From a virus (taxonomy: Duplodnaviria > Caudoviricetes): DNA of 48,790 nt. Location: IMG/VR virus record IMGVR_UViG_3300022187_000048, positions 1-48,790 of that record; one strand, given 5' to 3'. The notes below the pieces were generated by a model. It worked only from the letters and a program-made list of their open reading frames with translations, had not been told where the DNA came from and ran no database searches. Position 1 is the stretch's first letter, and each line of letters starts with the position of its first letter. The position numbers and the translations under genes were made by a program. This document shows positions 1 through 48,790 of this stretch, one piece after another.

Positions 1-114
1 GAGGCTAATGAATGCAGCGTCAGTCTTCAGTCGTTTTTGTTCACAAGGCAGCAAGAAGGTAAACTTGCCTTCGGGTCTTGCAAGGCGATTGAAATAGCAG
101 GGGAACGAATTTAG
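1..114 (+). CDS. 3' end of a hypothetical protein (truncated by window edge)
   Basis: Open frame from base 1 (EANECSVSLQSFLF...GERI*) ending at TAG 112-114, just before the next gene. Confidence 0.45.
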   Translation, partial: EANECSVSLQSFLFTRQQEGKLAFGSCKAIEIAGERI

Positions 115-125
115 GGGCAACGAGA

Positions 126-578
126 ATGCTAGCGGAATTAGCCGCTGCCAATGCCGCATTCGGGGTGATTAAACAGGCGATTGCTAATTCACGGGAGTTG
201 GCTGATGTCGGTAAGTCTATAGCATCTTTTGTAAGTGCTGAAGAAGACCTGAAGGCAAAGGCAGAAGCCAAAAAGAAAAGCCCGTGGAATAAGCTGATGG
301 GTAAGGACGCTACGGACTTCGAAGAGTTCTTAGCACTGGAGAAGATCAACCAGCAAAAGGCTCAACTCCAATCCCATATGCGCCTCTACGGTAGACCCGG
401 AATGTATGACGCTTGGGTGGAGTATCAGGCAAAGGCCCGTACCGCTCGTAAGGAAGCCCAGAAGCAACGTGAGAAGGAACGCCAAGAGTTCCTAGAAATC
501 CTCATGTGGCTATTCATTGTGATTGTCGTCTGGGGTGGAGCGGGTGGCGGTCTATACTATTACTTCGTAGGTTTCTAA
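126..578 (+). CDS. Hypothetical phage protein with coiled coil and C-terminal transmembrane helix
   Basis: 150-aa ORF, hydrophobic C-terminus (ILMWLFIVIVVWG), TAATG overlap with next gene. Confidence 0.8.
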   Translation: MLAELAAANAAFGVIKQAIANSRELADVGKSIASFVSAEEDLKAKAEAKKKSPWNKLMGKDATDFEEFLALEKINQQKAQLQSHMRLYGRPGMYDAWVEYQAKARTARKEAQKQREKERQEFLEILMWLFIVIVVWGGAGGGLYYYFVGF

Positions 579-817
579 TGGCCCTAGATAAGAGCAAAAT
601 GAAATGCAACAAGCCTCAGCGAACACCTGATGGACCTAAAAAATTTGTCGTTAAGGCTTGTAAGAATGGCAAAGAGAAAATCATCAGATTTGGCGACCCA
701 GAGATGCGCATTAAGAAGAGTAATCCAGAGCGTCGAAAGTCATTCCGAGCGAGACACAAGTGCGACACGGCGAAGGATAAATTCACCGCGAGATACTGGT
801 CGTGTAAGAAGTGGTAG
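578..817 (+). CDS. Small basic conserved phage protein (KIIRFG...RRKSFRARHKC...ARYWSC motif)
   Basis: ATG at 578 overlaps the upstream stop (TAATG); 79-aa Lys/Arg-rich protein with a motif I recognise from marine phages. Confidence 0.8.
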   Translation: MALDKSKMKCNKPQRTPDGPKKFVVKACKNGKEKIIRFGDPEMRIKKSNPERRKSFRARHKCDTAKDKFTARYWSCKKW

Positions 818-823
818 GTAGAT

Positions 824-961
824 ATGTCCCTAGTCCAAAATATTAACAAGCGGAAGAAGGCTGGAACCAGCCGCTCCAAGAAGAACAGTACAGTAAGTCC
901 GAAGGCGTACAGTGATATGCAAAAGGGCTGGCCTAAGAAGAAGCAGAAGAAAAAAGGATAG
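824..961 (+). CDS. 45-aa very basic protein (MSLVQNINKRKKAGTSRSKKNSTVSPKAYSDMQKGWPKKKQKKKG)
   Basis: Read directly, not in ORF track; GGTAG RBS-like sequence upstream; fills the gap between neighbours exactly. Confidence 0.75.
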   Translation: MSLVQNINKRKKAGTSRSKKNSTVSPKAYSDMQKGWPKKKQKKKG

Positions 962-964
962 GTA

Positions 965-1231
965 ATGTCCGATGATAGGCTGAGTCGCATGGAAGAGAAG
1001 CTAGATCGTTTATCCGAAGCAGTAGTCGCAATGGCGCGGATGGAAGAACGAATGCTAACTCTCTTCAAGCGAATGGATAAATTCGATAGTTGCATTCAGA
1101 AGGTCGATGACCGCCTAGACGAGATGGAGCGTCAGGCCATTGCCCGTGGTCAGAAGATCGCATTCGCGGAGCGCATATTCTGGATGATCTGCACTGGCGC
1201 AGTCGGCCTAGCATTCGTTTACTTGAGGTAA
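965..1231 (+). CDS. Coiled-coil protein with C-terminal TM helix (possibly holin/XhlA-like)
   Basis: 88-aa ORF; heptad pattern followed by hydrophobic IFWMICTGAVGLAFVYL. Confidence 0.7.
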   Translation: MSDDRLSRMEEKLDRLSEAVVAMARMEERMLTLFKRMDKFDSCIQKVDDRLDEMERQAIARGQKIAFAERIFWMICTGAVGLAFVYLR

Positions 1232-1233
1232 TT

Positions 1234-1608
1234 ATGGAACAGAAGAAAGAATTAACAGACAAGCAGAAGCTGTTTCTAGATGCCCTGATGACTGAGGAGT
1301 GCAAGGGCAATATCAAGAAGGCTATGAAGGTGGCTGGCTACGCAGACAACACCTCTAGCACTGTCGTGGTAGCCGCACTCAAGGAAGAGATCAATGAACG
1401 AGCGGCTATGGTGATGGCTATGAACGCGCCTAAAGCTGCATGGGGAATGGTAGACGTACTCGACGATCCGAGTGCTATGGGAGCCAGAAACTCTATTGCG
1501 GCGGCTGCACAGATTCTAGACCGCACTGGCTTGATCAAGAAGGACCAAGTAGAAGTTAAAAATACAGGCGGTGCAATGTTTATATTGCCACCGAAAAGTG
1601 AAGAGTGA
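1234..1608 (+). CDS. Terminase small subunit (putative)
   Basis: N-terminal LTDKQKLF...AMKVAGY HTH pattern typical of TerS; directly upstream of TerL. Confidence 0.75.
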   Translation: MEQKKELTDKQKLFLDALMTEECKGNIKKAMKVAGYADNTSSTVVVAALKEEINERAAMVMAMNAPKAAWGMVDVLDDPSAMGARNSIAAAAQILDRTGLIKKDQVEVKNTGGAMFILPPKSEE

Positions 1609-3476
1609 GCATCTGGCTTAATAAGAGCAGAGCCAACAAGACAGCGAAGATACCATACGCCTACGTGGCATCTGAGGACGACCCACTAGTCCTAGTACCA
1701 GATGAGGCGAAGGCAGTACTCGTAGAAGAGGCTCTAGACTATTTGGAAGAGGGACACTCCAGTCGAAAGACTGCTGAGTGGCTGACTTCTAAGACTGGCG
1801 ATAAGATATCGCACCAAGGTCTAATACACATTTGGAAGGACCGTAGAGGGCCAGACAGTCCGACACCTTCTAAACGCCTGAAGGAACTGGCGAAGCAGAA
1901 TAGGAAGCGTAAGCCTAAGACTACGGAAGAGAAGAGACTAGCAGCGGCGAAGCGAAAGCAGACTGACGCTAAACGCCTACTAACTATTGCCAAGAAACGC
2001 CTCGAAGGATTACAACCAGAAGAACAATTAGATACTTCCAATCTAGATTTTTCTGTGATAGAATCTGAGAAGAAGAAGCAAGAAGTAATATTTGCTCCTA
2101 ATGAGGGACCACAGACAGAGTTCCTCGCGGCTTCAGAGAGAGAAGTGCTATATGGCGGGGCCGCTGGAGGTGGCAAGTCGTATGGACTACTCGCAGACCC
2201 TATGCGGTACTTCTCAAACCCTAATTTTAATGGCCTAATACTACGTAGAACTAATGACGAATTACGTGAACTTATTTGGAAAAGCCAAGAGCTATATCCT
2301 AGAGCTTTTCAAGGAGCTAAGTGGGCTGAGAAAAAGTCTCAGTGGACGTTTCCATCAGGCGCAAAACTGTGGCTCACGTATCTGGAAAGAGATCAAGACG
2401 TTCTACGCTACCAAGGTCAAGCGTTCTCGTATGTAGCATTCGACGAACTGACCCAGTATCCCACCCCCTTCGCGTGGAATTATATGAGGTCTCGACTGCG
2501 TACTACCGACCCCACCCTGCCCATCTACATGAGGGCGACTACTAACCCCGGAGGAAGTGGTCACGGCTGGGTGAAGCGGATGTTTATAGACCCCGCGCCA
2601 GCGAATACGAAGTTCGTGGCAAAGGATTTAGACTCTGGAGATGACTTAGTCTTTCCAGAGGGGCATGAGAAGGCTGGTGAGCCGCTGTTCTACAGGCGAT
2701 TTATACCAGCTAGCCTGAAAGATAACCCATATCTCATGGAAGGTGGGCAGTACGAGGCCAACCTACTCTCTCTCCCTGAGATGCAACGTAGACAATTACT
2801 AGAGGGAGACTGGGCAGTTGCAGATGGAGCGGCATTTCCTGAGTTTAGACAGGCGACACACGTTGTCGAACCTTATGACATTCCCCCAGATTGGCGGCGG
2901 TTTCGGTCCTGTGACTTTGGATATAGTTCTTATAGTGCTGTTCACTGGTTTGCAATTGATCCAAACTACGACACCCTAGTCTGCTACAGGGAATTATACC
3001 TCAGTAAGCACACTGGACGCGACTTGGCTAAGGCAGTCCTAGAGGCAGAGGGTCCAGAACGCATCGACTACGGAGTATTGGACAGTAGTTGCTGGCACAA
3101 TCGAGGTCAAATCGGCCCGTCTATAGCAGAAGAGATGATTTCTATGGGCTGTAGGTGGCGACCAAGCGACAGGACTAACGGCGCACGTATAGCAGGTAAG
3201 AACAGACTGCACGAAGTGCTAAAAGTAGACGAGGAAACAGGCGTAGCTGGCATAGTATTCTTCAATACCTGCCGACAAATCATAGCCGACCTGCCCGTCA
3301 TACCATCTGATCCGCGTGGCACAGACGACATCGACCCCAGATACGCCTCAGATCACGCATACGACAGCGTCAGATACGCAGTAATGAGCAGACCACGCGC
3401 TAGATCGCCCTTCGACTGGGGTCAAGGCATTCCACAACAGCGTTGGCAACCCGCTGACGCAACATTTGGGTACTAA
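1605..3476 (+). CDS. terL: Terminase large subunit with N-terminal HTH-like extension
   Basis: Walker A YGGAAGGGKS, Walker B FDE, motif III ATTNPGG, nuclease DFG and DHAYDSVRY. Confidence 0.95.
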   Translation: MSIWLNKSRANKTAKIPYAYVASEDDPLVLVPDEAKAVLVEEALDYLEEGHSSRKTAEWLTSKTGDKISHQGLIHIWKDRRGPDSPTPSKRLKELAKQNRKRKPKTTEEKRLAAAKRKQTDAKRLLTIAKKRLEGLQPEEQLDTSNLDFSVIESEKKKQEVIFAPNEGPQTEFLAASEREVLYGGAAGGGKSYGLLADPMRYFSNPNFNGLILRRTNDELRELIWKSQELYPRAFQGAKWAEKKSQWTFPSGAKLWLTYLERDQDVLRYQGQAFSYVAFDELTQYPTPFAWNYMRSRLRTTDPTLPIYMRATTNPGGSGHGWVKRMFIDPAPANTKFVAKDLDSGDDLVFPEGHEKAGEPLFYRRFIPASLKDNPYLMEGGQYEANLLSLPEMQRRQLLEGDWAVADGAAFPEFRQATHVVEPYDIPPDWRRFRSCDFGYSSYSAVHWFAIDPNYDTLVCYRELYLSKHTGRDLAKAVLEAEGPERIDYGVLDSSCWHNRGQIGPSIAEEMISMGCRWRPSDRTNGARIAGKNRLHEVLKVDEETGVAGIVFFNTCRQIIADLPVIPSDPRGTDDIDPRYASDHAYDSVRYAVMSRPRARSPFDWGQGIPQQRWQPADATFGY

Positions 3477-3478
3477 AT

Positions 3479-5626
3479 ATGGCATTAATGGACAAACCCT
3501 TACCAGAAGACATTACAGATACCACCCTAGCGGTCCCTCTAGAGGAAGACGGTGACGTTGTAGAGGAAAATACCAGCTTCTCTGGGGCTGTAGCCTTCGT
3601 AGAGAGCCAATATCGCCGCTCAAAAGACGCTCGACTGGTAGACGAGGAGCGTTGGCTGAACTCCTACCGCAATTATCGTGGCCTATACTCCCAAGAAGTC
3701 CAATTTACAGAGGCCGAGAAGTCAAAAGCCTTCATAAAAGTCACTAAGACCAAAGTCTTGGCGGCATATGCTCAAGTCGTGGACGTATTATTCGCTGGAT
3801 CGAAGTTTCCTATTGGTATTGAGGCCCGTCAGTTCCCAAATAACGTGGCAGACGCCGTAAATTACAATCCAAACGCCCTGACAGACGAAAAAGTCAAGGA
3901 TACGGTGAATGTGGAGTACTCCGTACCCAAATCTATAGCCCGTCCCGACATAGCGAAGGACTTGGGGCTGTATAAGGAGCGACTAGAGCCAGTCAAAGAC
4001 GAATTAGAGGTCGGAGCGGGTACACTTCCGGGGTCTATTACCTTTGAGCCAGCAAAACGTGCAGCCCAGAAGATGGAAAAGCTAATGCACGACCAGTTGG
4101 ACGAGACTGACGCGCCAAAGCACCTACGATCAGTGGCATTCGAGTGTACTCTGTTTGGAACGGGCGTATTCAAGGGTCCATTCGCTATGGACAAGGAATA
4201 TCCGCGCTGGGACGAGGAAGGTAACTACGATCCGCTGTTTGAAACTATTCCGAAGATGGAATATGTCTCCATCTGGGATTTCTACCCAGACCCAGACGCA
4301 CGTAATATGTCTGAGGCAGAATTTACTATTCAACGTCACCGACTAAACCGCACTCAGATGCGTACCCTGAAGAAGCGTCCACACTTCCGCGACGAGAGCA
4401 TAGAGATAGCCCTAGAGTACGGACCATCCTACCAACGTGAGTACTGGGAAGACGCACTAGAGGACGACTCCGTATCATCCGACATGGATCGCTACGAGGT
4501 ATTAGAATACTGGGGTATTTTGGACGCAGAGCTTGCGGAAGAGGCAGATATTGATATCCCACGCGAGTTGCAGGACAAAGACGAAATCCAAGTGAATATC
4601 TGGGTATGTAACAACCAGATTATCCGCATGGTGCTAAATCCCTTCACTCCTAGCCGCATCCCCTACCTATCCGTTCCATACGAACTAAACCCATACAGCT
4701 TCTTCGGCATTGGCGTGGCAGAGAATATGACCGACACGCAATTGCTAATGAATGGCTTTATGCGAATGGCGGTAGACAACGGCGCACTATCTGGAAACCT
4801 ATTAATCGAGGTAGATGAGACTAACCTAGTACCGGGACAGGATATGTCAGTGTATCCGGGCAAGGTATTCCGTAGACAGGCTGGCGCACCGGGACAGGCC
4901 ATCTTCGGCACCAAATTTCCTAATGTTTCCCAAGAGTTACTTATGATGTTTGACAAGAGCCGACAGCTTGCAGACGAGGCCACAGGCATTCCGTCATACA
5001 GTCACGGCTCTGGCGCAGTAGGCGGCGTGGGACGTACTGCCAGTGGTATGTCTATGCTGATGGGTGCAGCGGCTCAGAACATTAAGGCCGTTGTTCGTAA
5101 TATCGACGACTACTTGCTGGGGCCACTAGGCAAGGCTCTGTTCGCATTCAATATGCAGTTCAATTTCAACAAAGAGTTTATTGGTGATCTAGACGTTAAG
5201 GCGCGTGGCACTGAGAGCCTAATGCGCAACGAAGTACGTAGCCAGCGACTACTACAGTTCATGCAGATGACCAGTAACCCACAGATGGCTCCGTTTGTTA
5301 AATACGATTACATCCTACGCGAGTTGGCTTCCTCTATGGACTTGGACGAGGACAAGATACTCAACGATCCACGCGAGGCAGCTATTCAGCAAAAGATGAT
5401 GGCTGAGATACAGGCTCTAATGCCACAACAGCCCCCCGCCCCCGAAGGCGAACAGCCGCAAGGCGCACCATCCCCACAAGACCCCACAGGTAACGGCAAT
5501 GGTAATATAGCTGCAGGAGCGGCACCAGAACCAGACGCTGCAGGGTTTACTGGCGGCGGCGGTGGAGCAAACGGCGGTAACGCACCTCAACCACAACAAC
5601 CACCACAGCAAGGTCCAGTACAATAA
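3479..5626 (+). CDS. Portal protein
   Basis: 715 aa following TerL; podoviral portal patterns (SIWDFYPDP, FFGIGVAE, EATGIP...G, RTASGMSML); Pro/Gln-rich tail. Confidence 0.9.
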   Translation: MALMDKPLPEDITDTTLAVPLEEDGDVVEENTSFSGAVAFVESQYRRSKDARLVDEERWLNSYRNYRGLYSQEVQFTEAEKSKAFIKVTKTKVLAAYAQVVDVLFAGSKFPIGIEARQFPNNVADAVNYNPNALTDEKVKDTVNVEYSVPKSIARPDIAKDLGLYKERLEPVKDELEVGAGTLPGSITFEPAKRAAQKMEKLMHDQLDETDAPKHLRSVAFECTLFGTGVFKGPFAMDKEYPRWDEEGNYDPLFETIPKMEYVSIWDFYPDPDARNMSEAEFTIQRHRLNRTQMRTLKKRPHFRDESIEIALEYGPSYQREYWEDALEDDSVSSDMDRYEVLEYWGILDAELAEEADIDIPRELQDKDEIQVNIWVCNNQIIRMVLNPFTPSRIPYLSVPYELNPYSFFGIGVAENMTDTQLLMNGFMRMAVDNGALSGNLLIEVDETNLVPGQDMSVYPGKVFRRQAGAPGQAIFGTKFPNVSQELLMMFDKSRQLADEATGIPSYSHGSGAVGGVGRTASGMSMLMGAAAQNIKAVVRNIDDYLLGPLGKALFAFNMQFNFNKEFIGDLDVKARGTESLMRNEVRSQRLLQFMQMTSNPQMAPFVKYDYILRELASSMDLDEDKILNDPREAAIQQKMMAEIQALMPQQPPAPEGEQPQGAPSPQDPTGNGNGNIAAGAAPEPDAAGFTGGGGGANGGNAPQPQQPPQQGPVQ

Positions 5627-5841
5627 TGGATAAACAGTTTTATCGTTCTCTATTACCGCTCGTAAACGATAAGGACCAACACCAGACGCTAAAAGACTAC
5701 GCAGACCGCCGCATCAAGACTATGCACAGTCTGCTCGAAACAACCAAAGACCACAACCGAATCCTAGAGATACAGGGCGCAATAGCAGAGCTACGGCGTT
5801 TCCATACTCTGAGAGATGAGGTAATTAAGGGAGCCGAATAA
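5626..5841 (+). CDS. Conserved hypothetical protein downstream of portal
   Basis: 71-aa ORF coupled by TAATG at both ends; IQGAIAELRR motif. Confidence 0.75.
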   Translation: MDKQFYRSLLPLVNDKDQHQTLKDYADRRIKTMHSLLETTKDHNRILEIQGAIAELRRFHTLRDEVIKGAE

Positions 5842-8348
5842 TGGGCTTTTACGAGTACTTCTTCGGGGAAGACAAACCAGAAGACGATCTTGAAAAGACA
5901 CAAAAAGGGATGGGCTACGGTGAGCTTATTCTGGATAATGTCGTAGGTCTAGATAATGAGTACGATAGCTTTGGTGAAAAGCTAGGACGCTACATTAACG
6001 AAGACGAGATTGGATTCCTGAAGGAGACTGGTCGGGGAATGTACGAAGGTGCAAAAGACTTTGTACAAGCTCCTATTGAGACAACTAAAGAAGCAGTACG
6101 AGATGTAGTAGACAGCACCAAGGCTTTGTTTACTCAAGACCTCGATGACCGACTTATGGATATGTATGGCGTAGACATCACTAACGCCACAGGTGATCAG
6201 ATTAATGCTGCCAGAGAAAGTATCTTAGGTGATGCTCTTAATGCGTCTTCTCTAATACCCGCTGCAGGTGCAGGTGCTATGGGTGTACGTACCTTAGCTA
6301 AGGCTATGCCTGAGTATGATCCTACTATGGTAGGCAGTAATTTAGGTAATATGTTTAGCGGGGAGATGCCACCCGCCGCAAATGCCCAGAAGACACAGAT
6401 CGCAGGTACACTACCTACATATATGAAAGCAGATACTCTGCTAACTGATATGTCTGGTGAAGGTAAAACACTAGACTACGGTGCAGGACTAGGTCTATCT
6501 CAGCGTGAGCTTGGTTATGATACTTTTGAGCCATTTCCTCGCGCTGGCTTTGAGCCTACCTACAGCGCGGGTACAGACATTCCAGATGCGTCCTATGGTC
6601 GTGTAACCAATCTTAACGTACTTAATGTGGTCCCTAGAGAGACCCGCGATAGTATTGTTCTTGATATTGGTCGTATCCTTGAGCCAAACGGTACAGCTAT
6701 TATTACTACCAGAGGCCGAGATGTATTGAACGCAAAAGGTACGGCTGGCCCAGAAGATATGTCTATTATTACTTCTGCAGGTACATATCAAAAAGGTTTC
6801 ACGCAGAAAGAGCTTCGTGAGTACATACAGTCTACGTTAGGAGATAACTTCGAGGTTACTAACAACCAGCTAGGTGCTGCAGGTGTTACTATCCGCAAGA
6901 AGAGTTCTGGTACAGTACCTGCGTCAGTAGTAGATCAAACAGAAGAGATGCTCGACATTGATCGTCGAGTAGATACTCGCCTACCAACTACACCAGAAGA
7001 AAAAGGTGGAGATGCAGGTCAGATTGGTACAGGTACTATGGTATCTGATACTGAAGCACTTATGCGCGGTAACTCTGCTATGGCGCAGAACTTTGCTATG
7101 ATGGCAGAGAACTATCCCGGTTTACGTAACTTGTGGTCAGAAGATGTTACTCAGACTGCACAAAACGTAATCTCTCGTATGACTGATAACATCGTAAGTC
7201 TCTACGATATGTCAGACCGTCTAGGAATAGCTAAGGACTCAGCCAATTGGTATCGTGGTGCTAACCGTATTGCACTAGGATTATCAGACCGTTTTGGCAT
7301 CTCTGATACAAAGACTGCAGGTGTTCTAGCAGCCCTAAGCCCCGGAAAAGACTGGTATCAGAACGTGGGTATGGGTGAACGTATTATTAAGCATAATGCG
7401 GAGCTAGGCAATAATGCGCCGTGGACCCCAGAGATGGATGCTATTGCTACCACTGAAAAGAAAGGTGGCTCTAAGGGCGGTACAGCTTGGCAGAAGCAGA
7501 AAGAGTTTGAAACTGTACGCGGCAGACCTTGGGGTGAAATGGAGACCCCACTACAGAAGGCTATGTGGATACGCGCCTATGATGAAGCACACTTTGGCAC
7601 TAACTTCCGAGAGGTAAGTCCTGAAGGCGATATACTTGGTGTAGTTGCTACAAAGTCAGGCGCACCCTCTAAGCTAGTACACCAGAGCTTCGATAATATG
7701 GCTAAGGCTATCCGTATTCTAGATGGTGATGGTACGTTAGAAAGCATCTCACCTGAGCTAGGCGGGGCGCACAAAGTACGTAACTTCTTTAACAACATTC
7801 TGAATCCAGACAGTCCTAAAGATGTAACCGTAGACACACACCAGATTGCGGCAGGTTTGTTTAGACCTCTTGGTCAGAACTCTAACGAAGTTAACCAAGG
7901 TCTTACTGGTGCCAGTGCAACAGGTAACCCAGCCCGTTGGTCTAACTTAGGTAAGGCAGAGACTGGAATGCGCGGCAGCTACGGTTTGTACTTTGATGCA
8001 ACTACAGAAGCAGCCAAGCTAAGGAATGTACTGCCGCGTGAGATGCAGTCCGTATCTTGGGAGCAGTTACGTACATTGTTCCCTAAAGAGATGAAAAACA
8101 ACAAGAATTTTATCTCAAGCGTGGATGCTATTTGGCGTATGGTTGATGACGGTACTCTAGATGCAAACGGCGCACGTGAAATGATTATTGCCGAAGCTGA
8201 AAAGGTAGGTGCTGGCGGCGTACCTAGCTGGAAGAATTACATCGGAGACCGCCGTGATATTGGTATTGCTACTGCAGGTCTGATTGGTTCTGCAGGATTA
8301 GTATCGGCTGAAGAGCAGCCTGAAGAAGGCTTTGCTACACCTCAGTAA
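5841..8348 (+). CDS. Multidomain putative internal virion protein: SAM-dependent methyltransferase domain plus DUF7178-like (HhH-glycosylase-like) domain
   Basis: LDYGAGLG SAM motif and NLNVLNVV (~6390-6900); WY...VLAALSP..W.QN, KVRNFFNNI, VTVDTH, EMQSVSW (~7240-8070); lies between portal and scaffold. Confidence 0.7.
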   Translation: MGFYEYFFGEDKPEDDLEKTQKGMGYGELILDNVVGLDNEYDSFGEKLGRYINEDEIGFLKETGRGMYEGAKDFVQAPIETTKEAVRDVVDSTKALFTQDLDDRLMDMYGVDITNATGDQINAARESILGDALNASSLIPAAGAGAMGVRTLAKAMPEYDPTMVGSNLGNMFSGEMPPAANAQKTQIAGTLPTYMKADTLLTDMSGEGKTLDYGAGLGLSQRELGYDTFEPFPRAGFEPTYSAGTDIPDASYGRVTNLNVLNVVPRETRDSIVLDIGRILEPNGTAIITTRGRDVLNAKGTAGPEDMSIITSAGTYQKGFTQKELREYIQSTLGDNFEVTNNQLGAAGVTIRKKSSGTVPASVVDQTEEMLDIDRRVDTRLPTTPEEKGGDAGQIGTGTMVSDTEALMRGNSAMAQNFAMMAENYPGLRNLWSEDVTQTAQNVISRMTDNIVSLYDMSDRLGIAKDSANWYRGANRIALGLSDRFGISDTKTAGVLAALSPGKDWYQNVGMGERIIKHNAELGNNAPWTPEMDAIATTEKKGGSKGGTAWQKQKEFETVRGRPWGEMETPLQKAMWIRAYDEAHFGTNFREVSPEGDILGVVATKSGAPSKLVHQSFDNMAKAIRILDGDGTLESISPELGGAHKVRNFFNNILNPDSPKDVTVDTHQIAAGLFRPLGQNSNEVNQGLTGASATGNPARWSNLGKAETGMRGSYGLYFDATTEAAKLRNVLPREMQSVSWEQLRTLFPKEMKNNKNFISSVDAIWRMVDDGTLDANGAREMIIAEAEKVGAGGVPSWKNYIGDRRDIGIATAGLIGSAGLVSAEEQPEEGFATPQ

Positions 8349-8357
8349 GGATATTTC

Positions 8358-9509
8358 ATGGACCCTATTCTAGAACACCACTTCTATAATATTGCTAACG
8401 GCACTGCCAAGGTGAACGAGGATGGGTCACTGTCTACGGTAAGAACCGTAATCGTTGACATCGATGGTCGCCAAACTCTGATCCCAACTATCTGGGACGG
8501 AGAGGAACAGCCAATAGACATAGCCATAGATAACGCAATCAATTCAGGCGTTAACTGGCCCAAGGCTTTTGGCGAGAGCGCAGTCCAGCAACTAGAAGAG
8601 CAAGACGCTGAGATACACAGCTTCACCGACGAAAACGGTAAGTTGCTTATGTCAGACGACTACACGCCCGAGGAAGCTCAGGAAATCCTAGACGCAGTCC
8701 AACAGGGATACGACGACAAGGACGAAGGCGAAGAGTTTGGCCTAAAGGACGGCTTAAAACTAGCGGGTGCGGCAGGTCTACTAGGTCTAGAGAAACTAGG
8801 CGTAGACACCTCACCAATTATTAACTGGTACAAGGGCGGTGATACTGGCTTTGCACTGGGCGGCATAGCAACCGCCACCAAGGGTATCACCACAGAAGAG
8901 GGCAGAGAAATGGCAGCTAAGAAGTTTCAATTAGATGAAAAGAAGGCTGATCTGAATGAAAATGGAGAAGTAGACTCCTACGAGAGGGCGCGTGGAGAGG
9001 CTATTCAGAAGAACGTGGACGACGAAATCTTAGACGATGAGAAGCTGCAGATGTACCACGGCGGTATGGCTTGTGGATGCGACGAGTGTACTGGTGGCAT
9101 GGAAGAAGGCATTGCGGGTTACGACGAAGTATCTGGCAACCCTATTCCAATTGGATCGACTGCTAATAACGTAAGAGATGACATCGAGGCGATGATCTCA
9201 GAGGGTGAATACATCCTACCCGCTCACGTAGTGTCGTGGCACGGGCTAAAACATATTCAAGAAATGCAAGCTGAGGCCGAAATGGGGTTGATGTCTATGG
9301 AGATGGACGGCCTGATACAGCACGTAGAACAGTCTGAGGCAGAAGAAGTCGAGGACGAAGAGATCGACGTACCAGAAGAGGACGTTGATGTAGAGGTCGC
9401 CACAGTAGAAGTGGAAGACCAGTTAGAGGATACAGAGGAAGAACTTGAGCCTGTATCAAAACCCCTACCAGCAATGCTTAAAAAACAGAAAATAGCATTT
9501 ATGGTTTAA
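8358..9509 (+). CDS. Acidic head-region/internal protein
   Basis: EVSGNPIP...VRDDIEAMISEGEYILPA motif, EF-hand-like DLNENGEVD, FALGG and MYHGG motifs. Confidence 0.75.
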   Translation: MDPILEHHFYNIANGTAKVNEDGSLSTVRTVIVDIDGRQTLIPTIWDGEEQPIDIAIDNAINSGVNWPKAFGESAVQQLEEQDAEIHSFTDENGKLLMSDDYTPEEAQEILDAVQQGYDDKDEGEEFGLKDGLKLAGAAGLLGLEKLGVDTSPIINWYKGGDTGFALGGIATATKGITTEEGREMAAKKFQLDEKKADLNENGEVDSYERARGEAIQKNVDDEILDDEKLQMYHGGMACGCDECTGGMEEGIAGYDEVSGNPIPIGSTANNVRDDIEAMISEGEYILPAHVVSWHGLKHIQEMQAEAEMGLMSMEMDGLIQHVEQSEAEEVEDEEIDVPEEDVDVEVATVEVEDQLEDTEEELEPVSKPLPAMLKKQKIAFMV

Positions 9510-9545
9510 TTGGATACCCGACTTGTCGGACCCAGTGAGGAAATC

Positions 9546-10319
9546 ATGCAAAAACGTAAATACCAAAGAGCCGAAGAGCCTGATGAAAATTTGACATACA
9601 GCGAAGAGCTATCGCAACAACAGCCAGCCGCTGAACAGTTAAATGCCGAAGAGGAAAGCTATAAGAAGCGGTATCAGGATATCCAACGCCACATCCAGAC
9701 GGTACGTGACCAGAAGGATAAAGAACTGGCAGAGGTAAAAGCCCAACTAGAGGCCGCTACCCGTAAGCAAATTAAGTTCCCTAAGACTGACGAAGAAGTC
9801 GATGAATGGAGCAAACGCTATCCAGATGTTGCAAAGATTGTGGACACCATTGCCCGTAAACGTGCCAATGAAGTTCTAGCCGAAGGCGAGAAGCGTCTAC
9901 AACAAGTAGAGAATTTTGAGCGTAAACTGTATCGCCAGAGCGCAGAGCAAGAACTTATGAAACTACATCCTGACTTTGCACAGATTAGGAAAGACCCAAA
10001 GTTCCATGAGTGGGTAGCTCTACAGCCATCTGCAATGCAGGACAGTGTGTATAAGAACAACACTGACGCTAAGTGGGCCGCACGTACAATCGATCTGTAT
10101 AAGGCAGATATGGGTCGTCGCGGCAAGTCAACGAAATCAGCCGCACAGGCGGTGGGGCGTACTACATCAGCCGCTCCTACTACTGGCGGTAAGGCTAAGT
10201 TCTCTGAGAGCATGGTCGCAGCTATGTCTGATCGTGAGTTTGAACAAAACGAAGCAGCCATTAGTGAAGCCATGAGATCAGGTGCTTTTGTCTATGATAT
10301 ATCGGGCGCAGCCCGTTAA
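9546..10319 (+). CDS. Capsid scaffolding protein
   Basis: GAGGA RBS before ATG 9546; coiled coil (YKKRYQD..RH), HPDF motif, C-terminal YDISGAAR; directly upstream of the major capsid gene. Confidence 0.8.
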   Translation: MQKRKYQRAEEPDENLTYSEELSQQQPAAEQLNAEEESYKKRYQDIQRHIQTVRDQKDKELAEVKAQLEAATRKQIKFPKTDEEVDEWSKRYPDVAKIVDTIARKRANEVLAEGEKRLQQVENFERKLYRQSAEQELMKLHPDFAQIRKDPKFHEWVALQPSAMQDSVYKNNTDAKWAARTIDLYKADMGRRGKSTKSAAQAVGRTTSAAPTTGGKAKFSESMVAAMSDREFEQNEAAISEAMRSGAFVYDISGAAR

Positions 10320-10335
10320 CTTACTTAATTAGTTG

Positions 10336-10364
10336 TTGATTTAACCACTTAATTATGTTACAAT
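10336..10364 (+). promoter_or_regulatory. Sigma70-type promoter of the major capsid gene
   Basis: TTGATT-N17-TACAAT with extended -10 TG. Confidence 0.7.
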
Positions 10365-10588
10365 GAACCCATTGTATTAATAAGATTAGAGACACCTTAT
10401 TCTTCGGTATACCTCTACTCTTCCCCCCCAGATAATATACTAAGTCTACCAGCGAGTTTGGACCCGCTTTAGCGATACTCCTTACAAACTGACACTGCGT
10501 TTAACTTATCTGATTTAGCTGCCTTGGCACTCAATTAAGTGCGTTCTCAAGGCATATTTCAAGCCATTTCATTTAAGGAGACACTCAA

Positions 10589-11647
10589 ATGGCATTTCCA
10601 GTAGCATCAGGTTATGGCAACTTACCAAACGGTAATTTCTCGCCAGTAATCTATTCCAAGAAAGTCCAGAAGGCTTTCCGTAACTCTTCTGTTGTAGAAG
10701 ATATCGCAAATACCGATTATTCTGGCGAAATCGCAAACATGGGCGATAGCGTCAAGATTATCAAAGAACCAGACATCACAATCAATTCTTACGCACGTGG
10801 TACAACACTTGCGACACAAGATTTGACAGATGCCGATTTTACTATGGTCGTCACTGAAGCGAACTATTTCCAATTCGCAATGGACGATATCGAAGAGGCT
10901 CATAGTCACATCAATTTTGTCGATCTAGCAACAGATCGTGCTGGCTATAAACTTCGTGATGCGTTTGACCGTGAAGTACTAGGCTATATGTCTGGTTGGG
11001 ACTGGTCAGGTTCTGCATGGGGTCGCCGTACAGCTTTGGATACAGGCGGTACAAAAGCAGACTCGACTGCAGGTAACGACGAACTTCTAGCAGCCAACAA
11101 ATTGGACATCACTGATTTCGGTGGTTCTGACATCGGCGGCGAAGCAGAAGTTACTTCTATCCCGACAGCGGCAGGTGGCGGTGCAGGTGCAATCACTTCA
11201 CCACTAGCTATCCTGAACCGTATGGCTCGTTTGTTGGATGCGGCTAACGTAGACACAGATGGTCGTTGGGTTGTAGTAGACCCAGTCTTCAAGGAAATCT
11301 TGATGGACGAAGACGCGAAGTTGGTTAACGCTGACTACGGTGGAGGCGATGAAGTACGCAATGGTCGTATGCCAAACCTTATCCGTGGCTTCCGCGTATA
11401 TACTTCGAACAACCTTCCATACGAAGGTACAGGTCCGGGTACTTCTGCATCAGCGGGTTCAGAAGCTAACTACGGCGTACTAGTCGCAGGTCACGACTCT
11501 GCAGTGGCGGTAGCGGATCAGATCGCAAAGACTGAATCATTCCGTTCACCAGACACATTTGCAGATATCGTTCGGGGTATGCAACTATACGGTCGTAAGA
11601 TTTTACGTCCAGAAGGACTAATCACTGCTAACTATAACCTAGCATAA
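10589..11647 (+). CDS. Major capsid protein
   Basis: 352 aa; FSPVIYSKKV, NTDYSGEI..GDSVKI, FADIVRGMQLYGRKILRPE; AAGGAG RBS. Confidence 0.93.
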   Translation: MAFPVASGYGNLPNGNFSPVIYSKKVQKAFRNSSVVEDIANTDYSGEIANMGDSVKIIKEPDITINSYARGTTLATQDLTDADFTMVVTEANYFQFAMDDIEEAHSHINFVDLATDRAGYKLRDAFDREVLGYMSGWDWSGSAWGRRTALDTGGTKADSTAGNDELLAANKLDITDFGGSDIGGEAEVTSIPTAAGGGAGAITSPLAILNRMARLLDAANVDTDGRWVVVDPVFKEILMDEDAKLVNADYGGGDEVRNGRMPNLIRGFRVYTSNNLPYEGTGPGTSASAGSEANYGVLVAGHDSAVAVADQIAKTESFRSPDTFADIVRGMQLYGRKILRPEGLITANYNLA

Positions 11648-11655
11648 ACTATACT

Positions 11656-11686
11656 AAGGGGCTGGTCAAGTACTGGCCCCTTTATT
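11656..11686 (+). terminator. Intrinsic terminator after capsid gene
   Basis: GGGGCTGGT/ACTGGCCCC stem (two G-U pairs) followed by TTTATT. Confidence 0.75.
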
Positions 11687-11703
11687 CTGCTTTAAGGTGT
11701 CTT

Positions 11704-12393
11704 ATGCCCAGTACATATATAGCTCTATGTAACCAAGTTCTTCGCCGCCTTAATGAGGTGGAGATATCAGAAGCCGACTTCGGGTCGGTTCGTGGCGTTC
11801 AGGCACTCGTAAAAGATGCTGTTAAGTCGGCGGTTGCCAAGATTAACCAAGCTGAGTTTGGTTGGCCTTTCAACGCGGCTGAGGAGACAGACACTCTAAT
11901 TGTAGGGCAGGAAGAATATACTTGGCCTCAATACTTTAAAGTAGCTGACTGGAACAGTTTCCAAATTCAGGCAAACGATAGTCAGAACACTGGCTATAAG
12001 ACGTTGAAGCACATAGACAGAGATGAGTGGTATTCCAAGTATCGTGACGACGACTATGCCGCTGGCTCTGCAGGTCGTGGCGTACCACAGTTTATCTTTG
12101 CTGGACACGGCAATGGCTATGGTGTCAGCCCATCCCCAGACAAGGCATATACTCTGAAGTTCAGATACTACATGAACTACGCAGATATTACTAATGCCAC
12201 TGACGTAACCAGAATACCAGAGAGCTACGACACCGTCATCATCGATGGCGCAATTTATCATATGTATATGTTCAAGGACAACTTAGAGGCTGCACAGGGC
12301 GCATTCATCGCCTTCGAGCGCGGCATTAAAGACCTACAGACCCTGTACATTAACGACGATGTTTATATTCGAGATACGCGGATTAAGTATTAA
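11704..12393 (+). CDS. Head-tail adaptor (tail tubular protein A-like)
   Basis: 229 aa; YIALCNQVLRRLNE N-terminus, WPFN, PSPDKAY; position after capsid gene. Confidence 0.8.
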   Translation: MPSTYIALCNQVLRRLNEVEISEADFGSVRGVQALVKDAVKSAVAKINQAEFGWPFNAAEETDTLIVGQEEYTWPQYFKVADWNSFQIQANDSQNTGYKTLKHIDRDEWYSKYRDDDYAAGSAGRGVPQFIFAGHGNGYGVSPSPDKAYTLKFRYYMNYADITNATDVTRIPESYDTVIIDGAIYHMYMFKDNLEAAQGAFIAFERGIKDLQTLYINDDVYIRDTRIKY

Positions 12394-14087
12394 TGCCTGA
12401 CAATATACAGTCATTTAAACTGATCTGTAGCGGCGGTCTAAATAGTAATGAAAATCACTTAGACCTGTCGGATAACAATCCCGGTGCCGCTACACGACTA
12501 GTTAACTATGAGCCGTCATTATTTGGCGGCTATCGGCGTATTGAGGGGTACGATGAGTATGATCCCGATTATGGTGAAGTAACCGTTGACGGTCAGTCCA
12601 CTGCCACTGGCAAGGTTCTAGGGCTAGCAATCTTCAAGGATGACGTTAGCAACACCACAAAGATTATTGCCGCACGGGAAGACGCTACAGGCGGTAACTA
12701 CAGCTTCTACTACTACACTGCCTACATTGGCTGGCGTAAGTTTACTCTAGACCACGGCGTTACTCGCCCAATGACGTTGAACAGCCGTACAGTCACTAAG
12801 CTGCGTCACGTTACTTTTAACTTTGGTACAGGTAATAAGATTGTATTTGTAGATGGGGTAAACCCAGCAATCGTATTCGACGGTGACCATTGGGAAGAAC
12901 TAAAGTCTACAAACGCAGGTGGATATACCTCTGGAGCGGGTCACACTACTAATACTGGCGGTGGAGACCAATGCCTGAACGCCCCTGCCCTCGTAGACGT
13001 ATTCAAGAATACTCTATTTCTAGCTGGCGATACGGCATTCGGCGCGGCAATCGCCCACTCTGCCCCCACAAGCACTGCAGACCCTGACGGCTTCTATGAC
13101 TTCACTTCCGCAAGTGGCGCAGGTCAGATAGCCGCTGGCTTCGACGTAATACAGATTAAGCCATTCCGCGACGACTTGTTTGTCTTTGGTACAAACGGCA
13201 TTAAGAAAATTACGCTAGACGCAGCCAATACATTTGTGACTGATCAGGTCACTGCAAACGTGGGCTGCGTAGCCAGAGACAGCGTATTGGAAATCGGCGG
13301 CGACTTGATGTTCTTGTCTCCTGATGGCTTCCGACCCGTTGCTGGTACTTCTCGTATTGGTGACGTTGAACTTGAGACTGTGAGTAAACCCATTCAGGCG
13401 ACACTCGTAGACCTGATTGCCAATAGCGATATGGACACGCTCAACGGCGTAGTCATCCGCTCCAAGTCACAGATCAGATACTTCATTGGCGATAATACCC
13501 TAGCCGCAAGCGACAGCATTGGCATCATCGGCGGTCTGACTAATAGCTCAGGTGCAATCGCTTGGGAGTTTGGTGAGCTACTAGGCATTCGAGCCTCTTG
13601 CTGCACCAGTGGATACATAGGCACCACAGAGTTTATCCTGCACGGCGACTATGACGGTAAAGTCTACCGCCAAGAGAATGGCACTTCGTTTAACGGGGGA
13701 GACATCGTATCAATTTATGCCACTCCGTATATCGACTTCGGAGAGACAGAACAGCGGAAGACACTGCGTAAGATCAATACATTTATTCGGGCTGAGGGTC
13801 CGTTTGAGATGCTTCTATCAATGACTTACGACTGGGGTGACGGCAACGTGTCTACACCCGCTACTTATTCACAAGCGTCCACGGGCGCACCTACCAAGTA
13901 CGGTGGTAGGAACATCACATATAATGCAACAAACGTACTTTATGGCGGTTCATCGAAGCCAATTATGACCAGTGATATTCAGGGATCGTGCTTTGCTGCA
14001 CAGGCTACTTACGTGACCGTAGGTCAGACAGAGCCTTTTTCTATTCAAGGAATGGTCTTCGAATTTACTATGGCAGGGAGAAGATAA
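12393..14087 (+). CDS. Tail nozzle (tail tubular protein B-like)
   Basis: 564 aa beta-rich; GGLN N-terminus, GGYRRIEGY, NVGCVARDS, FLSPDGFR; follows adaptor. Confidence 0.8.
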   Translation: MPDNIQSFKLICSGGLNSNENHLDLSDNNPGAATRLVNYEPSLFGGYRRIEGYDEYDPDYGEVTVDGQSTATGKVLGLAIFKDDVSNTTKIIAAREDATGGNYSFYYYTAYIGWRKFTLDHGVTRPMTLNSRTVTKLRHVTFNFGTGNKIVFVDGVNPAIVFDGDHWEELKSTNAGGYTSGAGHTTNTGGGDQCLNAPALVDVFKNTLFLAGDTAFGAAIAHSAPTSTADPDGFYDFTSASGAGQIAAGFDVIQIKPFRDDLFVFGTNGIKKITLDAANTFVTDQVTANVGCVARDSVLEIGGDLMFLSPDGFRPVAGTSRIGDVELETVSKPIQATLVDLIANSDMDTLNGVVIRSKSQIRYFIGDNTLAASDSIGIIGGLTNSSGAIAWEFGELLGIRASCCTSGYIGTTEFILHGDYDGKVYRQENGTSFNGGDIVSIYATPYIDFGETEQRKTLRKINTFIRAEGPFEMLLSMTYDWGDGNVSTPATYSQASTGAPTKYGGRNITYNATNVLYGGSSKPIMTSDIQGSCFAAQATYVTVGQTEPFSIQGMVFEFTMAGRR

Positions 14088-14090
14088 CAG

Positions 14091-17000
14091 ATGGCAGGTT
14101 ATACAAGGCAGTCCACTGCTAGTATCATTAACGGATCACCTATTACTGCACCACCGTTGAATGCAGAATTTAACCAGCTTCTAGCTGCCTTTAATGCTAC
14201 TACAGGCCACTCACACGATGGCTCTACAGGCAACTCCCCTAAGATTAACCTAGCGACATCTGTCTCTGGTTATCTGCCAGCGGAAAATGGTGGTATTGGT
14301 GGTGCCAATAAGATGGATGCGACTACCGCACCTCTGGCGACCAACGACAATACAGAGGGTTATGCTCCGGGTTCATTGTGGGAGAACACCACCAATGGAC
14401 GCATATACATCTGCGTGGGCAGCACCACTAACGCAGCCGTCTGGCGAGAGCTAGTACAAGTCATCACTGACAACGTAATCAAGCCCATTAGCACAGACAC
14501 AGTAGACCTCGGCACCAACACGGAACGCTTCCAAGACCTGTTCTTGAGTGGGGGTATTGCGGCGGCTGGAAACGCTACTCTAGGTGGCACTCTAAACGTC
14601 ACTGGTAATAGTACTCTTGGTGGCACTCTAGCAGTCACAGGCAACGTAACTGCCTCTGGTAATGCGACTGTAGCGGGTACTCTTGGGGTCACTGGCGACA
14701 CCACTGTAGCTAACCTGTCTGCCACTGGTACGACTACTATTACGTCTATTGACCTGAACTCAGGTGCTATTGATAACACTACTATCGGTAATACGAATGC
14801 AGCCGCTGGTACGTTTACTACACTTACAGCCAATACAAGCCTGACTGCAGCCACAGCCGATATCAATGGCGGTAGCATAGACAATGCCACAGTAGGTGCC
14901 TCTACACCTTCTAGCGGTGCGTTCACTACTCTGACTGCTACAGGCGCGACTACTCTGGCTACAGCCGACATTAACGGCGGCACTATAGATAATTCAGTAA
15001 TTGGGGCCACTACTGCAGCCGCTGGTAGCTTCACCACTCTTACGGCTACAGGCTCCACTACACTCGCCACTGCAGACATTAATGGCGGTACAATTGATAA
15101 CGCTACTATTGGGGCTACTACTCCTTCCTCTGGCGCATTCACCTCAGTGTCTGCATCTGGTGGATTTACAGGCGACATCACTGGTGCCGTGACAGGCAAC
15201 GTGACTGGCGATGTCACTGGTAATGTTACGGGAAATGTGACTGGTAACTTAACTGGTAACGTAACATCTAGCGGATCGTCTTCATTCAACAACGTCACTA
15301 TCGACGGTACGTTGAACATGAATGCAGGTACGACTGCTACAATCACTAACCTTACTGATCCAACTAACGCACAAGACGCTGCCACTCGTAATTATGTGGA
15401 TACGTCTATTGCTAACTTGGTTGATAGCAGCCCGTCTACACTAGACACGCTAAACGAGCTAGCGGCTGCGCTGGGCGACGATCCCAACTTCTCCACAACA
15501 ATCACAAACAGCATTGCGACTAAGCTGCCACTAGCTGGCGGTACAATGACTGGCGCAATCGCTATGGGTACTAACAAGATCACTGGTGCAGGTGATCCCA
15601 CAGCGGCCCAAGACGTTTCGACAAAAAATTACACTGATACCCAAGACGCACTACAGCTATCGCTTACAGGCGGTACGATGTCTGGTGCGATTGCTATGGG
15701 CAGCAACAACATCACTGGCCTTGCTGCACCCACGGCTAATGACCATGCAACCACAAAATTGTACGTGGACAATATCCTTGGATCAGCAACTGTAGCGGCG
15801 ACTTCAGCCACTAACGCTGCAACTTCTGAGGCAAATGCTGCTACATCAGAAACCAATGCGGCTAACTCTGCTACAGCGGCTGCAAGTTCAGCTACTTCTG
15901 CAGCGGCCTCGCTTGATAGCTTCGATGATCGTTATCTAGGCGCAAAGGCTACAGCACCTACTGTAGACAATGACGGTGATGCGCTAATCATTGGTGCGCT
16001 ATACTTCGATACGACTACAGACACCATGAAGGTGTACGGCTCTTCTGGTTGGGTAAACGCAGGTTCATCAGTCAACGGTACATCAGACCGCCAGACTTAC
16101 ACCGCTACTGCAGGTCAGACAGTCTTCGCTGCTACCTATGATGCAGGTTATGTGGATGTCTACCTAAACGGCGTAAAGCTACTAGCAGGAACTGACTTCA
16201 CAGCCGTAAACGGTACAAGCATTGTATTAGCCTCTGGTGCTGCTAACAACGACATCGTGGACATTGTGGCTTATGGTACATTCGTCCTAGCCGATCACCT
16301 CACAGAAACGCAGTCTGATGCGAAGTATGTTCAGCAAACGCATACTGGCGATGTTAGCCTCAATGGTAATTTGGGTATTGGTACCACAGGCACCCCAACT
16401 CAACGGGTACAGATTGGTGCAGCGCAGGGTCGAACATTTGTTGTTGATCAGTCCACCACAAACATAACCCGCCTTGCCAACGACTTCAGCACAGTTCTTG
16501 AAGCGGGTGGTGGGTATGACCTTAAACTTCGTTCAAACGGCACATCATCCTTCGGTAACATTATTTTTGAAACGGCTGGTACAACAGATCGAATGAAGAT
16601 TGCCTCTAACGGCGACATCAGCTTCTACGACACCTCTGGAAACGCCAAGTTCGTCTGGGATGCTAGTACAATGAATTTGGGGATTGGCACAGATACGCCC
16701 GTCAATCCTCTAACAGTACAGCAAACATCGCTTAATTGGCCTTATATCGCTTTAACAAATACTTCAGGCACCATTAAGTCGCAGTTTGGTTATCAGGTGA
16801 ATGACGACTTGTTAGATATTGCTGCAAATAGTGGTGGTATTAAGTTTAGAACATCTAACACTGAAACTATGAGGCTGACATCGGCGGGAAATCTTGGCCT
16901 CGGAACTCAGACTCCACAAAATTATTCAGGCCAAACATCCCTCACCATCAACGGTTCTACAACAGGTCGTTTAGACTTACAAGGCAACGGTGTTCAGGGC

Positions 17001-17921
17001 GGGACTATCTTCAGTACAAACGGCACTGGCCTGACCGTGCAAACTGGTTATGGCAAAATACTTACGCTTGAAAGTGGAACAACAGGTAATATCCAGTTTA
17101 AAACCAACGGCTCGGAGAAAATGCAGCTTACCCAGTATGGTAACTTGCTGGTGGGGACTACTGATAGCACACCAGTTGGTTCTGGTTCTAATGGCACGGC
17201 TATTGGTAATGGCATTATTGAAAGCCTAAAATACAAAGGCGCATCCCTAAAACTAGATCGTTATGGTGACAGCAACAACTCCAATGATGGTAGTATAATT
17301 GAGTTTTATTCAGGCTCTTCTGGTCAGGTGGGGAGTATTGGGCTAACCTCAACCCAAAGACTAACTATTGGCTCCTCTGTTGATACTGATGTTGGATTAG
17401 TTTTTCAGCCAGATACAGACAAACGGATTTACCCTGTTGGTGATGACGTCGTTGAACTGGGTCGCACAGGGCATAGGTTCAAGGATTTAATGCTCTCTGG
17501 CGGTGTCTACCTTGGCGGCACTGGGTCGGCTAATAAGCTGGATGACTATGAGGAGGGGACTTGGACACCTGCGATGTCGGGTTACAGTGGTGTTACTTAC
17601 GGCACTAGAGTTGGTTATTATACAAAAGTAGGCCGAATGGTTATGGCTAATTTTTACATGAGCATAACCAATATAGGTACATACACAGGAAATTCACACA
17701 TAGCGGGTCTTCCTTTTGCTGCGGGTATTAGTAATACAGCAGCTTGCGGCGTACAGCTTACAGTTATGACTGCTTTGAATGCAACACGAGATGAACATTT
17801 TGGTGCGCTCTACAATGGTGGTTCTTCTTTATTTATTTACGATAAATCGGGAAATGCCAGAAACGGAAACAACCACCAAGCAGGGGCATACGCAGGCACA
17901 CTCGTATACATGACATCATAA
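14091..17921 (+). CDS. Long tail fibre protein
   Basis: 1276 aa Thr/Gly-rich; ADINGGTID repeats, VTGN repeats, LDTLNELAAALGDD, GNLGIGT repeats, LDDYEEGTWTP C-terminal module. Confidence 0.9.
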   Translation: MAGYTRQSTASIINGSPITAPPLNAEFNQLLAAFNATTGHSHDGSTGNSPKINLATSVSGYLPAENGGIGGANKMDATTAPLATNDNTEGYAPGSLWENTTNGRIYICVGSTTNAAVWRELVQVITDNVIKPISTDTVDLGTNTERFQDLFLSGGIAAAGNATLGGTLNVTGNSTLGGTLAVTGNVTASGNATVAGTLGVTGDTTVANLSATGTTTITSIDLNSGAIDNTTIGNTNAAAGTFTTLTANTSLTAATADINGGSIDNATVGASTPSSGAFTTLTATGATTLATADINGGTIDNSVIGATTAAAGSFTTLTATGSTTLATADINGGTIDNATIGATTPSSGAFTSVSASGGFTGDITGAVTGNVTGDVTGNVTGNVTGNLTGNVTSSGSSSFNNVTIDGTLNMNAGTTATITNLTDPTNAQDAATRNYVDTSIANLVDSSPSTLDTLNELAAALGDDPNFSTTITNSIATKLPLAGGTMTGAIAMGTNKITGAGDPTAAQDVSTKNYTDTQDALQLSLTGGTMSGAIAMGSNNITGLAAPTANDHATTKLYVDNILGSATVAATSATNAATSEANAATSETNAANSATAAASSATSAAASLDSFDDRYLGAKATAPTVDNDGDALIIGALYFDTTTDTMKVYGSSGWVNAGSSVNGTSDRQTYTATAGQTVFAATYDAGYVDVYLNGVKLLAGTDFTAVNGTSIVLASGAANNDIVDIVAYGTFVLADHLTETQSDAKYVQQTHTGDVSLNGNLGIGTTGTPTQRVQIGAAQGRTFVVDQSTTNITRLANDFSTVLEAGGGYDLKLRSNGTSSFGNIIFETAGTTDRMKIASNGDISFYDTSGNAKFVWDASTMNLGIGTDTPVNPLTVQQTSLNWPYIALTNTSGTIKSQFGYQVNDDLLDIAANSGGIKFRTSNTETMRLTSAGNLGLGTQTPQNYSGQTSLTINGSTTGRLDLQGNGVQGGTIFSTNGTGLTVQTGYGKILTLESGTTGNIQFKTNGSEKMQLTQYGNLLVGTTDSTPVGSGSNGTAIGNGIIESLKYKGASLKLDRYGDSNNSNDGSIIEFYSGSSGQVGSIGLTSTQRLTIGSSVDTDVGLVFQPDTDKRIYPVGDDVVELGRTGHRFKDLMLSGGVYLGGTGSANKLDDYEEGTWTPAMSGYSGVTYGTRVGYYTKVGRMVMANFYMSITNIGTYTGNSHIAGLPFAAGISNTAACGVQLTVMTALNATRDEHFGALYNGGSSLFIYDKSGNARNGNNHQAGAYAGTLVYMTS

Positions 17922-17999
17922 CCCACTGCATAGCTTTGGGTCGGACAGTCCAACCATCATAGCTCTCGCCTCGTGCGAGGCTCACTAAGGAGATAAACG

Positions 18000-18254
18000 A
18001 TGGCACTAACAGAAGAAACAGTACAAGACAAAATAGAGGTCGTAGGCGACTTCAAGCACGTTCAAGTGCGTACAGCCACGGTCATCAAGCGTGACGGTAT
18101 AGAGATCAGCCGATCATTCTCACGCCATGTAGTCGCACCAGATGCAGACATCACAGGTGAAAGCACAGAGGTGCAAGCCATCTGCGCAGCCGTTCATACG
18201 CAAGCAGTAAAAGACGCATACGCAGCCCACATTGCGGCACAGGCTGCAGAATAA
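18000..18254 (+). CDS. Tail-fibre-associated small protein
   Basis: 84 aa, AAGGAG RBS; DKIEVV..FKHVQVR...RHVVAP motif, which I recognise as following LDDYEEG-type fibres. Confidence 0.8.
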   Translation: MALTEETVQDKIEVVGDFKHVQVRTATVIKRDGIEISRSFSRHVVAPDADITGESTEVQAICAAVHTQAVKDAYAAHIAAQAAE

Positions 18255-18270
18255 TTACGGGGAAACTTAA

Positions 18271-20562
18271 ATGTCAAAAGCACGGACACTAGCCGATTTT
18301 ATTTCAGACGGTAGCGAGTTTGCTGACGGTACTATTTCAGTAGCGGAAGTGTCTGGTGCTGCCCCACTCGCAAGCCCTACGTTTACTGGTAACGTCGATC
18401 TAGGCGATAACGTACAAATTCGTCTAGGTGATGATAACGATCTGCGTATTTACCATGATGTCTCCACTGGTAACAGCTACATCTGGGAACAAGGTACTGG
18501 CGGCGAGTTATGGGTTTTAGGTACTGATATTCGTTTCGCCAATACGAATTTTAGTTCCAACTATGCACGATTTGTAGATGGCGGTGAAGTTGAACTGTTT
18601 CACGGTAATCAGATTAAACTCTCAACTGCCGCTGACGGGGTGGACATCACGGGTGACGTAGGTGCTACCACTGCCACTATCACAGGCACGGTAACGGCAG
18701 GTCAGTATGATAGCACAGAAGCCCTACCAACCGTCCGTCCTAGCCTTCTGCTAGACTTTGCCAACAGCAAGACCCTTGATCCACGGATCACGTTTACCCG
18801 TGGCAGCACTGCGACTTACTGGGATGGTAAGACGACGACTAAGGCTGAAGAGAATTTGCTACCGTATTCTACATCTTTCTTCGGTTGGAGTTTTGCCGCA
18901 GGGGTTACAACAACTTCTACTACAGAAACCGCCCCAGACGGAACTTCTACTGCTATAACTGTTCGTTCCTCTAACGCAGGAAATAGTGGTGTATACAGAC
19001 AGATAGATGTCCCTATTGGGTCTACTGTATCGTTTTATGCTAAGTATTCTAATTCAGATTGGGTAGCATTTTCGTCTGCTGCTCCCAACAATAACGTGTG
19101 GGCTTATTTTGATGTTACAAATGGCGCAGTAGGGTTTAGTTCTAATTGCACGGCATCAATTCAAAGTGTTGGTAATGGGTGGTACCGTTGCATATTGGCT
19201 AATATTCAAGATACTAATGATTATTACATCATCTCAATTGAAAATAGTAATACTAATAGCAACCCTTGGGGCACTTCCTCCCCAACGATAGGTACTGAGA
19301 TTACATTATGGGGGCCACAATTAGAACAACGGTCTAGTGTCACAGCCTATACCCCAACCAACTCTAGTCCCATAGTGAAGTACCAACCGACACTGCAAAC
19401 ATCGGCATCAGGTGAGGCACGGTTTGACCACGATCCAGTGACAGGTGAAAGCAAGGGCTTGCTGATTGAGGAAAGTCGGACGAACCAAGTTACCTATTCT
19501 GAAGGTTTTAACGCTTCGGCTTGGAACCCTAGTGGAACACTTAATACTAGGTATCCTAATTATGGAGTTGCCCCTGATGGCGGCGGTGACGCTTTAATGC
19601 TGTCTCCATCACAAAGCGCAGGGTCAGTAGAGCATAGGGTTAGATTTATCTTGAGTGCTACTAGCAGTAACCCTGTTACAATGTCGTGCTACATGAAAGC
19701 GGCGGGACTTAGGTATGGTGCTTTTAGAGCGCAGATAAACGGTTATTGGCACCAGATTGTGTTTGACTTGGAACAGGGCGTAACAGGTAGCGCAGGAATA
19801 GCACCTGCCGATCCTGACTACCCGTTAAATGATGTTACTTCTTATAGTATAAAAGACGTAGGTAACGGTTGGTATAGGTGTGTTGCGACATACCCGAATA
19901 TAACAAATACAGATAGCTGCCAAATTCATGTCATGGATCAAGATATGACCGATGCGGCATGGCAATCTGAAGCAAGCCAATATGGTTTTGGCATTCTCAT
20001 CTGGGGAACGCAAGTAGAAGCTGGCTCCTTCCCAACGTCATACATCCCCACCTCTGGGTCTACTGTGACTAGGGCGGCTGATTATGCTGCAATGTCTTCT
20101 TCAGAGATAGGTTATTATGGTGGTGACTTTACAGTCTATTCTGCTTCAACTGTAGCAAGAGATAATACTGTGGGTGGGCCAACGCCTGTATTAATTGGTT
20201 CAAGGTTGGCTTCTAGCACTACACCACAAGGCGGTAATTATCACTATCAGTACTATCGGGCAAACGGTGCTTCTGGTTCAACTATATATTTAGATAATAC
20301 TATATATGCTGACACCAATCCAACTGGTACTATTACGGCTAACCAAGAGTTAAGAATAGCAACTGCTTATAGTAAAGATGATTTTGCAACATCAGGTAAT
20401 GGTGGAACTGTCTTAACAGATGCCTCTGTACCAGACCTTTATGGTATAAATAGTATTCATTTTGGGAATGGTGCGCAGTTATTAAATGGGCATTTGTCAA
20501 AAGTGGCATTCTGGAATGAACGTCTAACCAACGCCACACTGCAAGCAATGACGGAGGCATAA
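18271..20562 (+). CDS. Second fibre/spike protein with duplicated carbohydrate-binding-like modules
   Basis: MSKARTLAD start; two copies of N..YS..F..W...APDG...GNGWYRC...WG.Q.E...T.Y.PT; LamG-like C-terminus. Confidence 0.8.
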   Translation: MSKARTLADFISDGSEFADGTISVAEVSGAAPLASPTFTGNVDLGDNVQIRLGDDNDLRIYHDVSTGNSYIWEQGTGGELWVLGTDIRFANTNFSSNYARFVDGGEVELFHGNQIKLSTAADGVDITGDVGATTATITGTVTAGQYDSTEALPTVRPSLLLDFANSKTLDPRITFTRGSTATYWDGKTTTKAEENLLPYSTSFFGWSFAAGVTTTSTTETAPDGTSTAITVRSSNAGNSGVYRQIDVPIGSTVSFYAKYSNSDWVAFSSAAPNNNVWAYFDVTNGAVGFSSNCTASIQSVGNGWYRCILANIQDTNDYYIISIENSNTNSNPWGTSSPTIGTEITLWGPQLEQRSSVTAYTPTNSSPIVKYQPTLQTSASGEARFDHDPVTGESKGLLIEESRTNQVTYSEGFNASAWNPSGTLNTRYPNYGVAPDGGGDALMLSPSQSAGSVEHRVRFILSATSSNPVTMSCYMKAAGLRYGAFRAQINGYWHQIVFDLEQGVTGSAGIAPADPDYPLNDVTSYSIKDVGNGWYRCVATYPNITNTDSCQIHVMDQDMTDAAWQSEASQYGFGILIWGTQVEAGSFPTSYIPTSGSTVTRAADYAAMSSSEIGYYGGDFTVYSASTVARDNTVGGPTPVLIGSRLASSTTPQGGNYHYQYYRANGASGSTIYLDNTIYADTNPTGTITANQELRIATAYSKDDFATSGNGGTVLTDASVPDLYGINSIHFGNGAQLLNGHLSKVAFWNERLTNATLQAMTEA

Positions 20563-20565
20563 GCT

Positions 20566-20949
20566 ATGACAACCTATTACCTCAAAGCCACCTCCGAAGC
20601 TGCACTCTGGGAAGCCCTAGAAGCTGCATCGCTGGCGCACAAAGAGTATGACCCCACTGATGCACTCAACAGTCGTCCAGACGATCTAGAGCCTGACGCA
20701 GAGTGGGACGGCCCTAGCGGTGCATACGAGTGGATGGCAGACACGCCCATGCTAGACATCATCGGCACTATGTACCGTGAGACAGGCACTATGCTGACTG
20801 ACGGTGAGGGCATGGAATACCCTGAGATGGAAGCGATTGAGGGCTATCACGCAAACCTACGGGAAGAACTTACGGCTGCACAGGAAGCGGAACTACCGAC
20901 TGTGGATGCACCTGCAACGCCCTACCGCAAATGGGCAGGAGATAACTAA
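20566..20949 (+). CDS. Fibre-associated small protein
   Basis: 127 aa; YYLK N-terminus, LDIIG, GYHANLR, PATPYRKWA; directly follows the spike gene. Confidence 0.75.
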   Translation: MTTYYLKATSEAALWEALEAASLAHKEYDPTDALNSRPDDLEPDAEWDGPSGAYEWMADTPMLDIIGTMYRETGTMLTDGEGMEYPEMEAIEGYHANLREELTAAQEAELPTVDAPATPYRKWAGDN

Positions 20950-21788
20950 TGGCTAAACTAATCGGAACAGACCCCAATCAGGTGCCTACAAATGCTGACT
21001 TAGGCGATATGGCCTACAAGAATGGCGATAACCTAAAAGCAGGGCCACTTACAGTTGTAGATGAAAGCGTGTCCATTGGTGGTCAGGCACCTACTACTGT
21101 TTTTGATATTAACGTAGAAAGACCTATCGGCACTACGATTAGACTTTACGGTTCTAATAACTCAGGCGCACAGACGTTGTACGAGAGTTTTAACGGTAAG
21201 GACTTTCGTGTTGGCATAGAAAACAGTTCAGGCAGTTTAGGATATGGCTCTGCCGCATATGATCGCTACCTATTTAGCGAAGGCTCATTTCCTATTACCT
21301 TCTCCACGGATAGTACGGAGCGTATGCGTATCTGGCAAAGCGGTGAGGTTAGAAAACAATATCAACCTGCCTTCTTGTTGCACACCACAACAACCACACA
21401 AACCACAAGTTCAGGTTCTTGGGCAACTATCACCATGAATTATGAGGCTTATGATGTTGGTGGAAACTTTGCATCAAATACATTCACTGCACCTGTAACA
21501 GGTAAATATCAAATGAATGTTCAACTTTTGGTTTCTGCCATAGATACCGCCGCCAATTATTATGTTCTTGATTGTTCCACAAGCAATCGGAATTATCATT
21601 ATCTTTTCTATCCAGGAAACGTACTTAGTGCCGACACTAGTTTTCAGTTTATTTGGTCATTCGTCGCAGACATGGATCAAGGCGACACGGCGTTTCTTAG
21701 AATAAATCAAAATGGCGGCACACTTAATCAGACAACCGTTGTAGCCGATTCTAACTACACCAGATGGTCAGGCTATATGCTGGGATAA
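20949..21788 (+). CDS. Short tail fibre with C1q/TNF-like C-terminal domain
   Basis: MAKLIGTDPNQVPTNADLG start, TERMRI repeat, QPAF...FTAPVTGKYQ...DMDQGDT...WSGYMLG. Confidence 0.8.
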   Translation: MAKLIGTDPNQVPTNADLGDMAYKNGDNLKAGPLTVVDESVSIGGQAPTTVFDINVERPIGTTIRLYGSNNSGAQTLYESFNGKDFRVGIENSSGSLGYGSAAYDRYLFSEGSFPITFSTDSTERMRIWQSGEVRKQYQPAFLLHTTTTTQTTSSGSWATITMNYEAYDVGGNFASNTFTAPVTGKYQMNVQLLVSAIDTAANYYVLDCSTSNRNYHYLFYPGNVLSADTSFQFIWSFVADMDQGDTAFLRINQNGGTLNQTTVVADSNYTRWSGYMLG

Positions 21789-21823
21789 TGGGCGAAATAA
21801 CCCTCACATAAAGGAGTGAAACA

Positions 21824-22096
21824 ATGGCAGTAACAATCACAATCACGGTAGATGATACAGACGAAAAGGTTTTGTTAAATGATCTACTGGACATCCAAGA
21901 ATGGGTGCAAGGCGCAGTTGATGGTAAGATCAACAACTGTTGGAAGCGTATGCAGCAAAACTGGACGCAACAACTTATGAATGATGATACCTTTACTGAT
22001 CCCATCCCAAGTAACAAAGCTGATTTTGTAACTTTGGTGACATCACGGGATGACTACCAAACACGTTCAGAGCGTGATGCAGCGCAAGAGGTGTAA
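21824..22096 (+). CDS. Fibre-associated small protein
   Basis: 90 aa, AAGGAG RBS; WVQGAVDGKINNCWKRM. Confidence 0.75.
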   Translation: MAVTITITVDDTDEKVLLNDLLDIQEWVQGAVDGKINNCWKRMQQNWTQQLMNDDTFTDPIPSNKADFVTLVTSRDDYQTRSERDAAQEV

Positions 22097-22106
22097 ATCG
22101 TTGTGC

Positions 22107-22175
22107 AACGAAGAACGTGCAGCGGCACAGGCGGTAGTCGATGCTACGCCGCAAGCAGTTAAGGATGCGGTATAA
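22107..22175 (+). pseudogene. Probable 3' remnant of a displaced fibre-partner gene (NEERAAAQAVVDATPQAVKDAV*)
   Basis: Coding-like stretch ending at TAA 22173-22175, with only a TTG at 22101 as possible start; resembles C-termini of marine phage fibre-partner proteins. Confidence 0.5.
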
Positions 22176-22190
22176 CTAAGGAGAAAAGCA

Positions 22191-22409
22191 ATGGCAGAAA
22201 AAAAGCAAACCATTGTCATCAACGACAAAGAATATGACGCAGAGAGTTTTACTGATCAGCAAAAGATCATGGTAAATCACATTGCAGACTTAAATCGAAA
22301 GATTGATACTACTCAATTTAACCTCGATCAACTGAACGTAGGCAAGCAAGCCTTCGTAGAACTACTGACTAAAAGTCTAGCACAAGAAGAAGTAGAAGAA
22401 GCAGCATAA
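22191..22409 (+). CDS. Conserved small protein at end of fibre module
   Basis: 72 aa, AAGGAG RBS; IVINDKEY...NHIADL.RKI...FNLDQL. Confidence 0.8.
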   Translation: MAEKKQTIVINDKEYDAESFTDQQKIMVNHIADLNRKIDTTQFNLDQLNVGKQAFVELLTKSLAQEEVEEAA

Positions 22410-22414
22410 TCTTC

Positions 22415-22443
22415 TTGAAAAGCAATTAACTAAGTGCTATACT
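22415..22443 (+). promoter_or_regulatory. Sigma70-type promoter for GNAT/internal-protein operon
   Basis: TTGAAA-N17-TATACT with extended TG; spacer contains the palindromic operator. Confidence 0.75.
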
Positions 22444-22475
22444 GATTGCATACTAAATTATTTAACTAGGTACGT

Positions 22476-22943
22476 ATGACCGTCTATGTTCGACGGCTCA
22501 GAGAGACAGACCTCCCCGCTGTACTGAAGATAGCCAAATGGCTACACGACAATTCTAGATACAGCGTATTCACTTACAAAGAAGAAAAAGTAAGACAGCT
22601 TCTCTCCATGAGCCTACAGCCCAAAAGCCCTGTATTTGTAGCGGTTGCTCTTAGACAAGGCTCAGATGAAATACTCGGTTATTTTCATGGCTACGTAGAC
22701 TACCACTACTTTAGTGACATGAAGTATGCGGGAGACTGGGCGGTGTGTATTCTACCAGAACACCGTAGATATGCACCGCTCATTTTAAAGCAAATGGTCC
22801 ACGCTTTCGAAAAATGGGGCCGCAAGAATGGCGCAGAAGAAATCTCTATCGGCGCGTCTACTGAAGCCTACGGAACTGGCTACAAAAAATTTCTGGAAAG
22901 GATGGGCTACAGGGACGTAGGATTCCTAGCCGTGAAAGGATAA
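22476..22943 (+). CDS. GNAT-family acetyltransferase
   Basis: VRRLRETDLPAV start, ILPEHRR motif A, FEKWGRKNGAEEI, FLERMGY. Confidence 0.85.
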   Translation: MTVYVRRLRETDLPAVLKIAKWLHDNSRYSVFTYKEEKVRQLLSMSLQPKSPVFVAVALRQGSDEILGYFHGYVDYHYFSDMKYAGDWAVCILPEHRRYAPLILKQMVHAFEKWGRKNGAEEISIGASTEAYGTGYKKFLERMGYRDVGFLAVKG

Positions 22944-22947
22944 AGAC

Positions 22948-24705
22948 ATGAGTTTTAACAAAAGCACCACGGTCACTAACACGGGGCTAGGAGATGATCA
23001 GTATAAACAGCTTCAGAACAATCAGACTGGGCTGGGTACGCAGATCGAAGAGGGCTTCTCTGGCGCGGGTACTAAGCTAGATAATATATCTACTGGGGTC
23101 ACTGGACTAGGGTCTAAAATCGACACAGGCTTCACTGGAGCAGGTGCGAAGATGGACACTGGCTTCACTAACCTGACTGAGCTTTTAAACTCTTACGGCA
23201 CTAGTATGGCAGACAACTTCACTGACGCTTCTACAGGCCGTGAGCAGTATTATAACAACCTACTGACTGCCCTAGAGAATAACACTGGTGGCCTACAGTC
23301 TTCCCTAGACACGGGCTTTGCGGCGGCTGGTGGTCGCTTCGATACTCTAGACGACAGCGTAGGCAACGTACAATCGTCCGTGGACACAGTCGGTGACAAC
23401 GTAAATAACGTACAGTCCACTGTAGACGCTGGCTTCGATGCCGCTGGCTCTCGCTTTGACACTGTAGACGCTGGCATGGCTGATGCCGCTAGTGAACGTG
23501 CCGCGAATGCTGACGCAGTCAATACTCAGCTTACGAATACACAGGCTAATATCCTCGGCGGTCAGGGTGACCTGCAGGGGAGCCTAGACACTATGTCATC
23601 TACTGCAGATACCTATGCAACTCAGATGATGGCTAACCAAGACAATCTACAAGCTGGACAAGACGAGTTTAAGTCTAGCTTCGACACCTACGTAGATCGT
23701 TACGGTCAGGATACGGAACTGGCGCAACAAACTCGCGCAGACCTCGCAACGGCACAGGCTAACCAGACTGATCGTCTGCGTGAGGACTTGGGTAACTTTG
23801 CTCAGGCGGCTGCTCAGGGGCAGACTAACTTGGCTCAACAGATTGGTACTCTGGGTACTGGCATTGATACTGGGTTCCAGCAACTCGGTAGTGACGTAGG
23901 CACTGGCTTCGCAGAGGCTTCTCTAGCAGACCAGACTGCACAGCAAGCCTTGTCCATTCGCCTCGGTAATGTTCGTGATCTTATTCAGACTACTGCAGAC
24001 ACAATTGGTGTTGAGACTAAGCAGCAATACCAGACACTCGCCAACTCCTTCGATGAGAACGGTAACCTCATTGCCAACGCAATCGACGAGCAGGGTAATA
24101 CAATTAGCCGTGCTATGGATGACCAAGGCAACGTCATTGAGCGTAAGCTGGATGCTAACGGCAACGAGATTAGTGCAGTACAGATGAACGTAGGCACTAT
24201 GCTGGATAATGCGGAGCAGTATGAACGCTCACTACTTGGGCAGATTGACCAACGCTTTGACAGTGCTGAAGCAAATACTAATACAGAGCTACGTGCAATT
24301 GCATCTGGCTTCAGCGCACAGGATAAGAAGCTGGATACTCAGGCACGTGACTTGTCTCGGATTGCTGCAGAGCAGACTGATCTAGACGTTAATATGCGTA
24401 ACGAGTTCCGCGAGTTGGGTCAGGCATTCGACGACCAAGGTAACCTAATCCAGAACAGCATCTCGGATAATGGTACATCAATTTCACGCGCAGTAGATGA
24501 TAACGGTAACCTACTGCTAAGAGCCTTCGATGCGGGAGGCAACCGTATAGGGGATCAGGTTCTAAACATCAATCAGAGCCTGAATAGACTATCTCAACTA
24601 AATATGCGTCAGGGAGCAAACGTATCAATGGGCAACCTAAGCCCAGCGATGTCAGCCAATACACCTAATACTGGCTTCGCATCGCCTTATGCAACGACAG
24701 GATAA
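22948..24705 (+). CDS. Internal virion (ejection) protein, repetitive and helical
   Basis: 585 aa with DTGF-type repeats and two FD..GNLI.N.I...G..ISRA.D..GN repeats; position after GNAT. Confidence 0.65.
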   Translation: MSFNKSTTVTNTGLGDDQYKQLQNNQTGLGTQIEEGFSGAGTKLDNISTGVTGLGSKIDTGFTGAGAKMDTGFTNLTELLNSYGTSMADNFTDASTGREQYYNNLLTALENNTGGLQSSLDTGFAAAGGRFDTLDDSVGNVQSSVDTVGDNVNNVQSTVDAGFDAAGSRFDTVDAGMADAASERAANADAVNTQLTNTQANILGGQGDLQGSLDTMSSTADTYATQMMANQDNLQAGQDEFKSSFDTYVDRYGQDTELAQQTRADLATAQANQTDRLREDLGNFAQAAAQGQTNLAQQIGTLGTGIDTGFQQLGSDVGTGFAEASLADQTAQQALSIRLGNVRDLIQTTADTIGVETKQQYQTLANSFDENGNLIANAIDEQGNTISRAMDDQGNVIERKLDANGNEISAVQMNVGTMLDNAEQYERSLLGQIDQRFDSAEANTNTELRAIASGFSAQDKKLDTQARDLSRIAAEQTDLDVNMRNEFRELGQAFDDQGNLIQNSISDNGTSISRAVDDNGNLLLRAFDAGGNRIGDQVLNINQSLNRLSQLNMRQGANVSMGNLSPAMSANTPNTGFASPYATTG

Positions 24706-24708
24706 GTA

Positions 24709-25440
24709 ATGCACCCAACCTCAGTATCAAAAGACTGTATTGAACTCGTTAAGAAGTTTGAAGGATTACACAAGCTAAAGGACGATGGCCTAGTACACGC
24801 ATATCGCTGCCCCGCTGGAAAGTGGACGCTAGGATATGGCGCAACTAAGGGTATTCGCTCTGGTATGAAGTGTACCGTGGCAGAGGCAGAGCAGCGTCTA
24901 ATAGATGATCTTAACGAACACGCAAAGATAGTTAAGAAGTCTGTTAACGTGCCACTGACCCAAGGACAGTTTGATGCGCTGACATCCTTCGTATTCAACT
25001 TAGGCGGCGGGGCGTTCAGGTCATCAACTTTGCTAAAGCGTCTGAACAGCGGAAATTACGACGAATGCCCAGAGCAGATCATGCGCTGGAACAAGGCCAG
25101 AGTAGACGGCAAGCTACAGCCCCTTCGTGGGCTTACTCGTCGCCGCGCTGCAGAGGCAGCAATCTTTAGTCGTGATGCCCAGCTACCCTCCGACGAGGGT
25201 GGTCCTGAGATGCCCCAGAAGCCTACGGCAGAGCATCCCAAGCCCCTAACCAAGTCTAAGACTATGGCAGGTGTAGGACTTGCGGGTGCGGCTACGGGTC
25301 TTAATGAGGTAGCAGGTGAGCTACAGGGGCTAGTTCCCTACGCAGACAGCCTCAAAACCATCTTCTTAATCTGTGCTATCGGCGGCATCGCCTTGGCAGC
25401 ATACGCTCGATACAAGGACAATAAAGAAGGTATCCACTGA
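24709..25440 (+). CDS. Endolysin (GH24 lysozyme) with C-terminal hydrophobic segments
   Basis: KKFEG, AYRCPAGKWTLGYGAT, QFDALTSFVFNLG, GLTRRRAAEA; hydrophobic tail. Confidence 0.92.
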   Translation: MHPTSVSKDCIELVKKFEGLHKLKDDGLVHAYRCPAGKWTLGYGATKGIRSGMKCTVAEAEQRLIDDLNEHAKIVKKSVNVPLTQGQFDALTSFVFNLGGGAFRSSTLLKRLNSGNYDECPEQIMRWNKARVDGKLQPLRGLTRRRAAEAAIFSRDAQLPSDEGGPEMPQKPTAEHPKPLTKSKTMAGVGLAGAATGLNEVAGELQGLVPYADSLKTIFLICAIGGIALAAYARYKDNKEGIH

Positions 25441-25679
25441 TGTTTATCTTCGGCAAGATTAAGAGTTACATCATTGGCGCATTGGCCCTAGCCCTGCCTA
25501 TTATTTACGTAATGGGCAAGGTGCGTGGGGCAGCTAATGAGAAGAATAAAGTCCTGAAGGACGATCTACAGGCGCAAAAAAAGGCGACTGATTTTTACAA
25601 AGCGATGGCAGAGCATGAAGACGATAATATTGATGATCGTAAGTCTCTCACTGACAGGTTGCGCGGGAGCGGTCTATAG
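25440..25679 (+). CDS. Inner-membrane spanin (Rz-like)
   Basis: N-terminal TM helix followed by coiled coil; directly after endolysin. Confidence 0.65.
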   Translation: MFIFGKIKSYIIGALALALPIIYVMGKVRGAANEKNKVLKDDLQAQKKATDFYKAMAEHEDDNIDDRKSLTDRLRGSGL

Positions 25680-25860
25680 GACCAAGCTGGACGTTTATTG
25701 TCCACCAATCTCACAATACTCAACAGAATGGAACGAAGAGTTAGCCACTGAGCTAGATGCGTTACCTGAAGACTACACGACAATCCCAATGGCAATAGCA
25801 GACTACGCAAAGTTGCGGGACCGTATTCGTGCGTGTGAAACAGAGAAGGGTAAACTATAA
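25615..25860 (+). CDS. Outer-membrane spanin lipoprotein (Rz1-like)
   Basis: Signal peptide with lipobox LTGC; overlaps the Rz-like gene in another frame; additional Cys residues. Confidence 0.75.
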   Translation: MKTIILMIVSLSLTGCAGAVYRTKLDVYCPPISQYSTEWNEELATELDALPEDYTTIPMAIADYAKLRDRIRACETEKGKL

Positions 25861-28319
25861 TGGGCTTTTGGTCAGATACATTTGGCGGTGGCAATAGCTT
25901 TACTGAGAGCGTAGCTAATACGTTTACCCCTAATGATGGTGCTTCATACGTAGGCGGTACACTTACCTACGACTCAGGTAGTAATGCTGGTAAAGTAGTT
26001 GAAAAAAACAGCTCTGGCGGTTATGGGAGTGATAACTCTGGCAAGGCCGTCTACTCAGGTTCGGCTAATAGTGAGAGTACTAATTCTGAGAACATAACAT
26101 CCAGCGGTACAAATGAAGACTTTGTACCAGCGGGTTCGGCTCCATCTGGTATTTCTAAACTTCTAGGATTTGCCTCGCCAGTAGGTATCATTGGTACAAT
26201 CTCTGGATGGGCAAACAACCTAGACCCAGAGGAAGACATTAAGAAAGGTTCCGTAGTAGATGGTCGCCAAGTCTACAATAACGGGGAGATGTCCTACTCA
26301 TATAACTTCTTGGGACTGCCCTACGAAGTCAAAGTCGTAGATATTAACGGTGAGCAGAAGGTCATGGATTCTCTGAAAGAGGATGCCAATGGACTATTTC
26401 CCGGTATGGAAGGCTACGACCAGTCCACCAGTAAATACAAGATCATGGCTGCAGAGCAACGTGCGCAGGGTAATGACGACGATGCAGACCGCATTCTACA
26501 GGAAGAGCAGGACAACTCACAGCCGTCAGATGGCGGCTCTGGGGATACTACTAACATAGATCAGATTGTGGAGATGGCTAAGGCTGCAGGTCTTGTGACA
26601 AATGCTGCAGAAGCAAACGCCATCATCGCAGACCCTATGAAGTTCCTCGAAGACCGTGGAATGAAGTTGTCTGACTTGATCCCTACCCTAGACGCTGACG
26701 CTGAGGGTACGAACATTGATCCTAATGACCCTAACTACTCGCTCGGTGATAATGAGGGCTACGACCCTAATACCGTAGCCAACGAAGACATAGCGACTGT
26801 AGACGATGTAGAGGATAAGACTGGTACTACCTACGATCCAGAAATGGCTAATCTCACAGACAATGAGATGGTGGACCCAGTCACAGGCGAAATCAGAGAT
26901 GAGAACTTAGTAGACGCGGATAAGTACACTATTGACGTTACTGGTGCCGCTACTGGCGTTAATGCAGATGGCACTGCCAACGAACTGGGTATTGCACTCA
27001 ATGACTGGGCTAACGTAGACCTCTCCAAAGTCATCGACACCAGTACTACTGCAGGTAAGCTACTGGCTGATAAGCTGGTACGCGAAGGTAAAGAGTTTGT
27101 AGATGCCAAGACATCCATAGTCTGGCAGATGAAGACTATTGCGGCTGAATTTAAAGACGCTAACGGTAATCCAATTATCCCACCTTGGGCGCAAGCAGTT
27201 AACCGCGATGTCATGCGTTCCATTAGCTTCAACGGTATCTCAGGTACGGCGGCAACCGCTGCAATGTCTAATGCTATTATGGAATCTATGATGGGAGTAG
27301 CTGAGAAGGAAGCCACCTTCTTCCAGACACTGACTGTAGAGAACCTGAACAATAAGCAGGAAGCCATTATCAATAAGGCCAAGGTCTTGTCACAGATTGA
27401 GTTGGCTAACTTGGATGTACGCTCTCAAGCAGCCGTGCAGAATGCCAAGGCTTTCCTAGAGATGGACCTGACCAACCTGTCTAATGAGCAACAGGCAGAA
27501 GTAATTAACAAGCAAGCACTCGTTCAGGCATTGTTTGATAACACTAATGCTACCAACGTAGCTCGTAGGTTCGGCGCAGAAGTCGCCAACGATATGCAGA
27601 AGTTCTATGATGAACTGGCTGTGAATATTCAGCGGCACAATACCTCTGAGATCAACGCACTACTGAAGTTCAATGCTGGCGAGATTAATGACGCTGCACA
27701 GTTTAACGCAGACATCCGCAATGACCGTCAAAAGTTTGTAGCTGAGATGCAGTACCAGATAGACTTGGCAAATGCTAAATGGCGACAGACTGTGGAGACT
27801 ACCACCTTCCAAGCGGAGTTCGATGCATACACTACTGACGTTAAGTCTGCCCTAGACCTCACCTCAGAGCAGCAAGCCGAGTTGTGGGACTACGCAGACA
27901 ACCTCCTAGACTACATTTGGAAGACAACGGACAACGACCAAGAGCGTGAGCTACGTCTACTGATTGCGCAGATGCAAGCGCAGTCTGGGCAGAAGGGCGG
28001 TAGCGGATTTATGGAAGGGCTACTGACAATTGGTGGCGCATTCCTAGGCTCTAGCTCAGGTTCTAAGTGGGCTGTGGACTTCCTGAAGGGTCTATCTGAT
28101 GTACGCCTGAAAGAGAACATCCAGCACTACGATACGTTGAAGGGTGTTAACTTCTACACTTGGGACTGGAATGAAGAAGGTAAGCGCATTGGCGCAGATA
28201 AATACCCGACATTCGGCGTACTAGCCCAAGAAGTACAGAAAACCCACCCAGAGGCCGTCATAGAAGGTGAACATGGATACCTCATGGTTAATTACGGGAT
28301 GATAAGCAATGACGTTTGA
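25860..28319 (+). CDS. Internal virion protein with C-terminal peptidase S74 (autocleaving chaperone) domain
   Basis: PPWA motif, N/Q/A-rich coiled region, AKWRQTV; C-terminal SDVRLKENI...GVLAQEV...P.AV...GYLMVNY. Confidence 0.75.
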   Translation: MGFWSDTFGGGNSFTESVANTFTPNDGASYVGGTLTYDSGSNAGKVVEKNSSGGYGSDNSGKAVYSGSANSESTNSENITSSGTNEDFVPAGSAPSGISKLLGFASPVGIIGTISGWANNLDPEEDIKKGSVVDGRQVYNNGEMSYSYNFLGLPYEVKVVDINGEQKVMDSLKEDANGLFPGMEGYDQSTSKYKIMAAEQRAQGNDDDADRILQEEQDNSQPSDGGSGDTTNIDQIVEMAKAAGLVTNAAEANAIIADPMKFLEDRGMKLSDLIPTLDADAEGTNIDPNDPNYSLGDNEGYDPNTVANEDIATVDDVEDKTGTTYDPEMANLTDNEMVDPVTGEIRDENLVDADKYTIDVTGAATGVNADGTANELGIALNDWANVDLSKVIDTSTTAGKLLADKLVREGKEFVDAKTSIVWQMKTIAAEFKDANGNPIIPPWAQAVNRDVMRSISFNGISGTAATAAMSNAIMESMMGVAEKEATFFQTLTVENLNNKQEAIINKAKVLSQIELANLDVRSQAAVQNAKAFLEMDLTNLSNEQQAEVINKQALVQALFDNTNATNVARRFGAEVANDMQKFYDELAVNIQRHNTSEINALLKFNAGEINDAAQFNADIRNDRQKFVAEMQYQIDLANAKWRQTVETTTFQAEFDAYTTDVKSALDLTSEQQAELWDYADNLLDYIWKTTDNDQERELRLLIAQMQAQSGQKGGSGFMEGLLTIGGAFLGSSSGSKWAVDFLKGLSDVRLKENIQHYDTLKGVNFYTWDWNEEGKRIGADKYPTFGVLAQEVQKTHPEAVIEGEHGYLMVNYGMISNDV

Positions 28320-28503
28320 TGATGCAGTAAAGAAATCTATCAAGCAGTTTCTGAAGGGCAAATTGCTCAAGGATACTGCAGCCCTGAAGCCAGACGGCGT
28401 GTTTTTTACCCCTGAGTACTTTGACGACTTAGAAGAAGAACTTCTAGACGAGAAGACTGACAGTACAATTGAGAAGGAAGAGGAGTTAGAAGATGAGGCT
28501 TAA
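28309..28503 (+). CDS. Small acidic hypothetical protein
   Basis: 64-aa ORF overlapping both neighbours by 11 nt. Confidence 0.6.
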   Translation: MTFDDAVKKSIKQFLKGKLLKDTAALKPDGVFFTPEYFDDLEEELLDEKTDSTIEKEEELEDEA

Positions 28504-29053
28504 TGCTCCAATTCCCGGTGCAAACTATTTGTCAGACACCCGCAACTATGCGTGGCACCGACCACCAGATATTGTAGATTATGACGAAGCAGTCAGCTAC
28601 TTGATTGATAAAATTGATGAGCCAGAGAAGAAGGAACTGGTCTTCGCTATGCTGGGCATAGACGCTCACATCACTACTATTGTAACTACCATACTCCTAC
28701 AGGCCGTGAGCAAGGGTAAGATAGGCATAGACCTAGCCATACTCTGCGCTGGCCCCCTAGCCCGTTACATTGAGATTTCCGCTAAGGACGTAGACATCAA
28801 GTATGAGATGGGTATTGAGGACAAGGACCGCGTAGCAATTACACCTACCCTACTCAAGATTTCTCTTGGAATGTCTATTGATGATCCAGAGGAACAGGCG
28901 ACTGGTGATATAGAACAATCTATGGTGCAGGAGGCCGCTAACCGAGGTCTCATGTCAATGCCTGAACCAAGCGACATGGTGGCTAGTCCTGAAGAGCAAG
29001 CGGCTATGCTAGGCGAAGTAACAGAAGAGGAGCCTGAAGATGAGCTTTCGTAG
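28493..29053 (+). CDS. Conserved internal-region protein
   Basis: APIPG...W.RPP motif, GLMS motif, GAGGAG RBS. Confidence 0.75.
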   Translation: MRLNAPIPGANYLSDTRNYAWHRPPDIVDYDEAVSYLIDKIDEPEKKELVFAMLGIDAHITTIVTTILLQAVSKGKIGIDLAILCAGPLARYIEISAKDVDIKYEMGIEDKDRVAITPTLLKISLGMSIDDPEEQATGDIEQSMVQEAANRGLMSMPEPSDMVASPEEQAAMLGEVTEEEPEDELS

Positions 29054-31481
29054 TGAGGCTGCAAAAGTACGTGCCAATATTGCCGCTGGTAATTACAAGG
29101 AGCCACGGGACTACTTCTCAGGTTTTGCCGACCAAATAGCCGCTGGTATACGTAGACAGGACGAGGCCAAACGCCAAGAGGAATTGGAGAAGCGGCGAGA
29201 GGCCCGCGCCAATGCCCGTTCAATTGCCAAGGCGCAGCGCGAAGAAGATAAAAAGGTACAGGCTCAGGAGCGTCTGGTTAACGGCTATTTGACTGTTAAG
29301 GGTTATGATGTAACCGAGGACAATAAGAATGCCGTCCGTAGTGTGGTCACTAACCTAGGAATTACTGGGTTTGCAGACCTAGACGCTATTATGAAGCAGT
29401 CTTCTAGTTACGTAGAGGGTACGCCACAGGCAGACATCGATCAGCAAATGAATGATCTAGGGCAGCTACGCCAAGGCGATGGCCCGTTTGAGGCTGAGAG
29501 TGCGCGTATCAATAATCTTTCTTCTGAAGGCCGTATTGAGTTTGGTCAGTCTAGAGGTAAGAACGTACTAGAGATGGATATTGATGAAGTTCGTTATGAG
29601 CTTTCTGATCAATCAATTACTGCAGAACGCCGTGCAGATTTAGATCGCAGACTAGCATCCTTCGGTGAAGCTGATTACATAAGTGTAGAGATGTTTCACC
29701 CAGATGGACGTAAGACTACTCCTAGAGATGCTGTGGAAGAAGCTCAATTACGCAAGCAGGGTTTTGATAGTATTCAACCTGCAGACCCTGCAGACTTCCC
29801 AACTCGTACTGTGTACAAAGATGGTGCGAAGTGGCCTATCTATGATAAAGCTACTTATGAACAGGCTATTAAGGATGAATGGTCTCCTGTAGAACCTGCG
29901 GAGCCTGAAGACTTTAAACCGCGTATGCTGTACAATGCTGCAGGAGAGTCCCAAGAGGTATTCAACCAAGAAGATTATGATGAGGCTATAAAAGCTAACT
30001 TCTCTCCTATTAAACCAGCGGCTACAGAAAAATACTCACGTACACTCTATAAAGATGGTGCGGAGTGGACTGTTAAATCTAAAGCCGAAGAACAAGAGGC
30101 TATTAACGATGAATGGTCTGTAATTAAACCTGCAGAACAACCAGACTACGTTAAGCAGACACTGTACTTAAATGGTTCCGAAGTAGAGGCAACTACTCAA
30201 GAGCAGTTTAAAAAATATACAGAGGACGGTTACAGTCCAGTCAAGCCAGCTAACCACGGTCAGATGCTTACGGCTAAACAGGCCGCTCTACAGAGCTTCA
30301 TGGAAGAAGAAGGTGTCTCTGATCTACAAGGCGAAGACTACCGCAACAAGCTAGCTGAATTTGAGCGTAATTGGGAAGAGCAGAGTAAGGCAGTCAAGGA
30401 TAAGCAGCAAAGCTACACATCCGCAAACTACACTGCAGACCTAATTAAGTTTGGTTCTATGCTGCTATCTGACGACGAAGCAGAGCGCAAAGAGGCTACT
30501 GAGTGGTTTAATACTACCAAGCCAATCATTGAAGGCTCTCTAAATACTGTAGCTGGCATGGACGATGCGGCTAAGGTAGAGGCACTAGTGGAGAGCGGTA
30601 TTGACCGTCAACGTGCCTTGGGTATCGTCAATGGTACTATTAAGGTGACTAGTGATGGCTTCGGCAGACCAGTCATCGTCGATACAGCCACAAACCAACA
30701 GAGTGAAATCGGGGGTACTGAGACTGTTGAGGATGCAACTTCTAGGATTGTGGAGTCTACCCTTACTGAAGAAGAAAAAGCCAACTTAGAGGCTGCAAAA
30801 CTTGAGATGGAAGAGGCATTAAAAGCCTCTGGTTTCTCAGGCAGTATTGAAGATTTAGAAAATATTCAGGCCGCATTTGGCCCTGAAGGTTTCTTTGGTA
30901 AAATAGGTAACAAATTTTCTGGTATCTTTAACCAGACAATGGCTCCTGATACTGCAGATGCGGCTACAACCTTAGATTCTCTGGTTAAGGTAACTAAGTT
31001 TAACATCATCTCTGCATTTCCCGGGCTACGAGACAGTGTACAGCTAAAAGCAGAGATTGAAGACCTGTTACCAAAATCTCAACAATTCTGGTACAGTAAA
31101 CCAGACGCTCTACGGGATATGAAGGCCATTAAAGACCTGCTAGACCAATCTATAATTAACCAAAAGAATATCATAGACAGTGTTGGTAACAAAGGTAACA
31201 TTAACACTGCCGCTGAGAGTAAAGCTAACGTAGCTATACGAGCCATTACTCCACTTTCTAAATTATATGATCAATTGATTAAGTCCATTGAGGGTAAGCA
31301 GGAAAGCGATAGTAAGGGTGTTACAGACAGCGTCTTTAAGTCTAATGCAGGTTCTTCTGATAGTACAAATACTTCCAGCCTACCCGTTGTAACTGGCACA
31401 GATGATCCAAAGTATGCCCAGATAAAGGCTGGCGAGAAGTATATCTACCAAGGCAAAACCTACATTAAAAAAGGTAAGTAA
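29040..31481 (+). CDS. Internal virion protein with five ~39-aa tandem repeats
   Basis: 813 aa; GFADQIAAGI start with coiled coil; repeats at ~29680-30250. Confidence 0.7.
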   Translation: MSFRSEAAKVRANIAAGNYKEPRDYFSGFADQIAAGIRRQDEAKRQEELEKRREARANARSIAKAQREEDKKVQAQERLVNGYLTVKGYDVTEDNKNAVRSVVTNLGITGFADLDAIMKQSSSYVEGTPQADIDQQMNDLGQLRQGDGPFEAESARINNLSSEGRIEFGQSRGKNVLEMDIDEVRYELSDQSITAERRADLDRRLASFGEADYISVEMFHPDGRKTTPRDAVEEAQLRKQGFDSIQPADPADFPTRTVYKDGAKWPIYDKATYEQAIKDEWSPVEPAEPEDFKPRMLYNAAGESQEVFNQEDYDEAIKANFSPIKPAATEKYSRTLYKDGAEWTVKSKAEEQEAINDEWSVIKPAEQPDYVKQTLYLNGSEVEATTQEQFKKYTEDGYSPVKPANHGQMLTAKQAALQSFMEEEGVSDLQGEDYRNKLAEFERNWEEQSKAVKDKQQSYTSANYTADLIKFGSMLLSDDEAERKEATEWFNTTKPIIEGSLNTVAGMDDAAKVEALVESGIDRQRALGIVNGTIKVTSDGFGRPVIVDTATNQQSEIGGTETVEDATSRIVESTLTEEEKANLEAAKLEMEEALKASGFSGSIEDLENIQAAFGPEGFFGKIGNKFSGIFNQTMAPDTADAATTLDSLVKVTKFNIISAFPGLRDSVQLKAEIEDLLPKSQQFWYSKPDALRDMKAIKDLLDQSIINQKNIIDSVGNKGNINTAAESKANVAIRAITPLSKLYDQLIKSIEGKQESDSKGVTDSVFKSNAGSSDSTNTSSLPVVTGTDDPKYAQIKAGEKYIYQGKTYIKKGK

Positions 31482-31482
31482 T

Positions 31483-34400
31483 ATGGCTGATGTAAATCCA
31501 TTTGGCGATGAAGCGGTAGATGAAAATCCGTTTGGTGACGAGCCTGTAGAAGAGCAACAGACTTCTGGAGAGTTAGACCTAGCCAAAATCCAACAGCGGC
31601 GTAACTCTGGAGAGAGCGACGAAGCTATTTTCAATGACATCGTCAGTCAGGCTGGTACTGCCTTTAACATGGATGGTAAGCCATTCGACTTGGCCCCAGC
31701 TATTCAAGATGGTGTCCCGCCTACTGCCCTACTAGACTTCATTATGTCTGGTAATACTATTGATACTAGCATTGATAGCGGCGTTAAGGCTGGTGTTAAG
31801 GGTGTTGGTACTGCAGCTACAAACCTTCTTGGCCTACCCGTCGATTTAGTTAACATGGGGTTAACGTCTGGTGAGAGTTTATTCCGACAGGGAGTAAACA
31901 AGCTGGCTAGCATTAATGCTCCCGAAGGCGTGGACGATCCCAACTCCCCTAATTATGACCCAGAGTTTTATCTAAGCACAGACCCAAAAGACTTTGTAGT
32001 AGGAGGTAATCCCGCGCCTCTGGGCAGTAGTCAAAATATAAGAAATATAGGTAATGCGGTTCTTGGCGAGAATACCTACGTCACTAGGGAGAATGTGCCA
32101 GAAGAATACCGCGCACAGTTTGGCGTTAGTCGTGTAGTCACTGAAAACCTTGTTCCAGCCTTTGCTATTTTAAAGACTGCTAAGGCAGGTATTGGCCTTA
32201 CTAATCCACTTATAAAAGAAGCTGCACAGAACCCTACTCGCTTTCGTAATATTGAAGGCGGTGCCACAGCGGGTGCGGCTGGACTGACTGCGTTTATTGA
32301 GAAGGCTGGTCTGGGAGATAACCCTTGGGCGCAAATGGGAGCAGAGTTCTTAGGTGCGTTAGTAGGCGGTAATGCTGCCTCTGCCACTTCTAGAGTTGGT
32401 GGAATTGCAGACGCTACCAGTAAGACCCTAGAAGACTTAGTCGCTGGCTTCAGCGATGGGGCCGCTCGTAAGGGTGCCGTCAATGACATACTACTAGCTG
32501 CACAGCAACAGCGTAAGATACTCCTAGATCAAGCTAAGGCGGCTACTGACGCGGGGGATACTACCCTAGCAGATCGTCTTACTGAGGCGGCTGATGCACA
32601 CACTCCAGAGCGTATTATCCAAGACCTAGAGACCTCTCTTGCGCTGGGAGATGCCAGCCCAGTAGACGGAGTAAACCTACCCGCTGGTACTCTTACCGAT
32701 AACCCTACACTAGTAGCTATACAGAACGGACTAATTAGTGGTAGCTCTGATAAAGGTATAAACTTTTCCGCTGCAGTAGCCGAAGAGGTTAATACAGCAC
32801 TTTCCCAAATTTTGGCTACATCTGAGCGTCTTGCCAGAGCAGGTAACCAGTTCGCAGCCGATACTCTACGTGAACGCTACTTCCAAAACATATTAGACAC
32901 ACGTATCAAATTGGCACAAGACGAGGCAAATGCTAGGTTAACAAATCTATCACCTGATATGCGCCAGACTGAGGCTTCTAAAGTCGCCCAGCAAACTCTA
33001 TTCGAGGCTAGAGCAAATATCATTGAAATGGAAGATTACTTGTATGGACGTATTGATGACGGCCTACAAGTAGATGCCTCTAATGTAGATCGAACAATCT
33101 CAGAGATGCGCAGGACGCGGCTTCTAGACGGCGAGACTATCGCTGGCGGTGGGCAACTAGACGCTGCAATTAATAATTTTGCCATGAAGGCCCGTGAGGG
33201 TACGTTATCAGTGGCAGAAGTTCGTAGATTTAGGTCTCGTATGCTGGAAGCTGCCAGAGAAGCGGCTGATAAGTCTGAGTTTACCAGAGCGGGTATCTTT
33301 GACGAGCTTGCCAATGCTTCCGTAGACTCACTAAATGCTATCCCCTACGAAATTGGTGGTGAAGCTGTAGAAACTGCACGTAAATTTAGCAGTCTAAAGC
33401 ATGAACGCTTTACTCGCTACTTCAATATGGATGCCCTTAGTACCGTAGGTACAGGTGGCACTGCTATGCGTCCTGAACAAGTACTAGAAAACGCTCTAGC
33501 TGGTACTCCAATTAATCGCGCACAGAACTTATCTGAAATGCGTGGAGCTACAGAGTTTTCAGACACTATGGGGCCACGGGTCAATGACCTAAAGGAGCGG
33601 GAACTTCAGGCAGAGTTCGATAAGTTTGCTAGGGGTATTGGCGCGGAGCCTAATGACATTACCATGCCAGCGGAGCTTACTGCCCCAAGCACCACCCTAC
33701 CCTCTACGAAGACTACGCCCGATCCTCAGAGAATGAGTCCAACTGATCGTCCTGCAGAGGGTGAACTAAGTCAGGCACAACAGGCGGCTGAACTGCTATT
33801 CCGATTTGCTAATAAGATGGAAGCTGATGGTAGAATGGATTTGGCAGAAGAGGCCAGACGCAGGGCGCAAGCATTCGACCAGTATCGTGGTCCACAGGGA
33901 GAAGAATACTTCGATCCCAAAGCTCCCTCACCAGAAGCTGAACCAGTAGACGACTTCCAGCTAAATGAGGGCGGTGATACTACGTCAGTAGCATTCCCTG
34001 ATGACACTACTCCTGTAGAGCTTGCCCCTCGTATGTCTAATGCTCAGGAACAGTTCTTACGAGGTGCGGTCACTAGACTGCGTAATACAGACGGAACTAT
34101 TGACACAGCTAAACTAGAGAACTTTATGTCTGCTACTGAGAATGCAGACGCGCTAGAGGGTTTCCCTAATTTTAGAGCGGAACTCACTAGCCTACTAGAT
34201 GCGCAGAGAACTGCAGACGAAATATTTAAGCAGTTTAGCGCGATAGCAGAGACTGGTAAGTTACCAGAAGCTATAGGTAAGGTACTCAACTCCAACAAGC
34301 CCGTAGACGATTACGTTAAGTTAGCTAACGAGGCTATGGGTGATCAGAATGCGCTCAGAGACTTGCGCATGGCTACCATCGACACACTATTTGAGGGTGC

Positions 34401-35100
34401 TAGAGATGCTAATGATAACCCAGACTTCTTCAAGCTAACTACTGAGCTTACTCGACCACTGAGTGGACGGGCCGACGACCTCAGCATCTTAGAGATTATG
34501 GAGCAGCAAGGCGTAATTGGCTCTGAAGACATCAGCAACATTGGTCAGCTAATTCAAGAGGGCTTACGTATTCAACGTAGCACAATGACCCCTGCCCAGT
34601 TTAATGAAGTAGTCAAGCCAGCCAGTGACATAGTCAGTAACACAGCCCGTATCTTCGGTGCTAACTTCGGTGCTATGTTTGGTATGGGCGAAGGCTCACA
34701 GCTACAGGCGGCGGCTATCGGTTCGGCTGCATTCAAGAAACTCGTAGCTGGACTGCCAATGGGGAACAAACTGGAGCAGATGAAAATCCTTATGCTCCAA
34801 CCAAGAGTACTGAAAGGTGCCATCCAAGATAATCCAGATATTAGACGCGGTGCCTTGGACAGTGTCAAAGAGTTTATGATCAAGTATGGTTCTGAGTTTA
34901 AAGGTCTCAGCAAGACGCAGAAAGCTGGTAAACTCGCCAAGGACGTAACTGTAGGAGCAGCTACGGCGACAGGCAGAGGAATTGTGAATAGAGCATCGGA
35001 AGCACCTATAGCAACGTCCTCTGCCTTGAGCGAAGCAACTCAACAGGATGAACGTCCTACGGTGACAGTGGATGATCAGATGATGGATTTGTTTCCTTAA
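31483..35100 (+). CDS. Large internal virion (ejection) protein
   Basis: 1205 aa, mostly helical, NPFGDE repeats at the N-terminus, GLPVDLVN motif; last gene of the structural arm. Confidence 0.7.
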   Translation: MADVNPFGDEAVDENPFGDEPVEEQQTSGELDLAKIQQRRNSGESDEAIFNDIVSQAGTAFNMDGKPFDLAPAIQDGVPPTALLDFIMSGNTIDTSIDSGVKAGVKGVGTAATNLLGLPVDLVNMGLTSGESLFRQGVNKLASINAPEGVDDPNSPNYDPEFYLSTDPKDFVVGGNPAPLGSSQNIRNIGNAVLGENTYVTRENVPEEYRAQFGVSRVVTENLVPAFAILKTAKAGIGLTNPLIKEAAQNPTRFRNIEGGATAGAAGLTAFIEKAGLGDNPWAQMGAEFLGALVGGNAASATSRVGGIADATSKTLEDLVAGFSDGAARKGAVNDILLAAQQQRKILLDQAKAATDAGDTTLADRLTEAADAHTPERIIQDLETSLALGDASPVDGVNLPAGTLTDNPTLVAIQNGLISGSSDKGINFSAAVAEEVNTALSQILATSERLARAGNQFAADTLRERYFQNILDTRIKLAQDEANARLTNLSPDMRQTEASKVAQQTLFEARANIIEMEDYLYGRIDDGLQVDASNVDRTISEMRRTRLLDGETIAGGGQLDAAINNFAMKAREGTLSVAEVRRFRSRMLEAAREAADKSEFTRAGIFDELANASVDSLNAIPYEIGGEAVETARKFSSLKHERFTRYFNMDALSTVGTGGTAMRPEQVLENALAGTPINRAQNLSEMRGATEFSDTMGPRVNDLKERELQAEFDKFARGIGAEPNDITMPAELTAPSTTLPSTKTTPDPQRMSPTDRPAEGELSQAQQAAELLFRFANKMEADGRMDLAEEARRRAQAFDQYRGPQGEEYFDPKAPSPEAEPVDDFQLNEGGDTTSVAFPDDTTPVELAPRMSNAQEQFLRGAVTRLRNTDGTIDTAKLENFMSATENADALEGFPNFRAELTSLLDAQRTADEIFKQFSAIAETGKLPEAIGKVLNSNKPVDDYVKLANEAMGDQNALRDLRMATIDTLFEGARDANDNPDFFKLTTELTRPLSGRADDLSILEIMEQQGVIGSEDISNIGQLIQEGLRIQRSTMTPAQFNEVVKPASDIVSNTARIFGANFGAMFGMGEGSQLQAAAIGSAAFKKLVAGLPMGNKLEQMKILMLQPRVLKGAIQDNPDIRRGALDSVKEFMIKYGSEFKGLSKTQKAGKLAKDVTVGAATATGRGIVNRASEAPIATSSALSEATQQDERPTVTVDDQMMDLFP

Positions 35101-35174
35101 ATAAAGAAACCCCCACCATCTCTGGCAGGGGTCTCAACCAACGAACAAGGTGGACCAATCTCGACCTCATTCGC
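35101..35174 (-). ncRNA. Candidate small antisense regulatory RNA (~72 nt, two hairpins)
   Basis: Promoter TTGACC-N18-TAAAAT upstream; 5' stem GCGAAUGAGG/CCUUGUUCGU; terminator with GAGA tetraloop and U-tail; G-U pairs work only on this strand; complementary to five translation-initiation regions. Confidence 0.7.
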
Positions 35175-35178
35175 TAGT

Positions 35179-35208
35179 ATTTTAACAAAAAATAAGCCCA
35201 TAGGTCAA
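35179..35208 (-). promoter_or_regulatory. Sigma70-type promoter of the candidate sRNA
   Basis: TTGACC (35208-35203), 18-nt spacer, TAAAAT (35184-35179). Confidence 0.6.
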
Positions 35209-35230
35209 GCGATCTGTGGGCTATTTTATT
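35187..35230. terminator. Probable bidirectional terminator between the two arms
   Basis: 12-bp stem AGCCCATAGGTC/GATCTGTGGGCT flanked by an A-tract and a T-rich tract. Confidence 0.7.
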
Positions 35231-35232
35231 GC

Positions 35233-36975
35233 TTATTCACATTTTCTCAGGCCAGTGGCTACGTCAAAATAACACGCCCCACCCTCTTCAATGAAGTTGT
35301 CTTCTTCAGTCTGTGGCTCTTCGGCAATATCCTCTGAAGCGGCTGCATTCAGGATACCATACCGCTTACCTGAAGCTCTGAAAGTTGTACATCCAGACGA
35401 CCCACCTTCGTAGGCTTTCATGTAGACATCCTTGAACTCTTCCCAAGAGATGTTGTCTCCTACGTTGCAGGTCTTAGAACAGGCACTGTCTACATAGCGA
35501 GAGGCTACGTTAAGAACTTTAACGTGGTCAAACACTGATAGCTCGTCGGCTGTCTTGCCCTTCACGCCAAACACACGATAGCCATAATCTTCAACCCGCT
35601 CTACTTTAGGGCCGTCGAAGGTCTGGATAGTTCTATCGTAGTAATGTGAGAAGACTGGTTCAATCCCAGAGGATACGTTGTCGGCTGACAGGCTGATAGT
35701 TCCTGTCGGAGCAACAGAAAGAAGATGACTGTTACGAATACCGTGCTGGCTAATGAGATCACGAATATCGTGAGGCAGAGTAGTAGCAAACTCAGAGCCA
35801 AGATATGCCTGAGTAAATAGAGGAAACGGACCCTTCTCAATAGCCAATTCCACAGAAGTACGATACGCCACATTCCTAATAACCCCCATAATCTCTTCTA
35901 GGGTACGTAGGAAAGGCTCACTGCCGTACTCAAAGCCCAATGCCTCAATGGCATTAGCTACGCCAGTAACTCCCAGCCCCATACGGCGTTTGCTTTTAGC
36001 TTCCTGCTCTTGCTCTGGCAGCGGATATGTTGCACGGTCTACTACATTGTCCATTGCACGTACTACGTGAGGGATGTCGTTACGTAGCTGGTTCATATTG
36101 AACACATACTTGCCGTCATGCTCTACTATGTATTTAGCCAAATTAAATGAGCCTAGTAGACACGCACCGTTTGGCGGTAGAGGTTGCTCACCGCATGGGT
36201 TTGTAGCGGCAATCTTCTCACAGTAGTGTAGGTTGTTCTTGCGATTAATACGGTCAATAAACAGGATTCCCGGTTCTGCCCAGTCCCACGTACTACGTAG
36301 AATGTCATCCCACAATGCACGTGCAGAAACTGTCTTATAGACACGGCCTTCAAAGACTAGATCAAAGTCAGCATCCTCTTTGACTGCCTTCATAAACGCA
36401 TCTGTCACGCCAACTGAGATGTTAAACTGCGTAAGCTCAGTGCTGTTGTTCTTTGCGCGAATAAACTGCTCAATATCTGGATGGTCTACACGTAGGACAC
36501 CCATCTGTGCGCCTCTACGGTGTCCTGCAGAGCTAATTGTCTTACAGATTGCGTCGAAGATGCCCATAAAGCTCATTGGGCCACTGGAGCGGCTGTCTAG
36601 GCTGCGTATGAGTGCGCCACGTGGACGTAGAGTACTGAAGTCATAGCCAATACCGCCACCAAGCTGCATAGTCTTGGCTGCGTTACGTGCGGCTTGCATG
36701 ATACCTTCCATACTGTCCTCGATAGTCATAGAAACGAAGCAGTTATATGGAGTTACGCGGCGGGGTGCGCCCATAGCAGACTGTACTCGACCCGCTGGCA
36801 GGAAACGCTGGTTATATAGAATATTTCGAAAGTTATTGAAATGAGATTCATTATCTTTCAGTGCTTCGGCTACACGTGTCATAGCCTCGCGGAAAGTTTC
36901 CCCCTCAGACCTGTACTTCTGGGCATGAATTTCCTCAGAAATTGATAGGGTTGGTCCGTATTCGTTTTTTATCAT
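35233..36975 (-). CDS. nrdJ: Class II (adenosylcobalamin-dependent) ribonucleotide reductase
   Basis: FLPAGR, NCFV, GGGIG, TNPCGE, SVAPTGTIS, C-terminal Cys pair; no beta-subunit gene in window; GAGGAG RBS before ATG 36975. Confidence 0.85.
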   Translation of the reverse strand: MIKNEYGPTLSISEEIHAQKYRSEGETFREAMTRVAEALKDNESHFNNFRNILYNQRFLPAGRVQSAMGAPRRVTPYNCFVSMTIEDSMEGIMQAARNAAKTMQLGGGIGYDFSTLRPRGALIRSLDSRSSGPMSFMGIFDAICKTISSAGHRRGAQMGVLRVDHPDIEQFIRAKNNSTELTQFNISVGVTDAFMKAVKEDADFDLVFEGRVYKTVSARALWDDILRSTWDWAEPGILFIDRINRKNNLHYCEKIAATNPCGEQPLPPNGACLLGSFNLAKYIVEHDGKYVFNMNQLRNDIPHVVRAMDNVVDRATYPLPEQEQEAKSKRRMGLGVTGVANAIEALGFEYGSEPFLRTLEEIMGVIRNVAYRTSVELAIEKGPFPLFTQAYLGSEFATTLPHDIRDLISQHGIRNSHLLSVAPTGTISLSADNVSSGIEPVFSHYYDRTIQTFDGPKVERVEDYGYRVFGVKGKTADELSVFDHVKVLNVASRYVDSACSKTCNVGDNISWEEFKDVYMKAYEGGSSGCTTFRASGKRYGILNAAASEDIAEEPQTEEDNFIEEGGACYFDVATGLRKCE

Positions 36976-36986
36976 TGATTTGCTCC

Positions 36987-37427
36987 TCAAACTAAATCTT
37001 TTAAGTCAGGGGCTGCGTAGTGTGGCCCCTTTAGTACCTTTCCGTCTTCTCGATAGATTGGTTGCCCATCGCTACCCAACTTGCTCATATTGGATGCGTG
37101 GACACGACGAACTGCTTCGTCTAAATCCCAGCCAAATGTGGCTGCGAAACCGTATGTTACGTAGACAAGATCAGCTAATTCCTTCAGTAGGTTTTCAGGT
37201 GTATTTGCATCTGCTACTTCCTGAAATTCCTCATCTAGAAGATTGAAGCGCAGCATATCCTTGTCGCTACCCTTCTCCCAAGTATGGCCCGTAGATTGTC
37301 CGTAAATACGAGCAAACTGCTCCACCATATTCAGCGGTGTCTTGTTTAGGTAAGTATTTGAATCTCTTATTAATTCATTGTCGTGGTCATAATACTCAAA
37401 TGCCACGATATCATCCTTTGAAATCAT
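36987..37427 (-). CDS. MazG-like nucleotide pyrophosphohydrolase
   Basis: LLDEEFQE...LKELADLVYV, VHASNMSK, REDGKVLKGP. Confidence 0.88.
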   Translation of the reverse strand: MISKDDIVAFEYYDHDNELIRDSNTYLNKTPLNMVEQFARIYGQSTGHTWEKGSDKDMLRFNLLDEEFQEVADANTPENLLKELADLVYVTYGFAATFGWDLDEAVRRVHASNMSKLGSDGQPIYREDGKVLKGPHYAAPDLKDLV

Positions 37428-37695
37428 GTTGGTTTTCCTCGACCTTTTTTATTAATCGGTCCAAGTACCAACGCGCCTTCTTCAGATCTTCTAAGCCATT
37501 CTTATAGGGCCACCGCCAGAGGTACTTGAAACAGTTCTGCCAGCAATAGGCTTCGTGGCTAGGGATATCGCAGCCCTCTGCCATAGCTTCCATTGCGTCG
37601 ATGCACTCGATATGGCTACCGTTGTAGTGTGGCGGCTTCTCCACCATATCTGGAGTTACATAGCTATCAGCATTCATTCTATTTCTTGAATGCAT
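37411..37695 (-). CDS. DUF3310 protein (T7 gp1.7-like)
   Basis: V..PPHY...IECIDA...N..KYLWR..YKNGLEDLKKARWYL; true start may be 37677. Confidence 0.88.
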   Translation of the reverse strand: MHSRNRMNADSYVTPDMVEKPPHYNGSHIECIDAMEAMAEGCDIPSHEAYCWQNCFKYLWRWPYKNGLEDLKKARWYLDRLIKKVEENQHDFKG

Positions 37696-38009
37696 TAGTG
37701 TAGCTTCCTTGGAAATTTAACTACTTTAGCATCTGCAATAGCTTCCAGAAGTTCGTCGTCTGGCTCGAAGTCTATTTCCGAATTATTGTATTCTTCCAGT
37801 TTGCTCAGAATACCGCCTACAAAGCGTAGGTAATCCATGCCACCGTCTAGGACTAGGCAGAGGCCATTGTAGATGTCTACAAGTGTCTGAGCTTGTTCTG
37901 GGTCTAAGTCTTCACTAGTGTGCTGCGCAGAGGTAATGGAGAGCGTTTCAGCTTCTTCATCCAAGCTAATGACTAGCATTATGCTATTTTCTGGTAGGTC
38001 TTCTGTCAC
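37695..38009 (-). CDS. Hypothetical acidic protein
   Basis: 104 aa; GGAG RBS before GTG; C-terminal KVVKF..KLH. Confidence 0.75.
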   Translation of the reverse strand: MTEDLPENSIMLVISLDEEAETLSITSAQHTSEDLDPEQAQTLVDIYNGLCLVLDGGMDYLRFVGGILSKLEEYNNSEIDFEPDDELLEAIADAKVVKFPRKLH

Positions 38010-38358
38010 GTTTTGCTCCTGCTAATTTAAAAAAATGTTCTGCGTCCATGACAGCCAAGGGTTTCTGGCGATCACCTTTAATAATTGCCACTGGCTCCGC
38101 TCCCTTCGGACAGTTCTCAGCGGCCTGATCCATAACTTTGTAGATGGCGAAACTCTTGAAAGCCTTACACTCTACAGAGTATGGGAAGAGGCGTCTGGCG
38201 GCGGGACTTAACTGAATGTCCTCACCGCCAGCCCCCATCGAAGTGCTTCTGACATCGTCAGGGAGGAGCAGCCTTGGGAATAGAGCGAGAATGCGGTCTC
38301 TAACCCATTGCTGATGTCGTCGGCCCTTCGCCTTGGCACTGGATGTTTTTATAGCCAT
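37984..38358 (-). CDS. PD-(D/E)XK endonuclease, Holliday junction resolvase-like
   Basis: KAKGR...GEDI...SVECKA motifs. Confidence 0.8.
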   Translation of the reverse strand: MAIKTSSAKAKGRRHQQWVRDRILALFPRLLLPDDVRSTSMGAGGEDIQLSPAARRLFPYSVECKAFKSFAIYKVMDQAAENCPKGAEPVAIIKGDRQKPLAVMDAEHFFKLAGAKRDRRPTRK

Positions 38359-39119
38359 TTAGGGGGTTCTAAGAGGCTATATTCGCCCCACCCTGTGCCA
38401 AAGTCCTCTTTGTCGATTGCTTCCTTAATAATCTCCAAAGTCTTGTGCATTTGCTCCGTAGCCCTGACCAACAACTCAGGGCTGACTACGTGCATATGAC
38501 TTACGTAGGGAGCAGACTTCTCCACCGCTATGAAGTGGAAGCGATCCACCTCGATACCGCCAAGATTACATACGTAAAGATAGAAGGCTGCTTGGATTGG
38601 ATACGAATATTTCCAGCACTCTGAGGCGAAACCTTTTGGACTTGCATCCTGTGTGGTCTTAATATCGTAGACAATTCCCTCAGAGGGTATGTACAGGTCA
38701 GGTCTCGTCTTGAGTATCAGACCTGTGTTTTCACACTCGGCAAAGATACTGACCTCGTTTACTCGATCCTTGTGTCTCAGGGCATCGTGGCAGACCTTAT
38801 TCTTTAAAGTCTCTGTCGCCATACGATTAGCCACGTGGTACTCTACTTCCGTGAGTAGTACCTGATCTTGTTCTAGGTCTTCCTGTAATTCCTTAAAGCC
38901 CTTGGAGTTGCGGGTCTTTGGTCCCTTTACTACTAGGTCACGGTCTTCCTCTAGCAATAGAGCGTGGACCGCCGTACCCAAGTCGAATGCCGCAGATGTC
39001 TTCCGCTTCTCACCTTTCCAGTGAGCCACTGACTTTTTAAATACTGTCTTTACCGCCGAAGAGGATATACCACCTTGTTGGTGGTACACCTCATTAGACA
39101 TATTCTCTACAACGCCCAT
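38349..39119 (-). CDS. PD-(D/E)XK exonuclease (RecE/exonuclease VIII-like, DUF3799)
   Basis: SNEVYH, ISSS, GTAVHALLLE, KTRPD, DIKTT, Y.IQAAFY, FIAVEK. Confidence 0.88.
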   Translation of the reverse strand: MGVVENMSNEVYHQQGGISSSAVKTVFKKSVAHWKGEKRKTSAAFDLGTAVHALLLEEDRDLVVKGPKTRNSKGFKELQEDLEQDQVLLTEVEYHVANRMATETLKNKVCHDALRHKDRVNEVSIFAECENTGLILKTRPDLYIPSEGIVYDIKTTQDASPKGFASECWKYSYPIQAAFYLYVCNLGGIEVDRFHFIAVEKSAPYVSHMHVVSPELLVRATEQMHKTLEIIKEAIDKEDFGTGWGEYSLLEPPKWL

Positions 39120-39937
39120 TATGCTACGTCTGCGTCTAGAGCCTGTTCTACCTTGTCTACTATTGTTGCGGCCTCTCCGACCTCACGCTCAATATTCAAT
39201 GCCTCTTTATAGGCTTGGTTGATACGAGCGTTCTCATCAGTCACCAACTTAGTGACGTAGGCAAGACTATCATACGTCATCTGGTCCATTGGCAGCGGGT
39301 TTGCAAACTGTGGGTTAAAGCGCATTACGTAGAACGTCTTACCATAAGAGTTCTTCTTCTTGTCCGTAGACAAAATACTCTCGAAGTCCCATAGGTTCAT
39401 ACCATTCGGTAAACGCTTCATAACATCGTGATAAAACGGTCCATAATTTTTACGTTTAGTCTCCAGCTTAAATGGCTGGTTTTCAATGGTTACCTCTTGG
39501 CCCTGTGAAGTGGTGCCTGTGTACGTAATTAGTCCACGGATTACACGATATCGGTCCATACCCTTATATTTCTCCTTCTCTTCAGGAGACATTTGGATGG
39601 ACTGCTCGTATGTAGGCATCCCACACATAAAGCCACCCAGCATATCACGCGCCTCTTCACGCTGATTTTTAATAAGCAGAGACTTGTTTACTAAGCCATC
39701 TACATCATCCCAATGCTGGTATTGAATATGGTTACTGAAGGCACGAATACGCACGTTTTCTGTGGCGTATACATGATCCTGACCAGTCTTCAGAAAGAAT
39801 GCACCCATCGGGGCATCATCTGGTTCATAGTTCATTTTAAGAGTGGGGATTGTCGGTCCCGACTGGGATGCTGCACCAAGTTGTGCTGCGATTTCTTCCA
39901 TTGTGTAGTGATTTTCTTGTACTGCTAGTTCTGACAT
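39119..39937 (-). CDS. Single-stranded DNA-binding protein (putative)
   Basis: 272 aa between polymerase and exonuclease; IPTLK N-terminal motif, acidic C-terminus. Confidence 0.6.
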   Translation of the reverse strand: MSELAVQENHYTMEEIAAQLGAASQSGPTIPTLKMNYEPDDAPMGAFFLKTGQDHVYATENVRIRAFSNHIQYQHWDDVDGLVNKSLLIKNQREEARDMLGGFMCGMPTYEQSIQMSPEEKEKYKGMDRYRVIRGLITYTGTTSQGQEVTIENQPFKLETKRKNYGPFYHDVMKRLPNGMNLWDFESILSTDKKKNSYGKTFYVMRFNPQFANPLPMDQMTYDSLAYVTKLVTDENARINQAYKEALNIEREVGEAATIVDKVEQALDADVA

Positions 39938-39963
39938 AACTAATTCCTCAATAGTGGACTTAC

Positions 39964-39992
39964 ATTATACATTAGTTAAGTGCTTCAATCAA
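39964..39992 (-). promoter_or_regulatory. Sigma70-type promoter of SSB operon
   Basis: TTGATT-N17-TATAAT; spacer carries the operator motif. Confidence 0.75.
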
Positions 39993-42139
39993 GCATATTC
40001 CTCTTGATCAAGCCAATTTGTCCCACGACTTATTTCTATTTCTAGAGGAACTACTATGCTGTAATTAAATCGTTTTTCTGCCTCTTCTCCGACCTTCGTC
40101 ATCGCCTCTGTGAGTATTTCTTTGACGATTTCTTCTTCATCAGGATGAGTATCGACGACGATGCTATCGTGTACCGTGAGTATCAGCTTTGAGATCAGGT
40201 CTTTTTCTTTGAATAACCTAAAAGTTCTTATACACGCCAACTGCACTAGGTCTGCACTGAAGCCCTGTACTGGGTAGTTCAGTATCTGCGTAGCCTTGGT
40301 CACTCGGTTGTTTCGAGTACGTATGACGTTAGGCCAAAAGTACTGGCGACCAGATGGTGTCTCGACAGTGCCATTCTTCAGCGCACCTGTCATAAGAGAT
40401 TGGTGCCACGTGTAGATGCCATCGTAGATTTCATAGAAACGGTCAAAGTATGCCTTGATATGCTCTGGTTGACCTGCGCCCGTACCCCCAAACAGCGGCT
40501 GGAAGCTAGCCCACTTGTGACCCTGCCTCTCTGCCTTACTCACCTCTTCAGGAGACTTCTGTAGGCAGATACTCGCAGTCTGTCTGTGAATGTCCTTACC
40601 CTCGATGATGTCGGCAATGCCCTGCCCATCACGCGACAACTCACACGCCGTTCTAAATTCAAGACCTGAGTAGTCACTTTCTAAAAGCAGACCGTTTTCG
40701 AACCGACTTACAAAGCACTTACGTACAGGAAATCCTCTCTTAGGCTGGTTCTGCAAATTTAATGACATACCGCCGCCCGAAGACAGGCGACCAGTAGAGG
40801 CGATGCACTGATTAAAGTTTGCGTGGAGAAGACCCGTAGATCGTGTACCTCGTTTGATACCTGCGACGAAACTATCTAGGTAGACAGACACGGCACTCAG
40901 GCGAGAAAGTTTCGTGAGAAATTCTACGGCAATATCTTTATTTTTGCGCTCTGCCTGACGTATCAGTGACTGGATAGTCTCCTTATCGGTCTTAAATCCG
41001 TTGATACTAGCGTCATAGGGTGAGCTTGGAGATAACTTCAGCCCCGCTACTTCCCCAGTAGATACGTAAATAGCACCTACACCCTTACACGTCTTGCATT
41101 TAGTACGGTTCTTGTAGGGGTCACCTTGGATACGATACTTCTTACCATTCTTCTGTCGAGTGATCTGCTTGTATTGCTGAATGGAGCCTACGCCATTACA
41201 GTCTCTGCACTTGTGAGCAGTCTTACGGAATACAACTCTAGTAGTTGCGCGAACAGCATCCACAAACTGATTGGTACTCATATAAGGTGGTCTGAGAGGT
41301 TTGCCCTCATCGTCTGTGAATATGTTAAACGTCTGTCGGTGTATGTCCTTGTCTATTACTTCACGTGAGTAGATGACTTTGGTCATGTGGACACCGCTGT
41401 TAAAGTTTACTGGCTCGTCGCCCATAACCATTTCAGCGATTTCTCTCAGCCGCTTCTCCAGTTCTGCCTTCTCGGCTTCAAACTCCTTTTCCACCTCTAG
41501 TAGAGCGTCCATGTCAATCTTCACGCCATTCATTTCTATTTCACATAGAAACATCAGCATCTCATTCATAAATGGGATTACTTTCTTTAGGCTCTGATTG
41601 TGTTCACGCTCGAAGATTTCTTGCTGCGCGAGGTATAGCTCCCCAGTGGCTCTGACATCGGCCTCGGCATACTCTATTACCGTATCTAGTGGCATTGCCT
41701 CGAAGCCTGTACCACTCTTAAACAACTCATCAATCAGGTCTGATTTCTTGATGCTCTCAGTCTTACGTCTGATGGCACTGTCCTTCAGCGACAGACCTCT
41801 GTTCTGCCCCTTGGCTAGTAAGTACTCTGCTATCATCGTGTCGAATACTTGCGCAGGTATGTCGAAGCCCATTTCCTGTAGCCACTCTACATCAAACTTT
41901 GCGTTGTGGCAGATAAGCAGGTCAGCTTCTGCGAGGTGTTCTCTTAGTTGATCTATGCCGTCAGGATATGGCTTCTCGTTGTGATACCATACGTCATTAT
42001 GTACGTCCTCTACTGTCGTGTCAGACAACCAGCCGTAGTGGGCCGATACACATCTGTTATTTGGGTTCTTCGGGCTGTTATCTATGCGCCCTTCTATACG
42101 CTCGACGGTGGTCTCTAAGTCTAGTACTAGTTTCTTCAA
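39989..42139 (-). CDS. polA: Family A DNA polymerase with DnaJ-type zinc-finger insertion
   Basis: ExoI DLET, ExoII HNAKFD, ExoIII YAEAD, TGRLSS, motif A DYSGLE, DIH, NYPVQG, motif C VHDS; CRDCNGVG...CKTCKGVG. Confidence 0.95.
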   Translation of the reverse strand: MKKLVLDLETTVERIEGRIDNSPKNPNNRCVSAHYGWLSDTTVEDVHNDVWYHNEKPYPDGIDQLREHLAEADLLICHNAKFDVEWLQEMGFDIPAQVFDTMIAEYLLAKGQNRGLSLKDSAIRRKTESIKKSDLIDELFKSGTGFEAMPLDTVIEYAEADVRATGELYLAQQEIFEREHNQSLKKVIPFMNEMLMFLCEIEMNGVKIDMDALLEVEKEFEAEKAELEKRLREIAEMVMGDEPVNFNSGVHMTKVIYSREVIDKDIHRQTFNIFTDDEGKPLRPPYMSTNQFVDAVRATTRVVFRKTAHKCRDCNGVGSIQQYKQITRQKNGKKYRIQGDPYKNRTKCKTCKGVGAIYVSTGEVAGLKLSPSSPYDASINGFKTDKETIQSLIRQAERKNKDIAVEFLTKLSRLSAVSVYLDSFVAGIKRGTRSTGLLHANFNQCIASTGRLSSGGGMSLNLQNQPKRGFPVRKCFVSRFENGLLLESDYSGLEFRTACELSRDGQGIADIIEGKDIHRQTASICLQKSPEEVSKAERQGHKWASFQPLFGGTGAGQPEHIKAYFDRFYEIYDGIYTWHQSLMTGALKNGTVETPSGRQYFWPNVIRTRNNRVTKATQILNYPVQGFSADLVQLACIRTFRLFKEKDLISKLILTVHDSIVVDTHPDEEEIVKEILTEAMTKVGEEAEKRFNYSIVVPLEIEISRGTNWLDQEEYA

Positions 42140-42285
42140 AAGTCTGGCTCCCCATGCTCGTCAAAGGTAGGCCGTCTATATTCTTGCACTCTCGCGGCTA
42201 CCTCTTGTGGTTTTTTCTCAGCCATCACACCAAATTGTCGTACCTGTAGTTCAATGTGTGGCGGTAATCTGGCTTCACACTTCAT
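42136..42285 (-). CDS. 49-aa hypothetical protein (MKCEARLPPHIELQVRQFGV...FDEHGEPDF)
   Basis: Read directly; overlaps the helicase stop and the polymerase TTG start, filling the gap. Confidence 0.65.
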   Translation of the reverse strand: MKCEARLPPHIELQVRQFGVMAEKKPQEVAARVQEYRRPTFDEHGEPDF

Positions 42286-43492
42286 AGCGCGAAGTCTTAT
42301 GGTCTAGCTGACACATGACTGTGCCATGCCACCCTGAGATTTTATTCTTCATCACCGTAATCCAGCGCGAAGGATCGTCAGGGTTTTCCTTGTCATCCAT
42401 CTTACCTAAGCCTATTAAGATGTCGCTCTCGGCTACCTTACCCACCTTACTACCTTCCAGCATTGTTGGCGTGAGGCGTGTCTTACCTTCAGCTTCTGCA
42501 GATGCTTGTGAAAGACCTATTAAGGCCACGTTATGCTTCTTGGCTAATTCACGTAGGCGGTAGTACAATTCTCTCAGGCGTTCATGCCCAGAGTTAAATG
42601 TCTGCGTGAGTGCGATCTTGTCTGCCATATCCACGATTACGACATCAAATTTTTGTTGGCTCAGGAAGGCATCGAGTTGCTGTATATCCCAGCCCTGACT
42701 ATCTGCGAAGATAAGACGGTCCCTAATAGCTGCATACCGTGCGGCTGCGGCCTGTGGCTCGAAGTTCATCTCCTCTTTGGTCATACCAGTGAACGCTTGC
42801 ATGGCACGTAGCTTAGTGCGCTTACCCACCTCTTCGTTGGCTATGTAACCAACCTTGGCACCTTGCTGGCAGAAGCCGTCTGGGGCAGCGCATAGGCTAA
42901 TAGCAAATGCCGTCTTGCCTACATTAGAGTATGCCGCAATGACACCGAACTCTCCGCGCCCAATGCCATACACATTTCTACTCAGGGTCTCGATGTTAAA
43001 CTTAAATCTATTGTCGTCTGATACAGTAGCTAATAGCTCGTAGATATCGTCTGTGACTATGTAGTCATTAAAGTTATCTGGTAGGTATCCATCTGATACA
43101 CGGTCCAAAAGAGTATTCAGCTTGTCCATTGCAGAGGCATCACCCTCAGACATTGATATACCTAGCTGGGCAATGTCTAAACCAATGTGCTGCCGCCAGA
43201 GTGTCTCGATGACATCACTAGCTACGGCACTGTCTATGTCATCAGCATTGGAAATAGAATTTACTAGGTCTTCAATCTCAGCCGACCACGAACCCGTCGA
43301 TGTAGGATTTTTAGACTTCCAGTAAGTAAATAGTTCAAGAGGCGTAATGTCCTTCTCAAACTTATCGTGCATCGAGATAATTGTCTCGAATACATCTTTC
43401 ATAGTCTCGTCGAACAGTGATGCTCGAAGTTTTGCCTTATTTTCCTCATAGAATGAGTGGTTAAGGCAGCTTTTAAGAAGTGATTGGTCCAT
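42275..43492 (-). CDS. SF4 (DnaB/T7 gp4-like) DNA helicase
   Basis: Walker A AYSNVGKT, ANEE, VVIVD, LSQAS, GSK, KNKISG. Confidence 0.92.
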   Translation of the reverse strand: MDQSLLKSCLNHSFYEENKAKLRASLFDETMKDVFETIISMHDKFEKDITPLELFTYWKSKNPTSTGSWSAEIEDLVNSISNADDIDSAVASDVIETLWRQHIGLDIAQLGISMSEGDASAMDKLNTLLDRVSDGYLPDNFNDYIVTDDIYELLATVSDDNRFKFNIETLSRNVYGIGRGEFGVIAAYSNVGKTAFAISLCAAPDGFCQQGAKVGYIANEEVGKRTKLRAMQAFTGMTKEEMNFEPQAAAARYAAIRDRLIFADSQGWDIQQLDAFLSQQKFDVVIVDMADKIALTQTFNSGHERLRELYYRLRELAKKHNVALIGLSQASAEAEGKTRLTPTMLEGSKVGKVAESDILIGLGKMDDKENPDDPSRWITVMKNKISGWHGTVMCQLDHKTSRYEV

Positions 43493-43543
43493 TCTTCGCT
43501 ATCCATTAACAATTAATAGAGTGCTATAGTAGACCAATTAGCG

Positions 43544-43577
43544 AAATAAAAAAAGCCCCAACTTTGCAGAAGGGGCT
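43544..43577 (-). terminator. Intrinsic terminator after the 68-aa gene
   Basis: AGCCCC/GGGGCT stem followed by a T-tract on the - strand. Confidence 0.7.
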
Positions 43578-43602
43578 AATTAGTTTGATTACGTTAGTAG
43601 TA

Positions 43603-43809
43603 CTAGTTGGCTCTGAATTTCATTTTACTCAGGTCTACAGAACCAGCCTCGCCTCGGCGTTCTCGAAGCTCACACTGATACGTAATTACCCGTGGGTTCT
43701 TTTCACAGTATTCACGTATCAGCTTCTCTAGTGCTTCTTCTTCAGCAGCGGCTTCTCGGAAGCCCCCCTCAATTTCTAGATCGATTATAGCTATTCCTCT
43801 AGCTTTCAT
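43603..43809 (-). CDS. 68-aa hypothetical protein (ELRERRG motif)
   Basis: AAGGA RBS, own terminator downstream. Confidence 0.8.
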   Translation of the reverse strand: MKARGIAIIDLEIEGGFREAAAEEEALEKLIREYCEKNPRVITYQCELRERRGEAGSVDLSKMKFRAN

Positions 43810-44058
43810 TATACCATTCCTTTAACTTTAACGTCTGTACTGGTGGCCTAGACGGTGTTTTTGTTAACCCAGTTGTCCTCTGGATAGTGATTGGCAGCTA
43901 TAAGGAATGAATCGGAGGACCGCTAGGGGGATTCTGTAATGACACCACATAAGTCATCATTTTTATAGGACGCTCTGCCGCCTTAGTACGTGATCTTCTG
44001 CGATTTACTCTAGACCTATTACCCCCACAAGTAATAAAGGCCCACGTAAATACGCTAC

Positions 44059-44814
44059 TTACCGTAGTAAATTGTTTATCTGTTCTGTAGTGAGCCATTT
44101 AAGGTCTTTCTCAGTTAGTCGCAGCTTTAGGGTCTTATCTTTACTTCTGATTGTATTGAGTGCCTTAGTGTTCGCGTCTTTGTCAAGAACTAAATACCTA
44201 TTAGTGTAACAACTAATTGACTGCTTTATTGTGGAAGTCAAGTTTGTACCTAGCATTGCCACACCTACGTAGCCGTCTAGTCTACTTACACTACAGGCTG
44301 ATGGTATGTCTTCTACGAGTACGGCATCAGTTCCCTCACCTACGTGTACACCGCCTTCGATGACACCATAAGTCATCCACTTAGGTCCATAGGGTTTCAG
44401 GCATCTACCCACTGCACCTCTATCTGCGTAGAACATTACTCGGTCTTCGGCTGGTGCGTAGCGTACATCTATCCATCCGTTCTGGTAAGCCTCTAGACTA
44501 TTCACAGACTTCAGGAAGTCGATTGCTGGTTTATGGTTATCTACTGAAGTAGTTATCTCGGGTAATGGTTTAACCTTAGCAGTCGGCTTAGATACTTTTG
44601 CTAGATAGTCTTTGGAAGACTGAAGAGAACGTCTACCTTGGTATATGCCTCTTCCATTACAGCTTGCTCTATAACAGAACCACTTTAGTTGACCATCTAT
44701 TTTAGAGACTGCTAGCTTCTTATAACCACCACAGAAAGGGCATTGGATTACTATAGTATCCCCCTCTCTGATATTAATAGTCTTTACTATTTCTAACTGC
44801 TCTAAGTAGGTCAT
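44059..44814 (-). CDS. DNA primase (Zn-binding plus TOPRIM)
   Basis: CPFC...CYRASC zinc ribbon, PKW, VLVED, LGT, LDKDA, KDLK. Confidence 0.9.
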   Translation of the reverse strand: MTYLEQLEIVKTINIREGDTIVIQCPFCGGYKKLAVSKIDGQLKWFCYRASCNGRGIYQGRRSLQSSKDYLAKVSKPTAKVKPLPEITTSVDNHKPAIDFLKSVNSLEAYQNGWIDVRYAPAEDRVMFYADRGAVGRCLKPYGPKWMTYGVIEGGVHVGEGTDAVLVEDIPSACSVSRLDGYVGVAMLGTNLTSTIKQSISCYTNRYLVLDKDANTKALNTIRSKDKTLKLRLTEKDLKWLTTEQINNLLR

Positions 44815-44857
44815 CTCTAGTCCGTTGGTTATACTGCCCCTTCGCAGGGACAGCGTC

Positions 44858-44885
44858 AGCTTATCGTCAAAAACAATTTAGTCAA
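44858..44885 (-). promoter_or_regulatory. Putative promoter of primase operon
   Basis: TTGACT-N16-TAAGCT, with an operator copy abutting the -35. Confidence 0.5.
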
Positions 44886-44970
44886 CAACTAATTAAGTGC
44901 TATATTAAAACACTTAAAGTTAACAGGTATTAATGTAAGTATATCATAAGCCATTGATTTTAAACATCAT

Positions 44971-45015
44971 CTGTTAATCAATTGGTCGTAGGTTCGATCC
45001 CTACCGCCGGAGCCA
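44971..45015 (+). mobile_element. attP core: 3' half of tRNA-Asn(GTT)
   Basis: CTGTTAA anticodon loop, TCAAT, T-arm GTAGG-TTCGATC-CCTAC, acceptor strand ending GCCA; 5' half absent; AT-rich flanks; integrase ~0.9 kb away. Confidence 0.85.
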
Positions 45016-45058
45016 ACTATTTGATATTATTAGATAAATAACTGTTTGGCTAGTGTAA

Positions 45059-45103
45059 GTGGCATGGCAGATAGCTTTGTGGCAGTCTGCCATTTTTGCC
45101 ACT
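45059..45103. repeat. Clustered TGGCA/TGCCA repeats, probable integrase arm-type sites
   Basis: GTGGCATGGCAGA...GTGGCAG-TCTGCCA-TTTTTGCCAC next to the att core. Confidence 0.55.
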
Positions 45104-45113
45104 CACGTTATTA

Positions 45114-45251
45114 TTATTTGACCGACTCAATCTCCAGTCTGGATTCTGTTAGTCTGGGATTGTTGATTTCTTTATCAGCCACTGACTTAGTTGTGTTCTT
45201 GTAGGCGAACACTGCGCCAGTCTTCTTGCATATATATTTGATCTTAACCAT
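45114..45251 (-). CDS. 45-aa hypothetical protein (MVKIKYICKKTGAVFAYK...)
   Basis: Read directly; overlaps the upstream stop; ends at a run of TAA codons. Confidence 0.5.
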   Translation of the reverse strand: MVKIKYICKKTGAVFAYKNTTKSVADKEINNPRLTESRLEIESVK

Positions 45252-45453
45252 CGGACATCTCTCGAATGTGATCTTCTATGAAGTCATAGACTATTTGCAT
45301 ATCCAGCTTGGCGGCTGCGCAGTAGAGTACCAGCTTCAAGCCTTCCTCTGTCAGTAAGTTTCTGCACTTGTCGTCCATGTGAAACTGATACGTAGCGGAA
45401 CCGTCTTCGTGTTCTTCTACAGTCTCTACACCAATGATACCTGACTTATCCAT
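45244..45453 (-). CDS. Hypothetical protein, 69 aa (VEEHEDGSAT motif)
   Basis: GAGGTG RBS before ATG 45453, which is preferred over the ORF-track start. Confidence 0.7.
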   Translation of the reverse strand: MDKSGIIGVETVEEHEDGSATYQFHMDDKCRNLLTEEGLKLVLYCAAAKLDMQIVYDFIEDHIREMSDG

Positions 45454-45667
45454 TTTCACCTCGCAGTACTGGTCTGATTGATCTAGACATGACACCTGTC
45501 TCCAAGCACCACATATTAACGTCACCATCGGCGTTAAAATACTCAGGCATATTCTCATTAGTGCGTATTGCTATCTGACAGGCTTCTGAACTCGGCAGAA
45601 GTATATACGTCTGTATATCCCTGCCTTGGATTGCATACTCTACGTAGAGAGCGAAGAAGTATTCCAT
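45446..45667 (-). CDS. Hypothetical protein, 73 aa
   Basis: AAGGGG RBS; two Cys; SIRPVLR C-terminus. Confidence 0.65.
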   Translation of the reverse strand: MEYFFALYVEYAIQGRDIQTYILLPSSEACQIAIRTNENMPEYFNADGDVNMWCLETGVMSRSIRPVLRGENG

Positions 45668-45954
45668 GTCGCCCCCTTTCGTATGTTATCTTTTTCATCA
45701 CGATTAGCCTCTTCACGCTCCTTGGCCCTCTGACGCTCTTCAGGGGTCATCTGGTTAATGTGCTTGTTAACCCAGTTTCTACGTATGTCGTCGCGGTCAC
45801 ACTCCTTGTGTCTGTCGTTGTGGATCATCTCCCGCGCAAACGTGTGGCTGATACCAAAGTGTCGTGCCGCCTGAGCAATGCTGATGAAGTCCTGTCCAAA
45901 TAGACGGCAAGGTCTGCCGCGCTGAATTACTTTTACTGTTCTATGAAATCCCAT
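45640..45954 (-). CDS. HTH (NUMOD1-like) DNA-binding protein
   Basis: GQDFISIAQAARHFGIS; coupled to the integrase stop (TAATG). Confidence 0.65.
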   Translation of the reverse strand: MGFHRTVKVIQRGRPCRLFGQDFISIAQAARHFGISHTFAREMIHNDRHKECDRDDIRRNWVNKHINQMTPEERQRAKEREEANRDEKDNIRKGATWNTSSLST

Positions 45955-47078
45955 TAAATTAAGCCTCGTTTCTGATTAGCCATTGTACTCTCTGTCTCAC
46001 CCTCTAGGGCGTAGATCACTAACATCTGCGGGTTCTTGTGGCCTGTCAGGGCCATCAACTGTCGGTCAGTACACCCTGCCCTACTCGCGTGAGTAGCTCC
46101 TGTGCGTCGAAGGTCAGCCATCCACAGTTTGGTATATCGCTGGCTACCGTCATCATTTAACTGACCTACTAGTGGAACCTCTGGCAGTCCGTAGCTATCG
46201 GCAGCGGCTCTAAAGAACTTATTGCATCGATCCTGACTGTAGGGTCTCCCAGTATTCTCGTATGCGAATATGTAATCATCAGAGTTACGGTGCTGGTGTA
46301 AGTGCAGACGCTGCTTAACAGAGTTAGTTACCTTGATAGACATCTGCTTGCCTGTCTTCTTCTGAGTGAAGTGAGACACGCCTGTCTTGCCGTCGATATT
46401 ACCCCACCGCATGGTCCTTACGTCAACAGGACGCTGGCAGAACTCGTAGCACATGACCAGCATTGTACCCATACTGTGGTAGCCCATGTCGTCACAGTGC
46501 TGCACCATGCCCCATATATGTTCTTCGGGCCACAGAACCTGTCTGTCTGGCAGCTTGGGTAGCTTGACCAAGGCAAAGGGGTTAGACTTTACCTTCCCTG
46601 AGCGTAGACCCTCGTTCCAGACTAGCTTGAGAACCTTGAAAGTGTGGTTGGCTTTGTGTGTACTTACGTCAGACTGTATGTGTAGCCACAGTTTTTGTGC
46701 GTACTCGTAGTCAACGTCTGACACATTCATTTTAGCAAATGCTGTGTTAGATACGCAGACAGGCAGAACGTGCCGTAGGTGACCCTCATACGATCTCTTA
46801 GTAGCAGCAGCCTTGATGTTACCGTAGGCCATAGACGACTTGTAGTGATTGACCAGAGCCTCGACAGAGCGGTTGTCTACGTAGATGTCTTCGTGGTTAC
46901 CAGCCTTCCAAGCCTCAAACTTACGCTTCCACTCGTAGCCTCTGGCGTTGGCCTCTTGCGGGGTGGTGTAGGTCTCCCGACTGATATCGGGAAACGCCTT
47001 CTTTAATTCAGGAGTAGGCCGTAGGTCAAAGACCCTAGTGTTGCCTCTCATGCGTGGTCTTACGTAGGGAGCCTTCAT
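45954..47078 (-). CDS. int: Tyrosine integrase
   Basis: CQRPVD (R), QKKTG (K), DLRRT, LTGH, IY (Tyr); SAM-like core-binding region. Confidence 0.92.
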   Translation of the reverse strand: MKAPYVRPRMRGNTRVFDLRPTPELKKAFPDISRETYTTPQEANARGYEWKRKFEAWKAGNHEDIYVDNRSVEALVNHYKSSMAYGNIKAAATKRSYEGHLRHVLPVCVSNTAFAKMNVSDVDYEYAQKLWLHIQSDVSTHKANHTFKVLKLVWNEGLRSGKVKSNPFALVKLPKLPDRQVLWPEEHIWGMVQHCDDMGYHSMGTMLVMCYEFCQRPVDVRTMRWGNIDGKTGVSHFTQKKTGKQMSIKVTNSVKQRLHLHQHRNSDDYIFAYENTGRPYSQDRCNKFFRAAADSYGLPEVPLVGQLNDDGSQRYTKLWMADLRRTGATHASRAGCTDRQLMALTGHKNPQMLVIYALEGETESTMANQKRGLI

Positions 47079-47443
47079 GCCGCCTTCTCCACGTGTACAC
47101 GCACAAAGTGGTTGCGTGGGGTTAGCTTCACGACATTGTCCTTGCCGCGCACTTCTACGTAGGTAAGCCCAGCCTCATGCTTAAAGGTGATGGTGTCGCC
47201 CACTGAAACGTGCTTCTTGATGTCCTTGATGGACATGAGCTTGTCTCCGCGAGGTCTACGGTACAAACGTATCTCCGTGGCAGTATCGTCCTCGAACACG
47301 GCTGGGACAGTAGTCTTTTCGCCGTTCTCTAGGTCGCAAAAGGTCGTAGTTAGATACTTTTTGGCGAAGTCTACCACCGACTTATTAGCGTCAATAATGG
47401 ACTTGTTCAGCATACGCTGAGTGATAACGATCTTGGCTTCCAT
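47075..47443 (-). CDS. Hypothetical protein, possible B3/EcoRII-N-like pseudobarrel domain
   Basis: ITQRMLNKSIIDA...LYRRPRGD..SIKDIKK.VSVGD.I. Confidence 0.6.
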   Translation of the reverse strand: MEAKIVITQRMLNKSIIDANKSVVDFAKKYLTTTFCDLENGEKTTVPAVFEDDTATEIRLYRRPRGDKLMSIKDIKKHVSVGDTITFKHEAGLTYVEVRGKDNVVKLTPRNHFVRVHVEKAA

Positions 47444-47607
47444 TACTTACGCACCTCCCCCAAGTTGGCTACGATAGCCTTGTAGATACTGATCTCCGTG
47501 CGGTTAAGTCCGACGAAGCAAGTCGGGTACTTACGTCCATACTCCATGACCTTACGAGCATTTGGTATAGTCATGTCTTCGAGGTAGTTATTTATTAGCT
47601 TCAACAT
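47443..47607 (-). CDS. 54-aa hypothetical protein, first gene of integrase operon
   Basis: AAAGGA RBS before ATG 47607; TAATG coupling to the next gene. Confidence 0.7.
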   Translation of the reverse strand: MLKLINNYLEDMTIPNARKVMEYGRKYPTCFVGLNRTEISIYKAIVANLGEVRK

Positions 47608-47639
47608 AGATTGGTCCTTTCTAATTGTTGATGTACAGC

Positions 47640-47669
47640 ATTTTATAGTGGAGTTAACAGGTCGGTCAA
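47640..47669 (-). promoter_or_regulatory. Promoter of integrase operon
   Basis: TTGACC then TATAAA (N16) or TAAAAT (N18); CCTGTTAACT repeats in the spacer and upstream of -35. Confidence 0.6.
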
Positions 47670-47686
47670 CTAAAAAGTTAACAGGC

Positions 47687-47712
47687 ATAAAAAAAGACCG
47701 CCGAAGCGATCT
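47687..47712 (-). terminator. Intrinsic terminator
   Basis: AGAUCGC-UUCG-GCGGUCU followed by UUUUUUAU. Confidence 0.85.
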
Positions 47713-47983
47713 AATTTCCCTGCGCGAACAAGTGTATGCTTACTTACGTAATTGGACCGTAGTTATGATCTCCCAGCCGTATGCCTCTGGCTCACTGTCT
47801 GTAGCCATGTGTATTGCCGTATCCGATTCTGGTAGGTAAACAACACTATAGTCTTTGCCCTCTTTCTGCGCAGCTTTGGTAGCATTATAGAGCGCATCTT
47901 TAATGTCAGTTATTAGATTAGTCATATTTTATTGGCTCCTTTGCTGTTTTGATTTGAAAAAAATTTCCCTGCGCGAACAAGTG
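47713..47983. repeat. 22-bp perfect direct repeat flanking a small gene
   Basis: AATTTCCCTGCGCGAACAAGTG at 47713-47734 and 47962-47983. Confidence 0.9.
47740..47925 (-). CDS. 61-aa hypothetical protein
   Basis: AAGGAG RBS, own terminator, bracketed by direct repeats. Confidence 0.7.
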   Translation of the reverse strand: MTNLITDIKDALYNATKAAQKEGKDYSVVYLPESDTAIHMATDSEPEAYGWEIITTVQLRK

Positions 47984-48124
47984 AATACTTGTCTATAGCA
48001 GTCTAAATGTGAGATCAACATAAAATTTACCTGTCTCCTGCCGCTCGTCGCAGTTTTTTGCTCGTCGCAGATAATGCAGATTTCCTGAGTGTTTTTCTAT
48101 GGAATTTGTTACATCATTTAATTG

Positions 48125-48153
48125 TGGACTTATTTACGTCACTAATGTAGACT
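48125..48153 (+). promoter_or_regulatory. Putative early promoter
   Basis: TGGACT-N17-TAGACT upstream of a leader hairpin and RBS. Confidence 0.55.
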
Positions 48154-48206
48154 TCGAACAGTCGCCACCAGTGCGGCTCGATAACAACCAACGAACAGGA
48201 GTTCAC

Positions 48207-48416
48207 ATGACATTAATAGCAAACTACCCGTCCAAAAAAGTGATGAAAGAAAACATCGGTCAGCGTCTGAAGTATATTGAGACCTCATTATTCGGCCCTG
48301 AGTATCAGGCCAATGGGACACTGACAGTATGCAACCGCCCACATATCACAGGCCAAGGCCGTGAGTGGTTCGGACAAGTCACTATGAAGGACGGCAAAAT
48401 CACGGCGGTAAAGTGA
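48207..48416 (+). CDS. 69-aa conserved hypothetical early protein
   Basis: AGGAG RBS before ATG 48207; YPSKK..KE.IG..L.YIETSLFGPEY motif. Confidence 0.8.
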   Translation: MTLIANYPSKKVMKENIGQRLKYIETSLFGPEYQANGTLTVCNRPHITGQGREWFGQVTMKDGKITAVK

Positions 48417-48487
48417 TCCGCTACGGTCTCCTTCTATATGGGGGGCTTTCACTCTGGCTCGATATTCTGAGCTTTTTATTCAACTAG
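48413..48487 (+). CDS. Possible 24-aa hydrophobic peptide (MIRYGLLLYGGLSLWLDILSFLFN)
   Basis: GTGA overlap with the upstream stop; fills the gap to the next RBS. Confidence 0.4.
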   Translation: MIRYGLLLYGGLSLWLDILSFLFN

Positions 48488-48504
48488 GTATAAGGACCAA
48501 TCAA

Positions 48505-48790
48505 ATGCCTTTAGATTTTACAACAATTAACCGCAACATCGACATCCCAACATCACTCAACTTTGACCCAGTCTATGAGCCATCGCGCATGGCTGGTCAT
48601 AAGTTCGTGATTAATCCCATCACTGGCGAGGCAATGGGCCACGTTGGCGAGGGCTTCAAGTGCGCGTCACACGCTGACTTCTTCAATGGGGTCTGGGACC
48701 AAGTGACCGAGAACCTGCAAGGGGATGACATCGTTGGCGCAGAGGTTCGCTTTAAGTCAGGCCGCATGGGTGGGTTCGCTCTCATGGATG
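48505..48790 (+). CDS. DUF932-family protein, 5' part (runs off window)
   Basis: AAGGA RBS; MPLDF...KFVINPITGEAMGHVGEGFKCASHADFF resembles the DUF932 N-terminus. Confidence 0.7.
   Translation, partial: MPLDFTTINRNIDIPTSLNFDPVYEPSRMAGHKFVINPITGEAMGHVGEGFKCASHADFFNGVWDQVTENLQGDDIVGAEVRFKSGRMGGFALMD

Follow-up and report, generated by a model that had tools for sequence, protein, structure and literature searches.

The window analysed here is the whole stretch of 48,790 nucleotides, a virus record that is 91% complete and from which part of the early operon is absent. It represents an HMO-2011-type roseophage of subgroup III near Roseobacter phage CRP-738, with which its helicase shares 96.8% identity; the corresponding values are 54% for CRP-212, 53% for CRP-235 and 44% for CRP-3. 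The window codes for a PolA with CXXCXGXG motifs, a helicase, a primase, a ribonucleotide reductase (RNR) and a tyrosine integrase. The CXXCXGXG inserts in PolA, the position of the integrase upstream of the replication module and the CRP-3 group as nearest relatives agree with subgroup III as characterized in the available text of PMC9038755 and PMC6918029. Judging from the four cultured members and two hosts mentioned in the accessible part of PMC9038755, CRP-738, CRP-212 and CRP-235 probably belong to the same subgroup. The virion arm on the plus strand stops at 35100 and the replication arm on the minus strand at 35233, and the 132-bp gap between them holds the locus of a predicted small RNA (Table 1).

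Table 1. The predicted RNA gene, its surroundings and its putative target sites in the window (pairing energies in kcal/mol).
Feature	Position	Strand	Remark
1205-aa last virion-arm gene, convergent on the RNA	31483..35100	+	
Intrinsic terminator of the RNA, probably also of the replication arm	35098..35135	-	
Predicted small RNA, about 74-75 nt	35101..35174	-	start placed from the -10 box
Seed B, lineage-specific: 3' strand of the stem and open linker	35135..35147	-	antisense to the region upstream of the RBS
Stem-loop 1	35143..35172	-	3' strand conceals most of seed B
Seed A: loop with UUGGUC	35151..35161	-	antisense to GACCAA adjoining start codons
-10 box TAAAAT	35179..35184	-	
Terminator-like hairpin of the virion (late) arm	35195..35230	+	
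-35 box TTGACC	35203..35208	-	within the terminator hairpin of the late arm (loop and arm)
Ribonucleotide reductase, last replication-arm gene	35233..36990	-	
DNA polymerase leader, possible further target	42140..42169	-	G-U-rich pairing, -24.4
Helicase start (ORF 42275-43492)	43482..43502	-	10-nt exact match, -24.9
Primase leader (ORF 44059-44814)	44820..44831	-	target in the window's lineage, -22.8
tRNA-Asn 3' half ending in CCA, between integrase operon and primase	44971..45015	+	candidate attP core
Tyrosine integrase	45954..47078	-	own start unmatched by the RNA, -16.3
RBS of 54-aa first integrase-operon gene (47443-47607)	47608..47617	-	from sequence match and pairing energy
Leader of 69-aa early gene (48207-48416)	48185..48197	+	13-nt exact match, -22.5
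RBS of DUF932-like early gene (48505 to window end)	48494..48502	+	match; DUF932 via homologues

The two boxes, separated by 18 nt, agree with the promoter consensus at 10 of 12 positions and form the best of the promoter-like sites between 33.5 and 37 kb, of which there are four, the number expected by chance. The RNA folds into two hairpins at -38.8 kcal/mol (z -5.5), a value reached by none of 200 shuffles, and the fold of the opposite strand is 14 kcal worse. Its terminator consists of 13 pairs (35135-35106), a GAGA loop and a U tail. With an own promoter, an intrinsic terminator and no ORF, the locus displays the features of the sRNA class at the consensus level only, and the position of the promoter directly upstream suggests that the RNA is a primary transcript. 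Four of 22 metatranscriptome runs, covered as low-depth contigs that convey neither strand, ends nor level, spoke neither for nor against a discrete transcript. The loop with seed A is open in the fold; most of seed B is taken up by stem 1, which leaves its last 4-7 nt accessible. A previous sequence-only reading of this DNA had proposed the promoter, the 5' hairpin followed by a terminator and the preference for the minus strand, all of which stand. The GNRA cap that it assigned to the terminator is present in the window but is not kept in relatives, and its second pairing element, seed B, does have the described matches but is largely hidden in stem 1. Rfam gave no match at E<=1 in the window; the 18 sub-threshold matches obtained at E<=10 in 211 nt were driven by the terminator and included no C4 family, so that no Rfam family matches the RNA.

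The complete unit of -35 and -10 boxes, hairpin with UUGGUC loop and terminator is found at the arm junction of the cultured phages CRP-738, CRP-212, CRP-235 and CRP-3 and of many IMG/VR contigs. Searched with a profile made from 14 copies, 59 of 64 redundant junction-spanning loci gave a match at E<=1; the five unmatched loci comprise the diverged copy of L223/G007, three loci with a different promoter-hairpin RNA and L270, which has a terminator only. At E<=0.05, a covariance model gave one full-length match per carrier genome, missing G007, L255, L259 and L261. No match was obtained at this threshold in the first 50 kb of CRP-1, CRP-2, CRP-345, CRP-207 and HMO-2011 or in the junction stretches of CRP-603 and HTVC033P; the RNA is absent from the searched stretches of these six subgroup I phages and HTVC033P, and the subgroup I junction consists of a bidirectional terminator only. 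Each carrier genome has one copy, at the common junction. Among 37 distinct elements, the -35 sequence TTGAC occurs in 36 (a count to which the design of the search itself contributed), TAnnnT is the best -10 hexamer at a spacing of 17-19 nt in 30, the loop reads TTGGTC in 31, GTGGTC in five and TTGGTG in one, and a late-strand U tail, visible as an A-run, follows in 36; a stem of at least six pairs is present in all of them. In each of 13 RNAs tested, the RNA strand folds better than its complement by 7-15 kcal and contains 3-7 G-U pairs. Stem 1 was missed by RNAalifold on a MAFFT alignment because its registers differ between lineages, and was therefore counted per sequence and on 12 related class-A sequences, in which its nine pairs are formed in 100% of cells with three pairs changed on both sides. 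Overall, 97.6% of cells pair and five pairs are changed on both sides in this set, a covariation score that none of 500 shuffles reached and that kinship inflates. The promoter and the fold seen in the window are thus kept across its relatives.

Several junctions deviate from this scheme. L255, L259, L261 and L266 contain a different promoter-hairpin-terminator RNA with CTAACCA.C in a loop of the last hairpin, followed in L259 and L266 by a tRNA gene. In G014-type phages (L310:17290-17350, L306:11150-11210), a second hairpin with a TTGGTC loop closely precedes the main element, and longer RNAs have an additional hairpin either between the two seeds (L049:18478-18626) or 5' of stem 1 (L294:12437-12562, G008). 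Loci collected on the basis of RNR stem mostly from other phages or layouts. Pattern matches in L078, L083, L084, L086 and L089 were rejected as copies of the RNA, one looking like chance and the others being start motifs in reverse.

The five seed matches listed by the sequence-only reading, at the helicase, the first integrase-operon gene, the DUF932-like gene, the 69-aa early gene and the primase, were all recovered in place. Outside the RNA locus, GGACCAATC occurs three times, always at a start, and CAACCAACGAACA once. The assertion that all matches lie at translation starts is correct for the k-mers that had been chosen, but does not extend to all exact matches of at least 9 nt to the 27-nt loop-to-linker region, 4 of 11 of which fall at starts in the window; with a minimum of 10 nt this applies to 3 of 4. 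Given that starts occupy 2.2% of positions, the enrichment there that had been expected is borne out (p 7e-5, with none of 100 shuffles reaching four). In a look-elsewhere control, 5 of 31,289 tiles of 27 nt from the window matched four starts, two of them representing the RNA and three belonging to two coding loci. Since these coding loci score equally high, the window alone is suggestive and not decisive. The DUF932 label holds via homologues, the profile being sub-threshold in that of CRP-738 and above threshold in those of CRP-3 and CRP-235. A further 10-nt exact match to the RNA at 39070-39079 on the minus strand (-20.5 kcal/mol) lies just inside the coding region of the exonuclease, a possible extra target. 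CRP-738 has no annotation for the 54-aa gene that opens the integrase operon (L002:9501-9665, plus strand); gp65 has been called across it on the opposite strand.

The comparison between lineages carries more weight. The middle part of the RNA varies by lineage, always mirroring the leader repeated before that lineage's own early genes: the RNA of CRP-212 mirrors TTCTAACT..TGACCAA, that of CRP-235 TAAACTTGAAA..TGACCAAA and that of CRP-3 ATCTAACTT..TGACCAA. The RNAs of the four cultured phages, which grow on two cultured hosts, fall into three seed types and have predicted targets. In 11 of 12 genomes the five best starts gave a better mean pairing energy than dinucleotide shuffles did, with z between -2.7 and -7.3 and no more than 1 of 60 shuffles as good. 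The exception is G004 (z -0.3, 24 of 60 shuffles as good), whose variant seed finds a 12-nt match before its own DUF932-like gene, 33-44 nt upstream and outside the scored window. Two RNAs from outside the training alignment, G014/L310 and G007, both passed with none of 100 shuffles as good, their start lists having been seen before the region was set by a common anchor rule. Overall, 13 of 14 RNAs beat their shuffles on their own genome. G014 has exact matches of 12-14 nt at four starts, and the change of the G007 loop to GUGGUC is accompanied by GACCAC at its own starts.

In a matrix of RNAs against 20 genomes, 7 of 9 seed classes paired best with their own class and the comparison of self with cross pairing was block-diagonal; classes F (G008) and G (L228), both partial genomes, were not best on their own genome. 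The gene calls behind these numbers are rough, and the helicase start of the window was misplaced in the matrix and in the shuffle test, the true start being used for the per-gene energies. Exact-match enrichment reached p<0.005 in 8 of 13 genomes, was marginal in L228 (p 0.019) and was not significant in G003, G004, G005 and G008; these p-values overstate independence because the genomes are related. The lineage-specific leader match is absent in subgroup I genomes. Differences between targets are often A-to-G or C-to-U and keep G-U pairing. Codons 2-3 of the helicase are biased to the matching form (CAA in 32 of 32, against 52% elsewhere), an indication that is weak because of kinship and 5' codon bias. 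The seeds change with the start regions of each lineage, and the sequences argue for a short, imperfect and conserved pairing with several unlinked mRNA starts.

The main targets in most genomes are genes of the early divergent operons, namely DUF932, DUF2786-like and DUF2958 genes and small ORFs. When the five best starts of 13 genomes were pooled, 57 of 65 were located in the early or replication-start zone, which compares with 196 of 693 remaining genes; the zones were drawn after the results had been seen, G008 and L228 were omitted and the genomes are not independent. In 10 of 15 genomes the pairing energy at the helicase is -20 kcal or lower, and the own RNA ranks first there in 7 of 15; by these predictions the helicase is the most constant target. 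The proposed pairing with the primase leader holds in the window, but the own RNA ranks first at the primase in only 2 of 15 genomes. The integrase itself is an inconsistent target: its start is unmatched in the window, and the own RNA came first in 2 of 11 genomes, the window not among them. At the polymerase the own RNA was first in 3 of 14 genomes, and at the capsid gene, taken as a control, it was first in 2 and among the top three in 5 of 9, with weak energies of -10 to -16. Several early starts of CRP-3, CRP-212 and CRP-235 are apparently annotated too far upstream. The early operons of CRP-212 (L177:3396-3461 and 2636-2711, minus strand) and CRP-3 (L179:2621-2692 and 1970-2045, minus strand) also contain four matches to type II hammerhead ribozymes (RF02276), of which two exceed the gathering score and two fall short of it; each lies just upstream of an RNA-matched start. 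Self-cleavage by these hammerheads could cut the early mRNA into units starting at the target sites.

Because the RNA mirrors the starts of early and replication genes and differs in step with them between lineages, one RNA likely silences this gene set, and we regard a trans-acting antisense RNA that represses translation of the early genes and the helicase as highly probable. The core of the sequence-only reading, a trans-encoded multi-target antisense RNA, is thus strongly supported by the conserved promoter and fold and by the covariation of seeds and targets, but without primase and integrase as consistent targets. Host RNA polymerase would transcribe the RNA of approximately 74 nt from its host-type promoter, and the open UUGGUC loop would pair first with GACCAA beside the AUG. 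Stem 1 would then open and allow seed B to zip onto, and upstream of, the Shine-Dalgarno sequence, so that the ribosome would be kept off several mRNAs whose genes lie on both strands at a distance of 8-13 kb. Because the terminator of the late arm is placed past the RNA gene, sharing sequence with its -35 box, late transcripts are predicted to be antisense to the whole RNA and would neutralize it once lysis is under way. The mRNA of the replication arm probably ends at the terminator of the RNA itself. Both the overlap of the late-arm terminator with the -35 box and the wiring of the RNA terminator are conserved in relatives.

Two readings of the locus would dispense with antisense control by the minus strand. 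If the arm junction merely harboured two overlapping convergent terminators, the likeness to leaders would result from repeat homogenization or RBS composition; a junction of this type needs terminators, that of subgroup I has just a bidirectional one, early leaders are repeats of one another, and two coding loci score equally high in the window alone. Termination would require neither stem covariation and spaced promoter boxes nor a third hairpin whose loop is nearly fixed. The match is moreover lineage-specific and absent in subgroup I, and, as inspected in the window and three cultured relatives, the mirrored copy lacks the AUG that comes after most leader copies. We consider this reading very improbable. 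Equally improbable is a functional molecule on the plus strand, in which the 3' UTR of the late arm would act as a decoy copy of the early leader for a leader-binding protein: the plus strand does resemble the early start consensus and the site lies within the predicted late 3' UTR, but promoter boxes, G-U pairs and terminator all indicate the minus strand in every one of the 13 RNAs, and target changes that keep G-U pairing fit RNA pairing rather than protein recognition.

Other alternatives accept the pairing and dispute its effect. A duplex over the Shine-Dalgarno sequence and the AUG normally blocks initiation, and the predicted duplexes cover both, which argues against stimulation of translation or processing. 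Host mRNAs with similar starts as the principal targets would not account for seeds that follow the phage leaders, nor for CRP-212, CRP-235 and CRP-3 sharing one host and differing in seeds. In favour of either variant, start-associated repeats elsewhere have no known sign of effect in the accessible text of PMC3203893; nevertheless, there is very little chance that one of them applies. A lytic-cycle timer or negative feedback that uses the same antisense mechanism deserves more attention, and we see it as a possible, although not the favoured, explanation. The RNA would then arise from its promoter and from the 3' end of the replication-arm mRNA, switching off early host-takeover genes and capping the helicase. 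This would suit the location of the RNA at the end of the replication arm and the majority of early genes among the targets. Read-through into the RNA is plausible too, since the upstream hairpin has A-C mismatches on the replication strand and no U tail in most relatives. On the other hand, the most constant target is the helicase, the RNA would be neutralized by late transcripts just when shut-off is wanted, and the divergence of seeds between lineages would be left unexplained.

That divergence resembles the immunity specificity of P1/P7 C4 and by this analogy favours a role of the antisense RNA in lysogeny, in favour of which we also counted the constant targeting of the helicase. An integrase is encoded by the window, by the four cultured relatives and by seven of nine genome records searched, the two others being fragments. 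The attP-like tRNA-Asn half in the window, which also counts for lysogeny, is 82% identical to annotated tRNA-Asn genes and 96% to CRP-738; no tRNA model matched it and ARAGORN found no genes. According to the available text of PMC6918029, the RNA carrier CRP-3 integrates at tRNA-Met, and no integration was detected for CRP-1 or CRP-2, two phages without the RNA. No repressor is named for CRP-3 in the accessible text of the cited literature, and none of the small proteins searched (46 with PHROGs, 30 with Pfam) belongs to a repressor family; for the 68-aa and the 61-aa protein, the ESM Atlas returned nothing but unnamed viral clusters. The earlier remark that no CI is visible is thus in line with the profile searches, but the incomplete window also holds operator-like repeats and a weak HTH gene, so that a protein repressor is conceivable. 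Subgroup I phages have integrases without the RNA; therefore, integrase and RNA are not tied. A scan of GTDB genomes for prophages of the RNA-carrying group yielded one short contig and no prophage. Taken together, we lean slightly towards an antisense RNA that would keep a prophage dormant and confer immunity to close relatives. With four cultured phages, two hosts and three seed types, lysogeny control and cross-immunity are directly testable. Less probable, as we see it, is the further step that in these temperate marine phages the RNA is a master immunity repressor replacing a protein repressor, with translation of the early regulon and the helicase silenced, co-evolving seeds defining immunity groups and the late antisense 3' UTR locking the switch towards lysis.

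Further elements were noted in the same region. The 104-aa gene following the integrase (45640-45954, minus strand) has sub-threshold HTH/NUMOD1 matches and is a possible excisionase or regulator. A 29-nt direct repeat (93%) at 47713-47741 and 47962-47990 flanks a 61-aa ORF (47740-47925), and short repeats are found on both sides of gp01 in CRP-235 and CRP-3; these are possible operator or excision sites. A 33-nt repeat with a TATAGCACT core lies upstream of helicase and primase (43508-43540 and 44884-44916) and is a candidate for a promoter or operator shared by both genes.

No description of the RNA was found in the literature searched, supplements and most subscription journals lying outside the search. 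Comparative sequence evidence strongly supports a real and conserved family, undescribed in that literature, that would exert trans-antisense control. Among known systems the P4 CI RNA is an immunity factor that acts via two pairing sites; it arises by processing of the transcript under its control and brings about premature termination. The roseophage RNA would share the two-site pairing but is a separate gene predicted to be aimed at dispersed translation starts. A close likeness, as far as the available text of PMC5320573 and PMC8198154 describes it, is C4 of P1/P7, a phage-encoded RNA of ~77 nt with one pairing element that occludes the RBS and one for specificity, in which small seed changes define immunity groups and which promotes lysogeny. 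The near-fixed loop facing GACCAA and the lineage-specific second seed would correspond to these two elements, a correspondence that is so far a prediction for the roseophage RNA. The C4 analogy drawn by the sequence-only reading therefore extends to two elements, RBS occlusion and specificity but not to membership in the family, from which the RNA departs in the Rfam model, in the three stem-loops and in the location within its own operon. In the C4 literature available to us, C4 has a' and b' in the loops of three stem-loops, lies within the c4-icd-ant operon that it controls, is cut from the transcript by RNase P and works beside C1. In contrast, the roseophage RNA has one hairpin and a terminator with the second seed in stem and linker, sits between convergent RNR and virion genes at 8-13 kb from its predicted targets in divergent operons, and has its own predicted promoter.

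SviR of the Vibrio cholerae PLE (bioRxiv 10.1101/2022.04.08.487710) is likewise an sRNA of a mobile element that acts in trans on several targets and reduces the translation of phage genes. It differs in being a satellite RNA directed at the helper phage and at its own operons, and a shared start motif or covariation between lineages is unmentioned in the available text. P22 sar, lambda OOP and aQ, BTP1 STnc6030 and Phi24B 24B_1 control own genes, lysogeny or superinfection (PMC12197685). As presented in the accessible text of this source, they act on one gene each and mostly in cis, and none shuts down early and replication genes as a group. Known phage antisense RNAs mostly address one gene beside a protein repressor, whereas the roseophage RNA is apparently aimed at a dispersed regulon, with a target code rewritten lineage by lineage that amounts to unusually clear natural covariation.

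Tandem RBS and ATG units like the class-A start motif were seen near the contig ends of L083, L084 and L089, which belong to another phage, and may be an assembly artefact. Repetition of a motif at the starts of non-structural genes is otherwise known from the start-associated sequences (SAS) of Cluster K mycobacteriophages, for which, in the accessible text of PMC3203893, an RNA or protein partner was left possible, one inverted copy was noted in four K1 phages and, differing from the present case, no partner was identified. The inverted SAS copy of Anaya (L334:29871-29883, minus strand) lies in a structured intergenic region of 385 bp and is paired in the predicted fold, and by this model the region is a candidate for an anti-leader-type RNA; no inverted copy was found in the half of the Pixie genome examined. 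The roseophage RNA offers a way of understanding start-associated repeats that are unexplained in other phages. If it does act as a master immunity repressor, it would serve as type example for a broader class of phage 'anti-leader' RNAs by which such motifs would be explained.
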